IMG/VR virus record: IMGVR_UViG_3300025273_000046
DNA: 64,000 nucleotides
Strand: one strand, 5' to 3'
Source: a virus
Part shown: positions 1 to 64,000 of the stretch, one piece after another
Position numbering within the stretch: position 1 is the stretch's first letter
How the letters are laid out: every line of letters starts with the position of its first letter
Made by a program: the position numbers and the translations under genes
The notes under the pieces: model-generated
Seen by the model: the letters and a program-made list of their open reading frames with translations, nothing else
Databases searched by the model: none
Told to the model about the DNA's origin: nothing

Positions 1-1515
<1,515 letters not shown>

Positions 1516-1656
1516 TCAACGAATTCTACGTGTCTTGAAAGCGAAATTAGGTACGTGGCCACCACAGGTGCTCTTCGCCGTCACAAAATGAGTCAGGCCC
1601 GCCCCTGCCTTTGATCGGGAAGACCCTCCATGCCCGCTGAATGAAGGGAACCGCCA

Positions 1657-2043
1657 ATGCCAGAACTGCGCATCGACCCGTTCCCCTCCGCCGCCGAACT
1701 GAACGCCCTCTGGTCAGCCGTCTGGGGCACCTCTGAAAGCCGCGACTTCACTCCCATCCTGTCCCGCAGCCTCGCCCATATCGGCGCCTACCGCGACGAC
1801 AGGCTCGTCGGCTTCGTCAACGTCGCCTGGGACGGCGGCATCCATGCCTTCATCCTCGACACATCGGTCCATCCCGACATGCAAAGGCAGGGCATCGCGA
1901 CGCGCATGGTTCGGCAAGCGACGAGCCTCGCCCGCGAGCGCGGCGCCGAATGGCTGCATGTCGATTTCGAACCGCACCTGACCGGCTTCTACCGCGCCTG
2001 CGGTTTCAGGTCGACGAAGGCAGGACTGATCAAGCTCGCGTGA
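1657..2043 (+). CDS. GNAT family N-acetyltransferase
   Basis: Acetyl-CoA motif VHPDMQRQGIATRM and C-terminal FYRACGF; 128 aa. Confidence 0.9.
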   Translation: MPELRIDPFPSAAELNALWSAVWGTSESRDFTPILSRSLAHIGAYRDDRLVGFVNVAWDGGIHAFILDTSVHPDMQRQGIATRMVRQATSLARERGAEWLHVDFEPHLTGFYRACGFRSTKAGLIKLA

Positions 2044-2426
2044 GGCCTCCCGCGTGGGAAACCGGAACAAGTCAAAGCCAGCACCAACCTGCGATAGTCA
2101 GGAGGACCGTCGCACGGCGCGACACCACCGAAAAACCCGCTGAAAACACAATTTTCCCGAGAGCATCCCGGCTGAAAATGAAACATAATACTATTATGAA
2201 AACCAAAGTATGGCTTTGAGTTCTCAAATTAAAATTCGTTCTCTCAGTATTTTATCCTTAGTTTTTCATTAAAAAGCAATGAAAAGACACAATTTTGCAT
2301 TGAAAACTTTATCGGGGATTGGCATAGATCCCCAGGGGGTTGTCGTCCGTTGAAGCTGCAAGAACAGTTCTACTGAGGATGTCTCATTTTCATAGAATGC
2401 AACGCATCTTTTTGGAAAGTTTCAAT

Positions 2427-4199
2427 ATGGCCTTGAATATTTTGGACACGAACGGCGCAACGATTACCAAGACAGGCGCCGCATTCGAAGCTTACGACGT
2501 TATCCGGGACTCCGCCGCAAATCCTTCCTCGCCTGTCACTCTGGTTGTCTCGGATTCCGGCATGGCCGACCTGGCCGCCGAGTTGGGTTCGGTCTCCGCG
2601 CAGGTGACTGGCTCGAGCGGCGACAATGTGATCACGACAGGCGCAGGCAACGATACCATCGATGGCGGCGACGGCGCAGACACGCTGAATGGGGGCGCCG
2701 GAAACGATCTGCTTCGTGGCGGCGATGGCAATGACACGCTTAACGGCGGTGATGGCAATGACTGGCTCGCGGGCAGAGATGGCAATGATATTCTGAATGG
2801 CGGTGACGGCAATGACCAGCTTATAGATAACGTCGGAAATGACGTCATCAGAGGCGGCGCGGGCAACGATATGATCTCCGATGGTGACGCCGGCGGCCGT
2901 AACCCTGAGATCTTCGACATCAATGCAGGCGACGGTGACGATGCCATAAGCGTGAACGGTCAGGGCTCCGGAACGATCGACGGCGGCGCCGGGATCGATA
3001 CTCTGCAAGCCCTTGAACTAAGGGGCTTGACGATCAAGAACATCGAAATCCTTGAAACGGCGGGATATTTGGTTTCGGGTTCAAGCGCACAGTTCGAAAG
3101 CTTTGATAAGATCGTCTACTCGAACAACCCCGCCTACAATTATCCCGCTTCATTGGCAGTGACGGACAGCGCCCACCTCGATCTTTCCGACGAACTCGGA
3201 GATCGCGGGGCTTTCATTACCGGCTATGTCTCCGGCGTTGACGTCAAGACCGGCGGTGGTAGCGACGAGTTTACCGGCACCAACGGCAACGACATTTTCG
3301 ACGGCAGCGGCGGCAATGACATCATCAACGGCAAGGCCGGCAATGACAAATTGACCGGAGGTGCCGGCAACGACACTATCAATGGCGGCGACGGCATCGA
3401 TACAGCGATCTTCTCAGGTAATTTCGCCAATTATTCCTTCGCATTGAACAACGGCGATCACATCCTGACGAGCGCCGCGGAGGGGTCGGATACGCTGCAT
3501 GACGTCGAATTCGCGCGCTTTGCCGATGGCGTCTACGATTTCGCCACGGAAAAGTTCACGCGTGACGGCAGCAATAGCGCTCCGACCAATATCCAGCTCT
3601 CCAAGACCGCCCTCTCCGAGGACACCCCGATCTGGACCACGGTTGGCCTGCTCAGCGCCAAGGACGCCGACGGTGACGTCCTCACCTACAAGCTGCTCGA
3701 CGGGGCGAACGACCATTTCCGGATCAACGGCAACCGCATCGTCACCTCCAAGGCCCTGGACTACGAGACGGCCAAGTCGCACACGATCAAGGTCGCGGTC
3801 TCCGACGGCAAGGTCACGGTCGAAAAGGACATCACGATCAACGTCCTCGACGTCAACGAAGCCCCGGTTAACCAGGCGCCGATCAAGCTTTCCTTCTCGC
3901 GCAGCTCGATCTCCGAGAACGTCGCGATTGGCACTTCGGTCGGCCTTCTCTCGGCGGTCGATCCGGAGGGCGGCACGGTGAAGTGGCGGCTGACGGATGA
4001 TGCCGACGGCGTCTTGAAGCTCGTTGGCAACAAGATCCAGACGAAAGCGGCGATCGACTACGAAAGCACACACAGCCTGACCTTTACCGCCGAAGCCTAC
4101 GACGCGGCTGGAAACGTCACCAGCCACGATTTCACGGTGGCCGTGAAGGACGTCTTCGAGTCGTCGTTTTCGATCTTGTCGCATGAGGCGTTGATTTAG
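2427..4199 (+). CDS. RTX/hemolysin-type Ca-binding repeat protein with two C-terminal cadherin-like domains (secreted adhesin-like)
   Basis: Many GGxGxDxLx nonapeptides (GGDGADTLN, GGAGNDLLR, GGDGNDTLN, GGAGNDTIN) plus two cadherin-like repeats (LSAKDADGDVLTY...LDYE...V.DVNEAP; LSAVDPEGG...IDYE). ATG at 2427 chosen over the upstream TTG. Confidence 0.85.
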   Translation: MALNILDTNGATITKTGAAFEAYDVIRDSAANPSSPVTLVVSDSGMADLAAELGSVSAQVTGSSGDNVITTGAGNDTIDGGDGADTLNGGAGNDLLRGGDGNDTLNGGDGNDWLAGRDGNDILNGGDGNDQLIDNVGNDVIRGGAGNDMISDGDAGGRNPEIFDINAGDGDDAISVNGQGSGTIDGGAGIDTLQALELRGLTIKNIEILETAGYLVSGSSAQFESFDKIVYSNNPAYNYPASLAVTDSAHLDLSDELGDRGAFITGYVSGVDVKTGGGSDEFTGTNGNDIFDGSGGNDIINGKAGNDKLTGGAGNDTINGGDGIDTAIFSGNFANYSFALNNGDHILTSAAEGSDTLHDVEFARFADGVYDFATEKFTRDGSNSAPTNIQLSKTALSEDTPIWTTVGLLSAKDADGDVLTYKLLDGANDHFRINGNRIVTSKALDYETAKSHTIKVAVSDGKVTVEKDITINVLDVNEAPVNQAPIKLSFSRSSISENVAIGTSVGLLSAVDPEGGTVKWRLTDDADGVLKLVGNKIQTKAAIDYESTHSLTFTAEAYDAAGNVTSHDFTVAVKDVFESSFSILSHEALI

Positions 4200-4316
4200 T
4201 TGCGACTGGATTGCAGGCGACGCAGCGATGCGTCGCCGATGGTTTTCAAAATAGAGGGGCTTGCGGCCAGCAAGCCCCTCAGTGTCGATCAGGCGGAACA
4301 GGGCGCCGCGCCCAAT

Positions 4317-4341
4317 CTCTTCTCCCGGCTGGGAAGAAGAG
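4317..4341. repeat. Short REP-like hairpin
   Basis: CTCTTCT-CCCGGCTGGGA-AGAAGAG inverted repeat in intergenic DNA. Confidence 0.4.
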
Positions 4342-4428
4342 CGAGTTCGGGTTGGCCGCCCGGTCCAAATTGCCGCTCCCCTTCGCGCCCGATTCGGCTA
4401 TAATTCCTGCCGATCCGAGGAGAGCCGC

Positions 4429-4896
4429 ATGCGTCTGCCCACATTGATCCTCGCCCTCACCTTCTCGGCGCTCGCAGCTTTGCCGGCGTTAGCGCAGACC
4501 TACAAGACGCCGAAGGCGCTGCTCAAGGCGCTTTACAGCTATGACACCGACAAGAGCGACGCCGAAGCGCCCTCGCCCTATTCCGCCTTCTTCTCCGACC
4601 ATCTGAACGAGCTCCTCCAGGCTGATCTCGACAATACGCCGGAAGGCGATGTCGGCGCGGTCGACTTCGATCCCGTCATATCAGGTCAGGATGGCGCAGC
4701 CAGCGACGTCAGGATCGGCCAACCGATCCTGCTGGATGATAAGGCCAAGGTGGAGGTGCAATTCGAAAACGGCGAAGAGGTGACGCTTTTCTACACCCTG
4801 GTACGCGAACACGGCGGCTGGAAGGTCGACGACATCGCCAACCAGAAGGGGGATAATCCGTGGAGTCTCGGTGCGTTGCTGAGGGAGGCGCAGTAG
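4429..4896 (+). CDS. Secreted protein, DUF3828/YbjP-like
   Basis: Signal peptide MRLPTLILALTFSALAALPALA; motifs DFDPVISGQD and LVREHGGWKVDDI; SD GAGGAG upstream. Confidence 0.7.
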   Translation: MRLPTLILALTFSALAALPALAQTYKTPKALLKALYSYDTDKSDAEAPSPYSAFFSDHLNELLQADLDNTPEGDVGAVDFDPVISGQDGAASDVRIGQPILLDDKAKVEVQFENGEEVTLFYTLVREHGGWKVDDIANQKGDNPWSLGALLREAQ

Positions 4897-4941
4897 GCGG
4901 GCAGGATAAAGCCAACGAGGCGCACGCCGGCAATCCCACCC

Positions 4942-5084
4942 TCTCCTTCATTCCTGTGCTCGTCACAGGAATCCAGCCACGGCGCGTCGGCGCCGTGAAT
5001 GACTCTCATGCGATGAAGTCGTTCGCCCGCGCCCAAGGACGTGGGCGCACTGGATTCATGTGACGAGCACAGGAATGAAGGAGA
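4942..5084. repeat. RIME/MITE-like element with 35-bp terminal inverted repeats
   Basis: 4942-4976 TCTCCTTCATTCCTGTGCTCGTCACAGGAATCCAG and 5050-5084 are reverse complements with one mismatch. Confidence 0.85.
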
Positions 5085-5685
5085 CGAGGGAGGTCGACGG
5101 CACCAACGGCAGTGGAAGGCGGCAGACGCCAAAGAGAGCCCTCATGGTGAAGGTGAGTTGGGACCGCCGGCTCCACCAAATTCGGCTCCACCGCCACCAG
5201 CATCAGGCCACCATATCACCTTCGCATCCGCCAGATCCTGTTCGCCGCCATGCCTAGCCGCCCAGAACGATTTGCTGACAAAATCCATGCCCGGCTATCG
5301 AATCCGCCGCTCATCCCGTTTCGGCACAGAATCCCGATATGGCACAGCCGTGCAAGGATCCGTTAACCCACGGTCAAGTATCTGAATCTTCGGCATTTCC
5401 CGTCACGATAAGGGACATGCCACAATAATCCCGCTTGCTTTTTGCCCGAAAAGCTGGCACCAATTCACCTACTCGGGCATTTGCATGCCGGTGACTGGAC
5501 TGATGTGGTAATCCCTTCCGTTATGGAAGGCGGCGCGGGACTACCCGCCTACGTAGACGTTCTTTCCCCGTACGTGACTTCTCCGACTGACCCTTCGTCC
5601 CAATCGATCGGGGCGAAAGCTAAAGCCGTCCGCTTCCTCTCGGGGGCGCGGATACTACACAGACTAAGGGAAAAGGACGATCCCA

Positions 5686-5898
5686 ATGGCCACCAAGGGC
5701 ACCGTAAAATTCTTCAACCAGGACAAGGGTTTTGGTTTCATCACGCCGGACGGCGGCGCTAAGGACGTTTTCGTCCATATCTCTGCGCTGCAGGCTTCTG
5801 GCATTCAGTCGCTGCGCGAAGGCCAGCAGGTTACCTTCGACACCGAGCCGGACCGCATGGGCAAGGGCCCGAAGGCTGTCAACATCTCGGCTTCGTAA
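5686..5898 (+). CDS. cspA: Cold-shock protein (CspA family)
   Basis: [22 protein letters not shown]...DVFVHISAL (RNP1/RNP2 motifs), 70 aa, preceded by a long non-coding leader. The exact paralog cannot be determined. Confidence 0.95.
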
Positions 5899-5923
5899 GT
5901 CAGACTTCCGCTCACGCGGGATG

Positions 5924-5956
5924 AACGGCGCTCCGCAGGGGGCGCCGTTTTTGTTT
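5924..5956 (+). terminator. Intrinsic terminator of the csp gene
   Basis: AACGGCGCTCC-GCA-GGGGGCGCCGTT followed by TTTGTTT. Confidence 0.8.
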
Positions 5957-6037
5957 GCAGCGCGGCCGCCGTTTGTCGATCGCATCGGCAAGTGTTATAT
6001 GCGCGCTTATGGATGATCCCGCCCCTGCGGCGGTGCG

Positions 6038-6175
6038 ATGCCGCATTGCGGCACCCAGAGAACAACGAACAATGGAACGTCGATGACGCAGAAGAGGCCC
6101 ATTTTTGCGGTCGCCCCGATGATCGACTGGACGGATCGGCCAATTTTAACGAACAAAATCAAATATTATGCGTGA
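6038..6175 (+). pseudogene. dusA: 5' fragment of tRNA-dihydrouridine synthase A left at attL
   Basis: The frame of ATG 6038/6083 reads ...MTQKRPIFAVAPMIDWTDR, the conserved DusA N-terminal motif. It then diverges into AT-rich sequence (PILTNKIKYYA*) instead of continuing ...HCR. Confidence 0.88.
6107..6140 (+). other. Putative attL core (dusA-type attachment site)
   Basis: dusA similarity ends at ...TGGACGGATCGGC (6140) and composition shifts to AT-rich. Integration in this dusA motif is established for Dus-associated tyrosine integrases. The exact core cannot be fixed without attR. Confidence 0.7.
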
Positions 6176-6322
6176 TTGCGTAGCACTTTCGTAGCGCTGT
6201 TTGGAGCAACCAGCGCTGCCGCCGCATGCGAGAAACTACCTGTGGATATGTTCGAGTAATCATCCACTACTAGAACAAATAAGCCATAGTCCGTGCCACC
6301 ACGATCATCAGGGGTACTTCTA

Positions 6323-7039
6323 ATGGCAGATGAGATCATTCCCCTCCCACCTATGAACATGAGTATCGCCGCTCACGTAGAGCGAGAGTGGGGGCAAATA
6401 CTCGCGAGCTGGAAGAAGGGCTGGGCATCTGAAACTCGGCTTTCAGATCTCGAGCATTATATCGAGGTCTACCGAGAGAAAATCTTTGAGAAACGAGAGT
6501 TTGCACCTGACCATAATTGGCAGGCCGATTGGCTGCGGGCGAAAGCCATCCATGATGCGAATGTCGATTTCGTTAGGAACCGGCGAGCTCATGTCGATGA
6601 CGTCAAGAAAATGTGGAGTGATTGGTGCGCGAACACCGAGAAAGGCATGCTGTCGCTTTCAATTGAGGTGCTGAAAAGCATGGTTCTTTTGAACGGAGCA
6701 GCAATTCTGGCAAGTTTGGCGGTACTGTCGGGCCAGATCTCGTCTCCCACGCATGGGGCGACGATTGCAGCAAAGTGCACGATATTGTTCAGCGTGCTCA
6801 GCCTTGTAATGCTGGCTACCGGTCACGGCATAATGTTTTTAAGGGCCGTCGAGGTGCAAGCCACGGTAAGGGGAGCGCTGTTGGGAAACACAAACCATTC
6901 GAAGCTATATGCGATTGGGCGCTACCTGGGACGGCACCTGAACCCGGTCATCGACATTGGGAACGCACTTATCTTTGGCTCGGTAGGCGTATTCGCTTTC
7001 GGCTCTTTCATGGCCGCCATCGTGCTCATAGCCGCTTGA
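6323..7039 (+). CDS. Hypothetical membrane protein (attL-proximal moron)
   Basis: Soluble N-terminal half followed by about three hydrophobic helices (MVLLNGAAILASLAVL, ILFSVLSLVMLA, LIFGSVGVFAFGSFMAAIVLI); visibly lower GC; opposite strand to the late genes. Confidence 0.7.
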   Translation: MADEIIPLPPMNMSIAAHVEREWGQILASWKKGWASETRLSDLEHYIEVYREKIFEKREFAPDHNWQADWLRAKAIHDANVDFVRNRRAHVDDVKKMWSDWCANTEKGMLSLSIEVLKSMVLLNGAAILASLAVLSGQISSPTHGATIAAKCTILFSVLSLVMLATGHGIMFLRAVEVQATVRGALLGNTNHSKLYAIGRYLGRHLNPVIDIGNALIFGSVGVFAFGSFMAAIVLIAA

Positions 7040-7198
7040 GCGGATCCTGCATGCCTGAGCTGCAGCACTAGACCCCCACGTCCCGAACGGAGGATGCTTC
7101 GGGAAAGCCCAATGAATCCGGGACAGGCGATTTCCATATGTTCCCGCCTGTTCCTATTCTGTCCAATGAAACGGTCCGCAAACGGTCCGCCGGTCCGC

Positions 7199-8247
7199 CT
7201 ATCCCAGCTGATAAACCGCCGCATTGTCCTGCACCTGGCGAAGCCCCTTGAAGGACGAATGGCGTAGCTTGCGGTCGTCGGTCCAGGCTCGATATTCGAT
7301 CTCGGCGATCAGCGTCGGCCGCAACCAGACGACATCATTCCGTCGACCAGCATACTGGATCGGCGGCGTCTTTCGCTTGATCCTGTCCATCATTCCACGC
7401 AGCTTCCAGGCGACGCTGTCCTTGAAGCCCGTCCCGACCGAGCCGACATAGACCAGGTCGTCACCCCTACGAGCGGCGAGCAGCAGTGCGCCAATATGGC
7501 CGCGCGCCGCCATCGATATCTCGTAGCCGACGATGAAGAAACTGTCGCTTTGGATGCATTTGATTTTCAGCCAGTCGCCAATCCGGCCGGATCGATAAGG
7601 CGCATCTCTGCGCTTGGCGATGAGGCCTTCGAGGCCGTGAGCGCAGGCGCTTGCCAGCAGCTGGTCGCCGTCGGCTTCGATCTCTTCCGACAAACGGACG
7701 GCGCCGGCAGCATCGTCGAGGAGATCCTCGAGGATGTGCCGGCGCTCGCTCAGGTCCATGCGCGTCAGATCATGTCCATCGAAATAGAGAAGGTCAAAGG
7801 CCATCAGGATGGATTCGTGGGAGGTCTTCTTGCCGCCGCGACCGCCGAGGCTTTGCTGCAACAGCCCGAAGTCCGACCGGCCCAGTTCGTCGAGAACGAC
7901 CGCCTCGCCGTCGAGGATCGCCGTGGCGACGGGAAGGCTTTTGGCTGCCTGCTCGATCTCCGGAAAGCGATGCGTCCAGTCATGGCCGCCGCGCGTCAGG
8001 ATGCGCACGCCGGCGGGCTCGATGTGCACCGCCAGCCGGTACCGTCCCATTTGATTTCATAGACCCAGCCGTCGCCCTTCGGCGGCCTCGCTTTGAGCAG
8101 CGCAAGGCACGGCTCGATGCGCGCAGGCATAGGGTCAAGGGGAAGGCTTGGTTGGGAGGGGTCGCGCCGGCGGCGAGGCGCGCTGCGGATAGGAGTATCT
8201 GTTTCACGCAGCAGCGGTTTCGAAGACTTGCGGGGCGGCTTTGTCAT
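7199..8247 (-). pseudogene. ATP-dependent DNA ligase (LigD ligase domain only), frameshifted in motif I
   Basis: ORF 7996-8247 ends ...WVYEIKWDG and ORF 7199-8050 resumes YRLAVH...TRGG, with ILDGEAVV, EGLIAKR and WLKIK. The sequence GAC GG TAC CGG lacks one base. Confidence 0.88.
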
Positions 8248-8292
8248 GCCGGCAGTTCAGCAGCAACATCTTAAATTGACCAAGATGGGTTA

Positions 8293-8326
8293 TTGACTCG
8301 GCCCACGACAAGAACATATTAGCAAC
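8293..8326 (+). promoter_or_regulatory. Putative SOS promoter: TTGACT -35 and alphaproteobacterial LexA-like box
   Basis: TTGACT at 8293-8298. GAAC-ATATTAG-CAAC at 8312-8326 (one mismatch to GAAC-N7-GAAC) overlaps the -10 region. Confidence 0.55.
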
Positions 8327-8390
8327 TCGCTTCGGGCGGAGCGACATAACCATCGACATGCGGCGGTCGAAATCTCTAACGAGGATCCGC

Positions 8391-8693
8391 ATGATTTACC
8401 GAAGGCCCAATTTCCAAGGCGACTATTTTGTCCATGCCATCGACATCGTCGACAAGGCGGGAAAGCTCGTCGACCACATCGGCGGAATTAACAACGTGGT
8501 GGTGGCGAATGTCGCGTTCGAGGAGCTGCGGCATTACCATTCGAAGAACGACGTTCTCATTCTTCGGGACGGCGCCAGGGTGATGCGGAGATCAAGGGGG
8601 TTCGATCGCGATCGCGAACGACTGATGGAGAGCAGCTCGAGGAGATCCGACACATGGGCGAAGGATGACGACGAGGGGCTTTGGCCGGTATAG
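8391..8693 (+). CDS. Hypothetical protein
   Basis: SD GAGG before the ATG; LILRDGARVM motif typical of small rhizobial prophage proteins. Confidence 0.7.
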   Translation: MIYRRPNFQGDYFVHAIDIVDKAGKLVDHIGGINNVVVANVAFEELRHYHSKNDVLILRDGARVMRRSRGFDRDRERLMESSSRRSDTWAKDDDEGLWPV

Positions 8694-8695
8694 TT

Positions 8696-8941
8696 ATGGC
8701 GCGCAGGCAACCAGCTCTTGAACGACCCGGGCCGACCACGACGCTGGACGATATCCCCAGCTGGTATGCGCTGATTGCGGCGTGCCCCGATTGCCCCAGG
8801 GGCATCGTCATGGACCGCCGGCCACTGATCAGGCGATACGGCAAGGACGCGCGACTGCACGACCTGGAAAGGCAATTGAAGTGCACGGAATGCAAACGCC
8901 GCGGGCGCTGCAAGTTCGCGGCCCAGAAGATCCCAAGATGA
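8696..8941 (+). CDS. Small Zn-ribbon protein
   Basis: CPDC...CTEC pairs; coupled to neighbouring ORFs. Confidence 0.7.
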   Translation: MARRQPALERPGPTTTLDDIPSWYALIAACPDCPRGIVMDRRPLIRRYGKDARLHDLERQLKCTECKRRGRCKFAAQKIPR

Positions 8942-9135
8942 TTGACGACGCCACGCCGCACCTCAACCGATGCCACGGTGTCGAGCCAGACGCCGCCTAT
9001 GGTCCGACCTCGGTCATATCCTGCCCGAAATGCAAGAAGAAAGTCACCGTGAAGACGGCGCCGTTTTTTCGCGAAGGCGTCAGCCAATGCGAACATCAGG
9101 CCTGGCGGGCCACCTCGGCGTGGAATGCCGCATAG
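8938..9135 (+). CDS. Small Cys-rich hypothetical protein
   Basis: ATGA overlap with the upstream stop; CPKC motif. Confidence 0.55.
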   Translation: MIDDATPHLNRCHGVEPDAAYGPTSVISCPKCKKKVTVKTAPFFREGVSQCEHQAWRATSAWNAA

Positions 9136-9136
9136 G

Positions 9137-9697
9137 TCAGTTGGCGATCGGGCTGGTTGAGACAACGAATTCCAAACGCGGCAACCATGACGTTTTGCCG
9201 GAACGGCCGACCTCGTCGAGTTGATCCGAGAACAGATAGAGCGTCAGCGCCGCGATCGCGCCGGAGAGAATGAAGGCGACGATCGCGCGCCGAATGTTTT
9301 CCCGCGGCACCTGCCCTCCCTCGGTACCGCGTGCCAGGATCATCAGGAACACGGAAAACGCCCCCATGATCATGATGACGCCGGTCACCGGCGAATAGAC
9401 GAGATAGTCCGGCCGGCCGGTCCACCGCAGGATATTGCCCCAGACCCGCTGCACCGAGATGAAAAACAGGATGGAGAAGATGCTGAAAGCGAAGAAGTCG
9501 GCATAATCCTGCCCGTCGCGCAGCGATCGCGCCGCCGGCTTGAACCATTGCGGCAGGGCGACCAGACAGGAACCCATGACCAGCGCCGAGGCGATCTCCT
9601 GAAATTCGTACCAGGAGAAGAGCGAAGCGGAGAGCCAGGTCAACAGTGTCACGGCGAGGAAGAGATAGGCGATCAGGCTCCGGCGCAGTCGCTTCAT
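9137..9697 (-). CDS. Multi-pass membrane protein
   Basis: About five hydrophobic segments; start overlaps the upstream stop. Confidence 0.75.
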   Translation of the reverse strand: MKRLRRSLIAYLFLAVTLLTWLSASLFSWYEFQEIASALVMGSCLVALPQWFKPAARSLRDGQDYADFFAFSIFSILFFISVQRVWGNILRWTGRPDYLVYSPVTGVIMIMGAFSVFLMILARGTEGGQVPRENIRRAIVAFILSGAIAALTLYLFSDQLDEVGRSGKTSWLPRLEFVVSTSPIAN

Positions 9698-9891
9698 TTG
9701 GCATGCCTTTCATCGAGCTTTTCAAGGGTGTCCAGGGCGATGCGCCGCGCCCAGTCCATTTTCACGGCATGGTCCGCCAAGACTTCGGTCAGCCTGCCTT
9801 CCGCCTCGATCAGCTGCTGGCGCTTGTCTTCCGAAAGCAGCGGGCGCACCCTCTGATCGCTGCGGCGCCTGAAGAACGGGAGCAGCCTCAT
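9694..9891 (-). CDS. Small coiled-coil hypothetical protein
   Basis: ATGA-coupled on both sides. Confidence 0.65.
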   Translation of the reverse strand: MRLLPFFRRRSDQRVRPLLSEDKRQQLIEAEGRLTEVLADHAVKMDWARRIALDTLEKLDERHAK

Positions 9892-10184
9892 GCCCTCTCC
9901 TTTGCCTGCAAGACGTTTGCCTGTACGGCAAATTGCAGCTTCTGCGTTGCCGTGAGATCGGTGATCACGTCGATCACCTTCTGATATTCAGCCAGGCGCT
10001 TTTCCGTCAGCGCCTCAAATTCTTTCCGCATTTGGGCGACATCGCTGTCATACCGCTTCCGGTCTTTTCCCCGCCCATATTGGGAAAGAAGAAACAGGGC
10101 GAGGAAAAGCACTGTCGTGAAGCCGAGCACGCCTTGCGTGAAGGCGTACTCGGTAAAAAGTTTTATGATACCGACTTCTTCCAC
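9888..10184 (-). CDS. Single-TM coiled-coil protein (holin/XhlA-like by architecture)
   Basis: GTG start with upstream GAGG; one TM (GVLGFTTVLFLALFLL) followed by a charged helix. Confidence 0.6.
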   Translation of the reverse strand: MEEVGIIKLFTEYAFTQGVLGFTTVLFLALFLLSQYGRGKDRKRYDSDVAQMRKEFEALTEKRLAEYQKVIDVITDLTATQKLQFAVQANVLQAKERA

Positions 10185-10200
10185 CCTCAGTCGCCCTGCT

Positions 10201-10440
10201 TCAGTAGATGACATTCTCTTCTCGTTGGCCGCCAACGCCGGCACGCAATACCGTGTGGCCGATCACTGTCCGCGATCCGTCTTCCCGCAGTTGCAGGATG
10301 TCGGGGCCACTAAAGTCGATGCACGGAACGGTCTTGCGAACCACCCTGTCTTCGACGTAGCTGGCTTGGGAAATTGTTCGCGTCGACAATCGATCGCTCT
10401 CAGTCACGGGCGTCCAATTGCCTTCATTGTCGTCATCCAC
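10201..10440 (-). CDS. Hypothetical protein
   Basis: GTG start 3 nt after the stop of the upstream ORF; fits the operon. Confidence 0.5.
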   Translation of the reverse strand: MDDDNEGNWTPVTESDRLSTRTISQASYVEDRVVRKTVPCIDFSGPDILQLREDGSRTVIGHTVLRAGVGGQREENVIY

Positions 10441-10443
10441 CTC

Positions 10444-10710
10444 TCAGATTTCCGTGTAAGGCCTTGGCGGAATCTTGCCGCCGTTCGCTTGGTATAGCCG
10501 CTCCCCCTCAGGGAGTGGCCATGCGTAGCGGATACTCGTCCCCACCTCGATCAGGTTTCGGCGCTCAGCACGTTCTATCGCCCGCTCAGCCACCTTGAGC
10601 GGCTGGCCTGTCATTCGCGCTAAGACCTCAATATTATTGCCATTCGCGCCATTCTGGCGCTCCTTGATCGCATTGATCACATCGAAGTCGGAGATATCTT
10701 TTCTCGCCAT
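10444..10710 (-). CDS. Small winged-helix-like protein directly downstream of the tRNA-mimic RNA
   Basis: 88 aa; pattern IEVLARMTGQPLKVAERAIERAERRNLIEVG...WPLPEGERL resembles a wHTH fold (inference). Confidence 0.7.
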   Translation of the reverse strand: MARKDISDFDVINAIKERQNGANGNNIEVLARMTGQPLKVAERAIERAERRNLIEVGTSIRYAWPLPEGERLYQANGGKIPPRPYTEI

Positions 10711-10717
10711 GTGTCGC

Positions 10718-10895
10718 CCTGAAAATTAAACGGGGGTGCTCTGACCGGCCTGAGCTACCTCGAAAGGAAGGGATTCGAACCCCTGACCTCCCCCGCCACG
10801 TTGCGCTACCAGACTGCGCTACCGTCCTAAGACGAGCCGGATTCGAACCGGCGACCACCGTGCCCTTGAATTTACACTCAATCACTTTCGTCAGG
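10718..10895 (-). ncRNA. Y-RNA (YrlA)-like ncRNA with two tandem circularly permuted tRNA-like modules
   Basis: Module 1 (10862-10797): CACGG-TGGTC-GCCGG TTCGAAT CCGGC-TCGTCTT/AGGACGG-TA-GCGC AGTCTGGTA GCGC-A-ACGTG. Module 2 (10795-10731): CGGGGG-AGGTC-AGGGG TTCGAAT CCCTT-CCT TTCG AGG-TA-GCTC AGGCCGGTCA GAGC-A-CCCCCG. Basal stem CCTGA(CG)AAA..TTGAG / TTTAA-TTT-TCAGG. All helices were checked by eye; expression is unproven. Confidence 0.8.
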
Positions 10896-13469
10896 TTAAG
10901 CCACCTGCGGCAGGTAGGGATGGTTGACATCCCGGGCCGACAGGTTGGGCCTGATGACGTTATCGTAGTCCACGTCCTGAACGGCAACAGCAGCGTCAAT
11001 GGCAGCGGCGGCGATGACGCCAGCCGCCTCTCCCTTGAGGCCACCCGTAAGCTCCAGCCGCTCCATGAACCATGCAATCTTCGTGCTGGACGATGCCCAG
11101 GGGATGATCACATTCTTCTTACGCGCCTTGTCTGGCACGATAGCTTCCAGAGGGATAGGTGCCATCTTGTCAACACCAGCTACGACCTCGGGGACACCCC
11201 CTTGGCTGTAGAGCAGGCCGCCAGAGACGACCTTCCAGGGGCGGTGCCTATCGCTGTCGTAGGAGGTAACCGCCACGGTCTTGAGGGACCTTGGTGCGGT
11301 GCCATCCGTGCGAGCGTAGTCGGAACCACTGGACACGTAGCCGTCATTCTTCAACTGCCACACGGGGTCACGCTGGTACGGCCTGGAGGGCACGAACAGC
11401 AGCTCTCCCGGTCCAGCATCCAGGAAGCTTGCGGCATCCGGCTGGAGGGCTCGGAACTGAGTGACCAGCGTCGAGGGGATGCGGCTGTCTCCCGAGTAGG
11501 AGTGCCAATCCCACCAACCAAGCTGGTAGTCCCTGATGTCGTCGGCCACCGCATGCTGGCCTGCGCGGTCAGCCGCGTGGGCGTAGTTGTAGCCGCTGCT
11601 ACCAAGGTCCGTCGAGAGACCCCCGGAGCCATTGTTCACGTCCACGATGCCAGCCGTCGGGCCGACCACGAACTGAAGGATGGTCTGGGTGTTGGACGGG
11701 TCGGAGATGGTAACATCCGTCTTCTGGACGTAGAGGCGAGCACAGGTCTCGTACCTCAAGGCATTCCTGTTGCGGCCCGGATCGAACTGCGAGAGGTAGG
11801 CCTTACGGGTCTCGATGGTCGTCATTGCCCAGCGGAAGTTCATCGACTCCAGCGACGGGTCAGGGCCGTTCAGGGTCAGCCCTGGGAGGGGCAGAGTGCC
11901 CTGGATATCAGGCAGGAGGCCCGATGCTGGGTTGCCCGCCACGATGTAAGGGTCGATGTCGTAGGTGGTGTACGGCTTGAGTATCTGGGTTGCTCCCAGG
12001 TAGCCGTTGTACTGCTCGGAGCCGGCGCCAGAAGCTTCGGACCCAATGATGTACGGGAGGCCAGACTTGTAGACATATTCACCATCGTAGTCTGCCCCGA
12101 TGAAGATAGAGCCGGTGAACTCTCTGCCGTCATTGGTGACCAGGACCTGATCCACGTCGCCAGCCACGTTGGTCTTGATCTGGGCGATGCCAGTCGAGAA
12201 GTAGACGGGGATGTCCTGCCCGAGGATGAGCGCACCGTTGGTCTTCGTGGGGTCCAGCATGCGGCGGACGCCCTGTTGGAACACACGGCTCTCCAGGGAG
12301 TTGGTCGCTTGGTTGTTCGCGTCGGCTCGCCCATAGATGGCTGTGTTGGCCCAGGAGGTGAGGTCCCTCCATAGACCCTTACACGCAGTGAAGGCGTAGC
12401 AGTCCATGTAGGCGAGGCCCTGCGTCGGCATACCGGCGACACCCCAGTCCGTCTTCACGAAGTCGTCGCACACGATGCAAACCGTCTTGCCTGCCTGCTT
12501 GGCGGCATAGGCTGCACAGACTGCGGTCCAGCTACCACCGTAGACAACCACGTCGTACGAGAGGTACTGAGGCGCGTAGCCTGCCTCATAGACATCCATG
12601 AAGCCGAAGCGGCCCTTCTCGTAGAAATCCAAGAGGGCCGCGCTGATGCGTATCCGCTGCGCCGGCGTGAGTTTGACCTTGAAGATGGCGAAGAGGCCGC
12701 AGTCATGCGACGACACGGCGCCACCATTGATGCCACCGAGGTGGATTGTGGGGTTGGTCGATGGGGCAACGTAGGTGACCGAGGGCGTCTCGCGCGAGAA
12801 ACCGAACGTGTCTATGGAGTCGGACGTAATGCAGTGCATTCCCTGGCCGAGGAAAGCTGTTGAGGTGGATGCGTAATTGGCGCTCTGAAACCGGCCATTG
12901 AACTTGTTGCTGGCATCACGGACATTCGCCGCGATGCCGTCGCCAGAAGCCGTTTGAGCGCCGAAATCACCACCTGACGCGCCAGCGACGGTCCTGGAAT
13001 AATAAAAGATGGTGAATTCGCCCTGGGTGAAGGTCTGAAGCCCTATCCCGGTATTGTACTTCGCGGTACTCGACCAGCCGCCCCACCGATCATTGGCCGT
13101 AAAGGTGGGCGTGCCCGCCCCCGTAAGTGTCAGGTCATTGGTGCCTGGGTGGAATAGATTGAGCCGAGACGTTGGTTCCGTGGTCGCGAACGAGGCGGAG
13201 TACAGGGACAAAGCGTCGGACATGGAGGCCCCCGCATCCTTGATGATGCGGACGAGCCTGTCATAGTGGTACTTCTGGCGGCGCGACATGGTGACGCCCT
13301 GGCCTGCGCGAGCGGCTTCCAGGGCGGTTGTCTCTGATTGGAATGTGAAATTTGGCAGCGACGGCGTGCCGCCGCCTCCGCTGCGCGAAAATGGTCGGCG
13401 ATCGACGGTCTTGTTGACCGTCTTCGCCAGCCCGCGAATATTGGCAAGTCTCGTCGCAACGCCGGCCAT
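10896..13469 (-). CDS. Fusion of an N-terminal phage-type domain and a FAD-dependent oxidoreductase-like domain
   Basis: C-terminal ~550 aa carry YDVVVYGG..TAVCAAYAAKQAGK, IGADYDGE...YIIGSE, TSYDSDRH and IPLEAIVP...RLE..G..GEAAG..AA...VQDVDY, all matching that family's motifs. Confidence 0.8.
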   Translation of the reverse strand: MAGVATRLANIRGLAKTVNKTVDRRPFSRSGGGGTPSLPNFTFQSETTALEAARAGQGVTMSRRQKYHYDRLVRIIKDAGASMSDALSLYSASFATTEPTSRLNLFHPGTNDLTLTGAGTPTFTANDRWGGWSSTAKYNTGIGLQTFTQGEFTIFYYSRTVAGASGGDFGAQTASGDGIAANVRDASNKFNGRFQSANYASTSTAFLGQGMHCITSDSIDTFGFSRETPSVTYVAPSTNPTIHLGGINGGAVSSHDCGLFAIFKVKLTPAQRIRISAALLDFYEKGRFGFMDVYEAGYAPQYLSYDVVVYGGSWTAVCAAYAAKQAGKTVCIVCDDFVKTDWGVAGMPTQGLAYMDCYAFTACKGLWRDLTSWANTAIYGRADANNQATNSLESRVFQQGVRRMLDPTKTNGALILGQDIPVYFSTGIAQIKTNVAGDVDQVLVTNDGREFTGSIFIGADYDGEYVYKSGLPYIIGSEASGAGSEQYNGYLGATQILKPYTTYDIDPYIVAGNPASGLLPDIQGTLPLPGLTLNGPDPSLESMNFRWAMTTIETRKAYLSQFDPGRNRNALRYETCARLYVQKTDVTISDPSNTQTILQFVVGPTAGIVDVNNGSGGLSTDLGSSGYNYAHAADRAGQHAVADDIRDYQLGWWDWHSYSGDSRIPSTLVTQFRALQPDAASFLDAGPGELLFVPSRPYQRDPVWQLKNDGYVSSGSDYARTDGTAPRSLKTVAVTSYDSDRHRPWKVVSGGLLYSQGGVPEVVAGVDKMAPIPLEAIVPDKARKKNVIIPWASSSTKIAWFMERLELTGGLKGEAAGVIAAAAIDAAVAVQDVDYDNVIRPNLSARDVNHPYLPQVA

Positions 13470-13470
13470 G

Positions 13471-13803
13471 TTAGGCGCTCACCACATTGCACTTCCAGCC
13501 GGCCTGGGCTGGGATGTCCTTTTCCTCGCTCGCCACGTGATGCGATCTCGCGGTATTCTGCGCAGATCCGATCGCCACGCTGGCATCTGGAGCCAGCCCG
13601 GCCGCCGAGAACATTTCGCCGCTGGCGGGCGCACGGACACGAAACACCAGCGAAGCCGCATCTTCAGGCGCCGCAAGCGTCGGCGCGACCTGCGTCGTGC
13701 TCGATGCAAGCGCGATCGTCTCCGACCAGATCGGGAAGAACAATTTGGCCCCGCGGACATCCTTGACGTAGCCGCATTGCACATGAGCACCGGTGATAGC
13801 CAT
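13471..13803 (-). CDS. Hypothetical phage protein
   Basis: 110 aa, SD GGAG upstream, stop 1 nt before the next start. Confidence 0.75.
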   Translation of the reverse strand: MAITGAHVQCGYVKDVRGAKLFFPIWSETIALASSTTQVAPTLAAPEDAASLVFRVRAPASGEMFSAAGLAPDASVAIGSAQNTARSHHVASEEKDIPAQAGWKCNVVSA

Positions 13804-13864
13804 GCTTCAGTCTCCTGGTTTCGATTTGGATTTCAGTTGTGGCGATATCGCCCGCGCGGCCCGA

Positions 13865-14179
13865 TCAGCTCGCGTCGTAAAAGGCCGCGCAGCGCTGCTT
13901 CACGGCATCCTCGACATCGGCGAGGTATTCCCAGCGCAACTGGGTCGCTCTGTATTTCTCGTTGACCTGCGGATAGGCCCGGCCCATCTCGGTGCGGCAT
14001 TCAGCCGGCAGTTCCGGCTTCTGCGGACGCACGGCCAGCCGGCCGACGGCCGCGGCGGCCTTATCGGCCCGGGCTTGCCTTTCTTCCTCTGTGGTCTTGC
14101 ATCCAGCGCTGGTCAACATCAGTCCAACGGCCGCCATCGTCGCCAACATCCTCGGCGATCGCACGCTCAAGCTTTTCAT
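13865..14179 (-). CDS. Putative o-spanin (lipoprotein)
   Basis: Signal peptide with lipobox LMLTSAG-C; overlaps the 3' end of the i-spanin; position after the endolysin and holin. Confidence 0.75.
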   Translation of the reverse strand: MKSLSVRSPRMLATMAAVGLMLTSAGCKTTEEERQARADKAAAAVGRLAVRPQKPELPAECRTEMGRAYPQVNEKYRATQLRWEYLADVEDAVKQRCAAFYDAS

Positions 14180-14579
14180 GTGCCACCTGTAGTGATTGCT
14201 GGTCGGCCCGCGCCCGCTTCCGGTAATCCTCGAGCACCTGTGCCGCCGCGTTGCGCTGGCGCTCCAACTCGGCGATTTCGGCCTTCGCCGCTGCCAGCTC
14301 GTAGCCGGAAACCATCTTTTCCAGCTTTCCGTCGCAGACCGCCTTTGCCGCGGCCGTCGCGATCTTCACCTGTTCGGCCGCGTAGGTCTTCACCCGGCCG
14401 GCCGTGAGATCGCCGATGACAGGCACGTCGACGAGCCCGAAGCCGCCGACCAGCGGCACGGCGTCCGGGATTCGGATGCGGGCAGCACCGGGAATGCCTT
14501 CCTCGTAGAGCAGCAGCCCAACGAAGAGCACACCGCCGATCCCGATAAGGCGCGCTATGGCGGCGAGAACAGCACTCAT
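14061..14579 (-). CDS. Putative i-spanin
   Basis: N-terminal TM followed by a long coiled coil. Confidence 0.7.
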   Translation of the reverse strand: MSAVLAAIARLIGIGGVLFVGLLLYEEGIPGAARIRIPDAVPLVGGFGLVDVPVIGDLTAGRVKTYAAEQVKIATAAAKAVCDGKLEKMVSGYELAAAKAEIAELERQRNAAAQVLEDYRKRARADQQSLQVAHEKLERAIAEDVGDDGGRWTDVDQRWMQDHRGRKASPGR

Positions 14580-14929
14580 CAGCGCACTCCTTGATCGCGG
14601 ACGTCATAGGGTTCGGCCGGCGGAGCATACGGCTCCGGTCCAATCGGCTCGCCATCGACAGCTACCGGTGGCGTGGCGTAGGGAAGCCCAGTTCGGGTCG
14701 CGAAGATCGCCGCGATATCCTGGGCGGTCGCAAAGCCGGTGTAAAAGAACACCGACGCGATGATGTTCACGATCAGGCCCCATGCGATCGTCTCGTTTAC
14801 CCGCGTATCCTGAGAACCGATCAGCACGTAGATGAACCAGAATGAGATGATGAGGTTCGGGAAGATCGCTGCCTTCCGCCACTGCCAGCCTGGTTCGCCG
14901 CTGGGCTTGGCTTCTGCCCGGCGAGACAT
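14579..14929 (-). CDS. Putative holin
   Basis: Two TM helices, 116 aa, located between the endolysin and spanins. Confidence 0.6.
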   Translation of the reverse strand: MSRRAEAKPSGEPGWQWRKAAIFPNLIISFWFIYVLIGSQDTRVNETIAWGLIVNIIASVFFYTGFATAQDIAAIFATRTGLPYATPPVAVDGEPIGPEPYAPPAEPYDVRDQGVR

Positions 14930-15582
14930 CAGGCGGCATCCTGCAGGGCGGCGTCGAAGAGCTTGCCATACCGAGCGATATCGGCAGCACGATCGAGGCT
15001 ATTGATAATCTTGCGAGCGTTCACCCAATCCGATGAACCGCTGGTGAAAAAGTCGCGCAGCGCCTTCCCGGTGAACAGGCCATCTCGCATGCCGACGACA
15101 ATGATCTTGCCGGCGATGTCAGGATGCAGCGCGAGATCCGGATTGCCGACGAGATCGACCCCAAGCAACCGCGCGAACTTGGCATAGTTGTCGTGGCCTG
15201 TAATCTGGCATAAGCCGCGGCCACGGAATCTCCACCCATCGCCTGAAGCCTCATCCCCGTTCCCCATGCGGTTGGCATAGGCGCGGTTGGCGATGCGCTG
15301 GGGCTGCTTGGCATAGGCTGCCGCGTCTTTATTGGAGAAGTATTTGCCGAACGTCCTGACGAGGCCCTGAGCGCTGTAGTTCAGGTTTTCAACGATCGGC
15401 AGATATGTACCGCCCGTCTCGATCATCGGCGTGGCGAGGATGTAGGCGACGTGGCGCTGATCTGCGACTTGCTCGGTTGCACACCCATCAAGGATAGCTT
15501 CGATGCCGGCGACCTGAGACTGGGCCAGCGATCCGCCGAACACAGAGGTTCGGACAGCCGCAAAGAATTGCGATCGGTTCAT
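14929..15582 (-). CDS. Endolysin, GH19 (chitinase/lysozyme-like)
   Basis: YILAT..IETGG, GDGWRFRGRGLCQITGHDNY and ARKIIN motifs. Confidence 0.9.
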   Translation of the reverse strand: MNRSQFFAAVRTSVFGGSLAQSQVAGIEAILDGCATEQVADQRHVAYILATPMIETGGTYLPIVENLNYSAQGLVRTFGKYFSNKDAAAYAKQPQRIANRAYANRMGNGDEASGDGWRFRGRGLCQITGHDNYAKFARLLGVDLVGNPDLALHPDIAGKIIVVGMRDGLFTGKALRDFFTSGSSDWVNARKIINSLDRAADIARYGKLFDAALQDAA

Positions 15583-15752
15583 GGATGTCTCCAGATTGCG
15601 GGGAATAGGGAAAAGACGCTAAAGCGAAATAAAATTGGTTAAAGCACTCGCCCCAACTATGAGACGAGCATTTAAGTCTCCGATCTCGGAATTAATCACC
15701 GTGAGATTGCAGAGATGAAAAAGGTGTCCTATACGTCGAGTGATCATAGGAG

Positions 15753-16055
15753 ATGCCGATGACCACTCTGGCGAACAATACAGACGAACCGATCGGAGAC
15801 GACCACCTAGACGCCCTGCTGGCGTTTGGCAGCGAGTACTTCCTGCGGCTCATGAGAAGCGTAGGTTACGCGTTTCTAGCCACGGTCCTCATCTACGCGA
15901 GCAACTATGAACTCAACCAGCCGAAGCTGGTCATTCTTGCTATCGGGTCATTCGGATTGTTTGCTGGCAGTGCTCGCATAGGCCAGATAGGCCTTGGAAT
16001 TCTGATGGTGCTAGCGACCGTGCCAAAAGAAGTACTCTTGCCGATGCTCAACTAG
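15753..16055 (+). CDS. Small membrane protein (moron)
   Basis: About three TM segments; antisense to the late operon; AT-rich upstream region; SD AGGAG. Confidence 0.7.
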   Translation: MPMTTLANNTDEPIGDDHLDALLAFGSEYFLRLMRSVGYAFLATVLIYASNYELNQPKLVILAIGSFGLFAGSARIGQIGLGILMVLATVPKEVLLPMLN

Positions 16056-16058
16056 CCG

Positions 16059-16418
16059 TTACGGCCAGACTATTTCAGGAAGCTCCAGCAGAAACTCGGC
16101 CACAGTGGGCTTTTCACGTTTCCCCGCCTGCACCTTGGAGAGTTCAGAATAGGCGTACTGCCAAACATCATCTCGCCATGCGACGAAAGCCAGTGCTTGC
16201 GCGGCCCAAGGTTCGACGGTGGATGCGATGTAGGAGGCCATTGTCACGCCATCATTGAAGAGTTTTGAACGGGCTGTTCCATCAATCGTGCCCTGGATGG
16301 CAGTTTGGTAGTCGGCCACCTGCGGCTGGCTGAGGGCCGCGACCGAGGCGAGGAATTCAGCCTCTTCTGCCACGGTCATCTCGATTTCAACGCCATTTAT
16401 GTTTTTGAACATGGTCAT
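16059..16418 (-). CDS. Tail fibre assembly-like protein
   Basis: Position after the fibre gene; ALAFVAWRDDVW motif typical of such proteins. Confidence 0.6.
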   Translation of the reverse strand: MTMFKNINGVEIEMTVAEEAEFLASVAALSQPQVADYQTAIQGTIDGTARSKLFNDGVTMASYIASTVEPWAAQALAFVAWRDDVWQYAYSELSKVQAGKREKPTVAEFLLELPEIVWP

Positions 16419-17443
16419 CCTCTAATGCCATCAACAGTAACAAAACCGGCTAGCGTGACGGAACTGCCGGGGGTGATCTGAAGGGCGTTTCTAGCAGTGC
16501 CGGATGATCTCTGGCCGCCGTTGTTTTCCGACGTGACGCCGGAGGGGGAGACATTTGTATAAACCCTTGATGTCGCGTGCATATTGTTGCCGGATGCGTT
16601 GAAATTGAAAAGAATTGTTTCGAATGACACAGCGAGTAGCGTCTGCCTCGTGATCGCTAAAGCTGTATCTGTGATACTGGAGGCAGCAACCGACCCAGCT
16701 GAGCCAACCAGTGTTTGGATGGTGTAATCACCGGCTCCCGAATCATAGGATAAGCCATTGTTGGTGCTGGACCTGATGAACATACCTGCCGACGCCGCAG
16801 ATGGAACGAGCGAACCTACTACCCGCAGCATCCTATAAGAGCCCAGGTCTGTAACGCCGAGAGAGCCGGCGGCAGACAGTGTGTAATGGCCGATCGATTC
16901 CCAGCTAAACGGCTTTATGACGGTGAAGAAATTCGATCCATCGCAGATGATTTTCGCGGACGCCCCGAGGGGGACAACGAGCGTGGCAAGTCCGTTGATC
17001 GTTTCCGAACCGTTTGGGTCGATCGTGACGGGGCCGCCATACGCCATAATGTCCAACGGGTAACCACTACCAAGTGTCGCCGCCGTCGCAAGCGAGAGTG
17101 TCGCGGCGGCGGTGAACCGGATCGTCGTACCTGCGTCGGCAGCTACGGCGGTGTAGTTGCCGCTCTTAGTGAGGTACTCCGTACTGTGGTTGTACCTGAT
17201 GGCACCCGTAGCGGTATCGATCGTCTTGATGAGGCGATCACTTGCCCCATCAAACACGTAGAATTCCATAATCCCCGCAGTCGCTGTCGATACCCATTCG
17301 GTGCCGGCGACTGCATAGGCAGGGCGAACGGATCCTGAATGCGAACTCAGAAGCGCATCCAGGCTTTCGTCCATCCTGCCGGCCATTGCCGTCGGCGTTG
17401 CTGGACCTATGAGCGGCACGCTCCAGTTAGTTGCTTGGCTCAT
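16415..17443 (-). CDS. Tail fibre / receptor-binding protein
   Basis: N-terminal ALLSSHSG..RPAYAVAGT.W anchor, KSGNYTAVAADAG repeat, Ser/Thr/Gly-rich C-terminus. Confidence 0.75.
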   Translation of the reverse strand: MSQATNWSVPLIGPATPTAMAGRMDESLDALLSSHSGSVRPAYAVAGTEWVSTATAGIMEFYVFDGASDRLIKTIDTATGAIRYNHSTEYLTKSGNYTAVAADAGTTIRFTAAATLSLATAATLGSGYPLDIMAYGGPVTIDPNGSETINGLATLVVPLGASAKIICDGSNFFTVIKPFSWESIGHYTLSAAGSLGVTDLGSYRMLRVVGSLVPSAASAGMFIRSSTNNGLSYDSGAGDYTIQTLVGSAGSVAASSITDTALAITRQTLLAVSFETILFNFNASGNNMHATSRVYTNVSPSGVTSENNGGQRSSGTARNALQITPGSSVTLAGFVTVDGIRG

Positions 17444-20400
17444 TGAATGGCTCCGTATCCTTTTGCAACGTAATCGAACGTTCGGGATATTGATGTCCCG
17501 GCCGCGTTCTTGAACTCCATGTGGAATCCGGCCTCGTTTTTAGCCGTGATCAGGTAATAATCGCCAGTCGCGAGGCCCTGCGCGGCGATCGAGACGCCCT
17601 GCAGGTGCTTGTAGGCAGGATCAAACGACACGGTCAGCCCGCCAGGCGGAACGGCGATGTCATTGCCGGCCGCGACTCTGTCAGGCATGTCGATCGAGAC
17701 GCCCATGGAGGTCACGATCGGCGTTAGGTCATCCTGCAAGGTCTCAAGCCTTGCGCGGAACCTATACCCTCTGGCGGCTATGTCTCCGGTCACGAATGGG
17801 GTCCAATTCGACCATGTCGGCGATCCGGACGGATCGTCATCTGTGATCGACATCTCTAGAAGAGTATTCCAAAGACTGCCGACATCACCAAAGAAGTCGG
17901 CCCGACCGAATGCGTCTTCAAGTGAAAAGAAGTCGTCACTAGACCACTCACCGGAAGCATTGATCGCCGACGAGACGCGAGAGGTGTAGGTGTCACCAAG
18001 GTCGATGACGTCCTCAAAGTAGTAGTAGCCAAACGGCAGATACCCCTCCGTAGATAGAAAGAAATCGGCCGGGTCGAAAAAGTCGGCGAGATCGAAAAAG
18101 TCGGAGCTTACATCGAGCCGCAGAGTGCTGCCGTCGAAATAGGTTCCGTCTTTGACGCCAGGGAATGGCGCCACTTCGTTTGCATCCTCGACCGCGTTGA
18201 AGCTTGTCAGTCCGTCAATCGTGTTGACAATGATTGTCGGGTTGGGTGACCGAAGCCCAGAAAAGCTAACAGCCTTGATCAGGTACGTGCCGCGCAACGG
18301 CGGCAGTTGCACCTGCTGTCCGACAATTGGCGACCGCAACAGAGACGCGGTTTGCCACGTCACCAGCGGCGACGGAACAGGCGAGTACCTGATCTCGTAG
18401 TGAGAGATGCCAGTCTCTGCGGCAATCGGGTCCCACTGAAAGGTTGCCGAGTCACCGGTTACCGCAATCTTGAAGCCAGTTACATCTGGAGGGGGGGTCG
18501 CGAATATTATCGCGCTGACAACACCGTACAGCCATCCCGACAACTGGTCGTTGGCAAAAACAGCGCGCACCCTGACATCGTAAGCCCCGGCTGGCAGATC
18601 TACCAGATCGGCGTAAGCAACGGTCACCTGATTGATCGGATACCAAAGGCCGGAACCCTTGGGTGCGTACTGGACTATGTAGCTAGTAACCTTGCCACCC
18701 TGGGGTGCCTGCCACGAGATGCGGACAGCAGAAGTTGGCGGATTGGTGGTCCAGATGCTCTCTACCGACGCAAGCCCAGTCGGCTTCAATGAGCGATAGT
18801 CCACCAGGGCTGGAATGCCTGTCTGGAACGGTGGGATGGTCCCGGTGTCAGCCGTCAAGATCGCCGGAGCATCATCGACGAGTTCCAGTTTTGCCGACAG
18901 GTCAGATTGAGGCATGATGCTCTTGACGCGAAGAACGACACTCTCCGTGCCATTCTCGCCGAACTGCACCAGATCCCCAACCCCAGGCAACGCGCCCGTG
19001 TCGGAGAAGGTGAAGTTGGTGAATTCACCATCGACACCTACCACGGTGCGAACCAGTGACGTTCCGTCAGTCAGCCTGAACCGCATCGAGTATGTCTTGC
19101 CGCTCTCCATCGAGAACGTATCGTCGAGCGTGACGCCGCCCGCAGAGACCGCCTTGACGCGCGCCGCTCCGAGGCCCCACAACACAACGTCATGATTGAC
19201 GCGGACGCGATCGCCTCTGGTGCAAACCAGATGCTCGAAGTCGGTCATCAGCGAATAAGATTCTCGCTGAAGGCGAAGTTGCGCGATCTGATAACGTCCG
19301 TGACGCCAGATCAGTTTGGTGTCCGTAACGCCAGGGAAATCGAGCCCTTCAAACTTGGTCGCATTAGCTGCTGTGTATCCATCGTCATAAACAACCCGCT
19401 CATCATTGAGATAGTTGTTGTCCCGATTGATGAAGTTCACGCGGAAGCCGTGTGGCATATCCGCGTATGCCCTTGTCGAAGAGAACCCGGACGAATTGCG
19501 CGGCGTGAAATGCTGTACAATGTCGGACCCCGCGACATCCCAAACAATACCCCACTTGCCATCCCGGAATGAAACGGAAGCTCGACCCGCTGCGGCGATT
19601 TGCGTAAGTCGGTCGTAGACCGACACTTGATCGGCCGCCACCAGATCGAACGTGAAGCCCTGCGTCGCGCAGTATGCGTGCCAATCCTGAATGCTCTCCA
19701 GGTCAATGGATGCATCCGCAACAGGACGAGCGTTTGCGTTACCTTGCAGAACCTGCCTGAAGTGATCGGCTGGGTTGCGTGTGGTCTGGTTGAACACCCA
19801 TGTGGCGCCATTCCATGACCTGATACGCGGGCTGACGATGCAGTTAAGCTGGCTGATCGTCCCGTTGAGCTCGTTGGTGGCCTTGATCCTCAAGGCGATC
19901 AGTGTCAGCGGCTTACTGAAGCTGATAACCGGCTCATTGCGGCGGCCACGAACAGCTGTCCAATAGGCCGTTTCAGAAACGGTATCGCCACCAACGTAAT
20001 CTGGCGATGATTTCCAAAGGCGCACATCATACTGGCCACGCGCCACCGCTACGGAGCGCGACTGCCTAACCGCTTGCGCGGAGGCCGCCAATACGGAAAT
20101 CTGCCCCATTGACACCCACGAACCAGTCCCCGCCGGGGCGTACTGCACCTCAATGTTGACGTTGTAGTTGACGCGATTGCCGTCTTTCTTCCTGTATCGA
20201 TAGACTCCGTTTGGAAAGCTGACGTCGACGGATATTTCGTCAATATTGTCGGCTGTCGTGCGCTGAATCCATCCACTGGGATTGTCGAGCAGGACGGAAA
20301 CGCTCTCCTCGTACACCGGCTTGGTGTAAAGCGTCGGAGACTGCGTCAGGTGATTCGTGATGATCTCATAGGAGGCTTCTTCGAACGTGCTGATCGGCGT

Positions 20401-21087
20401 CTCAGCGATTTTGAGGTCGCTTATGTCGATCGGGCCATAGCCAACACAGAAAAGCTGCCGCAGGTACTGGTCGTTACCCACGATCTCGGTGTAGTCGCCT
20501 GCTGCCTTTGGCGGCGAGATGCGGTGGATGCCGAAGATTTCTGGCACCGCGCCATACTGCAAATTTTCGTTTTGCGCGCCACCAATGGAATAGAGCGTCT
20601 TGGTGTTGTCGGCCGCTTGCTGTTTTGGCTTGGCAACCGGGAAAAGAGCATTGACCACCAATGAGCCAGCGACAGTCAGACCGGCACCGATTAAACCGGT
20701 TACCGCAGCGCCGGCAGCTGTGCCGACCAAGGCTGGCGCGAGCACGCCGAGAAGGTATGGTGCAAAGATCGCCGCGGCTATCGACACAATGGCGCCAAGA
20801 ATGCTCTTAAGCATCCCCTTGCCGGGCACCCTCACGATCGCGACAGAGGCACCAGCCTTGACACGCACACGCGGCCAGTTTGCCCGGTTGATCGAGTGGC
20901 CGTTGATCGTGATGTACAGCCTCGACGGCTCGACTTCGCAAAAGTCTAAGATCTCGGCGACAGAAAGGCAGGCTGGCACGCGTATGTGCTCGCGATGCTG
21001 GCGCAGTGGCGAGCGACGCAGATAAACGTCTACGCCTTCGCCCGGCGCGAAGATCTCAACCGGCGCCGGCGCCGATACTAGTTGCAT
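17440..21087 (-). CDS. Tail tip / host-specificity protein (lambda gpI+gpJ-like fusion)
   Basis: 1215 aa; N-terminal ubiquitin-like/TM segment, YGAVPEIFG, TRNPA motif, FnIII-like repeats. Confidence 0.9.
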   Translation of the reverse strand: MQLVSAPAPVEIFAPGEGVDVYLRRSPLRQHREHIRVPACLSVAEILDFCEVEPSRLYITINGHSINRANWPRVRVKAGASVAIVRVPGKGMLKSILGAIVSIAAAIFAPYLLGVLAPALVGTAAGAAVTGLIGAGLTVAGSLVVNALFPVAKPKQQAADNTKTLYSIGGAQNENLQYGAVPEIFGIHRISPPKAAGDYTEIVGNDQYLRQLFCVGYGPIDISDLKIAETPISTFEEASYEIITNHLTQSPTLYTKPVYEESVSVLLDNPSGWIQRTTADNIDEISVDVSFPNGVYRYRKKDGNRVNYNVNIEVQYAPAGTGSWVSMGQISVLAASAQAVRQSRSVAVARGQYDVRLWKSSPDYVGGDTVSETAYWTAVRGRRNEPVISFSKPLTLIALRIKATNELNGTISQLNCIVSPRIRSWNGATWVFNQTTRNPADHFRQVLQGNANARPVADASIDLESIQDWHAYCATQGFTFDLVAADQVSVYDRLTQIAAAGRASVSFRDGKWGIVWDVAGSDIVQHFTPRNSSGFSSTRAYADMPHGFRVNFINRDNNYLNDERVVYDDGYTAANATKFEGLDFPGVTDTKLIWRHGRYQIAQLRLQRESYSLMTDFEHLVCTRGDRVRVNHDVVLWGLGAARVKAVSAGGVTLDDTFSMESGKTYSMRFRLTDGTSLVRTVVGVDGEFTNFTFSDTGALPGVGDLVQFGENGTESVVLRVKSIMPQSDLSAKLELVDDAPAILTADTGTIPPFQTGIPALVDYRSLKPTGLASVESIWTTNPPTSAVRISWQAPQGGKVTSYIVQYAPKGSGLWYPINQVTVAYADLVDLPAGAYDVRVRAVFANDQLSGWLYGVVSAIIFATPPPDVTGFKIAVTGDSATFQWDPIAAETGISHYEIRYSPVPSPLVTWQTASLLRSPIVGQQVQLPPLRGTYLIKAVSFSGLRSPNPTIIVNTIDGLTSFNAVEDANEVAPFPGVKDGTYFDGSTLRLDVSSDFFDLADFFDPADFFLSTEGYLPFGYYYFEDVIDLGDTYTSRVSSAINASGEWSSDDFFSLEDAFGRADFFGDVGSLWNTLLEMSITDDDPSGSPTWSNWTPFVTGDIAARGYRFRARLETLQDDLTPIVTSMGVSIDMPDRVAAGNDIAVPPGGLTVSFDPAYKHLQGVSIAAQGLATGDYYLITAKNEAGFHMEFKNAAGTSISRTFDYVAKGYGAIQ

Positions 21088-21096
21088 TGATCTGCC

Positions 21097-21501
21097 CTAT
21101 TGATTGAGCCGGTAGAACCCGGAAATTCGACTTCGCCAGCGCATGTCGCCGATGCGCTGGATGACGGACGGATCATCCGGCCCTTCGCTGTGAAGCATCC
21201 GGCCTTGACCGAGAAAGACGCCCACATGGCTGTCGTGCCGCCCTGCCCGCATCAGCACGCAGTCGCCGAAAACAGGTGTGTCCACCTGCCGCCAGTTTTT
21301 CTCGCGTTCCTCGGCGATCAACGGGCCGATATCCCTGTGCCGGAACTCCCTGGCGTCCATCTCGGCGGAATATGCCGGCACCGGAGTGCCGAGCATATCT
21401 CGATAGAAGAGAAACAGGATGCCCCAGCAGTCCGCGCCGGCGTATTCGCGTCCGTGAGCCACATATGGAATCCCGACAAAGTCGCTCGCCGTTTTCGACA
21501 T
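21097..21501 (-). CDS. NlpC/P60 tail tip protein (gpK-like)
   Basis: GIPY...GADCWG and HVGVFLG..MLH motifs. Confidence 0.92.
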   Translation of the reverse strand: MSKTASDFVGIPYVAHGREYAGADCWGILFLFYRDMLGTPVPAYSAEMDAREFRHRDIGPLIAEEREKNWRQVDTPVFGDCVLMRAGRHDSHVGVFLGQGRMLHSEGPDDPSVIQRIGDMRWRSRISGFYRLNQ

Positions 21502-21503
21502 TG

Positions 21504-22007
21504 TCAGAACAAGCCGGGGAAGCTGCCGGGCGTGAAAAGCTGCGCCGGGTGCGGCTCATTAATGAGCGCATCTGCCACCAGCGTGGCGGAGATCCTGCCA
21601 TCGTCCATGGTGACATCCGAAAGCTGAAGCGCCGGCAGCTGGATCTCGACCGTGTTTAAATCACTGGCCAGGACGAGTTCGACCTTGATGTCCGCCGGCG
21701 TCGCAATGCTTCGCAGAATCGTAACCAGGGACCGGTCCGTGTTGTCCATGCTAAGTTGGACACGCGGCGGGCTATCGCTATCGTCGTCTGGCAGGGTGAA
21801 CTCGAATGGCAGGAAGAGGTATTCGTTGCCTCGGCTGTTCGTCCCATAGATGAGCGGATCGTCGGAAAGCCGCGCGGTTGGATCACTCGACAGGTAGATC
21901 GGCGTGCCGAGGTCCTCATGCGTCACAGTAAGGAGACAAATAACGACCTCGTCCGTTTCCTGCGCATAGACGACCTCACGGAACCTATCGCTTACATCCC
22001 GGCTCAT
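21504..22007 (-). CDS. Minor tail protein (gpL/DUF1833-like)
   Basis: Position; YLFLPFEFTLP and VQLSMDN motifs. Confidence 0.8.
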   Translation of the reverse strand: MSRDVSDRFREVVYAQETDEVVICLLTVTHEDLGTPIYLSSDPTARLSDDPLIYGTNSRGNEYLFLPFEFTLPDDDSDSPPRVQLSMDNTDRSLVTILRSIATPADIKVELVLASDLNTVEIQLPALQLSDVTMDDGRISATLVADALINEPHPAQLFTPGSFPGLF

Positions 22008-22357
22008 GGCAGCACCTCGAGGGCGATTTGAACGCGCCAGTCGATCCCGACTGACGAGACGGACGCCGGCTGGCGCATTCTTACCAGCAACGGAGAACCG
22101 CCATGCGGATCAGGGAAAGTGAAGGCGCGCGCGCGGTCCTTGATGTCGTCGATCACGAAGTCGATGAACGCCTGGTATTGCGCCTCGATCATCATCATGC
22201 TCCCCGTGATCGGCCGCACATTCGCGGTCGTGCGCCGGCGCACCTTGGCAGGCCCGACAGAGACATTAGAAGCGAGCAGGTTGTCCGCACCCTCTTCGGC
22301 GTAACCATCCTGCAGGAATTCTTGTGGCAGGCCCGCGGGCCAAGAAGGGACTGTCAT
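22004..22357 (-). CDS. Distal tail protein (gpM-like)
   Basis: WPAGLP...GPAKVRRR...FTFPDP; directly after the tape measure gene. Confidence 0.8.
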   Translation of the reverse strand: MTVPSWPAGLPQEFLQDGYAEEGADNLLASNVSVGPAKVRRRTTANVRPITGSMMMIEAQYQAFIDFVIDDIKDRARAFTFPDPHGGSPLLVRMRQPASVSSVGIDWRVQIALEVLP

Positions 22358-25300
22358 CGACGTGCGAGGCCTTCCGAAAGACCGAATTGCGACTTCACGG
22401 CACGGCGCGAGCGCGTTCCAGGTGTGCTCAGATTCGAGGCGACGGCCTCGTCGATAATGACATCGAACTGCAGCCCGTCATTCGTATCGCGCCGCTGTGC
22501 TTTCACGCTCGACCCGTTGTTGTTGACCACGTTGAAATTCACATTCACATTCGCCGCGCTCCTGGCGCCGGAAAGCAATGCTTCGGTTTTTTGATTCGGC
22601 ACCACCTTCGAGCCGCGCGGCAGGTTCACCAGCTCACGGCCGCGCTCCCCGACCATTGCAACGCCGCCAGGCGCGAAGTCAGTGCCTTCGGCAAAGCCGC
22701 GAATGAGGAAGCTGCCAAGCGTCGTATTCGGCGCCCACATCGAGCTCGTCGGCGAAATGCCTCCGAATAGGCTACCAAGGCTACCAAGGAAGCTCGATGG
22801 ACTGTTGGCGCCGTTCGCCGCCGCCACCAGCTGCTGGGAGAATTGGCCGAGGCCGCCACCTAGATTGGTCAACCCCTGCGCAGCAGTGTTGACGGCCGGC
22901 GCCATGTTGCTGAGTCCACCACCCAAGCCATCGAGACCTTTGGTGGCAACGCCGGCAGAAGAGCTCAGCTTGTTGACCGCATCGGCGGCGCTTTCCATGT
23001 TCTGGTTAGCACCGATCCCCTGCCACTTGCTGATCCCAGCCTTGCCTGCCCCATACCATGCGCCCCAGCCGTTTTTGGAGGCATAGTCGAGCGCGAAATC
23101 GATACCGGCAGGACCATTGGCGGCGATGGCCGGATCAAGTCCAGTCTTCGACATGAAGGCATTCCCAAGGCCGCCGCCCTTATAGAGCTGGAATGGTCCA
23201 AAAGATGCTTCCCGCACCCCGTTCTTCACATAGTTGGACTGCAGGTTCCAACTGCTCAGCCCACCTTCAGAGCGAGCAACAGCGAGTGCGATGCTCGGGT
23301 CGATCCCGCGCTGCGTCGCCGCCTGCGCGATGTAACTGGCCACATCGCCGAGAGGAGCGCGCGTGACGGGCGTCACCGGAGCCGTCCCGACGTTGTCGTT
23401 TACGGCACCGAGAAGCTTTCCAAGCGTTGTATTGGCCGAGAAATTGTCGTTGGCTGCAATTTTACCGATGCCCAGGCTGCCGAGCAGTCCGCCGCTCGAC
23501 CCCGTACCAACGATCGCATTGACGAACTGCTCGAACAGCCGGTCCGTCACCTTCGCTAGAACATTGTTGAGCGCGTTCAGGATCGCATTACCGAGCGCCT
23601 CGCCGATGCTGTCACCTTGCATCAATCCGTCGCGGAAATCGGTGAAGAAGCCGCGCACGCCATCGCGCAGTTCCTGAATCCGCATGTTGTCACGCATCAC
23701 CTGCGCTTCCTGCGACATCAGGTCGACCGGCAAGCCGGCTCCGCGCTGACGTGAGGCGATCTGCTGATCTTCAGACGAACGGAAGATTTGCTCGCGCTCG
23801 AACTGCAGATCATTTGCCAGCTTGGCACGGTTATAGGCGTCGGTCAGCTTGCCAAGTTCCTGCGCCTTCTGGCGGATCAACTCCAGTTCGGATTGGTCGA
23901 CGTCGACGCCATTTTTTGCCGCCTCGATACGCAACGCCGAAGTCAGCTCATATTCCTTGCGCAGCGCGACAACTTCGCCGCCGGTCTTGCCAATCAGGTC
24001 GATTTCCGTCTGCTGGTCCTGCACCATTCGCTGCATGTTCTGCGCACGATCGCGCTGCGCCTCCAGCAGTTGATGTTCGGCGGCAATTCTTGCTTGTATG
24101 CCCGCGAGATCGATCCTGTAGTCGCGATCCGTCGTGCTTTCCCTCTCGTTGAACTGCGCAGCCGCGGAGGCGCGCGCCGCAGCCTCGCGCTCGGCTGGAG
24201 AGCGCGCAGCAGCCTCCTGCCTGATGGCCGCGAGGCGGTTCTGCTGCTGCTGAAAGAGCGATGGCGTCCGGTCGGCCTGAGCCTGTGCATCGCGAATGGG
24301 ACTGAAGACGCCCAACGGATCTAGCGGCGGCAAGGTGCCGATCTGCGTCAGAAGATCCTTGGTTTTTGTGATCTCCGTATTGATCTGCAGAAACTGCTGG
24401 GCAGCCTTGAGGATTTTGTTTCCAAACTCCTCGTACTGAGGGTTAACCTTCGAGATTTCCGAGATCGTATCAATGAACTTCTCCCCCTCGATCCGCCCGC
24501 TGCGGATGCCGCTGTCGAGCCCGCGGAAGGCGTCCTCAAACGGCTTGTAATCTTGGGAGAGATTGAAGAACGCCTGCCCGCCTTTGCCAGGGGTCTGCAT
24601 GGTGCCGAACTGTTCGCGCAGCTCGCGCGCCGCCTGCACCTGCAGCTTCTGCTGCTCGGCGAGGCTACCAATCGTCGATGCCCGCGAAACAGCCCGGTCC
24701 GCATTCGAATAGGACCGCGCGCTGCGTTCTGCCACACCATAGGCTTCAGCCAGGGCTTTCACGTTGGCCTGATGCTGTTGCAGCAGCTGGTCGGCATTCT
24801 TCAGCGATGTTTCGCTGCTCTTGGCGTACATGATCGCCGCTGCGCCGGCGGCACCCAATGCAAGCGGCAGTGCGCCGATGCTGGATACGGCTATCGTCGC
24901 GACAGAGGCCACATCGCTGAGAGCGGCTTTAACGCCTCCTTGACCCGCATATAGCTGGGCAATCTGCGGGCCTTGCTGCGCTGCAATTATGCTGAGCGGC
25001 GTGCCTGATGCGATACCTTGACTTATGTCGAAGGCCTGGTAGCCCAGGATCTGGCGGCGACCCTGCGCAGAGTTGTCGTTTGCGCCCTTTTTCTGCTCTT
25101 CGTTCAGTCGCTCATGCGCAAGACGAACCTTGTCCAGTTGCTCGACCTGCTGGTTACGCAGACGAAGAACCTGCTGCTCAGCCTCCTGCTGGGTCGTAAC
25201 GCCCTGAAGGACGGCGCGGTTGATCACCTGCAGGGACCGCGTCATTTCGGATTCGAGCTTCAGCTGCGCAGCAAGAACCGGATCAGTCTTCGATCGGAGC

Positions 25301-25515
25301 CGGTCATAAGCCGCAGCCGTCCGCTCGATCGACTGCGGCAGCTGGTTTTCATAGATGCGCATTGACTGCTGGATAGCAGCAGTCGCCTTCGCCTGCGCAG
25401 CCGCGGCACGCTCGCCGAGGTGATCATAAGCGAGAGCCACACGGCGCTCGCCAGCCTCGACGCCAGAGGCATCGATAACAAGCTCGACAATCTTGCGATC
25501 GCGTTGATCAGCCAT
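22354..25515 (-). CDS. Tape measure protein with an internal lysozyme/transglycosylase-like domain
   Basis: 1053 aa Ala/Gln-rich helical protein with QQGPQIAQ motif; internal GIDPSIALAVARSEGG...SFGPFQL. Confidence 0.93.
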   Translation of the reverse strand: MADQRDRKIVELVIDASGVEAGERRVALAYDHLGERAAAAQAKATAAIQQSMRIYENQLPQSIERTAAAYDRLRSKTDPVLAAQLKLESEMTRSLQVINRAVLQGVTTQQEAEQQVLRLRNQQVEQLDKVRLAHERLNEEQKKGANDNSAQGRRQILGYQAFDISQGIASGTPLSIIAAQQGPQIAQLYAGQGGVKAALSDVASVATIAVSSIGALPLALGAAGAAAIMYAKSSETSLKNADQLLQQHQANVKALAEAYGVAERSARSYSNADRAVSRASTIGSLAEQQKLQVQAARELREQFGTMQTPGKGGQAFFNLSQDYKPFEDAFRGLDSGIRSGRIEGEKFIDTISEISKVNPQYEEFGNKILKAAQQFLQINTEITKTKDLLTQIGTLPPLDPLGVFSPIRDAQAQADRTPSLFQQQQNRLAAIRQEAAARSPAEREAAARASAAAQFNERESTTDRDYRIDLAGIQARIAAEHQLLEAQRDRAQNMQRMVQDQQTEIDLIGKTGGEVVALRKEYELTSALRIEAAKNGVDVDQSELELIRQKAQELGKLTDAYNRAKLANDLQFEREQIFRSSEDQQIASRQRGAGLPVDLMSQEAQVMRDNMRIQELRDGVRGFFTDFRDGLMQGDSIGEALGNAILNALNNVLAKVTDRLFEQFVNAIVGTGSSGGLLGSLGIGKIAANDNFSANTTLGKLLGAVNDNVGTAPVTPVTRAPLGDVASYIAQAATQRGIDPSIALAVARSEGGLSSWNLQSNYVKNGVREASFGPFQLYKGGGLGNAFMSKTGLDPAIAANGPAGIDFALDYASKNGWGAWYGAGKAGISKWQGIGANQNMESAADAVNKLSSSAGVATKGLDGLGGGLSNMAPAVNTAAQGLTNLGGGLGQFSQQLVAAANGANSPSSFLGSLGSLFGGISPTSSMWAPNTTLGSFLIRGFAEGTDFAPGGVAMVGERGRELVNLPRGSKVVPNQKTEALLSGARSAANVNVNFNVVNNNGSSVKAQRRDTNDGLQFDVIIDEAVASNLSTPGTRSRRAVKSQFGLSEGLARR

Positions 25516-25918
25516 CGTCGTCTAGATCCGTTTCCTTGGCATCGAGGTAGAGATTGTCGAGGGTTTCAATCACCTCGACTTCCCATGGGGCGAGCCGCAT
25601 GCGCGTCATGCGGTTAAAGGCTTCAATATCCGACCATCCGATCGGTTCGGGGCCGGCAAATCCGACGCCCTTGCGGCGGCGGATGCGATGATAAGCTGTC
25701 CAGAGATAGGCGAGAGGTTGGGGAAAGGACGGAAGCTTTATTTCCGCCTCCAACTTCGCCCTTTTCTCCGGATTCCGGGTCCGCTTCAACAGAGCTTTCA
25801 CCCGGTCAAAATGCGTCACCCCGTCCTTGCCGACGATGTTCAGCGCAAAGCGGCGCTCGGCGAAAGCGATCAGCTCGTCGCAGAGCGCGGTGTAAAAGCC
25901 TTGTCTTCCACCAGCCAA
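25508..25918 (-). CDS. Tail assembly chaperone C-terminal extension (gpT-like)
   Basis: Overlaps the chaperone in the -1 frame; contains LAYLWTAY...PIGWSDIEA...EVEVIETLD. Confidence 0.75.
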   Translation of the reverse strand: MAGGRQGFYTALCDELIAFAERRFALNIVGKDGVTHFDRVKALLKRTRNPEKRAKLEAEIKLPSFPQPLAYLWTAYHRIRRRKGVGFAGPEPIGWSDIEAFNRMTRMRLAPWEVEVIETLDNLYLDAKETDLDDDG

Positions 25919-26298
25919 TCGACGATCTGCGAATAGGCCCAGCCCATCTCCGGCTTGATCAGAAGTTCACTGGCCTTCGAGACGTCATAGAGAACGCCGC
26001 CGATCTTGATGGGCGTCCAGTCCACGATCCGCGCGACGACCCACGCGACGTTGTCGCGCCGTGCCTCTTCGGGTGAGATCTCGTCCGGCTTGTACTTCTT
26101 ACCGTTGACCTGGGCGCTCTCGATTTGCTTCTGCTTGAGCAGGCCCTTGCGGGCTGCCGCGTCGCTCCACGCGATCGACTTTTCATGCGAGGGGCCGGCC
26201 AGAGTGACTTTCCAGCCGGTCGGCGTGCCGTTCCGCTCGATTTCGATGACGGCGACATCCGTGGGCAGAAAGCCGTCGAGTTCAACTGCATTGTCCAT
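25870..26298 (-). CDS. Tail assembly chaperone (gpG-like)
   Basis: Located between tail tube and tape measure; VTLAGP and VVARIVDW motifs; SD AAAGGA upstream. Confidence 0.8.
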   Translation of the reverse strand: MDNAVELDGFLPTDVAVIEIERNGTPTGWKVTLAGPSHEKSIAWSDAAARKGLLKQKQIESAQVNGKKYKPDEISPEEARRDNVAWVVARIVDWTPIKIGGVLYDVSKASELLIKPEMGWAYSQIVDWLVEDKAFTPRSATS

Positions 26299-26397
26299 TG
26301 TATCTGTCCTTTTCTCGGGAAGGAGAGCGGAGGGGCGCCGAGAAACGCCCCTCCGCATTGCGCGCAATTTTTAATCGGCTTCTCGGCGCCGATCCTG

Positions 26398-26721
26398 CTA
26401 TTTCGATTTCCTAGCTTCGCCGCTCACGAAGGTGGCAGGGTCATTGGATGATGACTGATCGAGGGGCGGCAGCGCTGCACGCTCCTCGTCCGTCAAAAGC
26501 AGGGATTCTCCCTGTATGACCCCATCCGGGCCGATCGGAAGTGGTGACCCGTCTAGATTCGTCACCTTCGCCCTCTTCGCCGTCTCGCTGATCGCGAGCG
26601 CCGTGATGGGCAGGCCTGCCGCCTGCGGAAAGACAATCACATAGCCGGCCGCAACTGCCTTATCGACTGCCTGCTGGAGCGTTTCGGCGGCATCACGCAC
26701 GGCCTTTTCAAGTGCTTCCAT
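26398..26721 (-). CDS. Hypothetical protein
   Basis: SD AAGGAG; same strand as the tail operon. Confidence 0.65.
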   Translation of the reverse strand: MEALEKAVRDAAETLQQAVDKAVAAGYVIVFPQAAGLPITALAISETAKRAKVTNLDGSPLPIGPDGVIQGESLLLTDEERAALPPLDQSSSNDPATFVSGEARKSK

Positions 26722-26741
26722 CTGGATCTCCTTCTGGAGTT

Positions 26742-27971
26742 TCAGGTCGCGTTGCTGACCTGCAGTTTCACCATAGTGGCGTCATAGGCGCCACCGCGTG
26801 TATCCTTGCCGACGAGCTCGGCAGGAACCCCGATCGTGACGGTACGGGCGCCGCCCGCCTTACTGAGGGCTGATTTCGCCACGCTGCCCAGCGTAAAATT
26901 CGGCACGAACACGGAGAAGAAGGCAGCCGGGGCCGCCGTGTTCTCTTGCCCGAGGACGTGCAGCGAGAACTGCGCCTCGGAACTGAAATCGGCGAGCGCC
27001 TGGAGGTCCTTGCGCAGCATCGTCAGGTTCATGGACGTCTGGAAGATACCCGTGAAGACATCGGGAGCCAGGCCGCCGGGGCTGATCGTGCTCGGCGCAT
27101 TCGGCTGCAGGTCGAAGGCGATGTCGAACGAGGTAATGTCGACGACGTCGGTGGAGCCCAGGCGGATCGTTGCCTCGGTCGCGGCCAGCGAAAGCGTTGT
27201 GACGTCTGTCGGCGACGTAAACACCGGTGCAGATGCGCCGGTCGCCGTGCTCATGGCGCCGGTACCGGTCCACCCGTATTCGGTGTCGAGCAGACCATCG
27301 GGCTGCATGCGGAGCGCCGCCCGCGTCCAGCGCGCGTCGGAAAACACTTCGGAACTGTCGAGATCGTACTCATACTCCTCGATCGTGAAGTAGGTGCGCG
27401 TCATCGCGCCCGCTGCGCCGTTGATGAGGATGCGACCGGGACGGATAATGCTGAAAGCCGTGTCCGGCGATGCATTCGCGATCAAGGTCTCAGCCACGGT
27501 AATGACGGACGATGTCAGCCCGACGATGCGAAGGTTCTGGCTGTTATTCGCCGCATCCGGGAGGCCGGTTGCGCGGATGACGTCGCCGACCCGCAGCCCC
27601 TTGGCAATCCAGTCGCCCGCGGCGGCGACGATCGTGCTTGTCGTCGTCGTGACACTGGTCATGTCGACCTGAGTGATGGTCATATCGGCGGCGGAATATG
27701 TGCTGCGCATGATCGCCTGCCAGATCGGGTCCGCGCGGCCGATAGCGAGCTCGCTGTTGTAGACGCCGGTCGTACGGCGCGAGCCGTGACGGCCGCGCAA
27801 CTGCTGACCGTCCTGGCGGACGATATTCGAGTTGATCGACTGCTTCGTCAGCTGACCGCCCTGGCCGCCCGAGGTGCCGAGCAGCAGCGCGCCGGCGCCG
27901 CTGGCAGGCGTTCCCTTTGCGCCCTGCGCCTTGATGGCGACATAGCCGTTCCATTGTTCAGAATAGGCCAT
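26742..27971 (-). CDS. Major tail tube protein
   Basis: Follows the tail terminator; RHGSRRTTG.YNSEL and RTYFTIEEY motifs; SD GGAG before ATG 27971. Confidence 0.82.
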   Translation of the reverse strand: MAYSEQWNGYVAIKAQGAKGTPASGAGALLLGTSGGQGGQLTKQSINSNIVRQDGQQLRGRHGSRRTTGVYNSELAIGRADPIWQAIMRSTYSAADMTITQVDMTSVTTTTSTIVAAAGDWIAKGLRVGDVIRATGLPDAANNSQNLRIVGLTSSVITVAETLIANASPDTAFSIIRPGRILINGAAGAMTRTYFTIEEYEYDLDSSEVFSDARWTRAALRMQPDGLLDTEYGWTGTGAMSTATGASAPVFTSPTDVTTLSLAATEATIRLGSTDVVDITSFDIAFDLQPNAPSTISPGGLAPDVFTGIFQTSMNLTMLRKDLQALADFSSEAQFSLHVLGQENTAAPAAFFSVFVPNFTLGSVAKSALSKAGGARTVTIGVPAELVGKDTRGGAYDATMVKLQVSNAT

Positions 27972-28030
27972 CGAAGGCTCCCTTGATGTCCGCGTCCAGG
28001 CGGGTTGATGGAAGTTGAAACCGAACCGCT

Positions 28031-28489
28031 CTAGCCGCGGTGCCAATAGATGAAGGCGCAGGTCATGGTCGCGCCGAACCAATTACCATCGTCGGATGCG
28101 CTTCCGCCGCCAGCCGTGAACGGATCTTCGGTGCGCAGGTAGCAGCCCGGCGAAACGCTGTCGTAGAACTGTTTGCGCCGGAAGATCTCGCCGATCTGAT
28201 CGCCATACTGCTTCGCGAGCTCGGTGCCCGACCCAACAGGAACGAACACATGCACGAAGATCATCCCGAGGTACTGGTAAGGATGGCTTCCCTGCTTGCC
28301 CTGTCCGTAGATCTCCGACGACAAACAACGAATTTCGAGGTTGACCCATGGCTGCAGTACCGCGTCGCCGTCGACAGGCGGCCACGGATCGGCAGGAACC
28401 TCATTTTCAAAGGCGATGCGCGTCAGCGTCCATTCCGCCACCAATTTGGCGCGGATCGCAGCTTCAGCCCCAGCATAGCTAGCCATCAA
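28031..28489 (-). CDS. Tail terminator-like protein
   Basis: Position; IAFEN and GMIFVHVFVPVGSG motifs. Confidence 0.75.
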   Translation of the reverse strand: MMASYAGAEAAIRAKLVAEWTLTRIAFENEVPADPWPPVDGDAVLQPWVNLEIRCLSSEIYGQGKQGSHPYQYLGMIFVHVFVPVGSGTELAKQYGDQIGEIFRRKQFYDSVSPGCYLRTEDPFTAGGGSASDDGNWFGATMTCAFIYWHRG

Positions 28490-29190
28490 CGCTCCGTAAT
28501 GATGATGACCGGGAAGCGCCGGTCGGCTTGATTGTGGGCGGTCTTGCCGTGTCTCTTCGCGATCGCGCTTTCAAGCACGCCGGACGCGGCACGCTCCGCT
28601 CCATCGTGGCCGAGCCACCACGACGCGCCGGATGACGCCGCCTTGCTCTGATTGACGCCGGCGCCATCGATCACCGCACGATAGGTGAACTGGACGCTGA
28701 CGACATTCCCGAAGCGGGAGGTGATCTTTCGGCGAGCCTGCTGATAGACCTCAGAACTCCCGGAAACCTTCATTTTCATGCGGCCGACTTCGATTTTGCG
28801 GCTGTACGGCAGTGTGTTCGTAATCATGACCTCGTCGCCCGAGCGCCAATTGGCGAGATTTGCGACCGTCCTTCCGTTCAGCATCATCTGATGTGCATTG
28901 CGATAGGCGCCCGTCAGGACCGGCGAGAGATCGAACAGCGTTTCCATGGCGAACTGCACGATCTCCGCAATCCGCTGATATTGATAGATGATGACGCCAT
29001 CCGCCTTCACCCGCTCTTCCGTAGCGCCGGCCACGCCGTCAACGATCCTTATGAAGGACGAGGGCCTTGGTTCTTCACCCATGATGGCCGCATGCTCGCG
29101 CTTTGCCGTGCTGACGATCAGCTGCTGCGTCAACTTCTCCGTATCCTGCTTGAGGATGCGGATTGTCTCGCCCATCGTGAGCTTTGCCAT
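28486..29190 (-). CDS. Neck / tail completion protein (HK97 gp10-like)
   Basis: Position; SPVLTGAYRNAH and ITNTLPYSRKIE motifs. Confidence 0.7.
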   Translation of the reverse strand: MAKLTMGETIRILKQDTEKLTQQLIVSTAKREHAAIMGEEPRPSSFIRIVDGVAGATEERVKADGVIIYQYQRIAEIVQFAMETLFDLSPVLTGAYRNAHQMMLNGRTVANLANWRSGDEVMITNTLPYSRKIEVGRMKMKVSGSSEVYQQARRKITSRFGNVVSVQFTYRAVIDGAGVNQSKAASSGASWWLGHDGAERAASGVLESAIAKRHGKTAHNQADRRFPVIIITER

Positions 29191-29200
29191 CCTCGCCCTG

Positions 29201-29533
29201 TCAGCCCTTTACGAACATCTCGATGCGAACGACAGTATCCGCCATCTTCATGTAATCCGGCTTGCCGATGATGGCGTGCGGCTCGTTGTCGATCAGCGCA
29301 AATCCGCCGGCCTGCGGCAGCCCGAAGCCCTCCAAGCCAGTCGGCGAGATAATCACCTTCTTATCGTTCTGCCGGATGGTCGTGCCGTCGATCTCGTCCG
29401 ACGAGACCTTGCGGACATGGCCCATGATCTCAACCGACGGTGTGGCCGCATTGGATTTTCGAAGGACGATGGTTTCACCGGCTACGGCGATCGATTCGTC
29501 CAGTTTCGCTATGGCGTCCTGAGGCGTGAACAT
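29201..29533 (-). CDS. Head-tail adaptor/stopper-like protein
   Basis: Position and size (110 aa). Confidence 0.65.
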   Translation of the reverse strand: MFTPQDAIAKLDESIAVAGETIVLRKSNAATPSVEIMGHVRKVSSDEIDGTTIRQNDKKVIISPTGLEGFGLPQAGGFALIDNEPHAIIGKPDYMKMADTVVRIEMFVKG

Positions 29534-29535
29534 CG

Positions 29536-30201
29536 TCAGACCCGATAATTTCGGAATCGCTTCAGAGAGCCAGCGATCACCTCGGGAACGGCGCCGTCAT
29601 TCTGCTGGCCGGGTATTGCCCCGATCCAATATTCTTGCTGCTGGACCATGATGTCGGTGACCTCGGTCCGATCACTCTTCAGGAACGGATCACGGCTCTT
29701 GGCGAGCCAGAGCGACTTCAGGAAGTCCATCGCCGCAAACTTCAAATCACCTGGAATAGTCTCGAAACCGGCCTCATAAACGACGACGATCTTCGAGCTG
29801 CGCCATGCACTTGGGCAGTCGGATCGCATGCGCGTTACGATGCCCGCTTCGGGATCAACGATATAATCAGTCGCCGTCAACGCAGTGTCGCCATCCGTCA
29901 GACTGGTGATATCAGCATTATGCCGGCGGGCGAGCAGCAAGCGATCGAGGTAGACGCTGTAGAAGGTTTCGGTCAGCGTCTCCTTCTTCAGGGTGGGCTC
30001 GCCGCCATTCCCGATCGCAATATTGCATTCAGACGCGATCGCCGCGGCGACGCGCTGGTCAAGCGCCAGCAATGTTGCATCTTTACTTGCATCACCAGCG
30101 TCAAGCCCAGCGGCTTCCCGACGCTCTTCCACCGTCAGAAGCGTCAGGTCCGTCGCCGCGGTCGTGACGACGAGCGTGCTCCGCATAGGCTTCCGGATCA
30201 T
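29536..30201 (-). CDS. Head-tail connector (gp6-like)
   Basis: Position; VVYEAGFETIPGDLKFAA motif. Confidence 0.8.
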   Translation of the reverse strand: MIRKPMRSTLVVTTAATDLTLLTVEERREAAGLDAGDASKDATLLALDQRVAAAIASECNIAIGNGGEPTLKKETLTETFYSVYLDRLLLARRHNADITSLTDGDTALTATDYIVDPEAGIVTRMRSDCPSAWRSSKIVVVYEAGFETIPGDLKFAAMDFLKSLWLAKSRDPFLKSDRTEVTDIMVQQQEYWIGAIPGQQNDGAVPEVIAGSLKRFRNYRV

Positions 30202-30203
30202 GC

Positions 30204-30815
30204 TTATTCCGCCTGATCGCCATTGCCGCCGGCGCCGGCATCGCTCGCAGCGCCCTCGGGCTGGCCCGCTTGCGCCGCGTCCGTTCCATCACCAGTGCCA
30301 TCGCCATCGCCCGACTGCGGCTCGTCACCGCTTTTGGGTTCGACGGGAGGCGTGGTGATGCCTGCGGCAACCAGCGCCGCGATGATGTCGGCCTTCGTTG
30401 CACCGCTTGGGACTTCGACGTTCGCTGCTTCTGCGATCGCCAGCAGGTCGGCCTTTCTCAGCACTTCCAGCGCCGTCGTGTCGACTTCGGCTTCAGCCGC
30501 TTCCGCAGGGTGCAGAATGCTCCAGGCGAGATCCCTCGCCGCGACCAGGTTCGGAAGGTCGACTTCCTTGCTGACGTTCACGCCGCCGGGATCGAACAGA
30601 TCGAATCCGCCCCCTGGAATTGACTCCACGCGGAAACCACGCGGCAACTCATCCGGCCGGTTCACGACGACGGGCTCGACCTTCAGCCCTGCATCGGCGA
30701 TTTCCTCGTCGGTGACCGCCGCGACGGTTCCCATTGCCAGGCACGACTGTGCGGCGTCATACGGCATGTTGATGATGTTTCCGGCCTCGCGGCCGATCAG
30801 CTGTCTGACAAACAT
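30204..30815 (-). CDS. Hypothetical protein with a HeH/LEM (Rho_N-like) motif
   Basis: LRKADLLAIAEAANVEVPSGATKADIIAAL. Confidence 0.7.
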   Translation of the reverse strand: MFVRQLIGREAGNIINMPYDAAQSCLAMGTVAAVTDEEIADAGLKVEPVVVNRPDELPRGFRVESIPGGGFDLFDPGGVNVSKEVDLPNLVAARDLAWSILHPAEAAEAEVDTTALEVLRKADLLAIAEAANVEVPSGATKADIIAALVAAGITTPPVEPKSGDEPQSGDGDGTGDGTDAAQAGQPEGAASDAGAGGNGDQAE

Positions 30816-30885
30816 GGGTAACCCCTGAAATATGTCGATCGGAGATCTCCGCCGAGCCGAAGCCCGGCGGCCATCACGTCAAAGA

Positions 30886-31371
30886 TCAGTCAATGATCGC
30901 GCTCGGCGGCGTTTCCTGCGCATAGCGAAGGTCGGCCAGCAGGAACACGCCCGCGGTGATGTTCGCCGCATTCGAGGCGCCGGTGGTGACATAGATGCAG
31001 TCGAAGCCGTTGTTCAGATCGAGCAGCGCCGGGTCGATCTCGAAGATCACCTGCTTGTTCTTAACGGCCGCATCCGTCGTGTAGTTCACCGCGTCGGTGC
31101 GGCGAACAAGCGTGTCGGAGGCCGCGGTGTCCAGGTTGGACCAGATCGGCACGGCATTCGCCAGAACCTTGGCGCCGGTCCCGGCAACGTCCTGAGCCTG
31201 CATCGGCGTCAGCGCGACAGTGGCGGCGTTGCCCTGCGTCAGTGAAATGACGATGAAGGCTTTGCCGGCATTCTTCAAGTTGATGATGTCGGAGCTGCGG
31301 CCGGCAGCATCGGCGGCCGGCGCCAGAGCTTCGACAAGCTTGAGCTGCTGTGGAAGTGTAAAGCGTGTCAT
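30886..31371 (-). CDS. Probable capsid decoration protein
   Basis: Directly after the capsid gene; beta-rich Ala/Thr composition. Confidence 0.55.
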   Translation of the reverse strand: MTRFTLPQQLKLVEALAPAADAAGRSSDIINLKNAGKAFIVISLTQGNAATVALTPMQAQDVAGTGAKVLANAVPIWSNLDTAASDTLVRRTDAVNYTTDAAVKNKQVIFEIDPALLDLNNGFDCIYVTTGASNAANITAGVFLLADLRYAQETPPSAIID

Positions 31372-31434
31372 CTCGCATTGTCCTTCAGAAAAGAGTGAGG
31401 GAGGAGGCAGGCCGCGAGACCTGCCGGATCAGGT

Positions 31435-32772
31435 TCAGCGCGTCTGCAGCGCGATGAACGGGCTCTGCGTCTTCGTGCCTTTGTACGGCGTCATCGGCAC
31501 GGACCAGATGGGCTGACCGTTGAAGCGATAGACGAAGCGGAAGCAGGTCTCGTCATAGATAAACCGGACATGAATCGAAGACGCCGATTCCAGCGGACCC
31601 TTGTCGATCGCCAGATACTGCGAGAGATCGACAAGCATGATGTCGCCGGCAGTGCCGAGAGTGGCGGCATATTCGACCGGGATCACCGGACGCCCCATCA
31701 GGGTGGCGTATTGATTTCCGCCCTGACCGGCCGGCGTGAACATGATCTGCGGCGCCTGAATGCCGCCGACGTTTTCCGTGCCGGCGACGTTCTTGATCTT
31801 GATGTTGAACTGGTAGAGCTGGGGCTCGACATCTTGGTTGACGATCCAGACGGCGTTCTTGCGGGAACGCGCAGGCATACGCGCCCACATGTTCAGGATG
31901 TTTTCCGCGACGATGGTCGCTGCGAGCTGCCCGGTCTCTTTCGGCACGGTGATGACGGCGCCGCTGTTGAGGAAGCCGAGCGGCATGCCCGAGCCGGAGC
32001 CGTTGACGATCGCGTCCTCGATCTTGAAAAGGAATTCATCGGAGAACGCTTTGTTGAGCCAGGCCGCGAGCGCTGTGCTGTCCTGCAGCAGTTCGTCCGT
32101 CGCATAGCAGAGCCCCGTCAGCTTATCGAGATCCATGCCGATCCGGCGGAATTTCGGGCGGGAGGGAGTCTTCAACTGCGCCTCGCCCGTCCAGAACGCC
32201 TGCACGCCACCCCAGCGGGAGCCGTTGGCGCGACTGGTTTCGTCGACACCATTGATGCGGATGCCGTTGGAGTTTGCGCCGATCGGGATGCGGTTGACGC
32301 GGCTGGCGATTTCGCCGGCTTCATAGGTATTCTGCAGCAGGTCGTTGGCGAAATCGACCTGAACCAGGAAGCCGCCATCAGCCGCAATACCCTCGGACAT
32401 CCCGGTCGGCCCGGCGGACGGAGCTGCGACAAGGCGGGGGTCAATTATCCGGAATGACGGATGATCGGCGCGGGCAACCGCCATCATCTGCTCGCCCAGT
32501 GAAGCGAAGCGAGCCCCATTGTCGCGGCCATTACCGCGAAGATCGGCGACCTCATTGCCGTCCTGGGCCGCACCAACCGAACGCTGGCGCTCCATCTGCC
32601 GTTCGGCACGTTCGATATTGGCGTCGAGCTCCATCAGCTCCGCGCCGATCGCGTCGTCGCGGGCATTTTCTTCGGACGTCAGATTGCGGTTTTCCTTCGC
32701 CGCAAGGTCAAAAATCCCTTGGGCCTCGCGGACGAGGTCGGCGCGACGCTGGCGGAATGCCTTGATAGACAT
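31435..32772 (-). CDS. Major capsid protein (HK97 fold)
   Basis: N-terminal coiled-coil delta domain; ADGGFLVQVDF, TLMGRPV, GDI.LVDLSQY and F..DET.FRF..R motifs. Confidence 0.95.
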   Translation of the reverse strand: MSIKAFRQRRADLVREAQGIFDLAAKENRNLTSEENARDDAIGAELMELDANIERAERQMERQRSVGAAQDGNEVADLRGNGRDNGARFASLGEQMMAVARADHPSFRIIDPRLVAAPSAGPTGMSEGIAADGGFLVQVDFANDLLQNTYEAGEIASRVNRIPIGANSNGIRINGVDETSRANGSRWGGVQAFWTGEAQLKTPSRPKFRRIGMDLDKLTGLCYATDELLQDSTALAAWLNKAFSDEFLFKIEDAIVNGSGSGMPLGFLNSGAVITVPKETGQLAATIVAENILNMWARMPARSRKNAVWIVNQDVEPQLYQFNIKIKNVAGTENVGGIQAPQIMFTPAGQGGNQYATLMGRPVIPVEYAATLGTAGDIMLVDLSQYLAIDKGPLESASSIHVRFIYDETCFRFVYRFNGQPIWSVPMTPYKGTKTQSPFIALQTR

Positions 32773-32883
32773 GTTTCAAGCTCCATAGGTTAGGTAGGCC
32801 GGGAGTGGGCGCGGAAGTCTGCCCACGGTCCCGGCGGAGCGTGGGGCGCAAACAGATGTAAATGCTCTTATCGAGTGGCCGCT

Positions 32884-34023
32884 CTAGCCGGCTGATCTCA
32901 GACGATGAGCATGCCTGCGACGGCGGAACGCATCGCTTTCGGATGCGGACATGGCGGAATAGTCCGGCTCATTCGCGGCATGTTCCGGCTCGGAGGAATC
33001 TAGCTGTGCCTGGCCGCTGATATCCTGCTGGTCGGTTCCGGCTGCACCTCCATCGCCCTGAACGTCGACCAGGTTGACAGCATCTGCCTTGGCGGCGGTC
33101 GAGCCCTTCTTGGCCGAAGCCAGCCGACGGATCGTACCGTCGAGCGTGTCGACGCGATCTGCCATCTTCGCCTTGACCGCCTGCTTGTCTTTTACGACGC
33201 GCCCTTCGCCGAAGCCGCCCATGACGTCGTGGACAGAGACGCCACGGCCGCGCGCGACCGCTGAAACGAAATCACCGTAGAAGGCGTCGACATTCGACTG
33301 GGCGGCCTGCGCGGCCTCATCGGAAAGAGGCTCGAACGCATTGCCTTCGACCTTGTACTTGCCGGCAGAAATGAACGTGAACTTCAGGCCGGCCGCGTCG
33401 ACTGCCCTCGACACATCCTGGTGCAGCGAGTAGACGCCGATCGAGCCCGCCATCGCGCCAGGCGTCATGACGATCTCGTCGCAGGAACTGGCGATCCAAT
33501 AGGCTGCCGACGCGCAGAGGCTGTTGACTTGCGCGATGACCGGCTTATCGCCGCGGCCATTGTAGATTTCATCGGCAAGCGCCTGAACGCCGCTGACGTT
33601 TCCGCCCGGGCTATCGAAGTTGATCACGATTGCCTTCACCGATGGATCGCTCTTCGCGGCACGGTAGCTGTTGGCGACACGTTCAGTCGAAGTGCCGCCT
33701 GGCCCGCTGATATCGTCGACCTGCGACGCGTGCTGCGCGACAATGCCGAAGAAGGAGATAACCGCGATGACGGTTGCTGCCGACGACGATCCGCCCGGCG
33801 CAGCCGCGGAGACGTCCATGGCGTGGCCCGTGTCCGCATCGTAGTGGGTCGCAACGCCGTTCGGCTGCCGCTCGCCCTTGATGCCGGCGATCTCTTCAGG
33901 CGAAAGCCGCACGCCTTCAACTCGGCGTTCGACCACCTCGGCGATCGCCTCAAGCCGATCCGGCATGATTGCCCACGGCTGCTGCATGATCGCGGCACGA
34001 AGATGCGGAAACCTAGTCGTCAT
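32884..34023 (-). CDS. Head maturation protease, S49 (SppA-like)
   Basis: FDSPGG, CASAAYWIAS, AGSIGV and ISAGKYK motifs. Confidence 0.93.
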   Translation of the reverse strand: MTTRFPHLRAAIMQQPWAIMPDRLEAIAEVVERRVEGVRLSPEEIAGIKGERQPNGVATHYDADTGHAMDVSAAAPGGSSSAATVIAVISFFGIVAQHASQVDDISGPGGTSTERVANSYRAAKSDPSVKAIVINFDSPGGNVSGVQALADEIYNGRGDKPVIAQVNSLCASAAYWIASSCDEIVMTPGAMAGSIGVYSLHQDVSRAVDAAGLKFTFISAGKYKVEGNAFEPLSDEAAQAAQSNVDAFYGDFVSAVARGRGVSVHDVMGGFGEGRVVKDKQAVKAKMADRVDTLDGTIRRLASAKKGSTAAKADAVNLVDVQGDGGAAGTDQQDISGQAQLDSSEPEHAANEPDYSAMSASESDAFRRRRHAHRLRSAG

Positions 34024-35344
34024 GTTCTTGCTCCGAGAATACGTCGTGATCGTCGAGGGCGGGACCGCCGTTGTGGCCGATCTGCGCCGCGGTTAGGCCT
34101 GCCGAATTGTTGATCGGCATATTGTCGGGAGTGGTGGTGTTGGTTGGGACAAGCGGCTCATCCAGGCCGTCGATGGGGTTATATCCGAGCGCCTCGCGCG
34201 CTTCGTTGCGCGTCAAGATGCCATTCAGAACGAGACGCGAATAGAAATCGGCCAGCGCCTTGGAATCGCCCCTGATCAGGGGCTCGACATCGAACTGCGC
34301 CTCGTAGAGGTTCGGCGCAAGGATAAGGTCGCGACGAATGCCGGAGGTCCAGCAGCTGAGCCAGGGCATCAAATTGTTGCGGACGAAGGCCAGCATAATT
34401 GCTTCGACCCCAGTTCCCCAGGAACTGGTCTTCGTCATGTGATGCAGAAGCACCAAAGGCACGTCGAACCAGCGCGCGATCTCCTCGATCGAGAACTCCC
34501 GGCTCTGGATAAACTGGGCCTCCTCGGCATTCATACTGATCGACTTGAACTCGGCGCCTTGTTCCAGGATGGGCGTTTTCCCGGCATTCCCAAGACCGCT
34601 GAAGGATTGATTCCACTGCGTCTTGAACCGTTCGAATGCGGGATCGCTCATCTCCGTCTTGACGCTGACCACACCCGAGGGACGCGCGCCGTTCGAAAAC
34701 ATGCGGGCGCCGTGCTCTTCAGCGGCGAGGGCAAGCCCGATCGTTTCCTTGGCATAGGCAATCGGGCTGATGCCGACGATGCCACCAGGCGCCATATGGC
34801 TGCGGAGGTGGAACATTTCGTCCTGCAGCAGGATCCGCGTCCCCTTCATTGGGTCGGAGACGGTGTAACGGATCGAATAATCCGGCATCCGCTCCGCAAT
34901 GACGCGATCGGGATGGATGGGCTCCAGCCGATCGGCAAAACCGCGAGGGCCGGCGATGATCTCGGCATACCCATTGCCACGGAGCGCCAGATGACCCATC
35001 AGCATCGCCTTGAAGTCCCAGGCTGACTGCCACGGGTTCGGCTGATGCTCAAGCAACTCGTTCAACGGATGTTCCGGCGCCTCGAACCTCTTCCCGGTCG
35101 CAGGATCCTTGCGATACATCCGCAATGGCAGCGTCGCCACCGTCTTCGACAACAGCGCGATGCAGGCATAGGCCGCAGATACGCGCAGAGAGCCGTCCAC
35201 CGATACCCGGCGACCCGCGTTGCTCGTCCGCGACAGATCGCCTTCGTACCAGCGATCGGCCGCATCATCGAGATATAACGGGTCCGACGCCTCGTCGTCC
35301 GAAGCCCGGAAACTACCGCCGAGCATGGCAGAAAGCAGCCCCAT
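34013..35344 (-). CDS. Portal protein (HK97 family)
   Basis: LNELLEHQPNP, LALRGNGYA, GISPI, F.NGARPSG and NEAREALG motifs. Confidence 0.95.
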   Translation of the reverse strand: MGLLSAMLGGSFRASDDEASDPLYLDDAADRWYEGDLSRTSNAGRRVSVDGSLRVSAAYACIALLSKTVATLPLRMYRKDPATGKRFEAPEHPLNELLEHQPNPWQSAWDFKAMLMGHLALRGNGYAEIIAGPRGFADRLEPIHPDRVIAERMPDYSIRYTVSDPMKGTRILLQDEMFHLRSHMAPGGIVGISPIAYAKETIGLALAAEEHGARMFSNGARPSGVVSVKTEMSDPAFERFKTQWNQSFSGLGNAGKTPILEQGAEFKSISMNAEEAQFIQSREFSIEEIARWFDVPLVLLHHMTKTSSWGTGVEAIMLAFVRNNLMPWLSCWTSGIRRDLILAPNLYEAQFDVEPLIRGDSKALADFYSRLVLNGILTRNEAREALGYNPIDGLDEPLVPTNTTTPDNMPINNSAGLTAAQIGHNGGPALDDHDVFSEQEHDD

Positions 35345-35544
35345 TATTTGCCACCGCGCAATGTGCCGAGCACAGCCAGGCCGACAAGGATGCCGCCAGC
35401 GACCATGAAGCCGGCCGGCGGATATGACAGCCAAGCCCCGTAGCCGGCGAGCGCGGCGCCCGCGGCTCCGACAATCTCGCGGATCGTCTGGCGATCGACT
35501 TTCAAGCTCGAATCCGAGTGCTCTTTCAGCGGTCGTTCCGGCAT
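35344..35544 (-). CDS. Small membrane protein
   Basis: Two hydrophobic segments; between terL and portal, as common in this phage type. Confidence 0.7.
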   Translation of the reverse strand: MPERPLKEHSDSSLKVDRQTIREIVGAAGAALAGYGAWLSYPPAGFMVAGGILVGLAVLGTLRGGK

Positions 35545-37340
35545 CAGGCCACCCTCAATCCGCGTTTCTCGTAGACCGAGCCGGTCTTTTGTGGCTCGGG
35601 ATTTTTGATCATGATCGTGACGGCGTCGAAGAGAGCCATGACCGGGTCAATCTTTGCGTCGCCAGCTGTTTGCTTGGTCGCGCGGATAGCAGTCGCGGTC
35701 GGCTCAATTTTGAGGTTGGACACGCACCAACTCATCATCTCGCCGCCGGCATGACGCAGCGTCCCATTCGACAAACGGCGTTCGGCAGTTTTGATCGCGT
35801 TCATCAGCGCGTAGCCCTGCGACACGCCAACCAGCAGACCGTTTTCCTGTGTGACATCGATGTCCGGCGTCGCCAGCGCATCGACCAAATCACCGATCAC
35901 AGCTGGGTCGACTGCCACGCAAGCGAGAAGATCCAGAGCCTTGATCGTCTTGATGATGTCGACAATCGCCGCGATATCCTCGAGCGCCATGTCGATGATC
36001 GTCAGGTGCCCCGCCTTCTCGAAGTCGAGCAGCTTCGGCGCGATCTTCTTTCGGATCTTGAGGACGTCGCGATGGCACCAGGCGTGAGACCAACTGAGCC
36101 AACGTTTCATCCAGACCGACTTCTCGCGACCATTGACCTTTATCTTAACCTCGACCTCTTCCGGTTCCCGGCCAACCACCGTCAGTCCGAAAAGGTCATC
36201 AAGGCCGCCGCCATCAGCCGACACGACGACTGACTCGCAACGCTCCAGCAGTCTGCTCAACGCCTCGAATGGCGGAAGCGCGGCGAGCTCCTCGTCTACC
36301 GCCGTTGCCCAATGATTGGCGCCCGGCCAGCGGTTCGCCCGCAAGCGCATGCCGATCTCGATGTTCAGATGCTTTGCAAGGAAGCTCTGAACCGTATCCC
36401 CTTCCTCGTCCGCACCCGATCGAACGGCGAGCAGTTTTCGCTCAAGCCAATCGCGGCGCACCGATCGTCCCATATTGGGGTTGGTGATGTGCCAGTTGTC
36501 CGGATCGAGATATGCCTCGTTGGCGATCATCGAATCCGGGAATTCGTAGAGGACTGCCATGCTCTGCGGATCGCTGATCTTGCCGTCGCGAACATCGCGA
36601 AAATAATCTAGTTTCTGCTTGAACACGCCGGCGGGCGGCTCGTCGGACTGGGTCGAGATGTAGATCACGAACCCTTCCGGGCGCGAGATCAGGCCGCCAG
36701 TCGCCTCCTGGAGCATTGCCGCAGCGCTCGCCTTTTTGCCGAACAGCCACAGCTCGTCGACGAGAACAAATGCCGCTTTCTTGCCCGCGGCAGTTCCTGA
36801 ATCGGCCGAGACAATCTTCAGGATCGCCCTGGTGACCGTATGCGTGATGCTCTTCACATTGTCCTGAATGTGAAGCAGCACCGACAGATCAGGGTCAGCG
36901 CGGATCATCGCAGCAGCTGGTCCGAAGGAGTTCTCGGCAACTTCGCGCGTCGGCGCCAGGACGGCCAGCTCTTGGTGCGGTCGCCAGTTCCGGATCAGAG
37001 CCGTCACCATGATGCCGGCGACGATCGTCGACTTGCCGTTCTTCTTGCTGATGAGCAGGAAGAACTCTTCGATCAACCGGTGCGCGGAATCCGGATCGTA
37101 AGCCCCGAAAACAGCCTCGACGAAGTCGAAGACGAACTGATCGCAGACCTCGCCGAAGGTAGGATGTCGATAGAGGCCGGTCTTGCGGTCGAAAACCTGC
37201 GGCATGTCGCAGACCTGTAACGACTTGAAAACCTCGAGCGCGGCCGCGGCCTCTTCGGGAAAGAGCGGAGGGATCGGGATCAGGCTTTCGCCCGCAACGA
37301 TCCGGCGCTCCCAGTCGGGACAAGCTGTCGAGAACCGCAT
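35544..37340 (-). CDS. Terminase large subunit
   Basis: Walker A ISKKNGKST, Walker B VLVDELW, nuclease DGGGLDDL and KIDPVMA. Confidence 0.96.
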   Translation of the reverse strand: MRFSTACPDWERRIVAGESLIPIPPLFPEEAAAALEVFKSLQVCDMPQVFDRKTGLYRHPTFGEVCDQFVFDFVEAVFGAYDPDSAHRLIEEFFLLISKKNGKSTIVAGIMVTALIRNWRPHQELAVLAPTREVAENSFGPAAAMIRADPDLSVLLHIQDNVKSITHTVTRAILKIVSADSGTAAGKKAAFVLVDELWLFGKKASAAAMLQEATGGLISRPEGFVIYISTQSDEPPAGVFKQKLDYFRDVRDGKISDPQSMAVLYEFPDSMIANEAYLDPDNWHITNPNMGRSVRRDWLERKLLAVRSGADEEGDTVQSFLAKHLNIEIGMRLRANRWPGANHWATAVDEELAALPPFEALSRLLERCESVVVSADGGGLDDLFGLTVVGREPEEVEVKIKVNGREKSVWMKRWLSWSHAWCHRDVLKIRKKIAPKLLDFEKAGHLTIIDMALEDIAAIVDIIKTIKALDLLACVAVDPAVIGDLVDALATPDIDVTQENGLLVGVSQGYALMNAIKTAERRLSNGTLRHAGGEMMSWCVSNLKIEPTATAIRATKQTAGDAKIDPVMALFDAVTIMIKNPEPQKTGSVYEKRGLRVA

Positions 37341-37344
37341 CGCC

Positions 37345-37596
37345 CTACCGGCTGCACTTTCTGACGAGGACGGAGCCGAAGGATTTCACGGTTCCATCCT
37401 CGCCACGAACGATCCAAATGATACGCTTCGCCACGGGGCTGGACGCTCGGCACTGCGTCCGCGAAACCGTCGTCCGTTGATCGCTGATGTCAGGCTTCTC
37501 TGCCACCTGCTTTGCCAGCGCCTGCTTCACCAGCAGCGTCAGCGCGCATAGGGTGGCAATGACCAGAACGGAGAGGGCGATCATCGGGCGACGCAT
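37345..37596 (-). CDS. Hypothetical protein with N-terminal signal/TM
   Basis: Hydrophobic N-terminus; lies between the terS and terL regions. Confidence 0.5.
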   Translation of the reverse strand: MRRPMIALSVLVIATLCALTLLVKQALAKQVAEKPDISDQRTTVSRTQCRASSPVAKRIIWIVRGEDGTVKSFGSVLVRKCSR

Positions 37597-37602
37597 CGGG
37601 TC

Positions 37603-37848
37603 TCAGGCGGCCGGCGTGAAGTCGACGTAGTATTCCCTGCCGAGATCGAACTTGTCGATCGCGTCAGGGTTCGTGATCGAGATCTTCAGCTCGCCGGACG
37701 GCGTTGCCCTGGACCAGGTCCTGTTGACGCCATCCTGCTCCCATACCGGGATCATGCGGATCGTGGTGAAAACATTGTTAGGGTCAGCGTTCTGTGCCGG
37801 CTCGATCGCCATGACACGAAACTTGGCTCTTACGACGGGTGCGCTCAT
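37603..37848 (-). CDS. Hypothetical phage protein
   Basis: SD AGGAG; RAKF...ATPSG.L.I.I.NP.A...F..G..YYVDF pattern. Confidence 0.75.
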   Translation of the reverse strand: MSAPVVRAKFRVMAIEPAQNADPNNVFTTIRMIPVWEQDGVNRTWSRATPSGELKISITNPDAIDKFDLGREYYVDFTPAA

Positions 37849-37894
37849 GCGTCTTCTCCTAGGTTAGCCCGGAAACCGCCGGGCGCGGATCACG

Positions 37895-38404
37895 CTAAAC
37901 CTCTTCGCCGCTCGCAACCGACTGGCCATTGTTGGCAATCAGCCGCGGCCCAACGGGAACGGCATACCGGCCGCCTCCACCGATCGCCCTGGCATTGTCG
38001 AGCCGCTGCTCCTTCTTGGAGACATAGCCCTTCGGCGCCGGCTTGTTTGCTGCCCTGCTCTGCAGTTCCCGACTGGCCTTCTCGGCGCTGACGGCGTCCA
38101 GCATCTTCAGCGCCCCAGAGAGAGCAGCGGCATTGCCGGCCAGCCCCTGCTGGATCTGGGCAGTGCGGAGCCTGGTCCTCAACCGAGCCAGCATGACATT
38201 GCGCTGCTTGAGCAGGTGATCGTAGTGCTTCCGCAACGTCTTGACGTCGAGACCCAAGGTCCCGGCCACTTCCTTGTTCGTCTGCCCGGCAGCCACAAGC
38301 ACCATCACGTTGATGATGCTGACCTCGGTCGGGACGTGCGAAGGCCGGCCTTCGCTGCGGCCTCGGTCGTAGGGGTTCCCGAAGAGGTCAAGATCCTGTT
38401 CCAT
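37895..38404 (-). CDS. Probable terminase small subunit (HTH)
   Basis: HTH-like NKEVAGTLGLDVKTLRKHY; between HNH/cos region and terL. Confidence 0.7.
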   Translation of the reverse strand: MEQDLDLFGNPYDRGRSEGRPSHVPTEVSIINVMVLVAAGQTNKEVAGTLGLDVKTLRKHYDHLLKQRNVMLARLRTRLRTAQIQQGLAGNAAALSGALKMLDAVSAEKASRELQSRAANKPAPKGYVSKKEQRLDNARAIGGGGRYAVPVGPRLIANNGQSVASGEEV

Positions 38405-38554
38405 ATCCCGATCAAGTGAAATGGGAAAAACTCGGTCCATTTCGGCCTTCTTGCTCCATGAGGAGCAGCTAAGCCGTTGAATTCTCTATTACCACCAGAG
38501 CCGAATTCGCGCGTCTCGCTTGATCGTCAGTCGACCGATGGGAAAAACTCGCCG

Positions 38555-38640
38555 GCCAGAAAAAAAGATGCAAGTGAGACCCATGCGGTTACGGCCCTAG
38601 TCGGGCTGTGGAGTTTTAAACCCCCTACCCCCTTGCCTCC
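38555..38640 (-). other. Putative cos/packaging region
   Basis: Between HNH and terS; G-runs GGGGGTAGGGGGTTTAAAA, then ACCGCATGGG and a T7 tract, the layout typical of cos phages. Confidence 0.4.
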
Positions 38641-38657
38641 CTCGACGATCGGAGGGG

Positions 38658-38987
38658 TCAGAACCGCTCGGCGAGCCGCTTCGCGCGCGCTGCCGCCGTC
38701 TTTCGGGTGTGGGATGCCCCGCATCGGAGCATCACGTTCTTGGGGTCGAGATGGGCGCCGCCGTCCTTCAGTTCGACGATGTGGTCGCCGAAGACGCGCA
38801 TGCCCTTCTTGTGCGTTCGGCCATCGCAATGCGGATCTTCGCAGATCCGGCCGCGCTCCTTGATGATCATCGCCATCAACGCGCGCCACTCCGGCGTCAG
38901 ATAGAAGGCATCGGCTTTCTTTTCAGGCGGCCGCACACTCCGCGTGTCCATCGCCGTCAGCGTCGATGCTGCCATCTTCATTTTCAT
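38658..38987 (-). CDS. HNH endonuclease (terminase-associated)
   Basis: FY.TPEWR...C...DHIVELKDGG...N...C..SHTRKT. Confidence 0.9.
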   Translation of the reverse strand: MKMKMAASTLTAMDTRSVRPPEKKADAFYLTPEWRALMAMIIKERGRICEDPHCDGRTHKKGMRVFGDHIVELKDGGAHLDPKNVMLRCGASHTRKTAAARAKRLAERF

Positions 38988-39112
38988 GATCAGTGGAGCC
39001 CGAGAGCGAGAACGCAGAGAGGAGCCGAGGCGACCACTATCCAGGCAAAGACGCCAAGAACGATGGCCGATAGTCTCAACAGGCGATTTGCGATGCGCAT
39101 ACTCTAGAGACG

Positions 39113-39136
39113 ACAAAGGCGACCCGAAGGTCGCCT
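39113..39136 (-). terminator. Terminator-like hairpin ahead of the late genes
   Basis: AGGCGACC-TTCG-GGTCGCCT followed by TTGTC on the minus strand. Confidence 0.6.
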
Positions 39137-39302
39137 GTCAATCATCTCATAGCAGTAGCACTGGCCCTGACTCGATGCCTCCGTTGAGGCGCTTAGGGCT
39201 GGGGCTGACCGGTGTACCGACCTCGGGCTTGCGCCCCGCACTCTCATGCGTTTTCAGAGGCTCACTTCAGGATCATCAGCTCATCCGTGATGCGATTTGT
39301 AG

Positions 39303-39941
39303 TCATACCTTTTCGAGGATTGCAAGAGGCATCAACACAGGGGTCACACCTCCGAACACTTCCATCTCGACAACCGCGTCACCCTTCGCATCACTCCGGC
39401 AGGAGATGACCTTTCCCAGGAAAGAGGCGAATGGACCCTCTGAAATTCGCACCTGTTGGCCCTTCTTGAAGATGCGGACCGGCTTCTCCCAGTCGAGGTT
39501 ACCACTTTCCGCCAACGCCTTGAAACGCTTCACTTCTTGATCCGCAATACGATGCGGTCTCATGCAGCCGCCAAGCACGTCCAGGACGTGCTCCATACCC
39601 CGAACGCCAAGGAAAGCTTCATCGCTCGCCATGAAGCGAAGCAGCACGTAGCCCGTCATGACCGGGATCAAACTAGCAGGGATGATGCGCCCACGACGGC
39701 GATACTCCGGCCCCTTGCGCATCGGCACAACAGCCTCGACACCGGCGTCATCGAGCGCTCTATTCACACTTTTCTCTCTGCCGGACATCACCCTGAGGGC
39801 AAACCAAGGCGAATCATCCCGCGCTCTGAGCGATGCGTAGTGCAGCATGTCAGCCCTGATTCGCCGCATACGGTCTTCGAACCCTTCGCTCCCACTGACA
39901 GCGATCGGCGCCCCTTCAAATCTGTCATGCTGCATCGTCAT
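39303..39941 (-). CDS. NusG-paralog transcription antiterminator (Q position)
   Basis: WFALRVMSGRE, MTGYVLL and KOW motif GQQVRISEGPFASF.GKV. Confidence 0.9.
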   Translation of the reverse strand: MTMQHDRFEGAPIAVSGSEGFEDRMRRIRADMLHYASLRARDDSPWFALRVMSGREKSVNRALDDAGVEAVVPMRKGPEYRRRGRIIPASLIPVMTGYVLLRFMASDEAFLGVRGMEHVLDVLGGCMRPHRIADQEVKRFKALAESGNLDWEKPVRIFKKGQQVRISEGPFASFLGKVISCRSDAKGDAVVEMEVFGGVTPVLMPLAILEKV

Positions 39942-41178
39942 CGCCCCTGCCCTCGTTCAACCTGCCTGCAAACTCTTCCATCGCCCGCTCGACTGCGTCG
40001 TCGAGATCCGCTTCGCTCTCGCCATAGGCGGCGATGCGGGGGAACTGCATCCATTCCAGCCCGTCCGGCGCTGGCAGCCACGGCCAGAACCGATTGACGT
40101 GCAGCCGCCGCCACGCTTCCCAGACATCGCTTCCGACCTTCACCTTGTCGAAGTCCTTCGAGAGTTCGACGATGCGCTGCGGCACGTGGAAACGCCGGCG
40201 CTGGACCGTCGTCTCGATCAGCTTCACCGCTTCCGGCCAGCCCTGCTTTTCCCGCTTGTCGCGCCAGATCATGCCGCTCTTTTCCGGGCTGGCATCGATG
40301 ATGTTTTCCTCGACTTTGTTGAGCTGCAGCTGTCGCATCGGGCGCAGCAGCTCGGCGAGCAACAGGCCGCGCCCTGCCCTGGAATAGGCCGTGTACGGCT
40401 CCGGCGCCTGGCCGGAATGCTGCGCATCCTTCTCTCCCAGCCGCTCCCAGGCTCGTTCGCTGAGATAGGTCGCCGCCGCCTTGGAGAACTTGCGGCCCGA
40501 GGCCTTCACGGTGGCGAGGTAGTCAGCCGTCCGCTCCTCGCATGCCCGGCGCTGCTCGGCCGTCAGGTCAAGCCAGGCGCGGCGGGCCGTCGTTTCCGTG
40601 TCCACGGCGTATGTCGGCCATGTGGCCCACCACCGCCTGAACCTCCGCTCCAGCGCTTTGGGATTTTCTTCCTCTTCACCGCCAAGCGCGGCGTCTCTCT
40701 CACTTCGTTCAACAGGGGGAGTTAAATTACTGTCGTTAATAGGTGCCGGTTCTGGACCGGCAGGGGGTGCCGCCCTAGGACCGGCAGGGGGTGCCGGTAT
40801 ACCGGCAGGGGGGGTGCCGGTTTTCTCGACATCGATAGGACCGAATTCCTCTTCGTCTTCGCCGTCCCATGCGGCAAATGCATTGCTGGTGACCGCCCGA
40901 TCGAGCACGACGCGGTACCAATGCGCGCTATCCCGACCATCAGCGCTCGCCACCTTCTGCTTTTCGACAGCACCGATTTCCGAAAGCCGATTTAGCGAAT
41001 CCTGCACCGTCGAGCGGCCGCAGCCGAGCTGTTCGGCCATCTTCACCTGGCTGCGCCGGCACCAGCCTTCCTTGTTGGTATAGGTGCCCAGCAGGCACAA
41101 GACACGAAGGTCGCTGCCCTTCAGGCGGCTGTCCGTGACGATCCACGCAGGGATAATCGAGAAGCGCGGGCTACCCAT
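39925..41178 (-). CDS. Replication initiator (HTH, lambda O-like)
   Basis: DLRVLCLLG...CRRSQVKMAEQLGCGRSTVQDSLNRL; internal iterons; SD GGAGG before ATG 41178. Confidence 0.85.
   Translation of the reverse strand: MGSPRFSIIPAWIVTDSRLKGSDLRVLCLLGTYTNKEGWCRRSQVKMAEQLGCGRSTVQDSLNRLSEIGAVEKQKVASADGRDSAHWYRVVLDRAVTSNAFAAWDGEDEEEFGPIDVEKTGTPPAGIPAPPAGPRAAPPAGPEPAPINDSNLTPPVERSERDAALGGEEEENPKALERRFRRWWATWPTYAVDTETTARRAWLDLTAEQRRACEERTADYLATVKASGRKFSKAAATYLSERAWERLGEKDAQHSGQAPEPYTAYSRAGRGLLLAELLRPMRQLQLNKVEENIIDASPEKSGMIWRDKREKQGWPEAVKLIETTVQRRRFHVPQRIVELSKDFDKVKVGSDVWEAWRRLHVNRFWPWLPAPDGLEWMQFPRIAAYGESEADLDDAVERAMEEFAGRLNEGRGDDDAA
40720..40820. repeat. Iteron array plus AT-rich tract (putative phage origin)
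   Basis: ACCGGCAGGGGGTGCCG-type units at about 40756, 40780 and 40801, adjacent to GTTAAATTACTGTCGTTAAT. Confidence 0.7.
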
Positions 41179-41191
41179 TTGCGCCTCCACA

Positions 41192-41243
41192 ATTCGGACA
41201 AAAATATCCGAAACCGTTTGACATTCGGACAAAAATATCCGAA
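41192..41243 (+). promoter_or_regulatory. hicAB promoter with two identical palindromic operators
   Basis: ATTCGGACAAAAATATCCGAA at 41192-41212 and 41223-41243 (TTCGGA-N8-TCCGAA), with TTGACA at 41218-41223. Confidence 0.75.
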
Positions 41244-41270
41244 TATCTCTTCATTGAAACGGAGACGGAC

Positions 41271-41468
41271 ATGGACAAGCGGGATCGCTTCATCGCTGAA
41301 CTCAGAGAGGAAGCAAAAGAGCGAGGCCTTTCCTTCCGGGTCAGCAAATCGAAGGGCAAGGGCGGGCATGCGACGGTCTGGATTGGGGACCGCTTCACGA
41401 CCCTCCCGAGCCGGGAGATAGACCCGAAGACGGCATCGAAGATAAGAAAGGGTCTGGGGCTCATCTGA
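41271..41468 (+). CDS. hicA: HicA-family toxin
   Basis: 65 aa basic protein with GKGGHA motif and EIDPKTASKIRKGLGL. Confidence 0.85.
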   Translation: MDKRDRFIAELREEAKERGLSFRVSKSKGKGGHATVWIGDRFTTLPSREIDPKTASKIRKGLGLI

Positions 41469-41542
41469 GCCCCGGACCTTCGTGGCGAAACCGCTTGCCC
41501 ATGTCGAACAAGGCCGATTTTGGCCGCATAGGAGACCGAACC

Positions 41543-41968
41543 ATGAAGACTTACGCTTACGCGGCAACCTTCGAGCCGACCGAAAAAGAAGGCGGCTTTA
41601 CTGTGACCTTCGCCGACGTGCCGGAGGCGATTACCGAGGGCGACGATATGGCCGACGCCCGCGCCATGGCGGCCGATGCACTCGGCGTTGCCCTGCTGAC
41701 ATACCTGGAAATGGGACGCCCGCTTCCGGAGCCGGCGACGGCTGGAACGATGATCTCGCCGGAGCCGGAGATCGCCATGAAGATCGCCGTCATCGAGACG
41801 TTCCGTGAGGCCGGGATTTCGCGAAGCGAGCTTGCCCGCCGCATAGGCAAGGACGAGAAGGAGGCGCGCCGCCTGTTGGACCCTGACGTCATCACGAAGC
41901 TGCCGTTGCTGGTCAGCGCTCTTGCCGCCATGGGCAAGCGCCTGGTGATCGGGCTTGAGGCGGCCTAG
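41543..41968 (+). CDS. hicB: HicB-family antitoxin with C-terminal HTH
   Basis: GGFTVTFADVPEAITEGDDMADARAMAADAL and ISRSELARRIGKDEKEARRLLDP. Confidence 0.92.
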   Translation: MKTYAYAATFEPTEKEGGFTVTFADVPEAITEGDDMADARAMAADALGVALLTYLEMGRPLPEPATAGTMISPEPEIAMKIAVIETFREAGISRSELARRIGKDEKEARRLLDPDVITKLPLLVSALAAMGKRLVIGLEAA

Positions 41969-41979
41969 ACGAACAACCA

Positions 41980-44601
41980 TCATTCTGCCGCCTCCGCCAC
42001 CGCGTCGAGCGCATCGAACATGTCGGGAACCGCGATCTTCGCTTCCGCCGCCCGGCAATAGCGCAGGCCATCGCGGAAATAGGTCGTCGACAGTTCCGAG
42101 GCCTGTCCGCGCCGGCCCTTCATGATGGCACGGTAAGGCACCGTCATCAGGCCGCCGAACGGGTCGTAGACGACGTCGCCGGGGTTCGAATAGCGATCGA
42201 TCAGCCGGTCGACGATATCGATCTGGAACGGACAGACGTGCTTTTCCAAGTTGCGCTGCGCCTGTTCGCCATTCAGCGTCCGCATGCGAACGATATCGGT
42301 CCAGACGGCCGGGTGCTTGGAACGCGGTGCGAGCGTCATATAGGTCTTCGACAGGTTGTCGCGCGCCGCCAGCTCCTCGCCGAGGCGCACGTGTTCGTCG
42401 AAGTCATAGACCTGAGTGCTGTCCTGCAGCTGCTTGAACAGGTCGGAGACCACCTTCGGCCCCATCCTCACCATCTCGTCGGTCGTCAGCAGGCGATTGC
42501 CTGACGACGGCCAGAAGGAATGGGCGTCCAGTTGCCAGCGCGCCAGCGTATAGCCGCTGTCCGGCACATGGGCGCGCCGATCTCCGTCCGACCAGGGCAC
42601 ATGCGAGCCGTCGGCGGCGATGACCCGCGGCGGCTGATGGACGATCCTCTCGTCGGCATAGCCCTTTGACCGGTCCGTCTGCGGCTTGCGGAACAGCAGG
42701 ACGTATTCCGGGCAGCCGACGCCCATCTTCGAGGCGTCCTTCATCATCTCGGAATAGGTCAGCCGATAGGTCTGGTTGTTCTCCGAGACGACATCAGTCG
42801 TGATGGTGATCATCCCGCAATACTGAAAGCCGTGCTTCAGGTAGTGGAAGATCGCTTCAGCATGGAAGGGCGAGATCGTCGGCACGCCCTCGCCGGTCAC
42901 CGCGCCAAACAGAACGCGATCCTTGACGTGGACGCAGGCGAGCCGCCCGGGCTGGATGATGCGCAGCAGCTCCGGCGTCAGGTAATCCATCTGCGACCAG
43001 AAATGATCGTTGTCGTCGGTATGGCCGAAGTCATTGTAGCTCTCGGTATATTCGTAGTGGTTGGAGAACGGCACCGAGGTCACCAGCAGCCCGACCGAAT
43101 TGTCAGCCGTCAGCTTCGCCTCTTCAACACAATCATTGTTGGCGATCTTGAAGAATTCGCCGGTCTCGACCCGCCGCTCCAACCCGACGGACCGTTTCAA
43201 CAGGTCATCGACCGGCAGCTGGTCGAGCCCGAATTTGCGGACGATCCCGGCCATCCGCTCCATCATCTCGTCATGATCGCGCCACTTGCGCTCCATCACG
43301 CGCCGGACCTCACGCTCGGCTTCGGAGTAGATGATATCGATACGGCATTCATGCACCTGGCCGAAACGGACGATGCGGTGGACCGCCTGGATGAAGTCGT
43401 GAAACTTGAAGCCGATCCCGACGAAGATCTCCCAGTGGCAATGCTTCTGGAAATTGCACCCGGCGCCCGACATTTCCGGCTTGGTGGCGAGATCGCGGAT
43501 CCTGCCATGCTTGAAACCGAGGGCATTCGCCTCGTTGATCTCGATCGACTGCGAACCGAAGATCGATGCGACGCCGGGCACGGCCGCCTCGATCGCGCGC
43601 CGCTCGTCCTCGAGGTCGTGCCAGAGGATGCGATGAGCCTCCGGATCCTCGGCGATCAACTCGCGCATCTTGTCGATCCGGGCATCGAGGCTTTCCCGCT
43701 TGGCAGCGCTCGCCTGCGTCACGCCGAGGGCAGCATTGTGGATCAGCAAGCCCTGCCCGTCGCGGTCATAGCCGGCGGAGCGCGGATCGAGCGATACCTC
43801 ATGCCAATGCACTTGCATCGGCGGCAGCTGATAGCCTTCGTCGGAGAAACCGAGGTCCGACGGCTTCTGCAGGAAGATCGCCCAGCTATGCACCCACAGC
43901 CAGAATTCCTCTTCCTTGTGCGCAAAGAGCGTCAGGTCGCCGGCCTTTTCCGAATTGCGCTGAAAGAACCGCGTCAACGCCTGCCCGGTATCCATGACGC
44001 CGAGGAACCCGGCATAGTGGATCAGCTCCTTCAGCCGGTTCGGGCTCGGCGTTGCGGTGGCGACGAACTTGTAACGCACCTTTTCGAAGAGCGGCAGGAA
44101 GGTCTGGAACGTCTTCGTGCCATAGCCGCGCAAGACGGCCGCCTCGTCGAGGCTGGCGGCGATGAAGCGCGATACGTCGATCTTGCCCTCGCGAACGCTC
44201 TCATAGTTCGTCAGGTAGATCAGCGGATTGCCTTCATTGCGCCCGTCGATCTCGTCGCGCATTTCCGATGTGGACTTGATGAACTTCAGCCGCACGGCGC
44301 AATCGCCCGTGAAACGCTCCTCGGCCTCGTCGAAGAACTCCTGCCGCACGCCGAGCGGCAGAACGATCAGGCAATTGCCTCCGATCGTCTGTCTGATCTT
44401 GCGCATCAGCTCGATCTGGATCGAGGTTTTGTGCAGGCCGAAATTGGCAAAGATCGCCCGCTGGCCGCCGCGGAGCGCCCACTGGACGATCTTCCGGCAA
44501 TGCGGGGCGAGCTGCCGGTTGAGATCGCTTTCACGAACGTCGAAACCGGTGGCGGTGGCAATGCGCATCTTGTTGCGCAGAAAGGCGCTGTAATCGTTCA
44601 T
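41980..44601 (-). CDS. SF2 (SNF2-like) helicase fused to an N4/N6 DNA methyltransferase
   Basis: GLHKT, LDEAA, TATP and QAVHRIVRFGQ helicase motifs; then TSVPF (motif IV-like) and DPFGG (motif I). Confidence 0.9.
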   Translation of the reverse strand: MNDYSAFLRNKMRIATATGFDVRESDLNRQLAPHCRKIVQWALRGGQRAIFANFGLHKTSIQIELMRKIRQTIGGNCLIVLPLGVRQEFFDEAEERFTGDCAVRLKFIKSTSEMRDEIDGRNEGNPLIYLTNYESVREGKIDVSRFIAASLDEAAVLRGYGTKTFQTFLPLFEKVRYKFVATATPSPNRLKELIHYAGFLGVMDTGQALTRFFQRNSEKAGDLTLFAHKEEEFWLWVHSWAIFLQKPSDLGFSDEGYQLPPMQVHWHEVSLDPRSAGYDRDGQGLLIHNAALGVTQASAAKRESLDARIDKMRELIAEDPEAHRILWHDLEDERRAIEAAVPGVASIFGSQSIEINEANALGFKHGRIRDLATKPEMSGAGCNFQKHCHWEIFVGIGFKFHDFIQAVHRIVRFGQVHECRIDIIYSEAEREVRRVMERKWRDHDEMMERMAGIVRKFGLDQLPVDDLLKRSVGLERRVETGEFFKIANNDCVEEAKLTADNSVGLLVTSVPFSNHYEYTESYNDFGHTDDNDHFWSQMDYLTPELLRIIQPGRLACVHVKDRVLFGAVTGEGVPTISPFHAEAIFHYLKHGFQYCGMITITTDVVSENNQTYRLTYSEMMKDASKMGVGCPEYVLLFRKPQTDRSKGYADERIVHQPPRVIAADGSHVPWSDGDRRAHVPDSGYTLARWQLDAHSFWPSSGNRLLTTDEMVRMGPKVVSDLFKQLQDSTQVYDFDEHVRLGEELAARDNLSKTYMTLAPRSKHPAVWTDIVRMRTLNGEQAQRNLEKHVCPFQIDIVDRLIDRYSNPGDVVYDPFGGLMTVPYRAIMKGRRGQASELSTTYFRDGLRYCRAAEAKIAVPDMFDALDAVAEAAE

Positions 44602-46733
44602 TCGGCAGCCTCGACGAATTCATAGCGCCCGTTGCACTCGGCGAGCAGCTGGATCATCTTCTTCGGCACGCTGTTGCCGACGAGGTGGCCGATCTGGGTT
44701 TTCGTGGGCTTGCGTTTGACGAGCTTGCCGCGCTCGTCGATGTATTCGATCACGTGGTCGAAGCTCTTCGGATCGAAGCCATGCGCCGCCGCACCCTCCA
44801 GCGGGTCGAGCATGCGCATGCAGATATCGGTGATGACCATCGTCTGGCCGTTCACCTGGACGGTGACGAGGCCATGGCGGGCGAGACCGGTCAGCGCCCG
44901 CAGCGGATCGTCGGCCCGCCCACCTTCCGAACCCGCGCCGTAATAGGCCTGCAAGAACGGCAGGATAAGCATTTCATGCCGTGCGCGCCCGCCGGTCTGT
45001 GTCGGCAGGGGGTGATCGACATCATGGCCGCTCTTGTTCGTTCCGCGCAAACTGCCAAGCGTTGCCGCGACGACCCCTTGCTGGGATTGCCCGCGATCGC
45101 CGCCTGTCGTGATCGTCGACAGCGGCTCGCGCGCATCGTGGCCGTCGTTGCCGGTATTGTGCTGCGCGAGGAAAACAGCGCCGACGCCCTGCTGGGGGTA
45201 AACCGTCAAGGTCGCGAGCGGATCGGCAGCATCACGCCCCGAGCGAAACTCGACAGAGCCGTCGGCGCGTGGGTCGCCGTTGTGCTGCGCCAGAAACGCT
45301 GCGACGAACGCAGCTTTCGAGCCTCCTGCCACCACGGTCCCGAGCGGCTCTTCGACGTCAAGCGTACGCGGCGCCTGGCCCTCCCTCTCGCCATACCCCG
45401 TTTGCACCATCGTCGCGGCAACAAGCGAGATGCCAGCCCCGCCCGCCGTGATCGTATGCAGCGGTTCGTCAGCCGCGCCGAACGGCTTCTGCGCATTGCG
45501 CATCGTCGACATGTGCACTGCCGCGACACCGAGCGGCGGCGCGCCACCCGGGCGCTTCTCGAAATTGTTCGCCGTATAGGTCGGCAACGGTTCCTCGGCG
45601 TCCGCGCCGGTCGAGCCCGACCGGAACTTCGTGAGATGAGCCGAGACCACTGCTTTGCCCGGGCTGGCCGCCACGGTGCGCAAAGGATCTTCCACGCTCC
45701 ATTCCGAGACGCCGCGCCCCTGCCCTTCACCGTGCGCCGTGTCGATGATCTGCGGCGTAATCAGCATCAGTTCGCCGCGATGCGCCGTCGTCATCGTCCG
45801 CAGCGGCTCGTCGATATCGTGCACCCTGTCGCCGCCGGCGTGCGTGATCGGCACGATAAAGGGCCGCTTGGCATTGACGACATAGCGCATCACGCCGCGG
45901 GCGATCCGGCGCAGCGTCGCTTCTGCCAGCGGCTTCTTGCGGTCGAAGATCGATTTGACGGGCAGCGACCAGTCGATGATCGTATATGCGCCTACCCATG
46001 GCTTCAGGCCGAGCGCCTTTGCCTTGTCGCGCGGCGCATGCGTGCGCTCCGGCCAGTAGATTGGCCCGCCGTCGGCACGTGCCACACCGAAGAAACGCTT
46101 GCGGATCGTCGGGATGCCGTAATCGGCGCAGACGAGGATACGGTGCTCGAAGCTATAGCCGAGGTCCTGCATGTGCCGCAGCCAGGCGCGCCAGATCCGG
46201 CCCTTGTGGCGCGGGTCCGGAATAAGCCATTGCTCCTCAACCGGGATGCGTTCTCCCTTTGCGGCGATCGAGCCGTCGCGCCGCATCGCTCGCCCCGTCT
46301 TCTTGTCGCGCTTGCAGATCAGCGGCCCCCAGGTCTTGATCTCCTGGACGTTCTCCATGGTGATCACCTCGGGCCGCACCTGCCCTGCCCAGCGCGGGAT
46401 CACCCATGCCAGCGAACGCCGCCGCTTGCTGACGGGCTTGGAGCCCTTGGCGACGGAAAAATGCGTGCAGTCCGGCGAGGCATGCAGGATGCGGACGCCG
46501 CGACCGCGCGTCGCCTCTTTCGGGTCGACCTCGAACACGTCGCAGCGCAGGTGCTTCGTATACGGGTGCCGCTTCTCATGCATGGCGATCGCCAGCGGAT
46601 CGTGGTTGACGGCGAGATGCACATGGAACCCTGCGTCTTCCAGCCCGTCGCAGCCGCCACCCATGCCAGCGAAAAGAACGACGGTCATGCGGTTGTCGAG
46701 CCCGAAGCTCCTCGGCATTGAGATCGAATTCAT
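44598..46733 (-). CDS. C5-cytosine DNA methyltransferase with a repeat-expanded variable region
   Basis: LFAGMGG (I), SPDC (IV), ENV (VI), RKRFF (VIII), GNSV (X). Confidence 0.93.
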   Translation of the reverse strand: MNSISMPRSFGLDNRMTVVLFAGMGGGCDGLEDAGFHVHLAVNHDPLAIAMHEKRHPYTKHLRCDVFEVDPKEATRGRGVRILHASPDCTHFSVAKGSKPVSKRRRSLAWVIPRWAGQVRPEVITMENVQEIKTWGPLICKRDKKTGRAMRRDGSIAAKGERIPVEEQWLIPDPRHKGRIWRAWLRHMQDLGYSFEHRILVCADYGIPTIRKRFFGVARADGGPIYWPERTHAPRDKAKALGLKPWVGAYTIIDWSLPVKSIFDRKKPLAEATLRRIARGVMRYVVNAKRPFIVPITHAGGDRVHDIDEPLRTMTTAHRGELMLITPQIIDTAHGEGQGRGVSEWSVEDPLRTVAASPGKAVVSAHLTKFRSGSTGADAEEPLPTYTANNFEKRPGGAPPLGVAAVHMSTMRNAQKPFGAADEPLHTITAGGAGISLVAATMVQTGYGEREGQAPRTLDVEEPLGTVVAGGSKAAFVAAFLAQHNGDPRADGSVEFRSGRDAADPLATLTVYPQQGVGAVFLAQHNTGNDGHDAREPLSTITTGGDRGQSQQGVVAATLGSLRGTNKSGHDVDHPLPTQTGGRARHEMLILPFLQAYYGAGSEGGRADDPLRALTGLARHGLVTVQVNGQTMVITDICMRMLDPLEGAAAHGFDPKSFDHVIEYIDERGKLVKRKPTKTQIGHLVGNSVPKKMIQLLAECNGRYEFVEAAE

Positions 46734-47029
46734 ATTGCCCCCCCGGCGCCCGCCAGCGCCGCCAGTTTGAGATTTCCCGCGGCGATGTGGACCGCCAGCA
46801 CGATCGTTTGCGGCAACTGGCCGTCGGCCAGCCGCGTTGCGTTGGTCATGGACAGCAGGGCGTCGAGATAGGCGACGCCCGCCTGGAAGCGATTGCCCTG
46901 GAGGATGGCGCGGATCGGCACCTGCTCGCGATGGAGCACGCCGTATGGGCAACGCAGCAGCCAATCGGCGCACGCTGCATCGCTCGCCGCCTCCATCAGT
47001 TGCTCGACGATCGGCAGGAGCCCGCTCAT
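46730..47029 (-). CDS. Hypothetical protein
   Basis: ATGA coupling on both sides. Confidence 0.65.
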   Translation of the reverse strand: MSGLLPIVEQLMEAASDAACADWLLRCPYGVLHREQVPIRAILQGNRFQAGVAYLDALLSMTNATRLADGQLPQTIVLAVHIAAGNLKLAALAGAGGAI

Positions 47030-47235
47030 CGCGCCACCATTGCCCAGGCGAGCCAGACGGCCAGCGAGGCGATTGCCGCCAGCGCAAGGAGGAGCAGATT
47101 GACGATGCGGTTCGCCAGCCGCGCATATTCCGGCGCGCGCGTCCGGAGCGAGCCTGCGGCCAGGCCGAAGACCACGACCGTCACCAGTAGCGGCACGATC
47201 CAGTTGCTAAATTCCAATGTCGCCCCCATAGGCAT
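47026..47235 (-). CDS. Small two-TM protein
   Basis: Hydrophobic, coupled to the downstream ORF. Confidence 0.55.
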   Translation of the reverse strand: MPMGATLEFSNWIVPLLVTVVVFGLAAGSLRTRAPEYARLANRIVNLLLLALAAIASLAVWLAWAMVAR

Positions 47236-47253
47236 GCCCTCGCGACAAACGTT

Positions 47254-47517
47254 TCACGTTTGCCGATTGCTGAAACAGTTTGATTTCGCTGCGTTTTCCG
47301 TTGCCATATTCAGGTAATTCATCGGGTCGAGCCCGACGACGCGGCAAAGCACAAGCACATTGACGACCGAAAGCTTGCGCTCATGCACTGCCCGCGACAG
47401 CATCGGCAGGTTCAGCAGCGGATGTTCCGCAGCCGCCGCCCGGTAGGAGCAGCCCTTGCGCTCCAGCCAACGCTTGACATCGCGCGCGAAGGCGCTGCTA
47501 TCGAATTCAGCCCGCAT
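47254..47517 (-). CDS. Small HTH-like protein
   Basis: SYRAAA...LNLPMLSRAV pattern. Confidence 0.6.
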   Translation of the reverse strand: MRAEFDSSAFARDVKRWLERKGCSYRAAAAEHPLLNLPMLSRAVHERKLSVVNVLVLCRVVGLDPMNYLNMATENAAKSNCFSNRQT

Positions 47518-47818
47518 TGCCGCCCTCCTGTCCGCCATCGTCGGTGAGCAGGATGCCGAGGCTTGCCGGATCGATCCAAAGCGCGGCCCAGATCTTCGCC
47601 CGCGTAGCGCCGGTCTTCAGCTTCCCCTTGCAGGCGAGATCAAACTCTTCGCGCGTCAGACCCGAACGCTTGCGCAGATTCGCCAGCGCCGCTTTCTCGC
47701 CATTGCGCGGCTGCGACGGGAAATCGAGCCGCACCATCATCGCCACCCGCAGGGCGATGAACTGCTTGAGCATGAGCGGTGAGAAATCGGTCGTCGGCAG
47801 TTGATGATGATCGCTCAA
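47507..47818 (-). CDS. Hypothetical protein
   Basis: Operon coupling. Confidence 0.65.
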   Translation of the reverse strand: MSDHHQLPTTDFSPLMLKQFIALRVAMMVRLDFPSQPRNGEKAALANLRKRSGLTREEFDLACKGKLKTGATRAKIWAALWIDPASLGILLTDDGGQEGGNAG

Positions 47819-48096
47819 GCGACGCCCTCCTGAACAAGGTGGAGATCATCACTGAAGCAGACGGGGCATTCAGCGCCGCCGGTTCCGATATCCAGCATGA
47901 CGTCAGCAAGAACGCCGAGCCTCTTGCAGCCATTGCAGCGATAGCTGCGCAGCGACATCCTATGGACAGGATGATTCTTCGGCGCAGCCTTGACCGCGGC
48001 CTCCACAGAATCGTCACCATTCGTATGCGGCAGTTTGGCCAGCGCACGGACATACGCGACCATAGCTTCATCGAATTGATCTGAGGCGTTGCTCAT
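47815..48096 (-). CDS. Zn-finger hypothetical protein
   Basis: CNGC...CPVC; coupled start. Confidence 0.6.
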   Translation of the reverse strand: MSNASDQFDEAMVAYVRALAKLPHTNGDDSVEAAVKAAPKNHPVHRMSLRSYRCNGCKRLGVLADVMLDIGTGGAECPVCFSDDLHLVQEGVA

Positions 48097-49655
48097 CCCA
48101 GCACCTCCGCAAGCGGCGCACCGGCCCTGAGCTTCTTCGTCGCCTCGACCGCGCCGACTGTCGCGATCATGTTCATGCCCTTGCCGGTCGGCAGCCACTG
48201 CCCGTCACTGGTCGGCTCGATCAGCCCATTGGCCGCGAGCGCATCGATCAGCGCCGCGGCGACGCTCTGGCGAAGCCCGACACCCTGGCGGAACTTCACC
48301 ACGTCGAAGGGCTCCAGATCCTTCATCCATTCGAAGGCGCGGACGAATTCTTCCTCGACGCGCTCGTCGACCGTCTTGCGGGGCGTCTGACGGTTGAACT
48401 CGTCGAAGTGCACACCGCTGGCGTTACCGCCCTCGCCGGGCTGAAGTGCCGCCGCATCCTCGAATTCCTTCCAGTCGACGCGCTTGACGATGGTCGTGTC
48501 GCCATAGCTGCCGTCTTCACGGCGCTCCCAGACGAACCAGGCGGTATTCATCCGGCTTGAGGCCTTCGGTCCCTCGTATCCCTCGCGATGCATCATCGGC
48601 AAGCGATGCTTGAAGACGTAGACGCGAGCCGGCGGCTGCTCGTCCATGGCGAAGTTTCGCGCCTCATCGGCGTAACCGCAGAAGAAGTTCCAATTCAGCA
48701 GCAGCGCCATCTTGCGCGGCTTGTGGACCCGCAGCGCATGCGCCACATAATCGTTCAATACCTCGCCATAGGGCGGATTGGTGACGATGTCAGGCCCCTC
48801 GCCCGGAGCCTCCGGCTGGCTGGCGAGAAAGTCGCCTACCGCCTGCAGCTCGCCATGCGCCGTGACCGTGTTGCGGTCGACGAGATCGGAGAGGATGACG
48901 TCATAGCCTTCCGCCTCGAGCACCGCCGAGATCGCGCCGAGGCCGCACGACGGCTCCCAGATCGTGCCCGAGAAGCTTTCGAAGGCGAGCAGCGTGCGCG
49001 TGGCAACGACGGGCGTCTGGTAAAAATTGTCGCCGCGCTCTTCCTTGCTGGCCGAGGCCGTCCCGACGGCCGCGCGCAGGTTGGCACGGCTAGGCTCTAA
49101 TCCCGCCTGGATGCGCGCCGCGATCGCCCGTTCGACCAGCCCCGGCTCTTTCGTCTCGGCGTCGCGCAGCTTACGCGCTTCGTGAACCTGTCCCTTGGAA
49201 AGGCCGACATCCTCAAGCCGAAAAAGGTTTTCGTCTGAAACCTTTTTCGGACGCCCGGGCGCGGCAACAACGCCAGCCTTCTGCGCCTCGTCGAACTGAT
49301 CGGCCAGCGCCATCTTCGCCCGCGTCTCGATCAGCAGGGCGTCGCCCTGCATGCGGCGCGCCTTGCCGATCAGTTCGTCGCTAAGCTTCATGCGCTTGGC
49401 ATAGCTCGCCGCCGCCTTCGCCTGATCGTAAACTGCCTCGGAAAGCCACAGCGCATTTTGGTAATCGCCCTCACTGAAGAGCGAGCGGGCGCGGTCGATC
49501 GTGGCGGCAAGATTGGAGGCGTCAGCGCGGGCCGGCGCCGGAACATCGATTGCGCGGCCGTTCCCGATCGCTTCCAGTACGCCGACCGTCGTCTCCACCG
49601 ACTTGCCGCCGGCGGTGATCGTTACGCGCGTATCGTCAAACCCGCGCTCCATCAC
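48093..49655 (-). CDS. N6-adenine-type methyltransferase fused to an N-terminal helical domain
   Basis: DNFYQTP, WEPSCGLGAI (motif I) and VTNPPYG (motif IV). Confidence 0.85.
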   Translation of the reverse strand: MMERGFDDTRVTITAGGKSVETTVGVLEAIGNGRAIDVPAPARADASNLAATIDRARSLFSEGDYQNALWLSEAVYDQAKAAASYAKRMKLSDELIGKARRMQGDALLIETRAKMALADQFDEAQKAGVVAAPGRPKKVSDENLFRLEDVGLSKGQVHEARKLRDAETKEPGLVERAIAARIQAGLEPSRANLRAAVGTASASKEERGDNFYQTPVVATRTLLAFESFSGTIWEPSCGLGAISAVLEAEGYDVILSDLVDRNTVTAHGELQAVGDFLASQPEAPGEGPDIVTNPPYGEVLNDYVAHALRVHKPRKMALLLNWNFFCGYADEARNFAMDEQPPARVYVFKHRLPMMHREGYEGPKASSRMNTAWFVWERREDGSYGDTTIVKRVDWKEFEDAAALQPGEGGNASGVHFDEFNRQTPRKTVDERVEEEFVRAFEWMKDLEPFDVVKFRQGVGLRQSVAAALIDALAANGLIEPTSDGQWLPTGKGMNMIATVGAVEATKKLRAGAPLAEVLG

Positions 49656-49921
49656 TCGGCCCTCATCAGCGCGGCGAGATAGCCGCGGCCCTTATCGGTC
49701 AGCGTCACGAAATGCGGATCGTCGGCCAGGCGCTCGACATAGCCGCCATCGACAGCTTTCGCCGCGCCCCGGCGGTCACTTTCCAGCGCGAGCGGATAGG
49801 CGCGGCCATGCCGCCGGGAAAACTGCGCTGCCCGATAGAGCAGCTGCCGTCCGTCGGGACCGATCGGAGGATCGATGACATGAACGCTGGCCTGCTTGGA
49901 CTCTTGAGACCGTCTCTTCAC
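49652..49921 (-). CDS. Hypothetical protein
   Basis: Coupled GTGA/ATGA overlaps. Confidence 0.6.
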   Translation of the reverse strand: MKRRSQESKQASVHVIDPPIGPDGRQLLYRAAQFSRRHGRAYPLALESDRRGAAKAVDGGYVERLADDPHFVTLTDKGRGYLAALMRAE

Positions 49922-50265
49922 GCCGCCACCTCGTTTGGCTGCCGGGCGAGCCGATAGCCTTGCCCCCAGATCGTTTCGATGCGGACGCCGAAGCGGGAAA
50001 GTTTCTTGCGTAGCTTGCAGACGAAGACGTCGACGATCTTGATCTCCGGCTCTTCGGCCCGGTCGCTGTAGAGCGCCATCATGATCGATTGCTTCGTGCC
50101 GAAATCGCGGCTGGCGAGATGCGCGAAGACGCGCGCCTCCTGCGCCGTCAACTGATACTCGATCGGCGCGCTCACGCTCGAAGGCATCAGCGCCTCCTCA
50201 AGCTGGCGGATTCGCTCTTCGAGGAAGGCGATGCGGTCGCGCTGCAGGTCGACGAGCTCATCCAT
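49918..50265 (-). CDS. Receiver-less OmpR-type winged-helix protein, CtrA-like recognition helix
   Basis: EPEIKIVDVFVCKLRKKL...IETIWGQGYRL after a short coiled coil. Confidence 0.88.
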   Translation of the reverse strand: MDELVDLQRDRIAFLEERIRQLEEALMPSSVSAPIEYQLTAQEARVFAHLASRDFGTKQSIMMALYSDRAEEPEIKIVDVFVCKLRKKLSRFGVRIETIWGQGYRLARQPNEVAA

Positions 50266-50656
50266 GCCGCACCGCCGCCTTCGCTTCGGTCACGGGGGGG
50301 GTATGGGTGTATTTCTGCCGGTTCATCAGGCTGTAGCCGGTGAAACGCTTGCTGATGATCACGACACCGAACGGCCGCAGCTTCTTGCGCAGCTTGCTGA
50401 CGTGGCTCTCGACGGCGTTGCAATCCGGTTCCTTGTCGAGGTCGAGCCGGTCGCTGTAGAGCGCCTGATAGAGCGTTTCCTTGGTGACGACGTCGCGCCG
50501 CGTGAGCGCCGAGAAGATCCGTCGCTCAGCATTGGCCAGCTGCCATTCCGCGGGAACCACGACGTCATCAGGCACCAGCAGCGTTTCCAGCTGCCGGACG
50601 CGCTCCCGAAGCGTCGCGTTCTCTTCCCGCAAAATGCCAACCAGGTCGTCAGACAC
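50258..50656 (-). CDS. Second receiver-less OmpR-type winged-helix paralog
   Basis: Same layout: coiled coil, LANAERRIF..L, NAVESHVSKLRKKL, GYSL. Confidence 0.85.
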   Translation of the reverse strand: MSDDLVGILREENATLRERVRQLETLLVPDDVVVPAEWQLANAERRIFSALTRRDVVTKETLYQALYSDRLDLDKEPDCNAVESHVSKLRKKLRPFGVVIISKRFTGYSLMNRQKYTHTPPVTEAKAAVRHG

Positions 50657-51503
50657 GCGCCTTCCTCCGGTTCATGAAGAGCACGGAGGCCATGGCGCGC
50701 CACAGCGGCACCTTGCGCTCGGCGGCAAAGCGCTTGGCTTCGCTTTCGATCTGGTCGGGCATGGCGGAGATCAGCGCGGAGATGCGCTCGGGCTCGATCT
50801 GACCCTTATATTCCTTGTCGAACATCAGATGCTCGACCGCCCGGATCAGCACCGCGCCGACGGGGGCTGCCCCGCCCTTGACGCAGGTTTCCAGCACCTC
50901 GCGTGCGCCCTTGGCATGCCGGCGGGAGATCACCGCCTGGATCGTGGTCACTGCCATGCACTCGCCCGGCTTGAAGCGGGCCATCGGGGGCGGGTTCTTC
51001 AGGAGCTTGACGCCGGCCCGGTCGCAGACCTGCGCCATGGTCAGCGCGTCTTCGTCGCCGGCGGCGACAAGGGCGGCATGCAGCTGCGTCGCCGTCACCT
51101 GGATCCGGTCTCGGTTGTGGCGGACGAAGGCCGAGGCCCGCTGCGCCAGCGCCTCGGCCCGAACGACAAGAACCGGGATCACCGGTATTCCGCCATGCGT
51201 CACCGCGCCGATCGCGGTATGCTGGCCGTCGATCACATGCAGGACGCCGCCGACGTCGACGACGATCGGCGGCTTGAAGGCGAGCCAACTCCATTCGGCG
51301 ATGATCTTGCGGATCAGCCGTATCGACCGATCGGAGAGGCCGCGCTGATATCCCTCGTCGACGACGAGGGACGCCGGATCGGCGAGGCGAACCTCGGGCA
51401 TCCAGTCGGGAATTTCCGCGCGGGGCAGATCCGGAAAGTCGAGCGCGGCGACTGGCCGCGCGGAGATATTGGCCGTTGCAGGCAATGAGGATCCGTCCAT
51501 CAC
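50649..51503 (-). CDS. ParB/Srx-like domain protein (DUF6551-like)
   Basis: VDEGYQRGL and PPIVV...VIDGQHT motifs. Confidence 0.8.
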   Translation of the reverse strand: MMDGSSLPATANISARPVAALDFPDLPRAEIPDWMPEVRLADPASLVVDEGYQRGLSDRSIRLIRKIIAEWSWLAFKPPIVVDVGGVLHVIDGQHTAIGAVTHGGIPVIPVLVVRAEALAQRASAFVRHNRDRIQVTATQLHAALVAAGDEDALTMAQVCDRAGVKLLKNPPPMARFKPGECMAVTTIQAVISRRHAKGAREVLETCVKGGAAPVGAVLIRAVEHLMFDKEYKGQIEPERISALISAMPDQIESEAKRFAAERKVPLWRAMASVLFMNRRKARV

Positions 51504-51991
51504 TCCCCCACCACTTTCAGGTCAGCCCTGCCGCCACCGGCGGCCTTGATCACGGCCAGCGCCTGGCGGAAGCTGGACATTTCGCGCTCCAGCTCGTTGG
51601 CCTCGCGGTCCATCGCATGCGCCTCGGCCGGCGTAATTTTGCCGTCGGCCATGGCAGCGGCTCCCGTCGCCATCAGCGCCGCAGCCTTCTGCAGAACTTC
51701 GGAATAGGAGGCGAGCACGCCGATATTGGCCTTTTGCTCGGCCTCGGGATCGGAAAGCCGGCGGCCGGAGAGCTCCGCCATCGCCTGTGTGACGACGGGA
51801 ACGCCGCATTCGCTTTCCAGCGCGTAGACGACCGACAGCGGCATCATGTCGATGTCGCGGGCATTGTTCATGCGGCCGATATGGCTGGGAGAAACGGAAG
51901 AAATCTCGGCGGCGCGCTCGATGCCGCCGACCAGCTTGATCAAGTCCCGCTGTGCGGATTTGATCCGGTGAAACCATGCATCAGAAGACAT
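51500..51991 (-). CDS. CII-like regulator
   Basis: Position after cro; VYALESECGVPVVT and DGKITPAE motifs. Confidence 0.75.
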   Translation of the reverse strand: MSSDAWFHRIKSAQRDLIKLVGGIERAAEISSVSPSHIGRMNNARDIDMMPLSVVYALESECGVPVVTQAMAELSGRRLSDPEAEQKANIGVLASYSEVLQKAAALMATGAAAMADGKITPAEAHAMDREANELEREMSSFRQALAVIKAAGGGRADLKVVGE

Positions 51992-52205
51992 GACAAATCC
52001 TTTCCCGCGCCGGGAAATCCGGGCGGTTTTTCCCGTAGTGGGAAACGCTGGAAACTGTGAAAACTCAGCCCGTTAGCAGATCACGGGGGACCGCATGCCT
52101 GGACGAAAGACAAACGACGAAAAGAAGGCGCGCCGGACGATAAAGGTCCGCCCGTCCGGCGCGAGTTGGCGCGGCGATCACTACCTTCGCGGCGCTGGGG
52201 AAAAA

Positions 52206-52457
52206 TCATTCGGCGGCCTCGCTCGTTTCCGGATAGGGAATGTCGCGGGCGGCACAGTTGGCCCGATAGAATTCTTCGGGCCCAAATGGCGTAAGTGGAA
52301 TCAGCACGCGCCAGTGACGGTCGGGGATGCCCGTCAGCCGCCACTTGTATATTGCGTCACGGGTAATCACGACACCGGCGTCAATGCAGGCGCGCTCGAC
52401 CGCAGCCACGCCGCCGGCTTCTTTGATGATCTTTGTGACAGTGATTTCCGCTTCCAT
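52206..52457 (-). CDS. Cro-like repressor
   Basis: Divergent from cI; II..AGG..AV......AIYKW...GIP..HW. Confidence 0.85.
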   Translation of the reverse strand: MEAEITVTKIIKEAGGVAAVERACIDAGVVITRDAIYKWRLTGIPDRHWRVLIPLTPFGPEEFYRANCAARDIPYPETSEAAE

Positions 52458-52470
52458 GCACGCAGCTGTA

Positions 52471-52508
52471 CTAGATTTTAAATCTAGCTTCAAGCCATGG
52501 GAAATCTA
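52471..52508. promoter_or_regulatory. OR-like operator region
   Basis: Perfect palindrome CTAGATTTAAATCTAG (52471-52486) plus a further half-site AAATCTA (52502-52508). Confidence 0.65.
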
Positions 52509-52534
52509 CACCAGAAAAAAATTCCGGATTTAAT

Positions 52535-53248
52535 ATGCGTTTCATGACTTGGTGGAAGCGACTTGACCACAGGCGGATAGAACTCGGATGGAGCGGTGCG
52601 GAACTTGCACGGCGCGCGGGTATTCCCTATGCGAACATAAACAAATATCTGAACGGCAAGATTGAGCAGCCGCGCGGCGAAGAAATGCAAAAGCTGGCAT
52701 CAGCTATCGGCAAGTCAGCGCTCTGGTTGCGAGACGGGCTTGAGCTTAGCGACGTCGAAGCCGCCCCCATTGAAGGCCGTCTGTTGCCGGTCGCCGTTGT
52801 CGGAAAGGTCGAAGCGGGCACGTTCCGCGAAGTTGACGACATGGACCAGTCAGAACGAGAACTACTTTCTCTGCCGGCCGACGATCGGTTTCCGAGCGCT
52901 AGGTTGATGGCTTTCGACGTCTCCGGCGATTCCATGAACGAGCTGCGTCCGCGACCCATTCTTCCGGGAGACCGCGTCATCTGCGTTTCTTATGAAGATG
53001 TTGCCCACGAGGCGCCCTTGCGCGATGGGATGGTGGTGGTCGTAGAGCGATCCCGCGACGGCGGACAAACACGCGAATGGTCTGTGAAGCAAATCGAGCT
53101 CTACCAGGACAGAACCGAATATCATCCGAGATCTACGAACCCAAAGCATAAGCCTATCGTTGTGCCGCGCGATCCGGATGCCGACACTGGCACGCTAGTC
53201 GAGATCATTGGCCTGGTTAGAAGGGTTGTCAACGACCTCCCATTTTAG
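52535..53248 (+). CDS. CI-like repressor (HTH + S24 autopeptidase)
   Basis: HTH WSGAELARRAGI; Ala-Gly site VEAG; catalytic Ser GDSM and Lys SVKQ. Confidence 0.95.
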   Translation: MRFMTWWKRLDHRRIELGWSGAELARRAGIPYANINKYLNGKIEQPRGEEMQKLASAIGKSALWLRDGLELSDVEAAPIEGRLLPVAVVGKVEAGTFREVDDMDQSERELLSLPADDRFPSARLMAFDVSGDSMNELRPRPILPGDRVICVSYEDVAHEAPLRDGMVVVVERSRDGGQTREWSVKQIELYQDRTEYHPRSTNPKHKPIVVPRDPDADTGTLVEIIGLVRRVVNDLPF

Positions 53249-53496
53249 GTTCCGTCAGCGCGCGCGTCATGTACGCCGCAGAGCGAGGCGCTGACGAGAA
53301 GGCCGATAGCGCTGTCGCATTTGGCGCATGAGAACCGCAAATTTCCCAGAAGGCCGCTCTCCAATAGCTCCTCTACGTCGCTCGGCGCTTCATCGATCCT
53401 GGGCACCTTAATTAGCCTCGTGCTCTCCCGCATGCAGTTCTCACATCTGATCTGCAGCTCAAATTCGCGTGATACTTCGCTGATCAAAAGTTGCAT
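53245..53496 (-). CDS. Small Zn-binding protein under a LexA box
   Basis: RCENC...CAKC; SD AAGGAG lies inside the LexA box. Confidence 0.8.
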   Translation of the reverse strand: MQLLISEVSREFELQIRCENCMRESTRLIKVPRIDEAPSDVEELLESGLLGNLRFSCAKCDSAIGLLVSASLCGVHDARADGT

Positions 53497-53499
53497 GCC

Positions 53500-53514
53500 G
53501 TTCTCCTTTGGTTC
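53500..53514 (-). promoter_or_regulatory. Perfect alphaproteobacterial LexA box
   Basis: GTTC-TCCTTTG-GTTC (GAAC-N7-GAAC on the minus strand), 3 nt upstream of the ATG at 53496. Confidence 0.8.
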
Positions 53515-53560
53515 TCATTAATCCTGAGAACGCACCCGGAGTCGAGTCGAATCACCAACA

Positions 53561-53615
53561 TAGATTTTATTTCTATCTCCCTATTGACGCCGTTCGAATG
53601 TAGATTTAATTTCCA
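53561..53615 (+). promoter_or_regulatory. PL-like promoter with operator-like sites
   Basis: TTGACG (53584) and TAATTT 17 nt later; TAGATTT half-sites at 53561 and 53601 match the OR palindrome. Confidence 0.6.
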
Positions 53616-53727
53616 TCTCGTCCGGCGATCCTCCTCCCTTCCCCGGATGACCGCAAAAGCCAGCCGCCGCTTCACACTCCTCCCGAAGAAGCGGCGGCCG
53701 GCGCGGTCGGGATCAAAGGAGATGATC

Positions 53728-53910
53728 ATGAAAACCAAAAGCGAGATTACTGCCGCTGACCGGCGCGACCGCAGCATCATGCTGCGCCTCTATCAGGACC
53801 GTGGCCCCCAGACCGAAAAGACGCTGCTTGCCGCCGGCATCAGCCTCGAAAGCCAGGCCCGCAACGTCCCGTGGGTCGCCGAGCAGGTCAAGCTCGCCGA
53901 GGCCGCCTAG
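53728..53910 (+). CDS. First PL-operon protein (hypothetical)
   Basis: SD AAGGAG. Confidence 0.65.
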   Translation: MKTKSEITAADRRDRSIMLRLYQDRGPQTEKTLLAAGISLESQARNVPWVAEQVKLAEAA

Positions 53911-54000
53911 TCCTCTGGCCCGAACCGAGGATCCGGCTTCGGTCTCCGCCCCGACCAGGAACGGGGCGGTTTCCCAAGCGGATGAACAAGGGGAAATCCG

Positions 54001-54198
54001 ATGAACCACGTCATGCCAGTCGCGACGGCCCGCAGGAGCCTCGCTGATATCCTGACTTCCGATGACAGCCGCCGCGATCTCGAAGAGCGGATGCTGGATA
54101 CGATACGCATGAGGAGCAAGACCCAGCGCTGTGCCGAGGCCGCACTGCTGCTGGCGGTCGGCTTCACGCTGGCCTTCTCCTTCGCACTGGGGATCTGA
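54001..54198 (+). CDS. Hypothetical protein with C-terminal TM
   Basis: SD GGGGA; in operon. Confidence 0.6.
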   Translation: MNHVMPVATARRSLADILTSDDSRRDLEERMLDTIRMRSKTQRCAEAALLLAVGFTLAFSFALGI

Positions 54199-54205
54199 GC
54201 CCGTG

Positions 54206-54466
54206 ATGGCGATCACCCCGACCCTGACAGTGCTCGCGGCGATCCAGACCGCCGCCGTCCTCGGTTTTCTCGTCTGGATGGTGCGCCGCGACAAACGGCG
54301 CCACGAGGACATGATTGCCGCGATCGAGTATGCGCTCGGTCTCGATCTCTTCCGCCAGCGCCAGTTCCTGCGCCTCTTCATCGACGGCGAACAGGCCGCG
54401 TTGAAGCGCGATTATCCCGAGTGGACTTCTTTCCTCACCCACTTCCGCACCATGGAGGGCTACTGA
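54206..54466 (+). CDS. Hypothetical protein with N-terminal TM
   Basis: In operon. Confidence 0.6.
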   Translation: MAITPTLTVLAAIQTAAVLGFLVWMVRRDKRRHEDMIAAIEYALGLDLFRQRQFLRLFIDGEQAALKRDYPEWTSFLTHFRTMEGY

Positions 54467-54467
54467 C

Positions 54468-54818
54468 ATGGCAGAGATTTTGCATTTCCCGCGCACCGCG
54501 CCCCGCCCGGCCCTCCGCCTCGTCGGCGACGTCGATGACATGGTCGCGGCCGAACTGAAGGGCGAGGGCCTCAGGCACATCGCCGCGGCCCTGGACCATA
54601 TGGCCTCGGCCAATTGCGAACTGATCGCCGTCAACAGGATCCTGCTCAGCCGGCAGGATGACGTGACGGACCTCGTCAGCGAGGAAACCATCATCAGCCT
54701 CTGCCACGCCCTGATATCGGTCATCGACGCCAAGGGCTGCCGCACCGACGACCGGGCGCTGCGTAATGCCGCCGCAAAGGCGATATCAGATCGGGAGGGC
54801 ACCTCCCATGGCAACTAG
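54468..54818 (+). CDS. Hypothetical protein
   Basis: SD GGAGG. Confidence 0.65.
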   Translation: MAEILHFPRTAPRPALRLVGDVDDMVAAELKGEGLRHIAAALDHMASANCELIAVNRILLSRQDDVTDLVSEETIISLCHALISVIDAKGCRTDDRALRNAAAKAISDREGTSHGN

Positions 54819-55080
54819 CGCCCTCGCCACCCCGCCGTCGGCAATGGCCGTTGACGCCTCGACCCTCTTCTCGGTCGCCCTCGGCCACCTCAAAATCCGC
54901 CTGCCGTTGCACCATGACGAGAGCCACTGCGGCACGATCGCCGACGCCGATGGCAACATGGTTTTCGTCGTCGACGTCAACCGCGAGCGTTCCGACGCCG
55001 AGGTCCGCGACATCGCCGAGCTGCTGCTGCTCGCGATCAACGTCCATGGCGGGTTCATGACGGAGTTCACCAATGGCTGA
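54808..55080 (+). CDS. Hypothetical protein
   Basis: SD GGAGG; overlap coupling. Confidence 0.65.
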   Translation: MATSALATPPSAMAVDASTLFSVALGHLKIRLPLHHDESHCGTIADADGNMVFVVDVNRERSDAEVRDIAELLLLAINVHGGFMTEFTNG

Positions 55081-55687
55081 CACGCTTCTCGCCACATGCT
55101 GGCAGGAACTCACCACCAAGGATGGCCGCTCCTCCAAAGAGAACCATGGCATGGCCCTCATCACCCGCGATGAGCTGCAGCAGTTCCTGCATCTCGCCGC
55201 ACTCAAATGGGATGAAGACCGTCGCCATGGCATTTCCGTCGAAGAGCTGCGCGACCTTGATGGCGGCCTAATGGGCTATTGGACCAGGGGCCATCATCCG
55301 CTCCATCACTTCCAGGAAGCGGCGAATTGCTACAGCGGCGCCGATGCTCGATACGATGAGCGCTATATCGCCGAGCCATCCAGCATCAGGCACGAGTGGT
55401 GGCGCACCACGCCAGTCGGCGGCGAGCCGGGCATGGTGCAATATCTGCCGGCAGAGCCAAGATCACGCGGCGCGTTTGCGGTCACCGTGAGCACGATTGT
55501 CGAAGATCGCTACATCAAAAAATCGACACGCGAAATCGCCGACCACCATAGGGCAGCGGCCCGCGGCTTCGCCGACGGGCTGAATTGGGCGCTGCGCCAA
55601 CTGGAACGGATTAATCCGTCCGCTGGCGATGATCTCCTCAAATTTTATCGCGATGAAAACAAGAAGGAGCGCAGCCATGTCAGCTGA
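55073..55687 (+). CDS. Hypothetical protein
   Basis: SD GGAG; overlap coupling. Confidence 0.7.
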   Translation: MADTLLATCWQELTTKDGRSSKENHGMALITRDELQQFLHLAALKWDEDRRHGISVEELRDLDGGLMGYWTRGHHPLHHFQEAANCYSGADARYDERYIAEPSSIRHEWWRTTPVGGEPGMVQYLPAEPRSRGAFAVTVSTIVEDRYIKKSTREIADHHRAAARGFADGLNWALRQLERINPSAGDDLLKFYRDENKKERSHVS

Positions 55688-55826
55688 CACCCTCTTCCGC
55701 GTCCATTTCGAGGACGGCACCAAGCTCGACGTCACCGCCGGTGACAGCGCATCGGCCGGCAAGCGCGCCGGCGCAGAGCATCCCGGCATCATCACCAAGA
55801 TCAAGCGCGTCAAGGGGAACGGATGA
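55677..55826 (+). CDS. Small hypothetical protein
   Basis: SD AAGGAG; FRVHFEDG motif. Confidence 0.6.
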   Translation: MSADTLFRVHFEDGTKLDVTAGDSASAGKRAGAEHPGIITKIKRVKGNG

Positions 55827-56218
55827 TGGAGAGCAATCGCGAGACGATTTCCCTCGACGAATTTCGGGCGCGCCTCAAGGCGCAAGGCGTCAGCGACCGC
55901 GTTCACGCCGCCTTTAAGTGCCCGGTCTGCAAGACTGTCCAATCGATACAGAGCTTCATCAATGCTGGCTGTGACGCAGATACCGCTGAAAGGTTCATCG
56001 GCTTTTCGTGCATTGGTAGAGAGACTGGGGCTGGAGCGCCCCGGAAGGAACCTGATGGCAAGCCATGCAACTGGACACTCGGAGGCCTTTTCCGCGTCCA
56101 CACGCTCGAATTTATCGACCAGGAAGGGGAAGTGCATCCCCTCTTTGAGGTAGCTTCTCCGGAGGAAGCTCAGGCTCTTGAGGCCACTCAGCCCGAACTG
56201 AGGAGCCCAAACACGTGA
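55823..56218 (+). CDS. VVA0879-like Cys-rich phage protein
   Basis: FKCPVC..VQS, FSCIGR and CNWTLGGLF motifs. Confidence 0.7.
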   Translation: MMESNRETISLDEFRARLKAQGVSDRVHAAFKCPVCKTVQSIQSFINAGCDADTAERFIGFSCIGRETGAGAPRKEPDGKPCNWTLGGLFRVHTLEFIDQEGEVHPLFEVASPEEAQALEATQPELRSPNT

Positions 56219-56604
56219 CCGACCTCCTGCAGCGCGTCGCCGAGGACGTCCAGGATCACATGGACGCCATCCTTAAGAACTTCAAACTGGACGCCAAGAT
56301 CACCGTTCTCGTCCGCTTCCCTGGCAAGCCGACAGCGGACTTCTGCATGACCGGTGACGACCTTCCAGCCGTGGCAGATATGGTCCACCGTCGGATGGAC
56401 AGCGAAGGCATTGTCCAGGCCGCAGCACGACGGTTTACCTCGTTCGTCGACCTGATCGAAAGCCGAGCCCAGGCTTGCGACGGGCCGGTGACGCCATTCC
56501 TTGAAGAGCTTGCGTCAGCGACGAGCGAGGAGAAGGAGCGTTTCACCGCCATTCTTCGCGACCTCTATTCGGCGTTCAATCCGAAGGAGGCACGAAATGG
56601 CTGA
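56215..56604 (+). CDS. Hypothetical protein
   Basis: GTGA coupling. Confidence 0.65.
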   Translation: MTDLLQRVAEDVQDHMDAILKNFKLDAKITVLVRFPGKPTADFCMTGDDLPAVADMVHRRMDSEGIVQAAARRFTSFVDLIESRAQACDGPVTPFLEELASATSEEKERFTAILRDLYSAFNPKEARNG

Positions 56605-57121
56605 CATCACCCTCTGGAAACCAGAGCCGGACGTTCTCATTCACCAGGCGCTCGGAAAAGCGCTTGAGGAGGCGGGTGAGCTGTCGGCGATCCTCGCGCG
56701 ATGCCTTATCCAGGGCATCAACGAAGGCGAGCCGGTCAGCGGCAAGCCAAACCGCAAGGCGCTGTTCGACGAGATCGCCGACGTTCTCGCCGCGACCCAA
56801 TGGCTGCGCGAGATCGTCGGCGACGGGCTCGACGAGGCGCGCGTCGCCCGAAAGCTCGCTGGCTTCCGTCTCTGGCAGCAAATGCTGGAGGAGGATGCCC
56901 AGCAGGCGAAAGCCGATGACGATACCTATCAATGCCCCATCTGCGCTGTCGCCATCAACGATGACGATCTCTGCGCCACCGATATCGAGATGGGCACCTG
57001 CCACGCCGCTTGCCTGGAAGGATCGCCGGTCGTCGACCTGGAAACCGGCGAGCCGACCGATGGCAAGGCCGGCACGTTCCGTTACGGCGAAAATCTCACT
57101 GGGAGACCTTCACATGACTAA
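56597..57121 (+). CDS. MazG-like pyrophosphohydrolase domain plus C-terminal Cys/His module
   Basis: KALEEAGEL...DEIADV; CPIC...CHAAC. Confidence 0.65.
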   Translation: MADITLWKPEPDVLIHQALGKALEEAGELSAILARCLIQGINEGEPVSGKPNRKALFDEIADVLAATQWLREIVGDGLDEARVARKLAGFRLWQQMLEEDAQQAKADDDTYQCPICAVAINDDDLCATDIEMGTCHAACLEGSPVVDLETGEPTDGKAGTFRYGENLTGRPSHD

Positions 57122-57599
57122 TGCGCCGGACATCCAGGCCGCGAGAGAGGACTCGGAAGGAGCCTTCGCTTGCAGCATCAGCGAGCTAACAGCAGAACTT
57201 ATGAGAGCGTCTGCGGGCGGCGGCAATACATGGAGGATTGCTGGCCTTTTATGTCAGACGCTTGATGCGATTGATAAGTATCAAGAACTGCATGGCCATG
57301 GATTGCCGGGTTATCTTGTGTTGCGAGCACTTGATCCAGATGTATCGTTCCGCCGGAAAGACCCGGAATCCTATACCGAGCAAAGATTGGCTGAAATCAA
57401 CAAAGAAAAGGATACGAACCGAAGCGAGAGCGTAAGAGCGAGCTGCGTGAAAGCGATCGTAAATCGAGCGCTTCAGGTGCGGGCATCCAAGCTGATCGGA
57501 CAATCGACCCAGGCGACCCTCGCCGAGCGAAGAATGCATGACGAAATTCGCGATCTTGAAGACATACGAAACAAAACTCGCTTCGGATGGGGATCGTAG
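57114..57599 (+). CDS. Hypothetical protein (lower GC)
   Basis: Overlap coupling, SD GGAG. Confidence 0.6.
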   Translation: MTNAPDIQAAREDSEGAFACSISELTAELMRASAGGGNTWRIAGLLCQTLDAIDKYQELHGHGLPGYLVLRALDPDVSFRRKDPESYTEQRLAEINKEKDTNRSESVRASCVKAIVNRALQVRASKLIGQSTQATLAERRMHDEIRDLEDIRNKTRFGWGS

Positions 57600-57602
57600 C
57601 CC

Positions 57603-58655
57603 ATGTCTGATGGCACCAAGATCGAATGGACCGACGCCACATGGAACCCGATCACCGGTTGTTCCGTCGTCTCCCCCGGCTGCACCAACTGCTACGCCAT
57701 GAAGCTCGCAGGCACGCGCCTGCAGCATCATCCAAGCCGCACCGGCCTGACGAAGGATACAAAGGCCGGCCCGGTCTGGACCGGCGAGGTGCGCTTCAAT
57801 GAGCAGTGGCTGGACGAGCCGCTTCGCTGGAAGCGCCCGCGGATGATCTTCGTCTGCGCCCATGGCGATCTCTTCGCCGAAGGCGTGCCGGACGAATGGA
57901 TCGACAAGATCTTCGCCGTCATGGCGCTTGCCCCGCAGCACATCTTCCAGGTGTTGACCAAGCGGCCGGAGCGGATGCGGGAGTATCTGACAGGCGGCCG
58001 GCGCGGAGGGCATCTCTTAGTTGCCGCTCAGCTGCAGTTTAAGTTCCCCATCCCATCGCCCGCCCCATGGCCGCACATGCCATTGCCGAACGTCTGGCTC
58101 GGCGTTTCGGTCGAGGATCAGAAACGCGCCGACGAGCGGATCCCGATCCTGCTCAACACTCCGGCCGCTATCCGCTGGATATCAGCCGAGCCGCTTCTTG
58201 GGCCGCTCGATCTGGACAAGGATGGTGCCGTCAACATGGATTCCGGCAGAAGCTATCTGCGCTCATGGGGCAGAAACGACTGGTATTCTCGCGGGCTCGA
58301 TTGGATTGTCGCCGGCGGCGAGAGCGGCGTCGGCGCTCGCCCGATGCATCCCCACTGGGTCTATGCGCTGCGCGACCAATGCGCGATCGCCGACGTCCCC
58401 TTCCTCTTCAAGCAGTGGGGCAACTGGATCATCGCCAGCGAAGAGAACGGCCATACCGACCGCAGCATGGCGACGAACGATGCCATCTGGCTCGACATCG
58501 ACGGCCGCCAGGCCAAGCCAAGCTGCGACGGCATGAGCGAGCCGATCGGCATGTTCCGCGTCACCAAGGCCCGCGCCGGCCGCACGCTCAAAGGCCGAAT
58601 GCATGACGGCTTTCCGCCCCTTCCCGCTCATTTCACCAAGGAGGCCGCAGAGTGA
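57603..58655 (+). CDS. Phage Gp37/Gp68 (DUF5131) radical-SAM-like protein
   Basis: TKIEWTDATWNPITGCSVVSPGCTNCYA, LTKRP, SAEPLLG, GGESG and FLFKQWG motifs. Confidence 0.92.
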   Translation: MSDGTKIEWTDATWNPITGCSVVSPGCTNCYAMKLAGTRLQHHPSRTGLTKDTKAGPVWTGEVRFNEQWLDEPLRWKRPRMIFVCAHGDLFAEGVPDEWIDKIFAVMALAPQHIFQVLTKRPERMREYLTGGRRGGHLLVAAQLQFKFPIPSPAPWPHMPLPNVWLGVSVEDQKRADERIPILLNTPAAIRWISAEPLLGPLDLDKDGAVNMDSGRSYLRSWGRNDWYSRGLDWIVAGGESGVGARPMHPHWVYALRDQCAIADVPFLFKQWGNWIIASEENGHTDRSMATNDAIWLDIDGRQAKPSCDGMSEPIGMFRVTKARAGRTLKGRMHDGFPPLPAHFTKEAAE

Positions 58656-59122
58656 CGAAGCCGAAGAAATTGCCGAGCGACGAGGTCCTGCGCCTGCTGG
58701 TCGCCGAAGGCCTGACCCGCGCCCAGATCCTGCAGCGCTACGAAGTGCATCGCACGACGCTCGGCAACAAGCTGATCGCGCTGGGGCTTGCCGAAGCCGT
58801 CGCCAAGGCGCCGGGCGAACGGCGGGAGTTCACGGTCGAGGCGGTCTCGCAGCACCTGAAGAACGGCATGAGCTATTCTGATATCGATCGCCATTACGAC
58901 CGGTCGATCGGAAGCGCCTGGTGCTTCTGCCGCAGCCGCGGCCTTATCCCCGAAATCCCCAACACTGAAATCCGCGAGGACAAGGTCATCGTCGGCATCA
59001 CCACCACCGCGACGGACAAGAGCGGCAGTGCCCGAACCGTCCGCATGGCGATCAGCCTGCCGCCCGTCAGCATGCATGTTGCCGAGCGCCTGCAACCCAG
59101 CGAAGCGATGGGTGCAAGATGA
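58652..59122 (+). CDS. Hypothetical protein with HTH-like repeats
   Basis: GTGA coupling. Confidence 0.65.
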   Translation: MTKPKKLPSDEVLRLLVAEGLTRAQILQRYEVHRTTLGNKLIALGLAEAVAKAPGERREFTVEAVSQHLKNGMSYSDIDRHYDRSIGSAWCFCRSRGLIPEIPNTEIREDKVIVGITTTATDKSGSARTVRMAISLPPVSMHVAERLQPSEAMGAR

Positions 59123-59529
59123 AGGTCACCAACCAGGACCGCGCCAACATCCGGCGAATCTTCTCAAAGGTTCGTGAAGACACCGATCGCCTGACTGCCG
59201 CGAAGGTCGGCAGCTCGGGCGTCAAGACCCATCCGGATATCGACAAGATCATCGCTGCGCAGAATACCCTGCGCAAATGCATGGAAGTCGTCTTCGAAGA
59301 ATGCATGCCATACGACGAGATCTTCTGCGGCGAGATGGCGGTACGCCTGGCGACCTATGCCATCAGCGCCGTCCCGATCGAGCGGCACGGGCTTGTGTTG
59401 AACGCCGTCATCGAGGGCCTGCCGGCCGCACTTGCAAGGCGCGTTCGTGAGGGCATCGCCATCCGGACGGAATGGGAGACCGACGGCGTCAGGCACGCGA
59501 ATATCCCTCGCAAGGGAGATGTTCAGTGA
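59119..59529 (+). CDS. Hypothetical protein
   Basis: ATGA coupling. Confidence 0.65.
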   Translation: MKVTNQDRANIRRIFSKVREDTDRLTAAKVGSSGVKTHPDIDKIIAAQNTLRKCMEVVFEECMPYDEIFCGEMAVRLATYAISAVPIERHGLVLNAVIEGLPAALARRVREGIAIRTEWETDGVRHANIPRKGDVQ

Positions 59530-59960
59530 CAGCCAAGCCCATCCGCCTACAGCTATCACGCCAGAAGGGCTTCAGCCTTCAGGCCGCATCAAGAGCCGCA
59601 AACGGCCTCGATGCCATCAAGGTCGACCGCACCTCGCCCTTCGGCAATCACTATGCCTTCAGCAAGGATCCGTTCGCCAAGCCGGCGCTATGGGATGTCT
59701 TTTGCCACGGCACCATCGTCAAGAGCTGCCCGACGAAACAGGAAGCGGTCGAATATGCGGTCGCGTGCCATCGGGCCGAGGTCAGCTCGCCCGGCCCCCA
59801 TAATCACCGTCGCATGTACGCCGTGCCGACCCCGGTCGATATCGCCAAGGCGCTGCGCGGCTTCAACCTCGCCTGCTGGTGCAAGTCCGGCGAGCCCTGC
59901 CACGCCGATATCCTTCTCGAGGTCGCCAACGCTCCGCTTCAGGAGATCGTATCGCGATGA
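59526..59960 (+). CDS. DUF4326-like protein
   Basis: RLQLSRQKGF, VDRTSPFGN and LRGFNLACWC....CHADILL motifs. Confidence 0.85.
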   Translation: MTAKPIRLQLSRQKGFSLQAASRAANGLDAIKVDRTSPFGNHYAFSKDPFAKPALWDVFCHGTIVKSCPTKQEAVEYAVACHRAEVSSPGPHNHRRMYAVPTPVDIAKALRGFNLACWCKSGEPCHADILLEVANAPLQEIVSR

Positions 59961-60448
59961 TGATGAAAGCCCTGACCGTCTGGCAGCCATGGACGAGCCT
60001 GATTGCGATCGGCGCCAAGCCCTATGAGTTTCGCGGCTGGCGGCCGCCGGCATCATCGATCGGCCAGCGCATCGCCATCCACGCCGGAGCCAGGCTGATG
60101 AAGCGCTCCGAGGTTCTGGCGCTGCGCATCAATCTCGCCCGTCCCGGCAGCTACCCAACGCCCTGCCTGAAACCCGATCTCGCGATCCCGCTGCTCGACC
60201 GCATCCTTGAGCAACCGAAGAGCGCCGTCCCGACCTTCCTGCCGCTTTCGCACGTGCTCTGCACCGCGATTGTCGGCGAACCGAAGAGCGGCGAGGAATG
60301 CGCCTGCGAATTCGGCGACGACGCCGGCAATGACAGCGATCGCGAAGGCACCTTCAATTGGGGCTGGCCGCTGACCGACATCGAGATGCTGGAGCCGCCG
60401 GTTCCGGCAAGCGGCCTGCAGGGCCTGTGGAACTGGAGGGGCGCATGA
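59957..60448 (+). CDS. ASCH/PUA-like domain protein
   Basis: MKALTVWQPWTSLI..G.K..E.R.W, IAIHAG and G.QGLWNW motifs. Confidence 0.85.
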   Translation: MMMKALTVWQPWTSLIAIGAKPYEFRGWRPPASSIGQRIAIHAGARLMKRSEVLALRINLARPGSYPTPCLKPDLAIPLLDRILEQPKSAVPTFLPLSHVLCTAIVGEPKSGEECACEFGDDAGNDSDREGTFNWGWPLTDIEMLEPPVPASGLQGLWNWRGA

Positions 60449-60642
60449 CCGTCCACGTCCGCAAGCTTTCCGGCCGCCCGCTCCTGCTCGCCCAGCGCCG
60501 GCGCGAGATCGTCCTGCCGGCCAAGGTGGTGACGATCCGCCGCGTCGTCGCCGGCGACCACGGCGGCGTCGCCGATCGTCCCTTTTCGCTTCCCGGCATC
60601 AGCATGTTCGTCGCCGTCCTGAAGGAGCAAGGCCGATGCTGA
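60445..60642 (+). CDS. Small hypothetical protein
   Basis: SD GGAGG; coupling. Confidence 0.5.
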   Translation: MTVHVRKLSGRPLLLAQRRREIVLPAKVVTIRRVVAGDHGGVADRPFSLPGISMFVAVLKEQGRC

Positions 60643-60854
60643 AAACCGATACCACCGCCGGCACGGCGCGCATCGGCTGCGACAGCTGCCCGACATCAAT
60701 GGAATCCGTCATGGACGCCGATCCCCGCGCCGCGCGCGAAAAAGCCGTCCGCGTCGCCAAGATCGCCCGCTGGCTGATCGAACGCCACGCCGGCAGCTGG
60801 CAGCATTTCTGCCCGGACTGCCGCAAGTCGCGGGAACGAGGGAGCTTGCTATGA
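60636..60854 (+). CDS. Small Zn-binding protein
   Basis: CDSC...CPDC. Confidence 0.65.
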   Translation: MLKTDTTAGTARIGCDSCPTSMESVMDADPRAAREKAVRVAKIARWLIERHAGSWQHFCPDCRKSRERGSLL

Positions 60855-61102
60855 GCAAGGAAGCCCAGAACAAGATCCGTGACCTGATCGTCGAGATGAT
60901 GGCCGATGGCGTTCGCACCCATGTGTTGACCGCGGTCGAGGCTATGGCCGCATGCGGCGACGCGTGCGCAGCCATTATCGGCACCATGTTGCCGCATGCG
61001 AACCATGCCGAGGCGCTTGAGATCATCATCGAGAAGTTACCGAAGCAACTCGCGGCTCACGCCGCACAGGCGGCCGCCTATCGGAAGGCGAGGTCGAACT
61101 GA
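60851..61102 (+). CDS. Hypothetical protein
   Basis: ATGA coupling. Confidence 0.6.
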   Translation: MSKEAQNKIRDLIVEMMADGVRTHVLTAVEAMAACGDACAAIIGTMLPHANHAEALEIIIEKLPKQLAAHAAQAAAYRKARSN

Positions 61103-61578
61103 TGAGACGGGGACCAATCGAAGAGATATTCCCCTGCGGCACGACCGGCTTGATCGCCTGCGGCAATCGCAACCACGACAGCTGTGATCCTAGCACGTCG
61201 TTGGCCGACTGCGTGGTCAATCGACCGAAACCTTTCCGGCTCGTCGTTTGGGAACCGCTCCTGACCAAAGCTCCGGGACCGTCACTGGCGCAGCCCTGGT
61301 GCTGCTACAGCAATTCCATCATCTTCTATCACCGGCCCTATATTCCTCAGCTTCGCAAGGCCCGTTGGCGCAATGCGGCGGGCCAGCTGATCACCACGCG
61401 AGGCGGTTTCGAAGAATTCGATAAGATCGAATCGCGCCTGGCATGGGACGATATCGTCGAGTTTGAAGGTGAGCGCTTCAGCGTCGGCGGCGGATCGGTA
61501 CGCTGGGCCGCCGAGGACGGAGGGCGCCGCCGTTGGTGGATGATGCGCCACGCTCGGCGGGTGGAGATCCGCACATGA
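61102..61578 (+). CDS. Hypothetical protein
   Basis: TGATG coupling. Confidence 0.55.
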   Translation: MRRGPIEEIFPCGTTGLIACGNRNHDSCDPSTSLADCVVNRPKPFRLVVWEPLLTKAPGPSLAQPWCCYSNSIIFYHRPYIPQLRKARWRNAAGQLITTRGGFEEFDKIESRLAWDDIVEFEGERFSVGGGSVRWAAEDGGRRRWWMMRHARRVEIRT

Positions 61579-62138
61579 CCCTCGACCTTTTCAAAACCGA
61601 AATGCAGATGTTCGCCGCGATCTCCGATTGCACCCTCTATCGCGACGAGCTGCGCCGCCTCTGGGATAGCACCAAGCCCTTCCTGGTCGTCTGCATGCTC
61701 AACCCGTCGGACGCCGATCATCTGCGCAACGACCCCACGGTCCGCGTCCTCATCTGGTTTGCCAAGCTCTGGGGTTACGGCGGCCTCATCATCGTCAACC
61801 TTCACGCCTGGCGCTCGCCGTCGCCAAAGGAGATGATGCGCGCCAAGGACTCGATCGGTCCGCGCTGCAACGAGTTCATCGACGGTGCCTTCATCATCGC
61901 CCGCTATCAGAACACGCCCGTTCTGGCCGCATGGGGCAACGGCGGCGATTACCTCGGCCGCGACAAGTGGTTCATGCACCGCGCCCGTCAGCAGCTCGTC
62001 GACCTCGTTTGCCTCGGCCTGACGAAAGACGGCTTCCCCAAACACCCGATGGCCCGCGGCGTTCACCGCATCGCGCGCGACCAGCAGCCGATCATGTTCC
62101 AGAACGCCAGGGAGATAGTCCATGAACAACCGTTTTGA
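61575..62138 (+). CDS. DUF1643-like protein
   Basis: AAISDC..YR..L.R.WD, MLNPSDAD...DPT, AAWG and PKHP motifs. Confidence 0.88.
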   Translation: MTLDLFKTEMQMFAAISDCTLYRDELRRLWDSTKPFLVVCMLNPSDADHLRNDPTVRVLIWFAKLWGYGGLIIVNLHAWRSPSPKEMMRAKDSIGPRCNEFIDGAFIIARYQNTPVLAAWGNGGDYLGRDKWFMHRARQQLVDLVCLGLTKDGFPKHPMARGVHRIARDQQPIMFQNAREIVHEQPF

Positions 62139-62739
62139 AGAGGCCGAGCGTTACCGACTTCTCGCCCGCCATTACATGAAGGCTCTTGGCAAAATTGCCA
62201 TTGAGGATGATCTCGATGCCGCGCAGCTAATCGCTTGCGAAGCGCTTGGGAGCAATCCGCCGCCGCAGGCGACGGGGACCACCGATCTCATCAAAGCGCT
62301 GTCTAGACTGACCGGCAATCGACATTCTGACGGCGTCTCTTCGTTGGTCAGCCCTGAGGATCGCGAGGCGATCATAAACGGTTGCTACGACTTGATGGTC
62401 GCGTCGCGCCAAGTTCCCGCGCCTCATGTGGTGGAGTGGCAGGGCATGGCGTCTGCGCCTTGCGATGGCACTCATATCCTCGCCATCCTCTACCGAGAAG
62501 CTAGTGATGATCCGGACGGCAAGCGGTGGCCTGCCTTCAGTGAAATGCGCGAAATCTGGTTCAGGCCATATCGTGCATTTGGCATGGATTTGCCTTGGCA
62601 CGCTGGCGATCCATTCGATGATCCGAGCGGCGCAGGCTCGGAGCATATGGGCGAAGGCGTCCCGATCGCATGGCAAGTCCTTCCATCTGCCGATGTCCGC
62701 GCCCTTGCCGCCACCGCAACGAAGGGCAGCGACGAATGA
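62122..62739 (+). CDS. Hypothetical protein
   Basis: Coupled; C-terminal WQGMASAPCDGT..L...PIAWQVLP resembles DUF551-type modules. Confidence 0.6.
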   Translation: MNNRFEEAERYRLLARHYMKALGKIAIEDDLDAAQLIACEALGSNPPPQATGTTDLIKALSRLTGNRHSDGVSSLVSPEDREAIINGCYDLMVASRQVPAPHVVEWQGMASAPCDGTHILAILYREASDDPDGKRWPAFSEMREIWFRPYRAFGMDLPWHAGDPFDDPSGAGSEHMGEGVPIAWQVLPSADVRALAATATKGSDE

Positions 62740-63020
62740 AAATATCTCTCGAAGATATCCAGTCCGCCTTTTTTGGTGATGACGTTCCTCGGAAAAACAT
62801 CGCTCTGCGCAAGGCGCACGATGAAATACAGCGGCTCCAAAAGGCGCTGAAGGACGTAACCAATCCGATCGAATACCTGCGCCGACACGCTGAAGCCGAT
62901 GGCAACAAGCTGAACGGGATGGCCTATTCTGTCGCCAGCGATCTGCACTTCGTTCAGAAGATTGCACGCGATGCGCTGGATATGAGCCCACCCCCTCCCT
63001 CGAAGGGGAAAGCGTCCTGA
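62736..63020 (+). CDS. Hypothetical protein
   Basis: ATGA coupling. Confidence 0.6.
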   Translation: MKISLEDIQSAFFGDDVPRKNIALRKAHDEIQRLQKALKDVTNPIEYLRRHAEADGNKLNGMAYSVASDLHFVQKIARDALDMSPPPPSKGKAS

Positions 63021-63529
63021 TGGCAACCGAGGCGGAAAAGCGCAAGCTCGAGCGGATCCGCGAGGACCTTGATCTGGTCGGCGCCGATTGGGCGATCGAG
63101 GCCGGCGGCACCGACCTCGCACTCGTCGTGCGCGACCCGGCCGACGACACACCCCGCACGATCGCCGCGATCGCGGCCGACGCGCCCTTTGTCTTCCAGG
63201 ATTTCCTGATCCGCGCCGGCGAGCGCCAGCAGTTCCTGCTCGACATGCTCGACCGCTGCAGCCGCGCCTATCGCGAGCTTGCCGGCAAACAGCCAAAACC
63301 GAAGCGCTATGCCGCCGAATGCGCGATGAAGTGCAAAAGCGACCAGGCCTTCCGTCAATACCTGATCGAATGCCACGAGCTGCGCGATGCCACCGACTTC
63401 GAGCGCATCAAGACCCGCATGCATTCGATCCTCAATGTTCACTCACTGAACGAATTGGACACCGACACGGCCGCCGCGGCGCGCTGGAACTCCCTGCGCT
63501 CCGATTTTGAGAACTGGAGACGCCGATGA
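63020..63529 (+). CDS. Hypothetical phage protein
   Basis: TGATG coupling; YAAECAMKC...F...L motif. Confidence 0.7.
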   Translation: MATEAEKRKLERIREDLDLVGADWAIEAGGTDLALVVRDPADDTPRTIAAIAADAPFVFQDFLIRAGERQQFLLDMLDRCSRAYRELAGKQPKPKRYAAECAMKCKSDQAFRQYLIECHELRDATDFERIKTRMHSILNVHSLNELDTDTAAAARWNSLRSDFENWRRR

Positions 63530-63590
63530 GCCTCTCCCCAAAATGCCCGCACGTCAGCCTCGCCGACGAGACGAATGCCAGGAGAACAAA

Positions 63591-63875
63591 GTGACCGCCA
63601 CCACTGAAACCCACTTCTCCACCCCGTTCCTGCTGTTCGCTCAATATGGCGGCAAGGCCATCATCCCTGTCGAGGACGTGTGCCGCGACTATTTTAACCA
63701 CCTGACGCCAGAGAAATTCCTTCGAAAGGTCGGCACCGGCGAAATAGCGATACCGGTTGTCCGGGCAGAGACGTCGCAGAAATGCCAGAAGGGCATATAT
63801 CTGCAGGACCTCGCCAATTATCTTGATGAGCGCCGGGACGCAGCCCTAAAGGAATTCCGCCAGCTGCATCGGTAG
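63591..63875 (+). CDS. Pyocin activator PrtN-family DNA-binding protein (possible recombination directionality factor)
   Basis: LLFAQYGGKAIIPVEDVCRDYF...IPVVR...QK...LQDLANYLD; SD GGAG before GTG. Confidence 0.85.
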   Translation: MTATTETHFSTPFLLFAQYGGKAIIPVEDVCRDYFNHLTPEKFLRKVGTGEIAIPVVRAETSQKCQKGIYLQDLANYLDERRDAALKEFRQLHR

Positions 63876-63949
63876 AAATGCAAACACGGCTCTTCCCCCT
63901 TAAGTAGAATCATGTCTTTCTGTAGCTCGCGTAGTTGAGGAGCATGTAC

Positions 63950-64000
63950 GTGACTGCAGAAATAGCTGTAATCAATAAATCGGCAATCGCGCTGGCAGCG
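63950..64000 (+). CDS. Start of a truncated ORF (M)TAEIAVINKSAIALAA
   Basis: GTG at 63950 with GAGG 9 nt upstream; runs off the window. Confidence 0.6.
   Translation, partial: MTAEIAVINKSAIALAA

Follow-up and report, generated by a model that had tools for sequence, protein, structure and literature searches.

Y RNAs of the YrlA type (Rfam RF02553) contain a tRNA-like domain in which the parts of a tRNA come in a permuted order, with the T arm followed by a closed acceptor stem, the D arm and a closing stem. Previous work showed that this domain has the fold of a tRNA and that TruB and DusA modify it, also in YrlA of Salmonella (PMC4201824), and that the motif GNCGAAN0-1G is found near the 5' end of YrlA (Chen et al. 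2014, PMC4201824). YrlA is left uncut by the DNA-damage-induced anticodon nuclease of Salmonella and has been proposed as a competitive inhibitor of that nuclease (PMC7790460). It is thought to derive from dimeric tRNA transcripts (10.1101/312249), and Ro60 and Y RNAs have also been described in phages (PMC4201824; PMC12135203). Another such molecule, the Band-7-associated tRNA-like RNA 'b7a-tRNA', was predicted by Burroughs and Aravind in 2016, as cited in 10.1101/312249, and tRNA-like RNAs have been proposed as aids to RNA ligation (10.1101/312249).

In the window, that is, the whole stretch of 64,000 nucleotides (64 kb) of DNA analysed here, a siphovirus-type prophage carries two tRNA-like domains of this kind in tandem. 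The identity of the RNA is firm: it is a member of a tandem circularly permuted tRNA-mimic family. The first-pass annotation had described the locus as a YrlA-type tRNA mimic with two elbows inside a Y-RNA-like stem, and our results support the two-elbow mimic, with the YrlA model matching both modules, while the Y-RNA part of that description is weak.

Anatomy of the two-module RNA

The segment and its neighbours are arranged as follows, from upstream to downstream.

10896..13469, minus strand: upstream gene, 857 aa, with a FAD_oxidored-like C-terminal domain; conserved in related prophages without the RNA
10711..10895, minus strand: whole cassette, 185 nt; an insertion by comparison with the closest relatives
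10863..10895, minus strand: 5' leader (direct reading; motif count and duplex energy)
10797..10862, minus strand: module 1, a circularly permuted tRNA-like domain (Rfam YrlA 42.2 bits, model positions 23-86; covariation helices 1-5)
10796..10796, minus strand: linker G, a single nt between the closing stems (direct reading)
10731..10795, minus strand: module 2, a second permuted tRNA-like domain (Rfam YrlA 24.7 bits; covariation helices 6-9)
10711..10730, minus strand: 3' trailer with UCAGG (10718-10722) and an SD-like AGGG (direct reading; duplex energy)
10444..10710, minus strand: downstream gene, 88 aa, no family match; its 85%-identical homologue abuts an 856-aa gene in relatives

Direct reading of the minus strand of 10600-11000 places the two modules at 10797-10862 and 10731-10795, and each of them runs from one strand of the closing stem through the variable loop, the T arm, a loop-capped acceptor stem, U8-A9 and the D arm to the other strand of the closing stem. 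This order, with the modules 1 nt apart, had been proposed before and is confirmed both by the reading and by the models, as is the claim, on direct reading, that both modules lack an anticodon loop and a CCA end. The 5' half of module 1 consists of CACG, GUGGUC, the T arm GCCGG-UUCGAAU-CCGGC and the capped acceptor UCGUC-UUAG-GACGG, and its 3' half of UA, the D arm GCGC-AGUCUGGUA-GCGC, AA and CGUG, after which comes the linker G at 10796. Of its helices, the closing stem (CACG/CGUG) has 4 bp, the acceptor-like stem has 5 bp and a UUAG seal, and the D arm has 4 bp; the variable loop ends in GGUC. Module 2 is built from CGGGGG, AGGUC, AGGGG-UUCGAAU-CCCUU and CCU-UUCG-AGG in the 5' half, and from UA, GCUC-AGGCCGGUCA-GAGC, A and CCCCCG in the 3' half; here the closing stem has 6 bp, the acceptor stem has 3 bp and is capped by UUCG, and the variable loop is AGGUC. 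The leader ahead of the modules contains a hairpin, UUGAGU-GUAA-AUUCAA, at 10866-10881.

The core formed by both modules is 132 nt long. About 46 of 66 positions are identical between them, mostly universally conserved tRNA bases, and U8, A14, G15/C48, G18G19, A21, G46, U54-A58 and G53-C61 are kept in both. The exact word GGTTCGAATCC occurs twice in the 64 kb, both times in the modules, and the joint chance of the two closing stems, whose 4 and 6 Watson-Crick pairs fall exactly where expected, is about 1e-6 by our own arithmetic. Plain MFE folding did not recover the cloverleaf-like cores (z=0.28), but this failure was not counted against the fold because tRNAs depend on tertiary contacts.

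When the segment was scanned with Rfam models (cmscan), YrlA (RF02553) matched both modules at permissive thresholds, with 42.2 bits for module 1 and 24.7 bits for module 2. The alignments span model positions 23-86 and 23-85 only, which correspond to the tRNA-like domain, and stem positions 1-22 and 87-114 are unaligned in either match; the better score, 42.2 bits, is below the YrlA gathering score of 69 bits. The order of arms and stems in the YrlA domain is found in both modules. The only match at Rfam gathering thresholds was to tRNA (RF00005; 33.3 vs 29 bits; window 10760-10828, minus strand), and it spans the module junction, where 12 nt between D arm 1 and T arm 2 take the place of an anticodon arm. 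The stretch from D arm 1 to T arm 2 resembles tRNA-Pro genes, and the resemblance of D arm 1 fits the dimeric-tRNA origin put forward for YrlA (10.1101/312249). In the homologues, pairing between the strand before D arm 1 and the strand after T arm 2, which would form the acceptor stem of a tRNA in normal order, averages 3.5 of 7 pairs vs 3.3 of 7 in mismatched controls. Because this pairing is no better than in controls, we consider the tRNA match to be an adjacency artefact. ARAGORN called no tRNA anywhere in the window, and a free-ended acceptor stem, an anticodon arm and the normal order of arms are all absent. The view that the region is two decayed tRNAs in normal order, which the first-pass annotation had named among the findings that would overturn its reading, was rejected on the same pairing values.

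Two sources of error in such searches were also observed. With tandem permuted mimics, RF00005 gives a systematic false positive in which the D arm of one module is joined to the T arm of its neighbour, and the reverse error is seen when R1, the covariance model described below, scores 53 bits on a tRNA-Pro array (L249).

Relatives of the RNA and their gene neighbours

A covariance model, R1, was built from the 132-nt core with the proposed structure and searched against loci picked by a pattern of two T loops too close together for tandem tRNA genes. Full-length two-module matches were obtained in many bacterial loci (44-80 bits), in the viral contig L113 (177 kb; 51.6 bits) and in the metagenome contig L244 (73.4 bits). 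In an alignment of 28 sequences, 27 distinct rows share the architecture and keep all nine helices. Standard pairs make up 96.5% of the alignment cells vs 39-49% with slid partners, 32 of the 36 pairs change on both sides and 0 of 500 shuffles reach the observed values, figures to be read for an alignment that was fitted to the model and in which helix 6, the closing stem of module 2, is gap-rich. The helices expected to be maintained in homologues are therefore kept, and the conserved arrangement covaries across phyla.

The first, loose two-T-arm pattern returned mostly tight tandem tRNA genes from IMG/VR, and a tightened version left 13 viral loci, of which only L113 is a clean two-module match. 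Two metagenome scans were run, the first without a match and the second with L244 as its single locus. There was no true match in 151 sampled genomes of one alphaproteobacterial class (reached via L169), where the lone match is a tRNA-Pro array. The DNA runs containing the stretch, which are rhizosphere and soil metagenomes, show the sequence of the window unchanged across the RNA; since they show no variation, there is no covariation within the lineage. No RNA run was found to contain the stretch.

The RNA of L244 (868-992, minus strand; flanks 820-1032) is a near-twin of the one described here. A TGGTATAAT box lies 8 nt upstream of its first module, a 9-bp hairpin comes after the second, and an ORF of 200 aa of unknown function follows the RNA. 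The box and the downstream hairpin give it the look of an independent small RNA gene, and its sequence suggests that it stands alone as one. Elsewhere, three T arms occur in a row in L117, L132, L140, L173, L204, L206, L207 and L232 (Sphingobacterium) and in L125, L202 and L208 (Lachnoclostridium-like), mostly near Band-7/SPFH and RtcB genes, and the tandem mimic can therefore have more than two heads. Two Holophagales MAG loci (L137 and L198) contain arrays of ~65-nt direct repeats, each with a T-loop-like word, GGTTCGACTCC, and GTAGC; these look like a repeated tRNA-fragment array and not a two-module RNA.

At least 120 bacterial loci carry the tandem arrangement, mostly beside Band-7/SPFH and RtcB genes, and the architecture is thus not unique to this prophage. 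By tblastn, Band-7 genes were found at 84 of these 120 loci, RtcB at 49, RtcR at 36 and RtcA at 21, with TROVE at none (0/120). Five genomes whose RNAs were among the highest-scoring were examined for TROVE: the gene is absent from three of them, and in the other two it lies on a different contig. Because of these neighbour counts and this TROVE survey, the cellular relatives are assigned to a Band-7/RtcB class and not to an Rsr class. The neighbours of the viral look-alikes that were tested are ordinary phage genes such as those for terminase, portal, recombinase, methylase and HNH proteins, with no common partner and no DUF7873.

None of the candidate partners was found in the prophage. The ~59 ORFs scanned in the window gave no Pfam match to TROVE or DUF7873, and the gene upstream of the RNA, where DUF7873 is absent, is the one for the 857-aa FAD_oxidored-like protein. 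By the Pfam scan of ~59 ORFs and tblastn with two TROVE proteins, there is no Rsr/Ro60 gene within 4 kb or in the 64 kb, which agrees with the earlier observation of no Ro60 gene in the visible prophage. Band-7, RtcB, RtcR and RtcA were likewise absent from the window (tblastn, E<=1e-4) and from the viral two-module loci.

Insertion of the RNA in a prophage operon

Two genes that adjoin directly in the closest relatives are here separated by the RNA segment, a precise 185-nt insertion (10711-10895). These four relatives, L245-L248, were reached through the 85%-identical homologue of the 88-aa protein and read ...GGCGTAA-T-ATGGCG... at the junction, with only a T standing between the stop codon of the 856-aa gene and the start codon (ATG) of the small one; R1 found no copy in them. 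It is this direct abutment (TAA-T-ATG) in relatives without the RNA that defines the insertion exactly. In L002, a syntenic relative, the genes for the 857-aa protein and the ligase are both present, with other cargo in between and no RNA, and L001, like L002 an IMG/VR relative of the 857-aa protein, is also without the RNA. Since relatives keep the flanking genes without it, the RNA is accessory cargo of the phage lineage. A hidden ORF in the segment was considered and rejected, the segment being absent in relatives.

The prophage has, on the minus strand, genes for terminase, portal, capsid, tube, tape measure and a J-like tail protein, followed by endolysin, small ORFs, the 857-aa gene, the RNA, small unknown ORFs and a LigD-type ligase. 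The proposal that the RNA is on the coding strand of a prophage operon is supported. No similar DNA and no relative of the 88-aa protein were found in GenBank phages, and a search of the 857-aa protein against genome contigs gave no match.

Other products of the prophage may be mentioned here. The 857-aa protein, with an unknown N-terminal 300 aa ahead of the FAD_oxidored-like domain, has 68-79% identity to its counterparts in L001, L002 and L245-L247, and in several related prophages its gene is conserved as the last large one after the lysis genes. The ligase is a stand-alone LigD-type NHEJ ligase domain (window 7199-8050, minus strand; TIGR02779, 301 bits), conserved in the syntenic relatives L002 and L245, and no Ku gene was recognised nearby. 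A NusG-domain protein encoded at window 39303-39941 (minus strand; PF02357, E 3.7e-16) in the early/regulatory region is possibly an antiterminator.

A promoter and terminator scan gave no site on the minus strand. There is a weak -10-like TAAATT 6 nt before module 1, which aligns with the TGGTATAAT box of L244, an agreement that is suggestive only. In the trailer, the SD-like AGGG is the only one before the ATG at 10710, and UCAGG overlaps it.

Possible roles and comparison with known systems

If the segment is transcribed and folds in vivo as its conservation predicts, the 132-nt core would present two tRNA-shaped elbows joined through their truncated anticodon stems by one nucleotide. Each elbow would consist of a T arm, a D arm, a short acceptor stem sealed by a loop and a truncated anticodon stem, and might be modified as other tRNA-like domains are. 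As a tRNA body without an anticodon loop or a CCA end, it could be neither charged nor used in decoding, nor cut by anticodon nucleases. The RNA appears to travel alone, as accessory cargo between two late-region genes, and two bodies with no partner gene make use in trans the most plausible. We thus favour, with a probability of roughly 45%, an RNA that acts in trans on host proteins recognising the body of a tRNA. It would be a non-cleavable competitor, or a scaffold, for these proteins, and during infection it would most plausibly blunt the tRNA-directed nucleases of host defence or stress. A narrower form of the proposal, a free-standing 185-nt moron whose partner-free, two-elbow decoy outcompetes for the tRNA-targeting defence nucleases of the host, is in our view unlikely; if true, the moron would be an RNA-only anti-defence element derived from the RNA-repair tRNA mimics of the cell. 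Against a decoy, the cellular relatives are in repair operons and not in defence loci, which makes a role as repair cofactor about as natural, no tRNA-targeting system is known for the host, and the GACGAAAG motif with the terminal CCUGA/UCAGG repeat allows an Rsr-binding reading.

That reading would make the segment a true Y RNA, in which GACGAAAG and the CCUGA/UCAGG stem bind host Ro60/Rsr and an RNA-decay machine of the Rsr-PNPase type is redirected, with two tRNA-like effector domains in place of one. The definition of the motif given in the first-pass annotation is confirmed (PMC4201824), and the leader word GACGAAAG (10885-10892) fits GNCGAAN0-1G and is near the 5' end as in YrlA. However, the two strands of the window together hold 93 matches to the pattern GNCGAANG, so that one occurrence in a leader of ~40 nt has an estimated chance of ~5%, and neither L244 nor L113 nor almost any other homologue has the motif in its flanks. 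CCUGA (10891-10895) forms the first five bases of the insert and UCAGG (10718-10722) is 7 nt from its end, a placement with an estimated chance of 2-4% given the insert boundaries, but their duplex (-7.6 kcal/mol) is matched by 52% of shuffled flanks and the stem in the 45-nt flanks has a z of +1.3. The bulged basal stem said to enclose the modules is consequently not above chance, and it is not conserved in homologues. An Rfam scan of TROVE-bearing phage loci returned tRNAs only. With YrlA aligned outside its stem positions and no TROVE gene in the window or near any of the 120 bacterial tandem RNAs, we find a true Y RNA distinctly unlikely, even though phages are known to carry such RNAs. 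A cis-acting mRNA element is also unlikely, both as a stable block that shields the 857-aa message from 3' exonucleases or marks a processing site, and as a device in which the trailer and basal stem control the RBS of the 88-aa gene, uncoupled by the insert. Its appeal comes from the position of the RNA inside the operon, directly after the stop codon and ending 10 nt before the ATG, with no promoter or terminator called, from the coupling of the flanking genes in relatives, and from the overlap of UCAGG with the only SD-like AGGG. But L244 has the core as what appears to be an independent unit, and other copies of it are found among unrelated genes, which indicates a fold selected for itself and not for these neighbours, and the stem that would hide the RBS is the one that does not exceed chance. 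Acceptor stems of only 5 and 3 bp would probably be poor RNase P substrates, which also makes the RNase P punctuation signal once suggested for this RNA unlikely.

The genes around the best R1 matches, Band-7 and RtcB above all, would fit a cofactor that recruits or activates host RtcB/Band-7 RNA repair, a role presumed for the cellular relatives, so that cleaved tRNAs are re-ligated during infection, in line with the ligation role proposed for tRNA-like RNAs (10.1101/312249). We regard this as quite improbable for the phage copy, since the window has no RtcB or Band-7 genes and 0 of the 151 sampled genomes of the alphaproteobacterial class had a true match. Least probable by far is that the phage picked up a tandem array of tRNA genes of which the RNA is now a remnant without function. 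The 33.3-bit tRNA match across D arm 1 and T arm 2, its likeness to tRNA-Pro genes and the supposed origin of YrlA from dimeric tRNA transcripts (10.1101/312249) are what such a remnant would leave. Against it, ARAGORN finds no tRNA, an anticodon arm is missing, homologues do not conserve the acceptor pairing of a tRNA in normal order, and the closing stems of both modules are fully paired, with covariation of the entire arrangement across phyla. The trans-acting competitor or scaffold is our preferred explanation, and if the RNA turns out to protect the phage, this RNA family would become linked to the conflict over the cleavage of tRNAs.

Compared with known systems, the RNA is like YrlA in having the T arm first, a loop-closed acceptor, a D arm and an anticodon-like closing stem with the tertiary-contact bases kept, in the existence of phage-encoded examples and perhaps in the GNCGAAN0-1G word of its leader. 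Unlike YrlA, it has two tandem modules instead of one, scores below the Rfam threshold with the Ro-binding stem positions unaligned, has no Rsr gene within 4 kb or in the 64 kb, and has a basal stem that is not above chance. With phage tRNA genes and tRNA-derived counter-defence it shares the property of being a phage-carried, tRNA-shaped RNA that could meet tRNA-targeting host enzymes, but having neither an anticodon arm nor a free acceptor end, it could compete for such enzymes and not replace a depleted tRNA.

The tandem mimics of Band-7/RtcB operons, the setting of b7a-tRNA, have the same two-module core, with R1 scores of 44-80 bits and covarying helices. Those mimics, however, are chromosomal, flanked by Band-7, RtcB, RtcR and RtcA genes, and often have a third T arm, whereas the window copy is a 185-nt phage insert without any such gene. 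No description of tandem modules was found in the literature searched, with Burroughs and Aravind 2016 and the 2020 Annual Review lying outside its coverage. Modules of this type have been known since 2014, and Ro-less tRNA-like RNAs have, as cited in 10.1101/312249, been predicted since 2016; what is new here is a minimal, partner-less, phage-borne copy that is exactly delimited as an insertion. One deletion of 185 nt would restore the ancestral gene junction, and the RNA is short enough for probing, pull-downs and competition assays. Because it is core-only, phage-borne, without the usual partners and bounded by relatives without the RNA, this copy offers a clean test object for what tRNA-like domains do in Y RNAs and RNA-repair operons.
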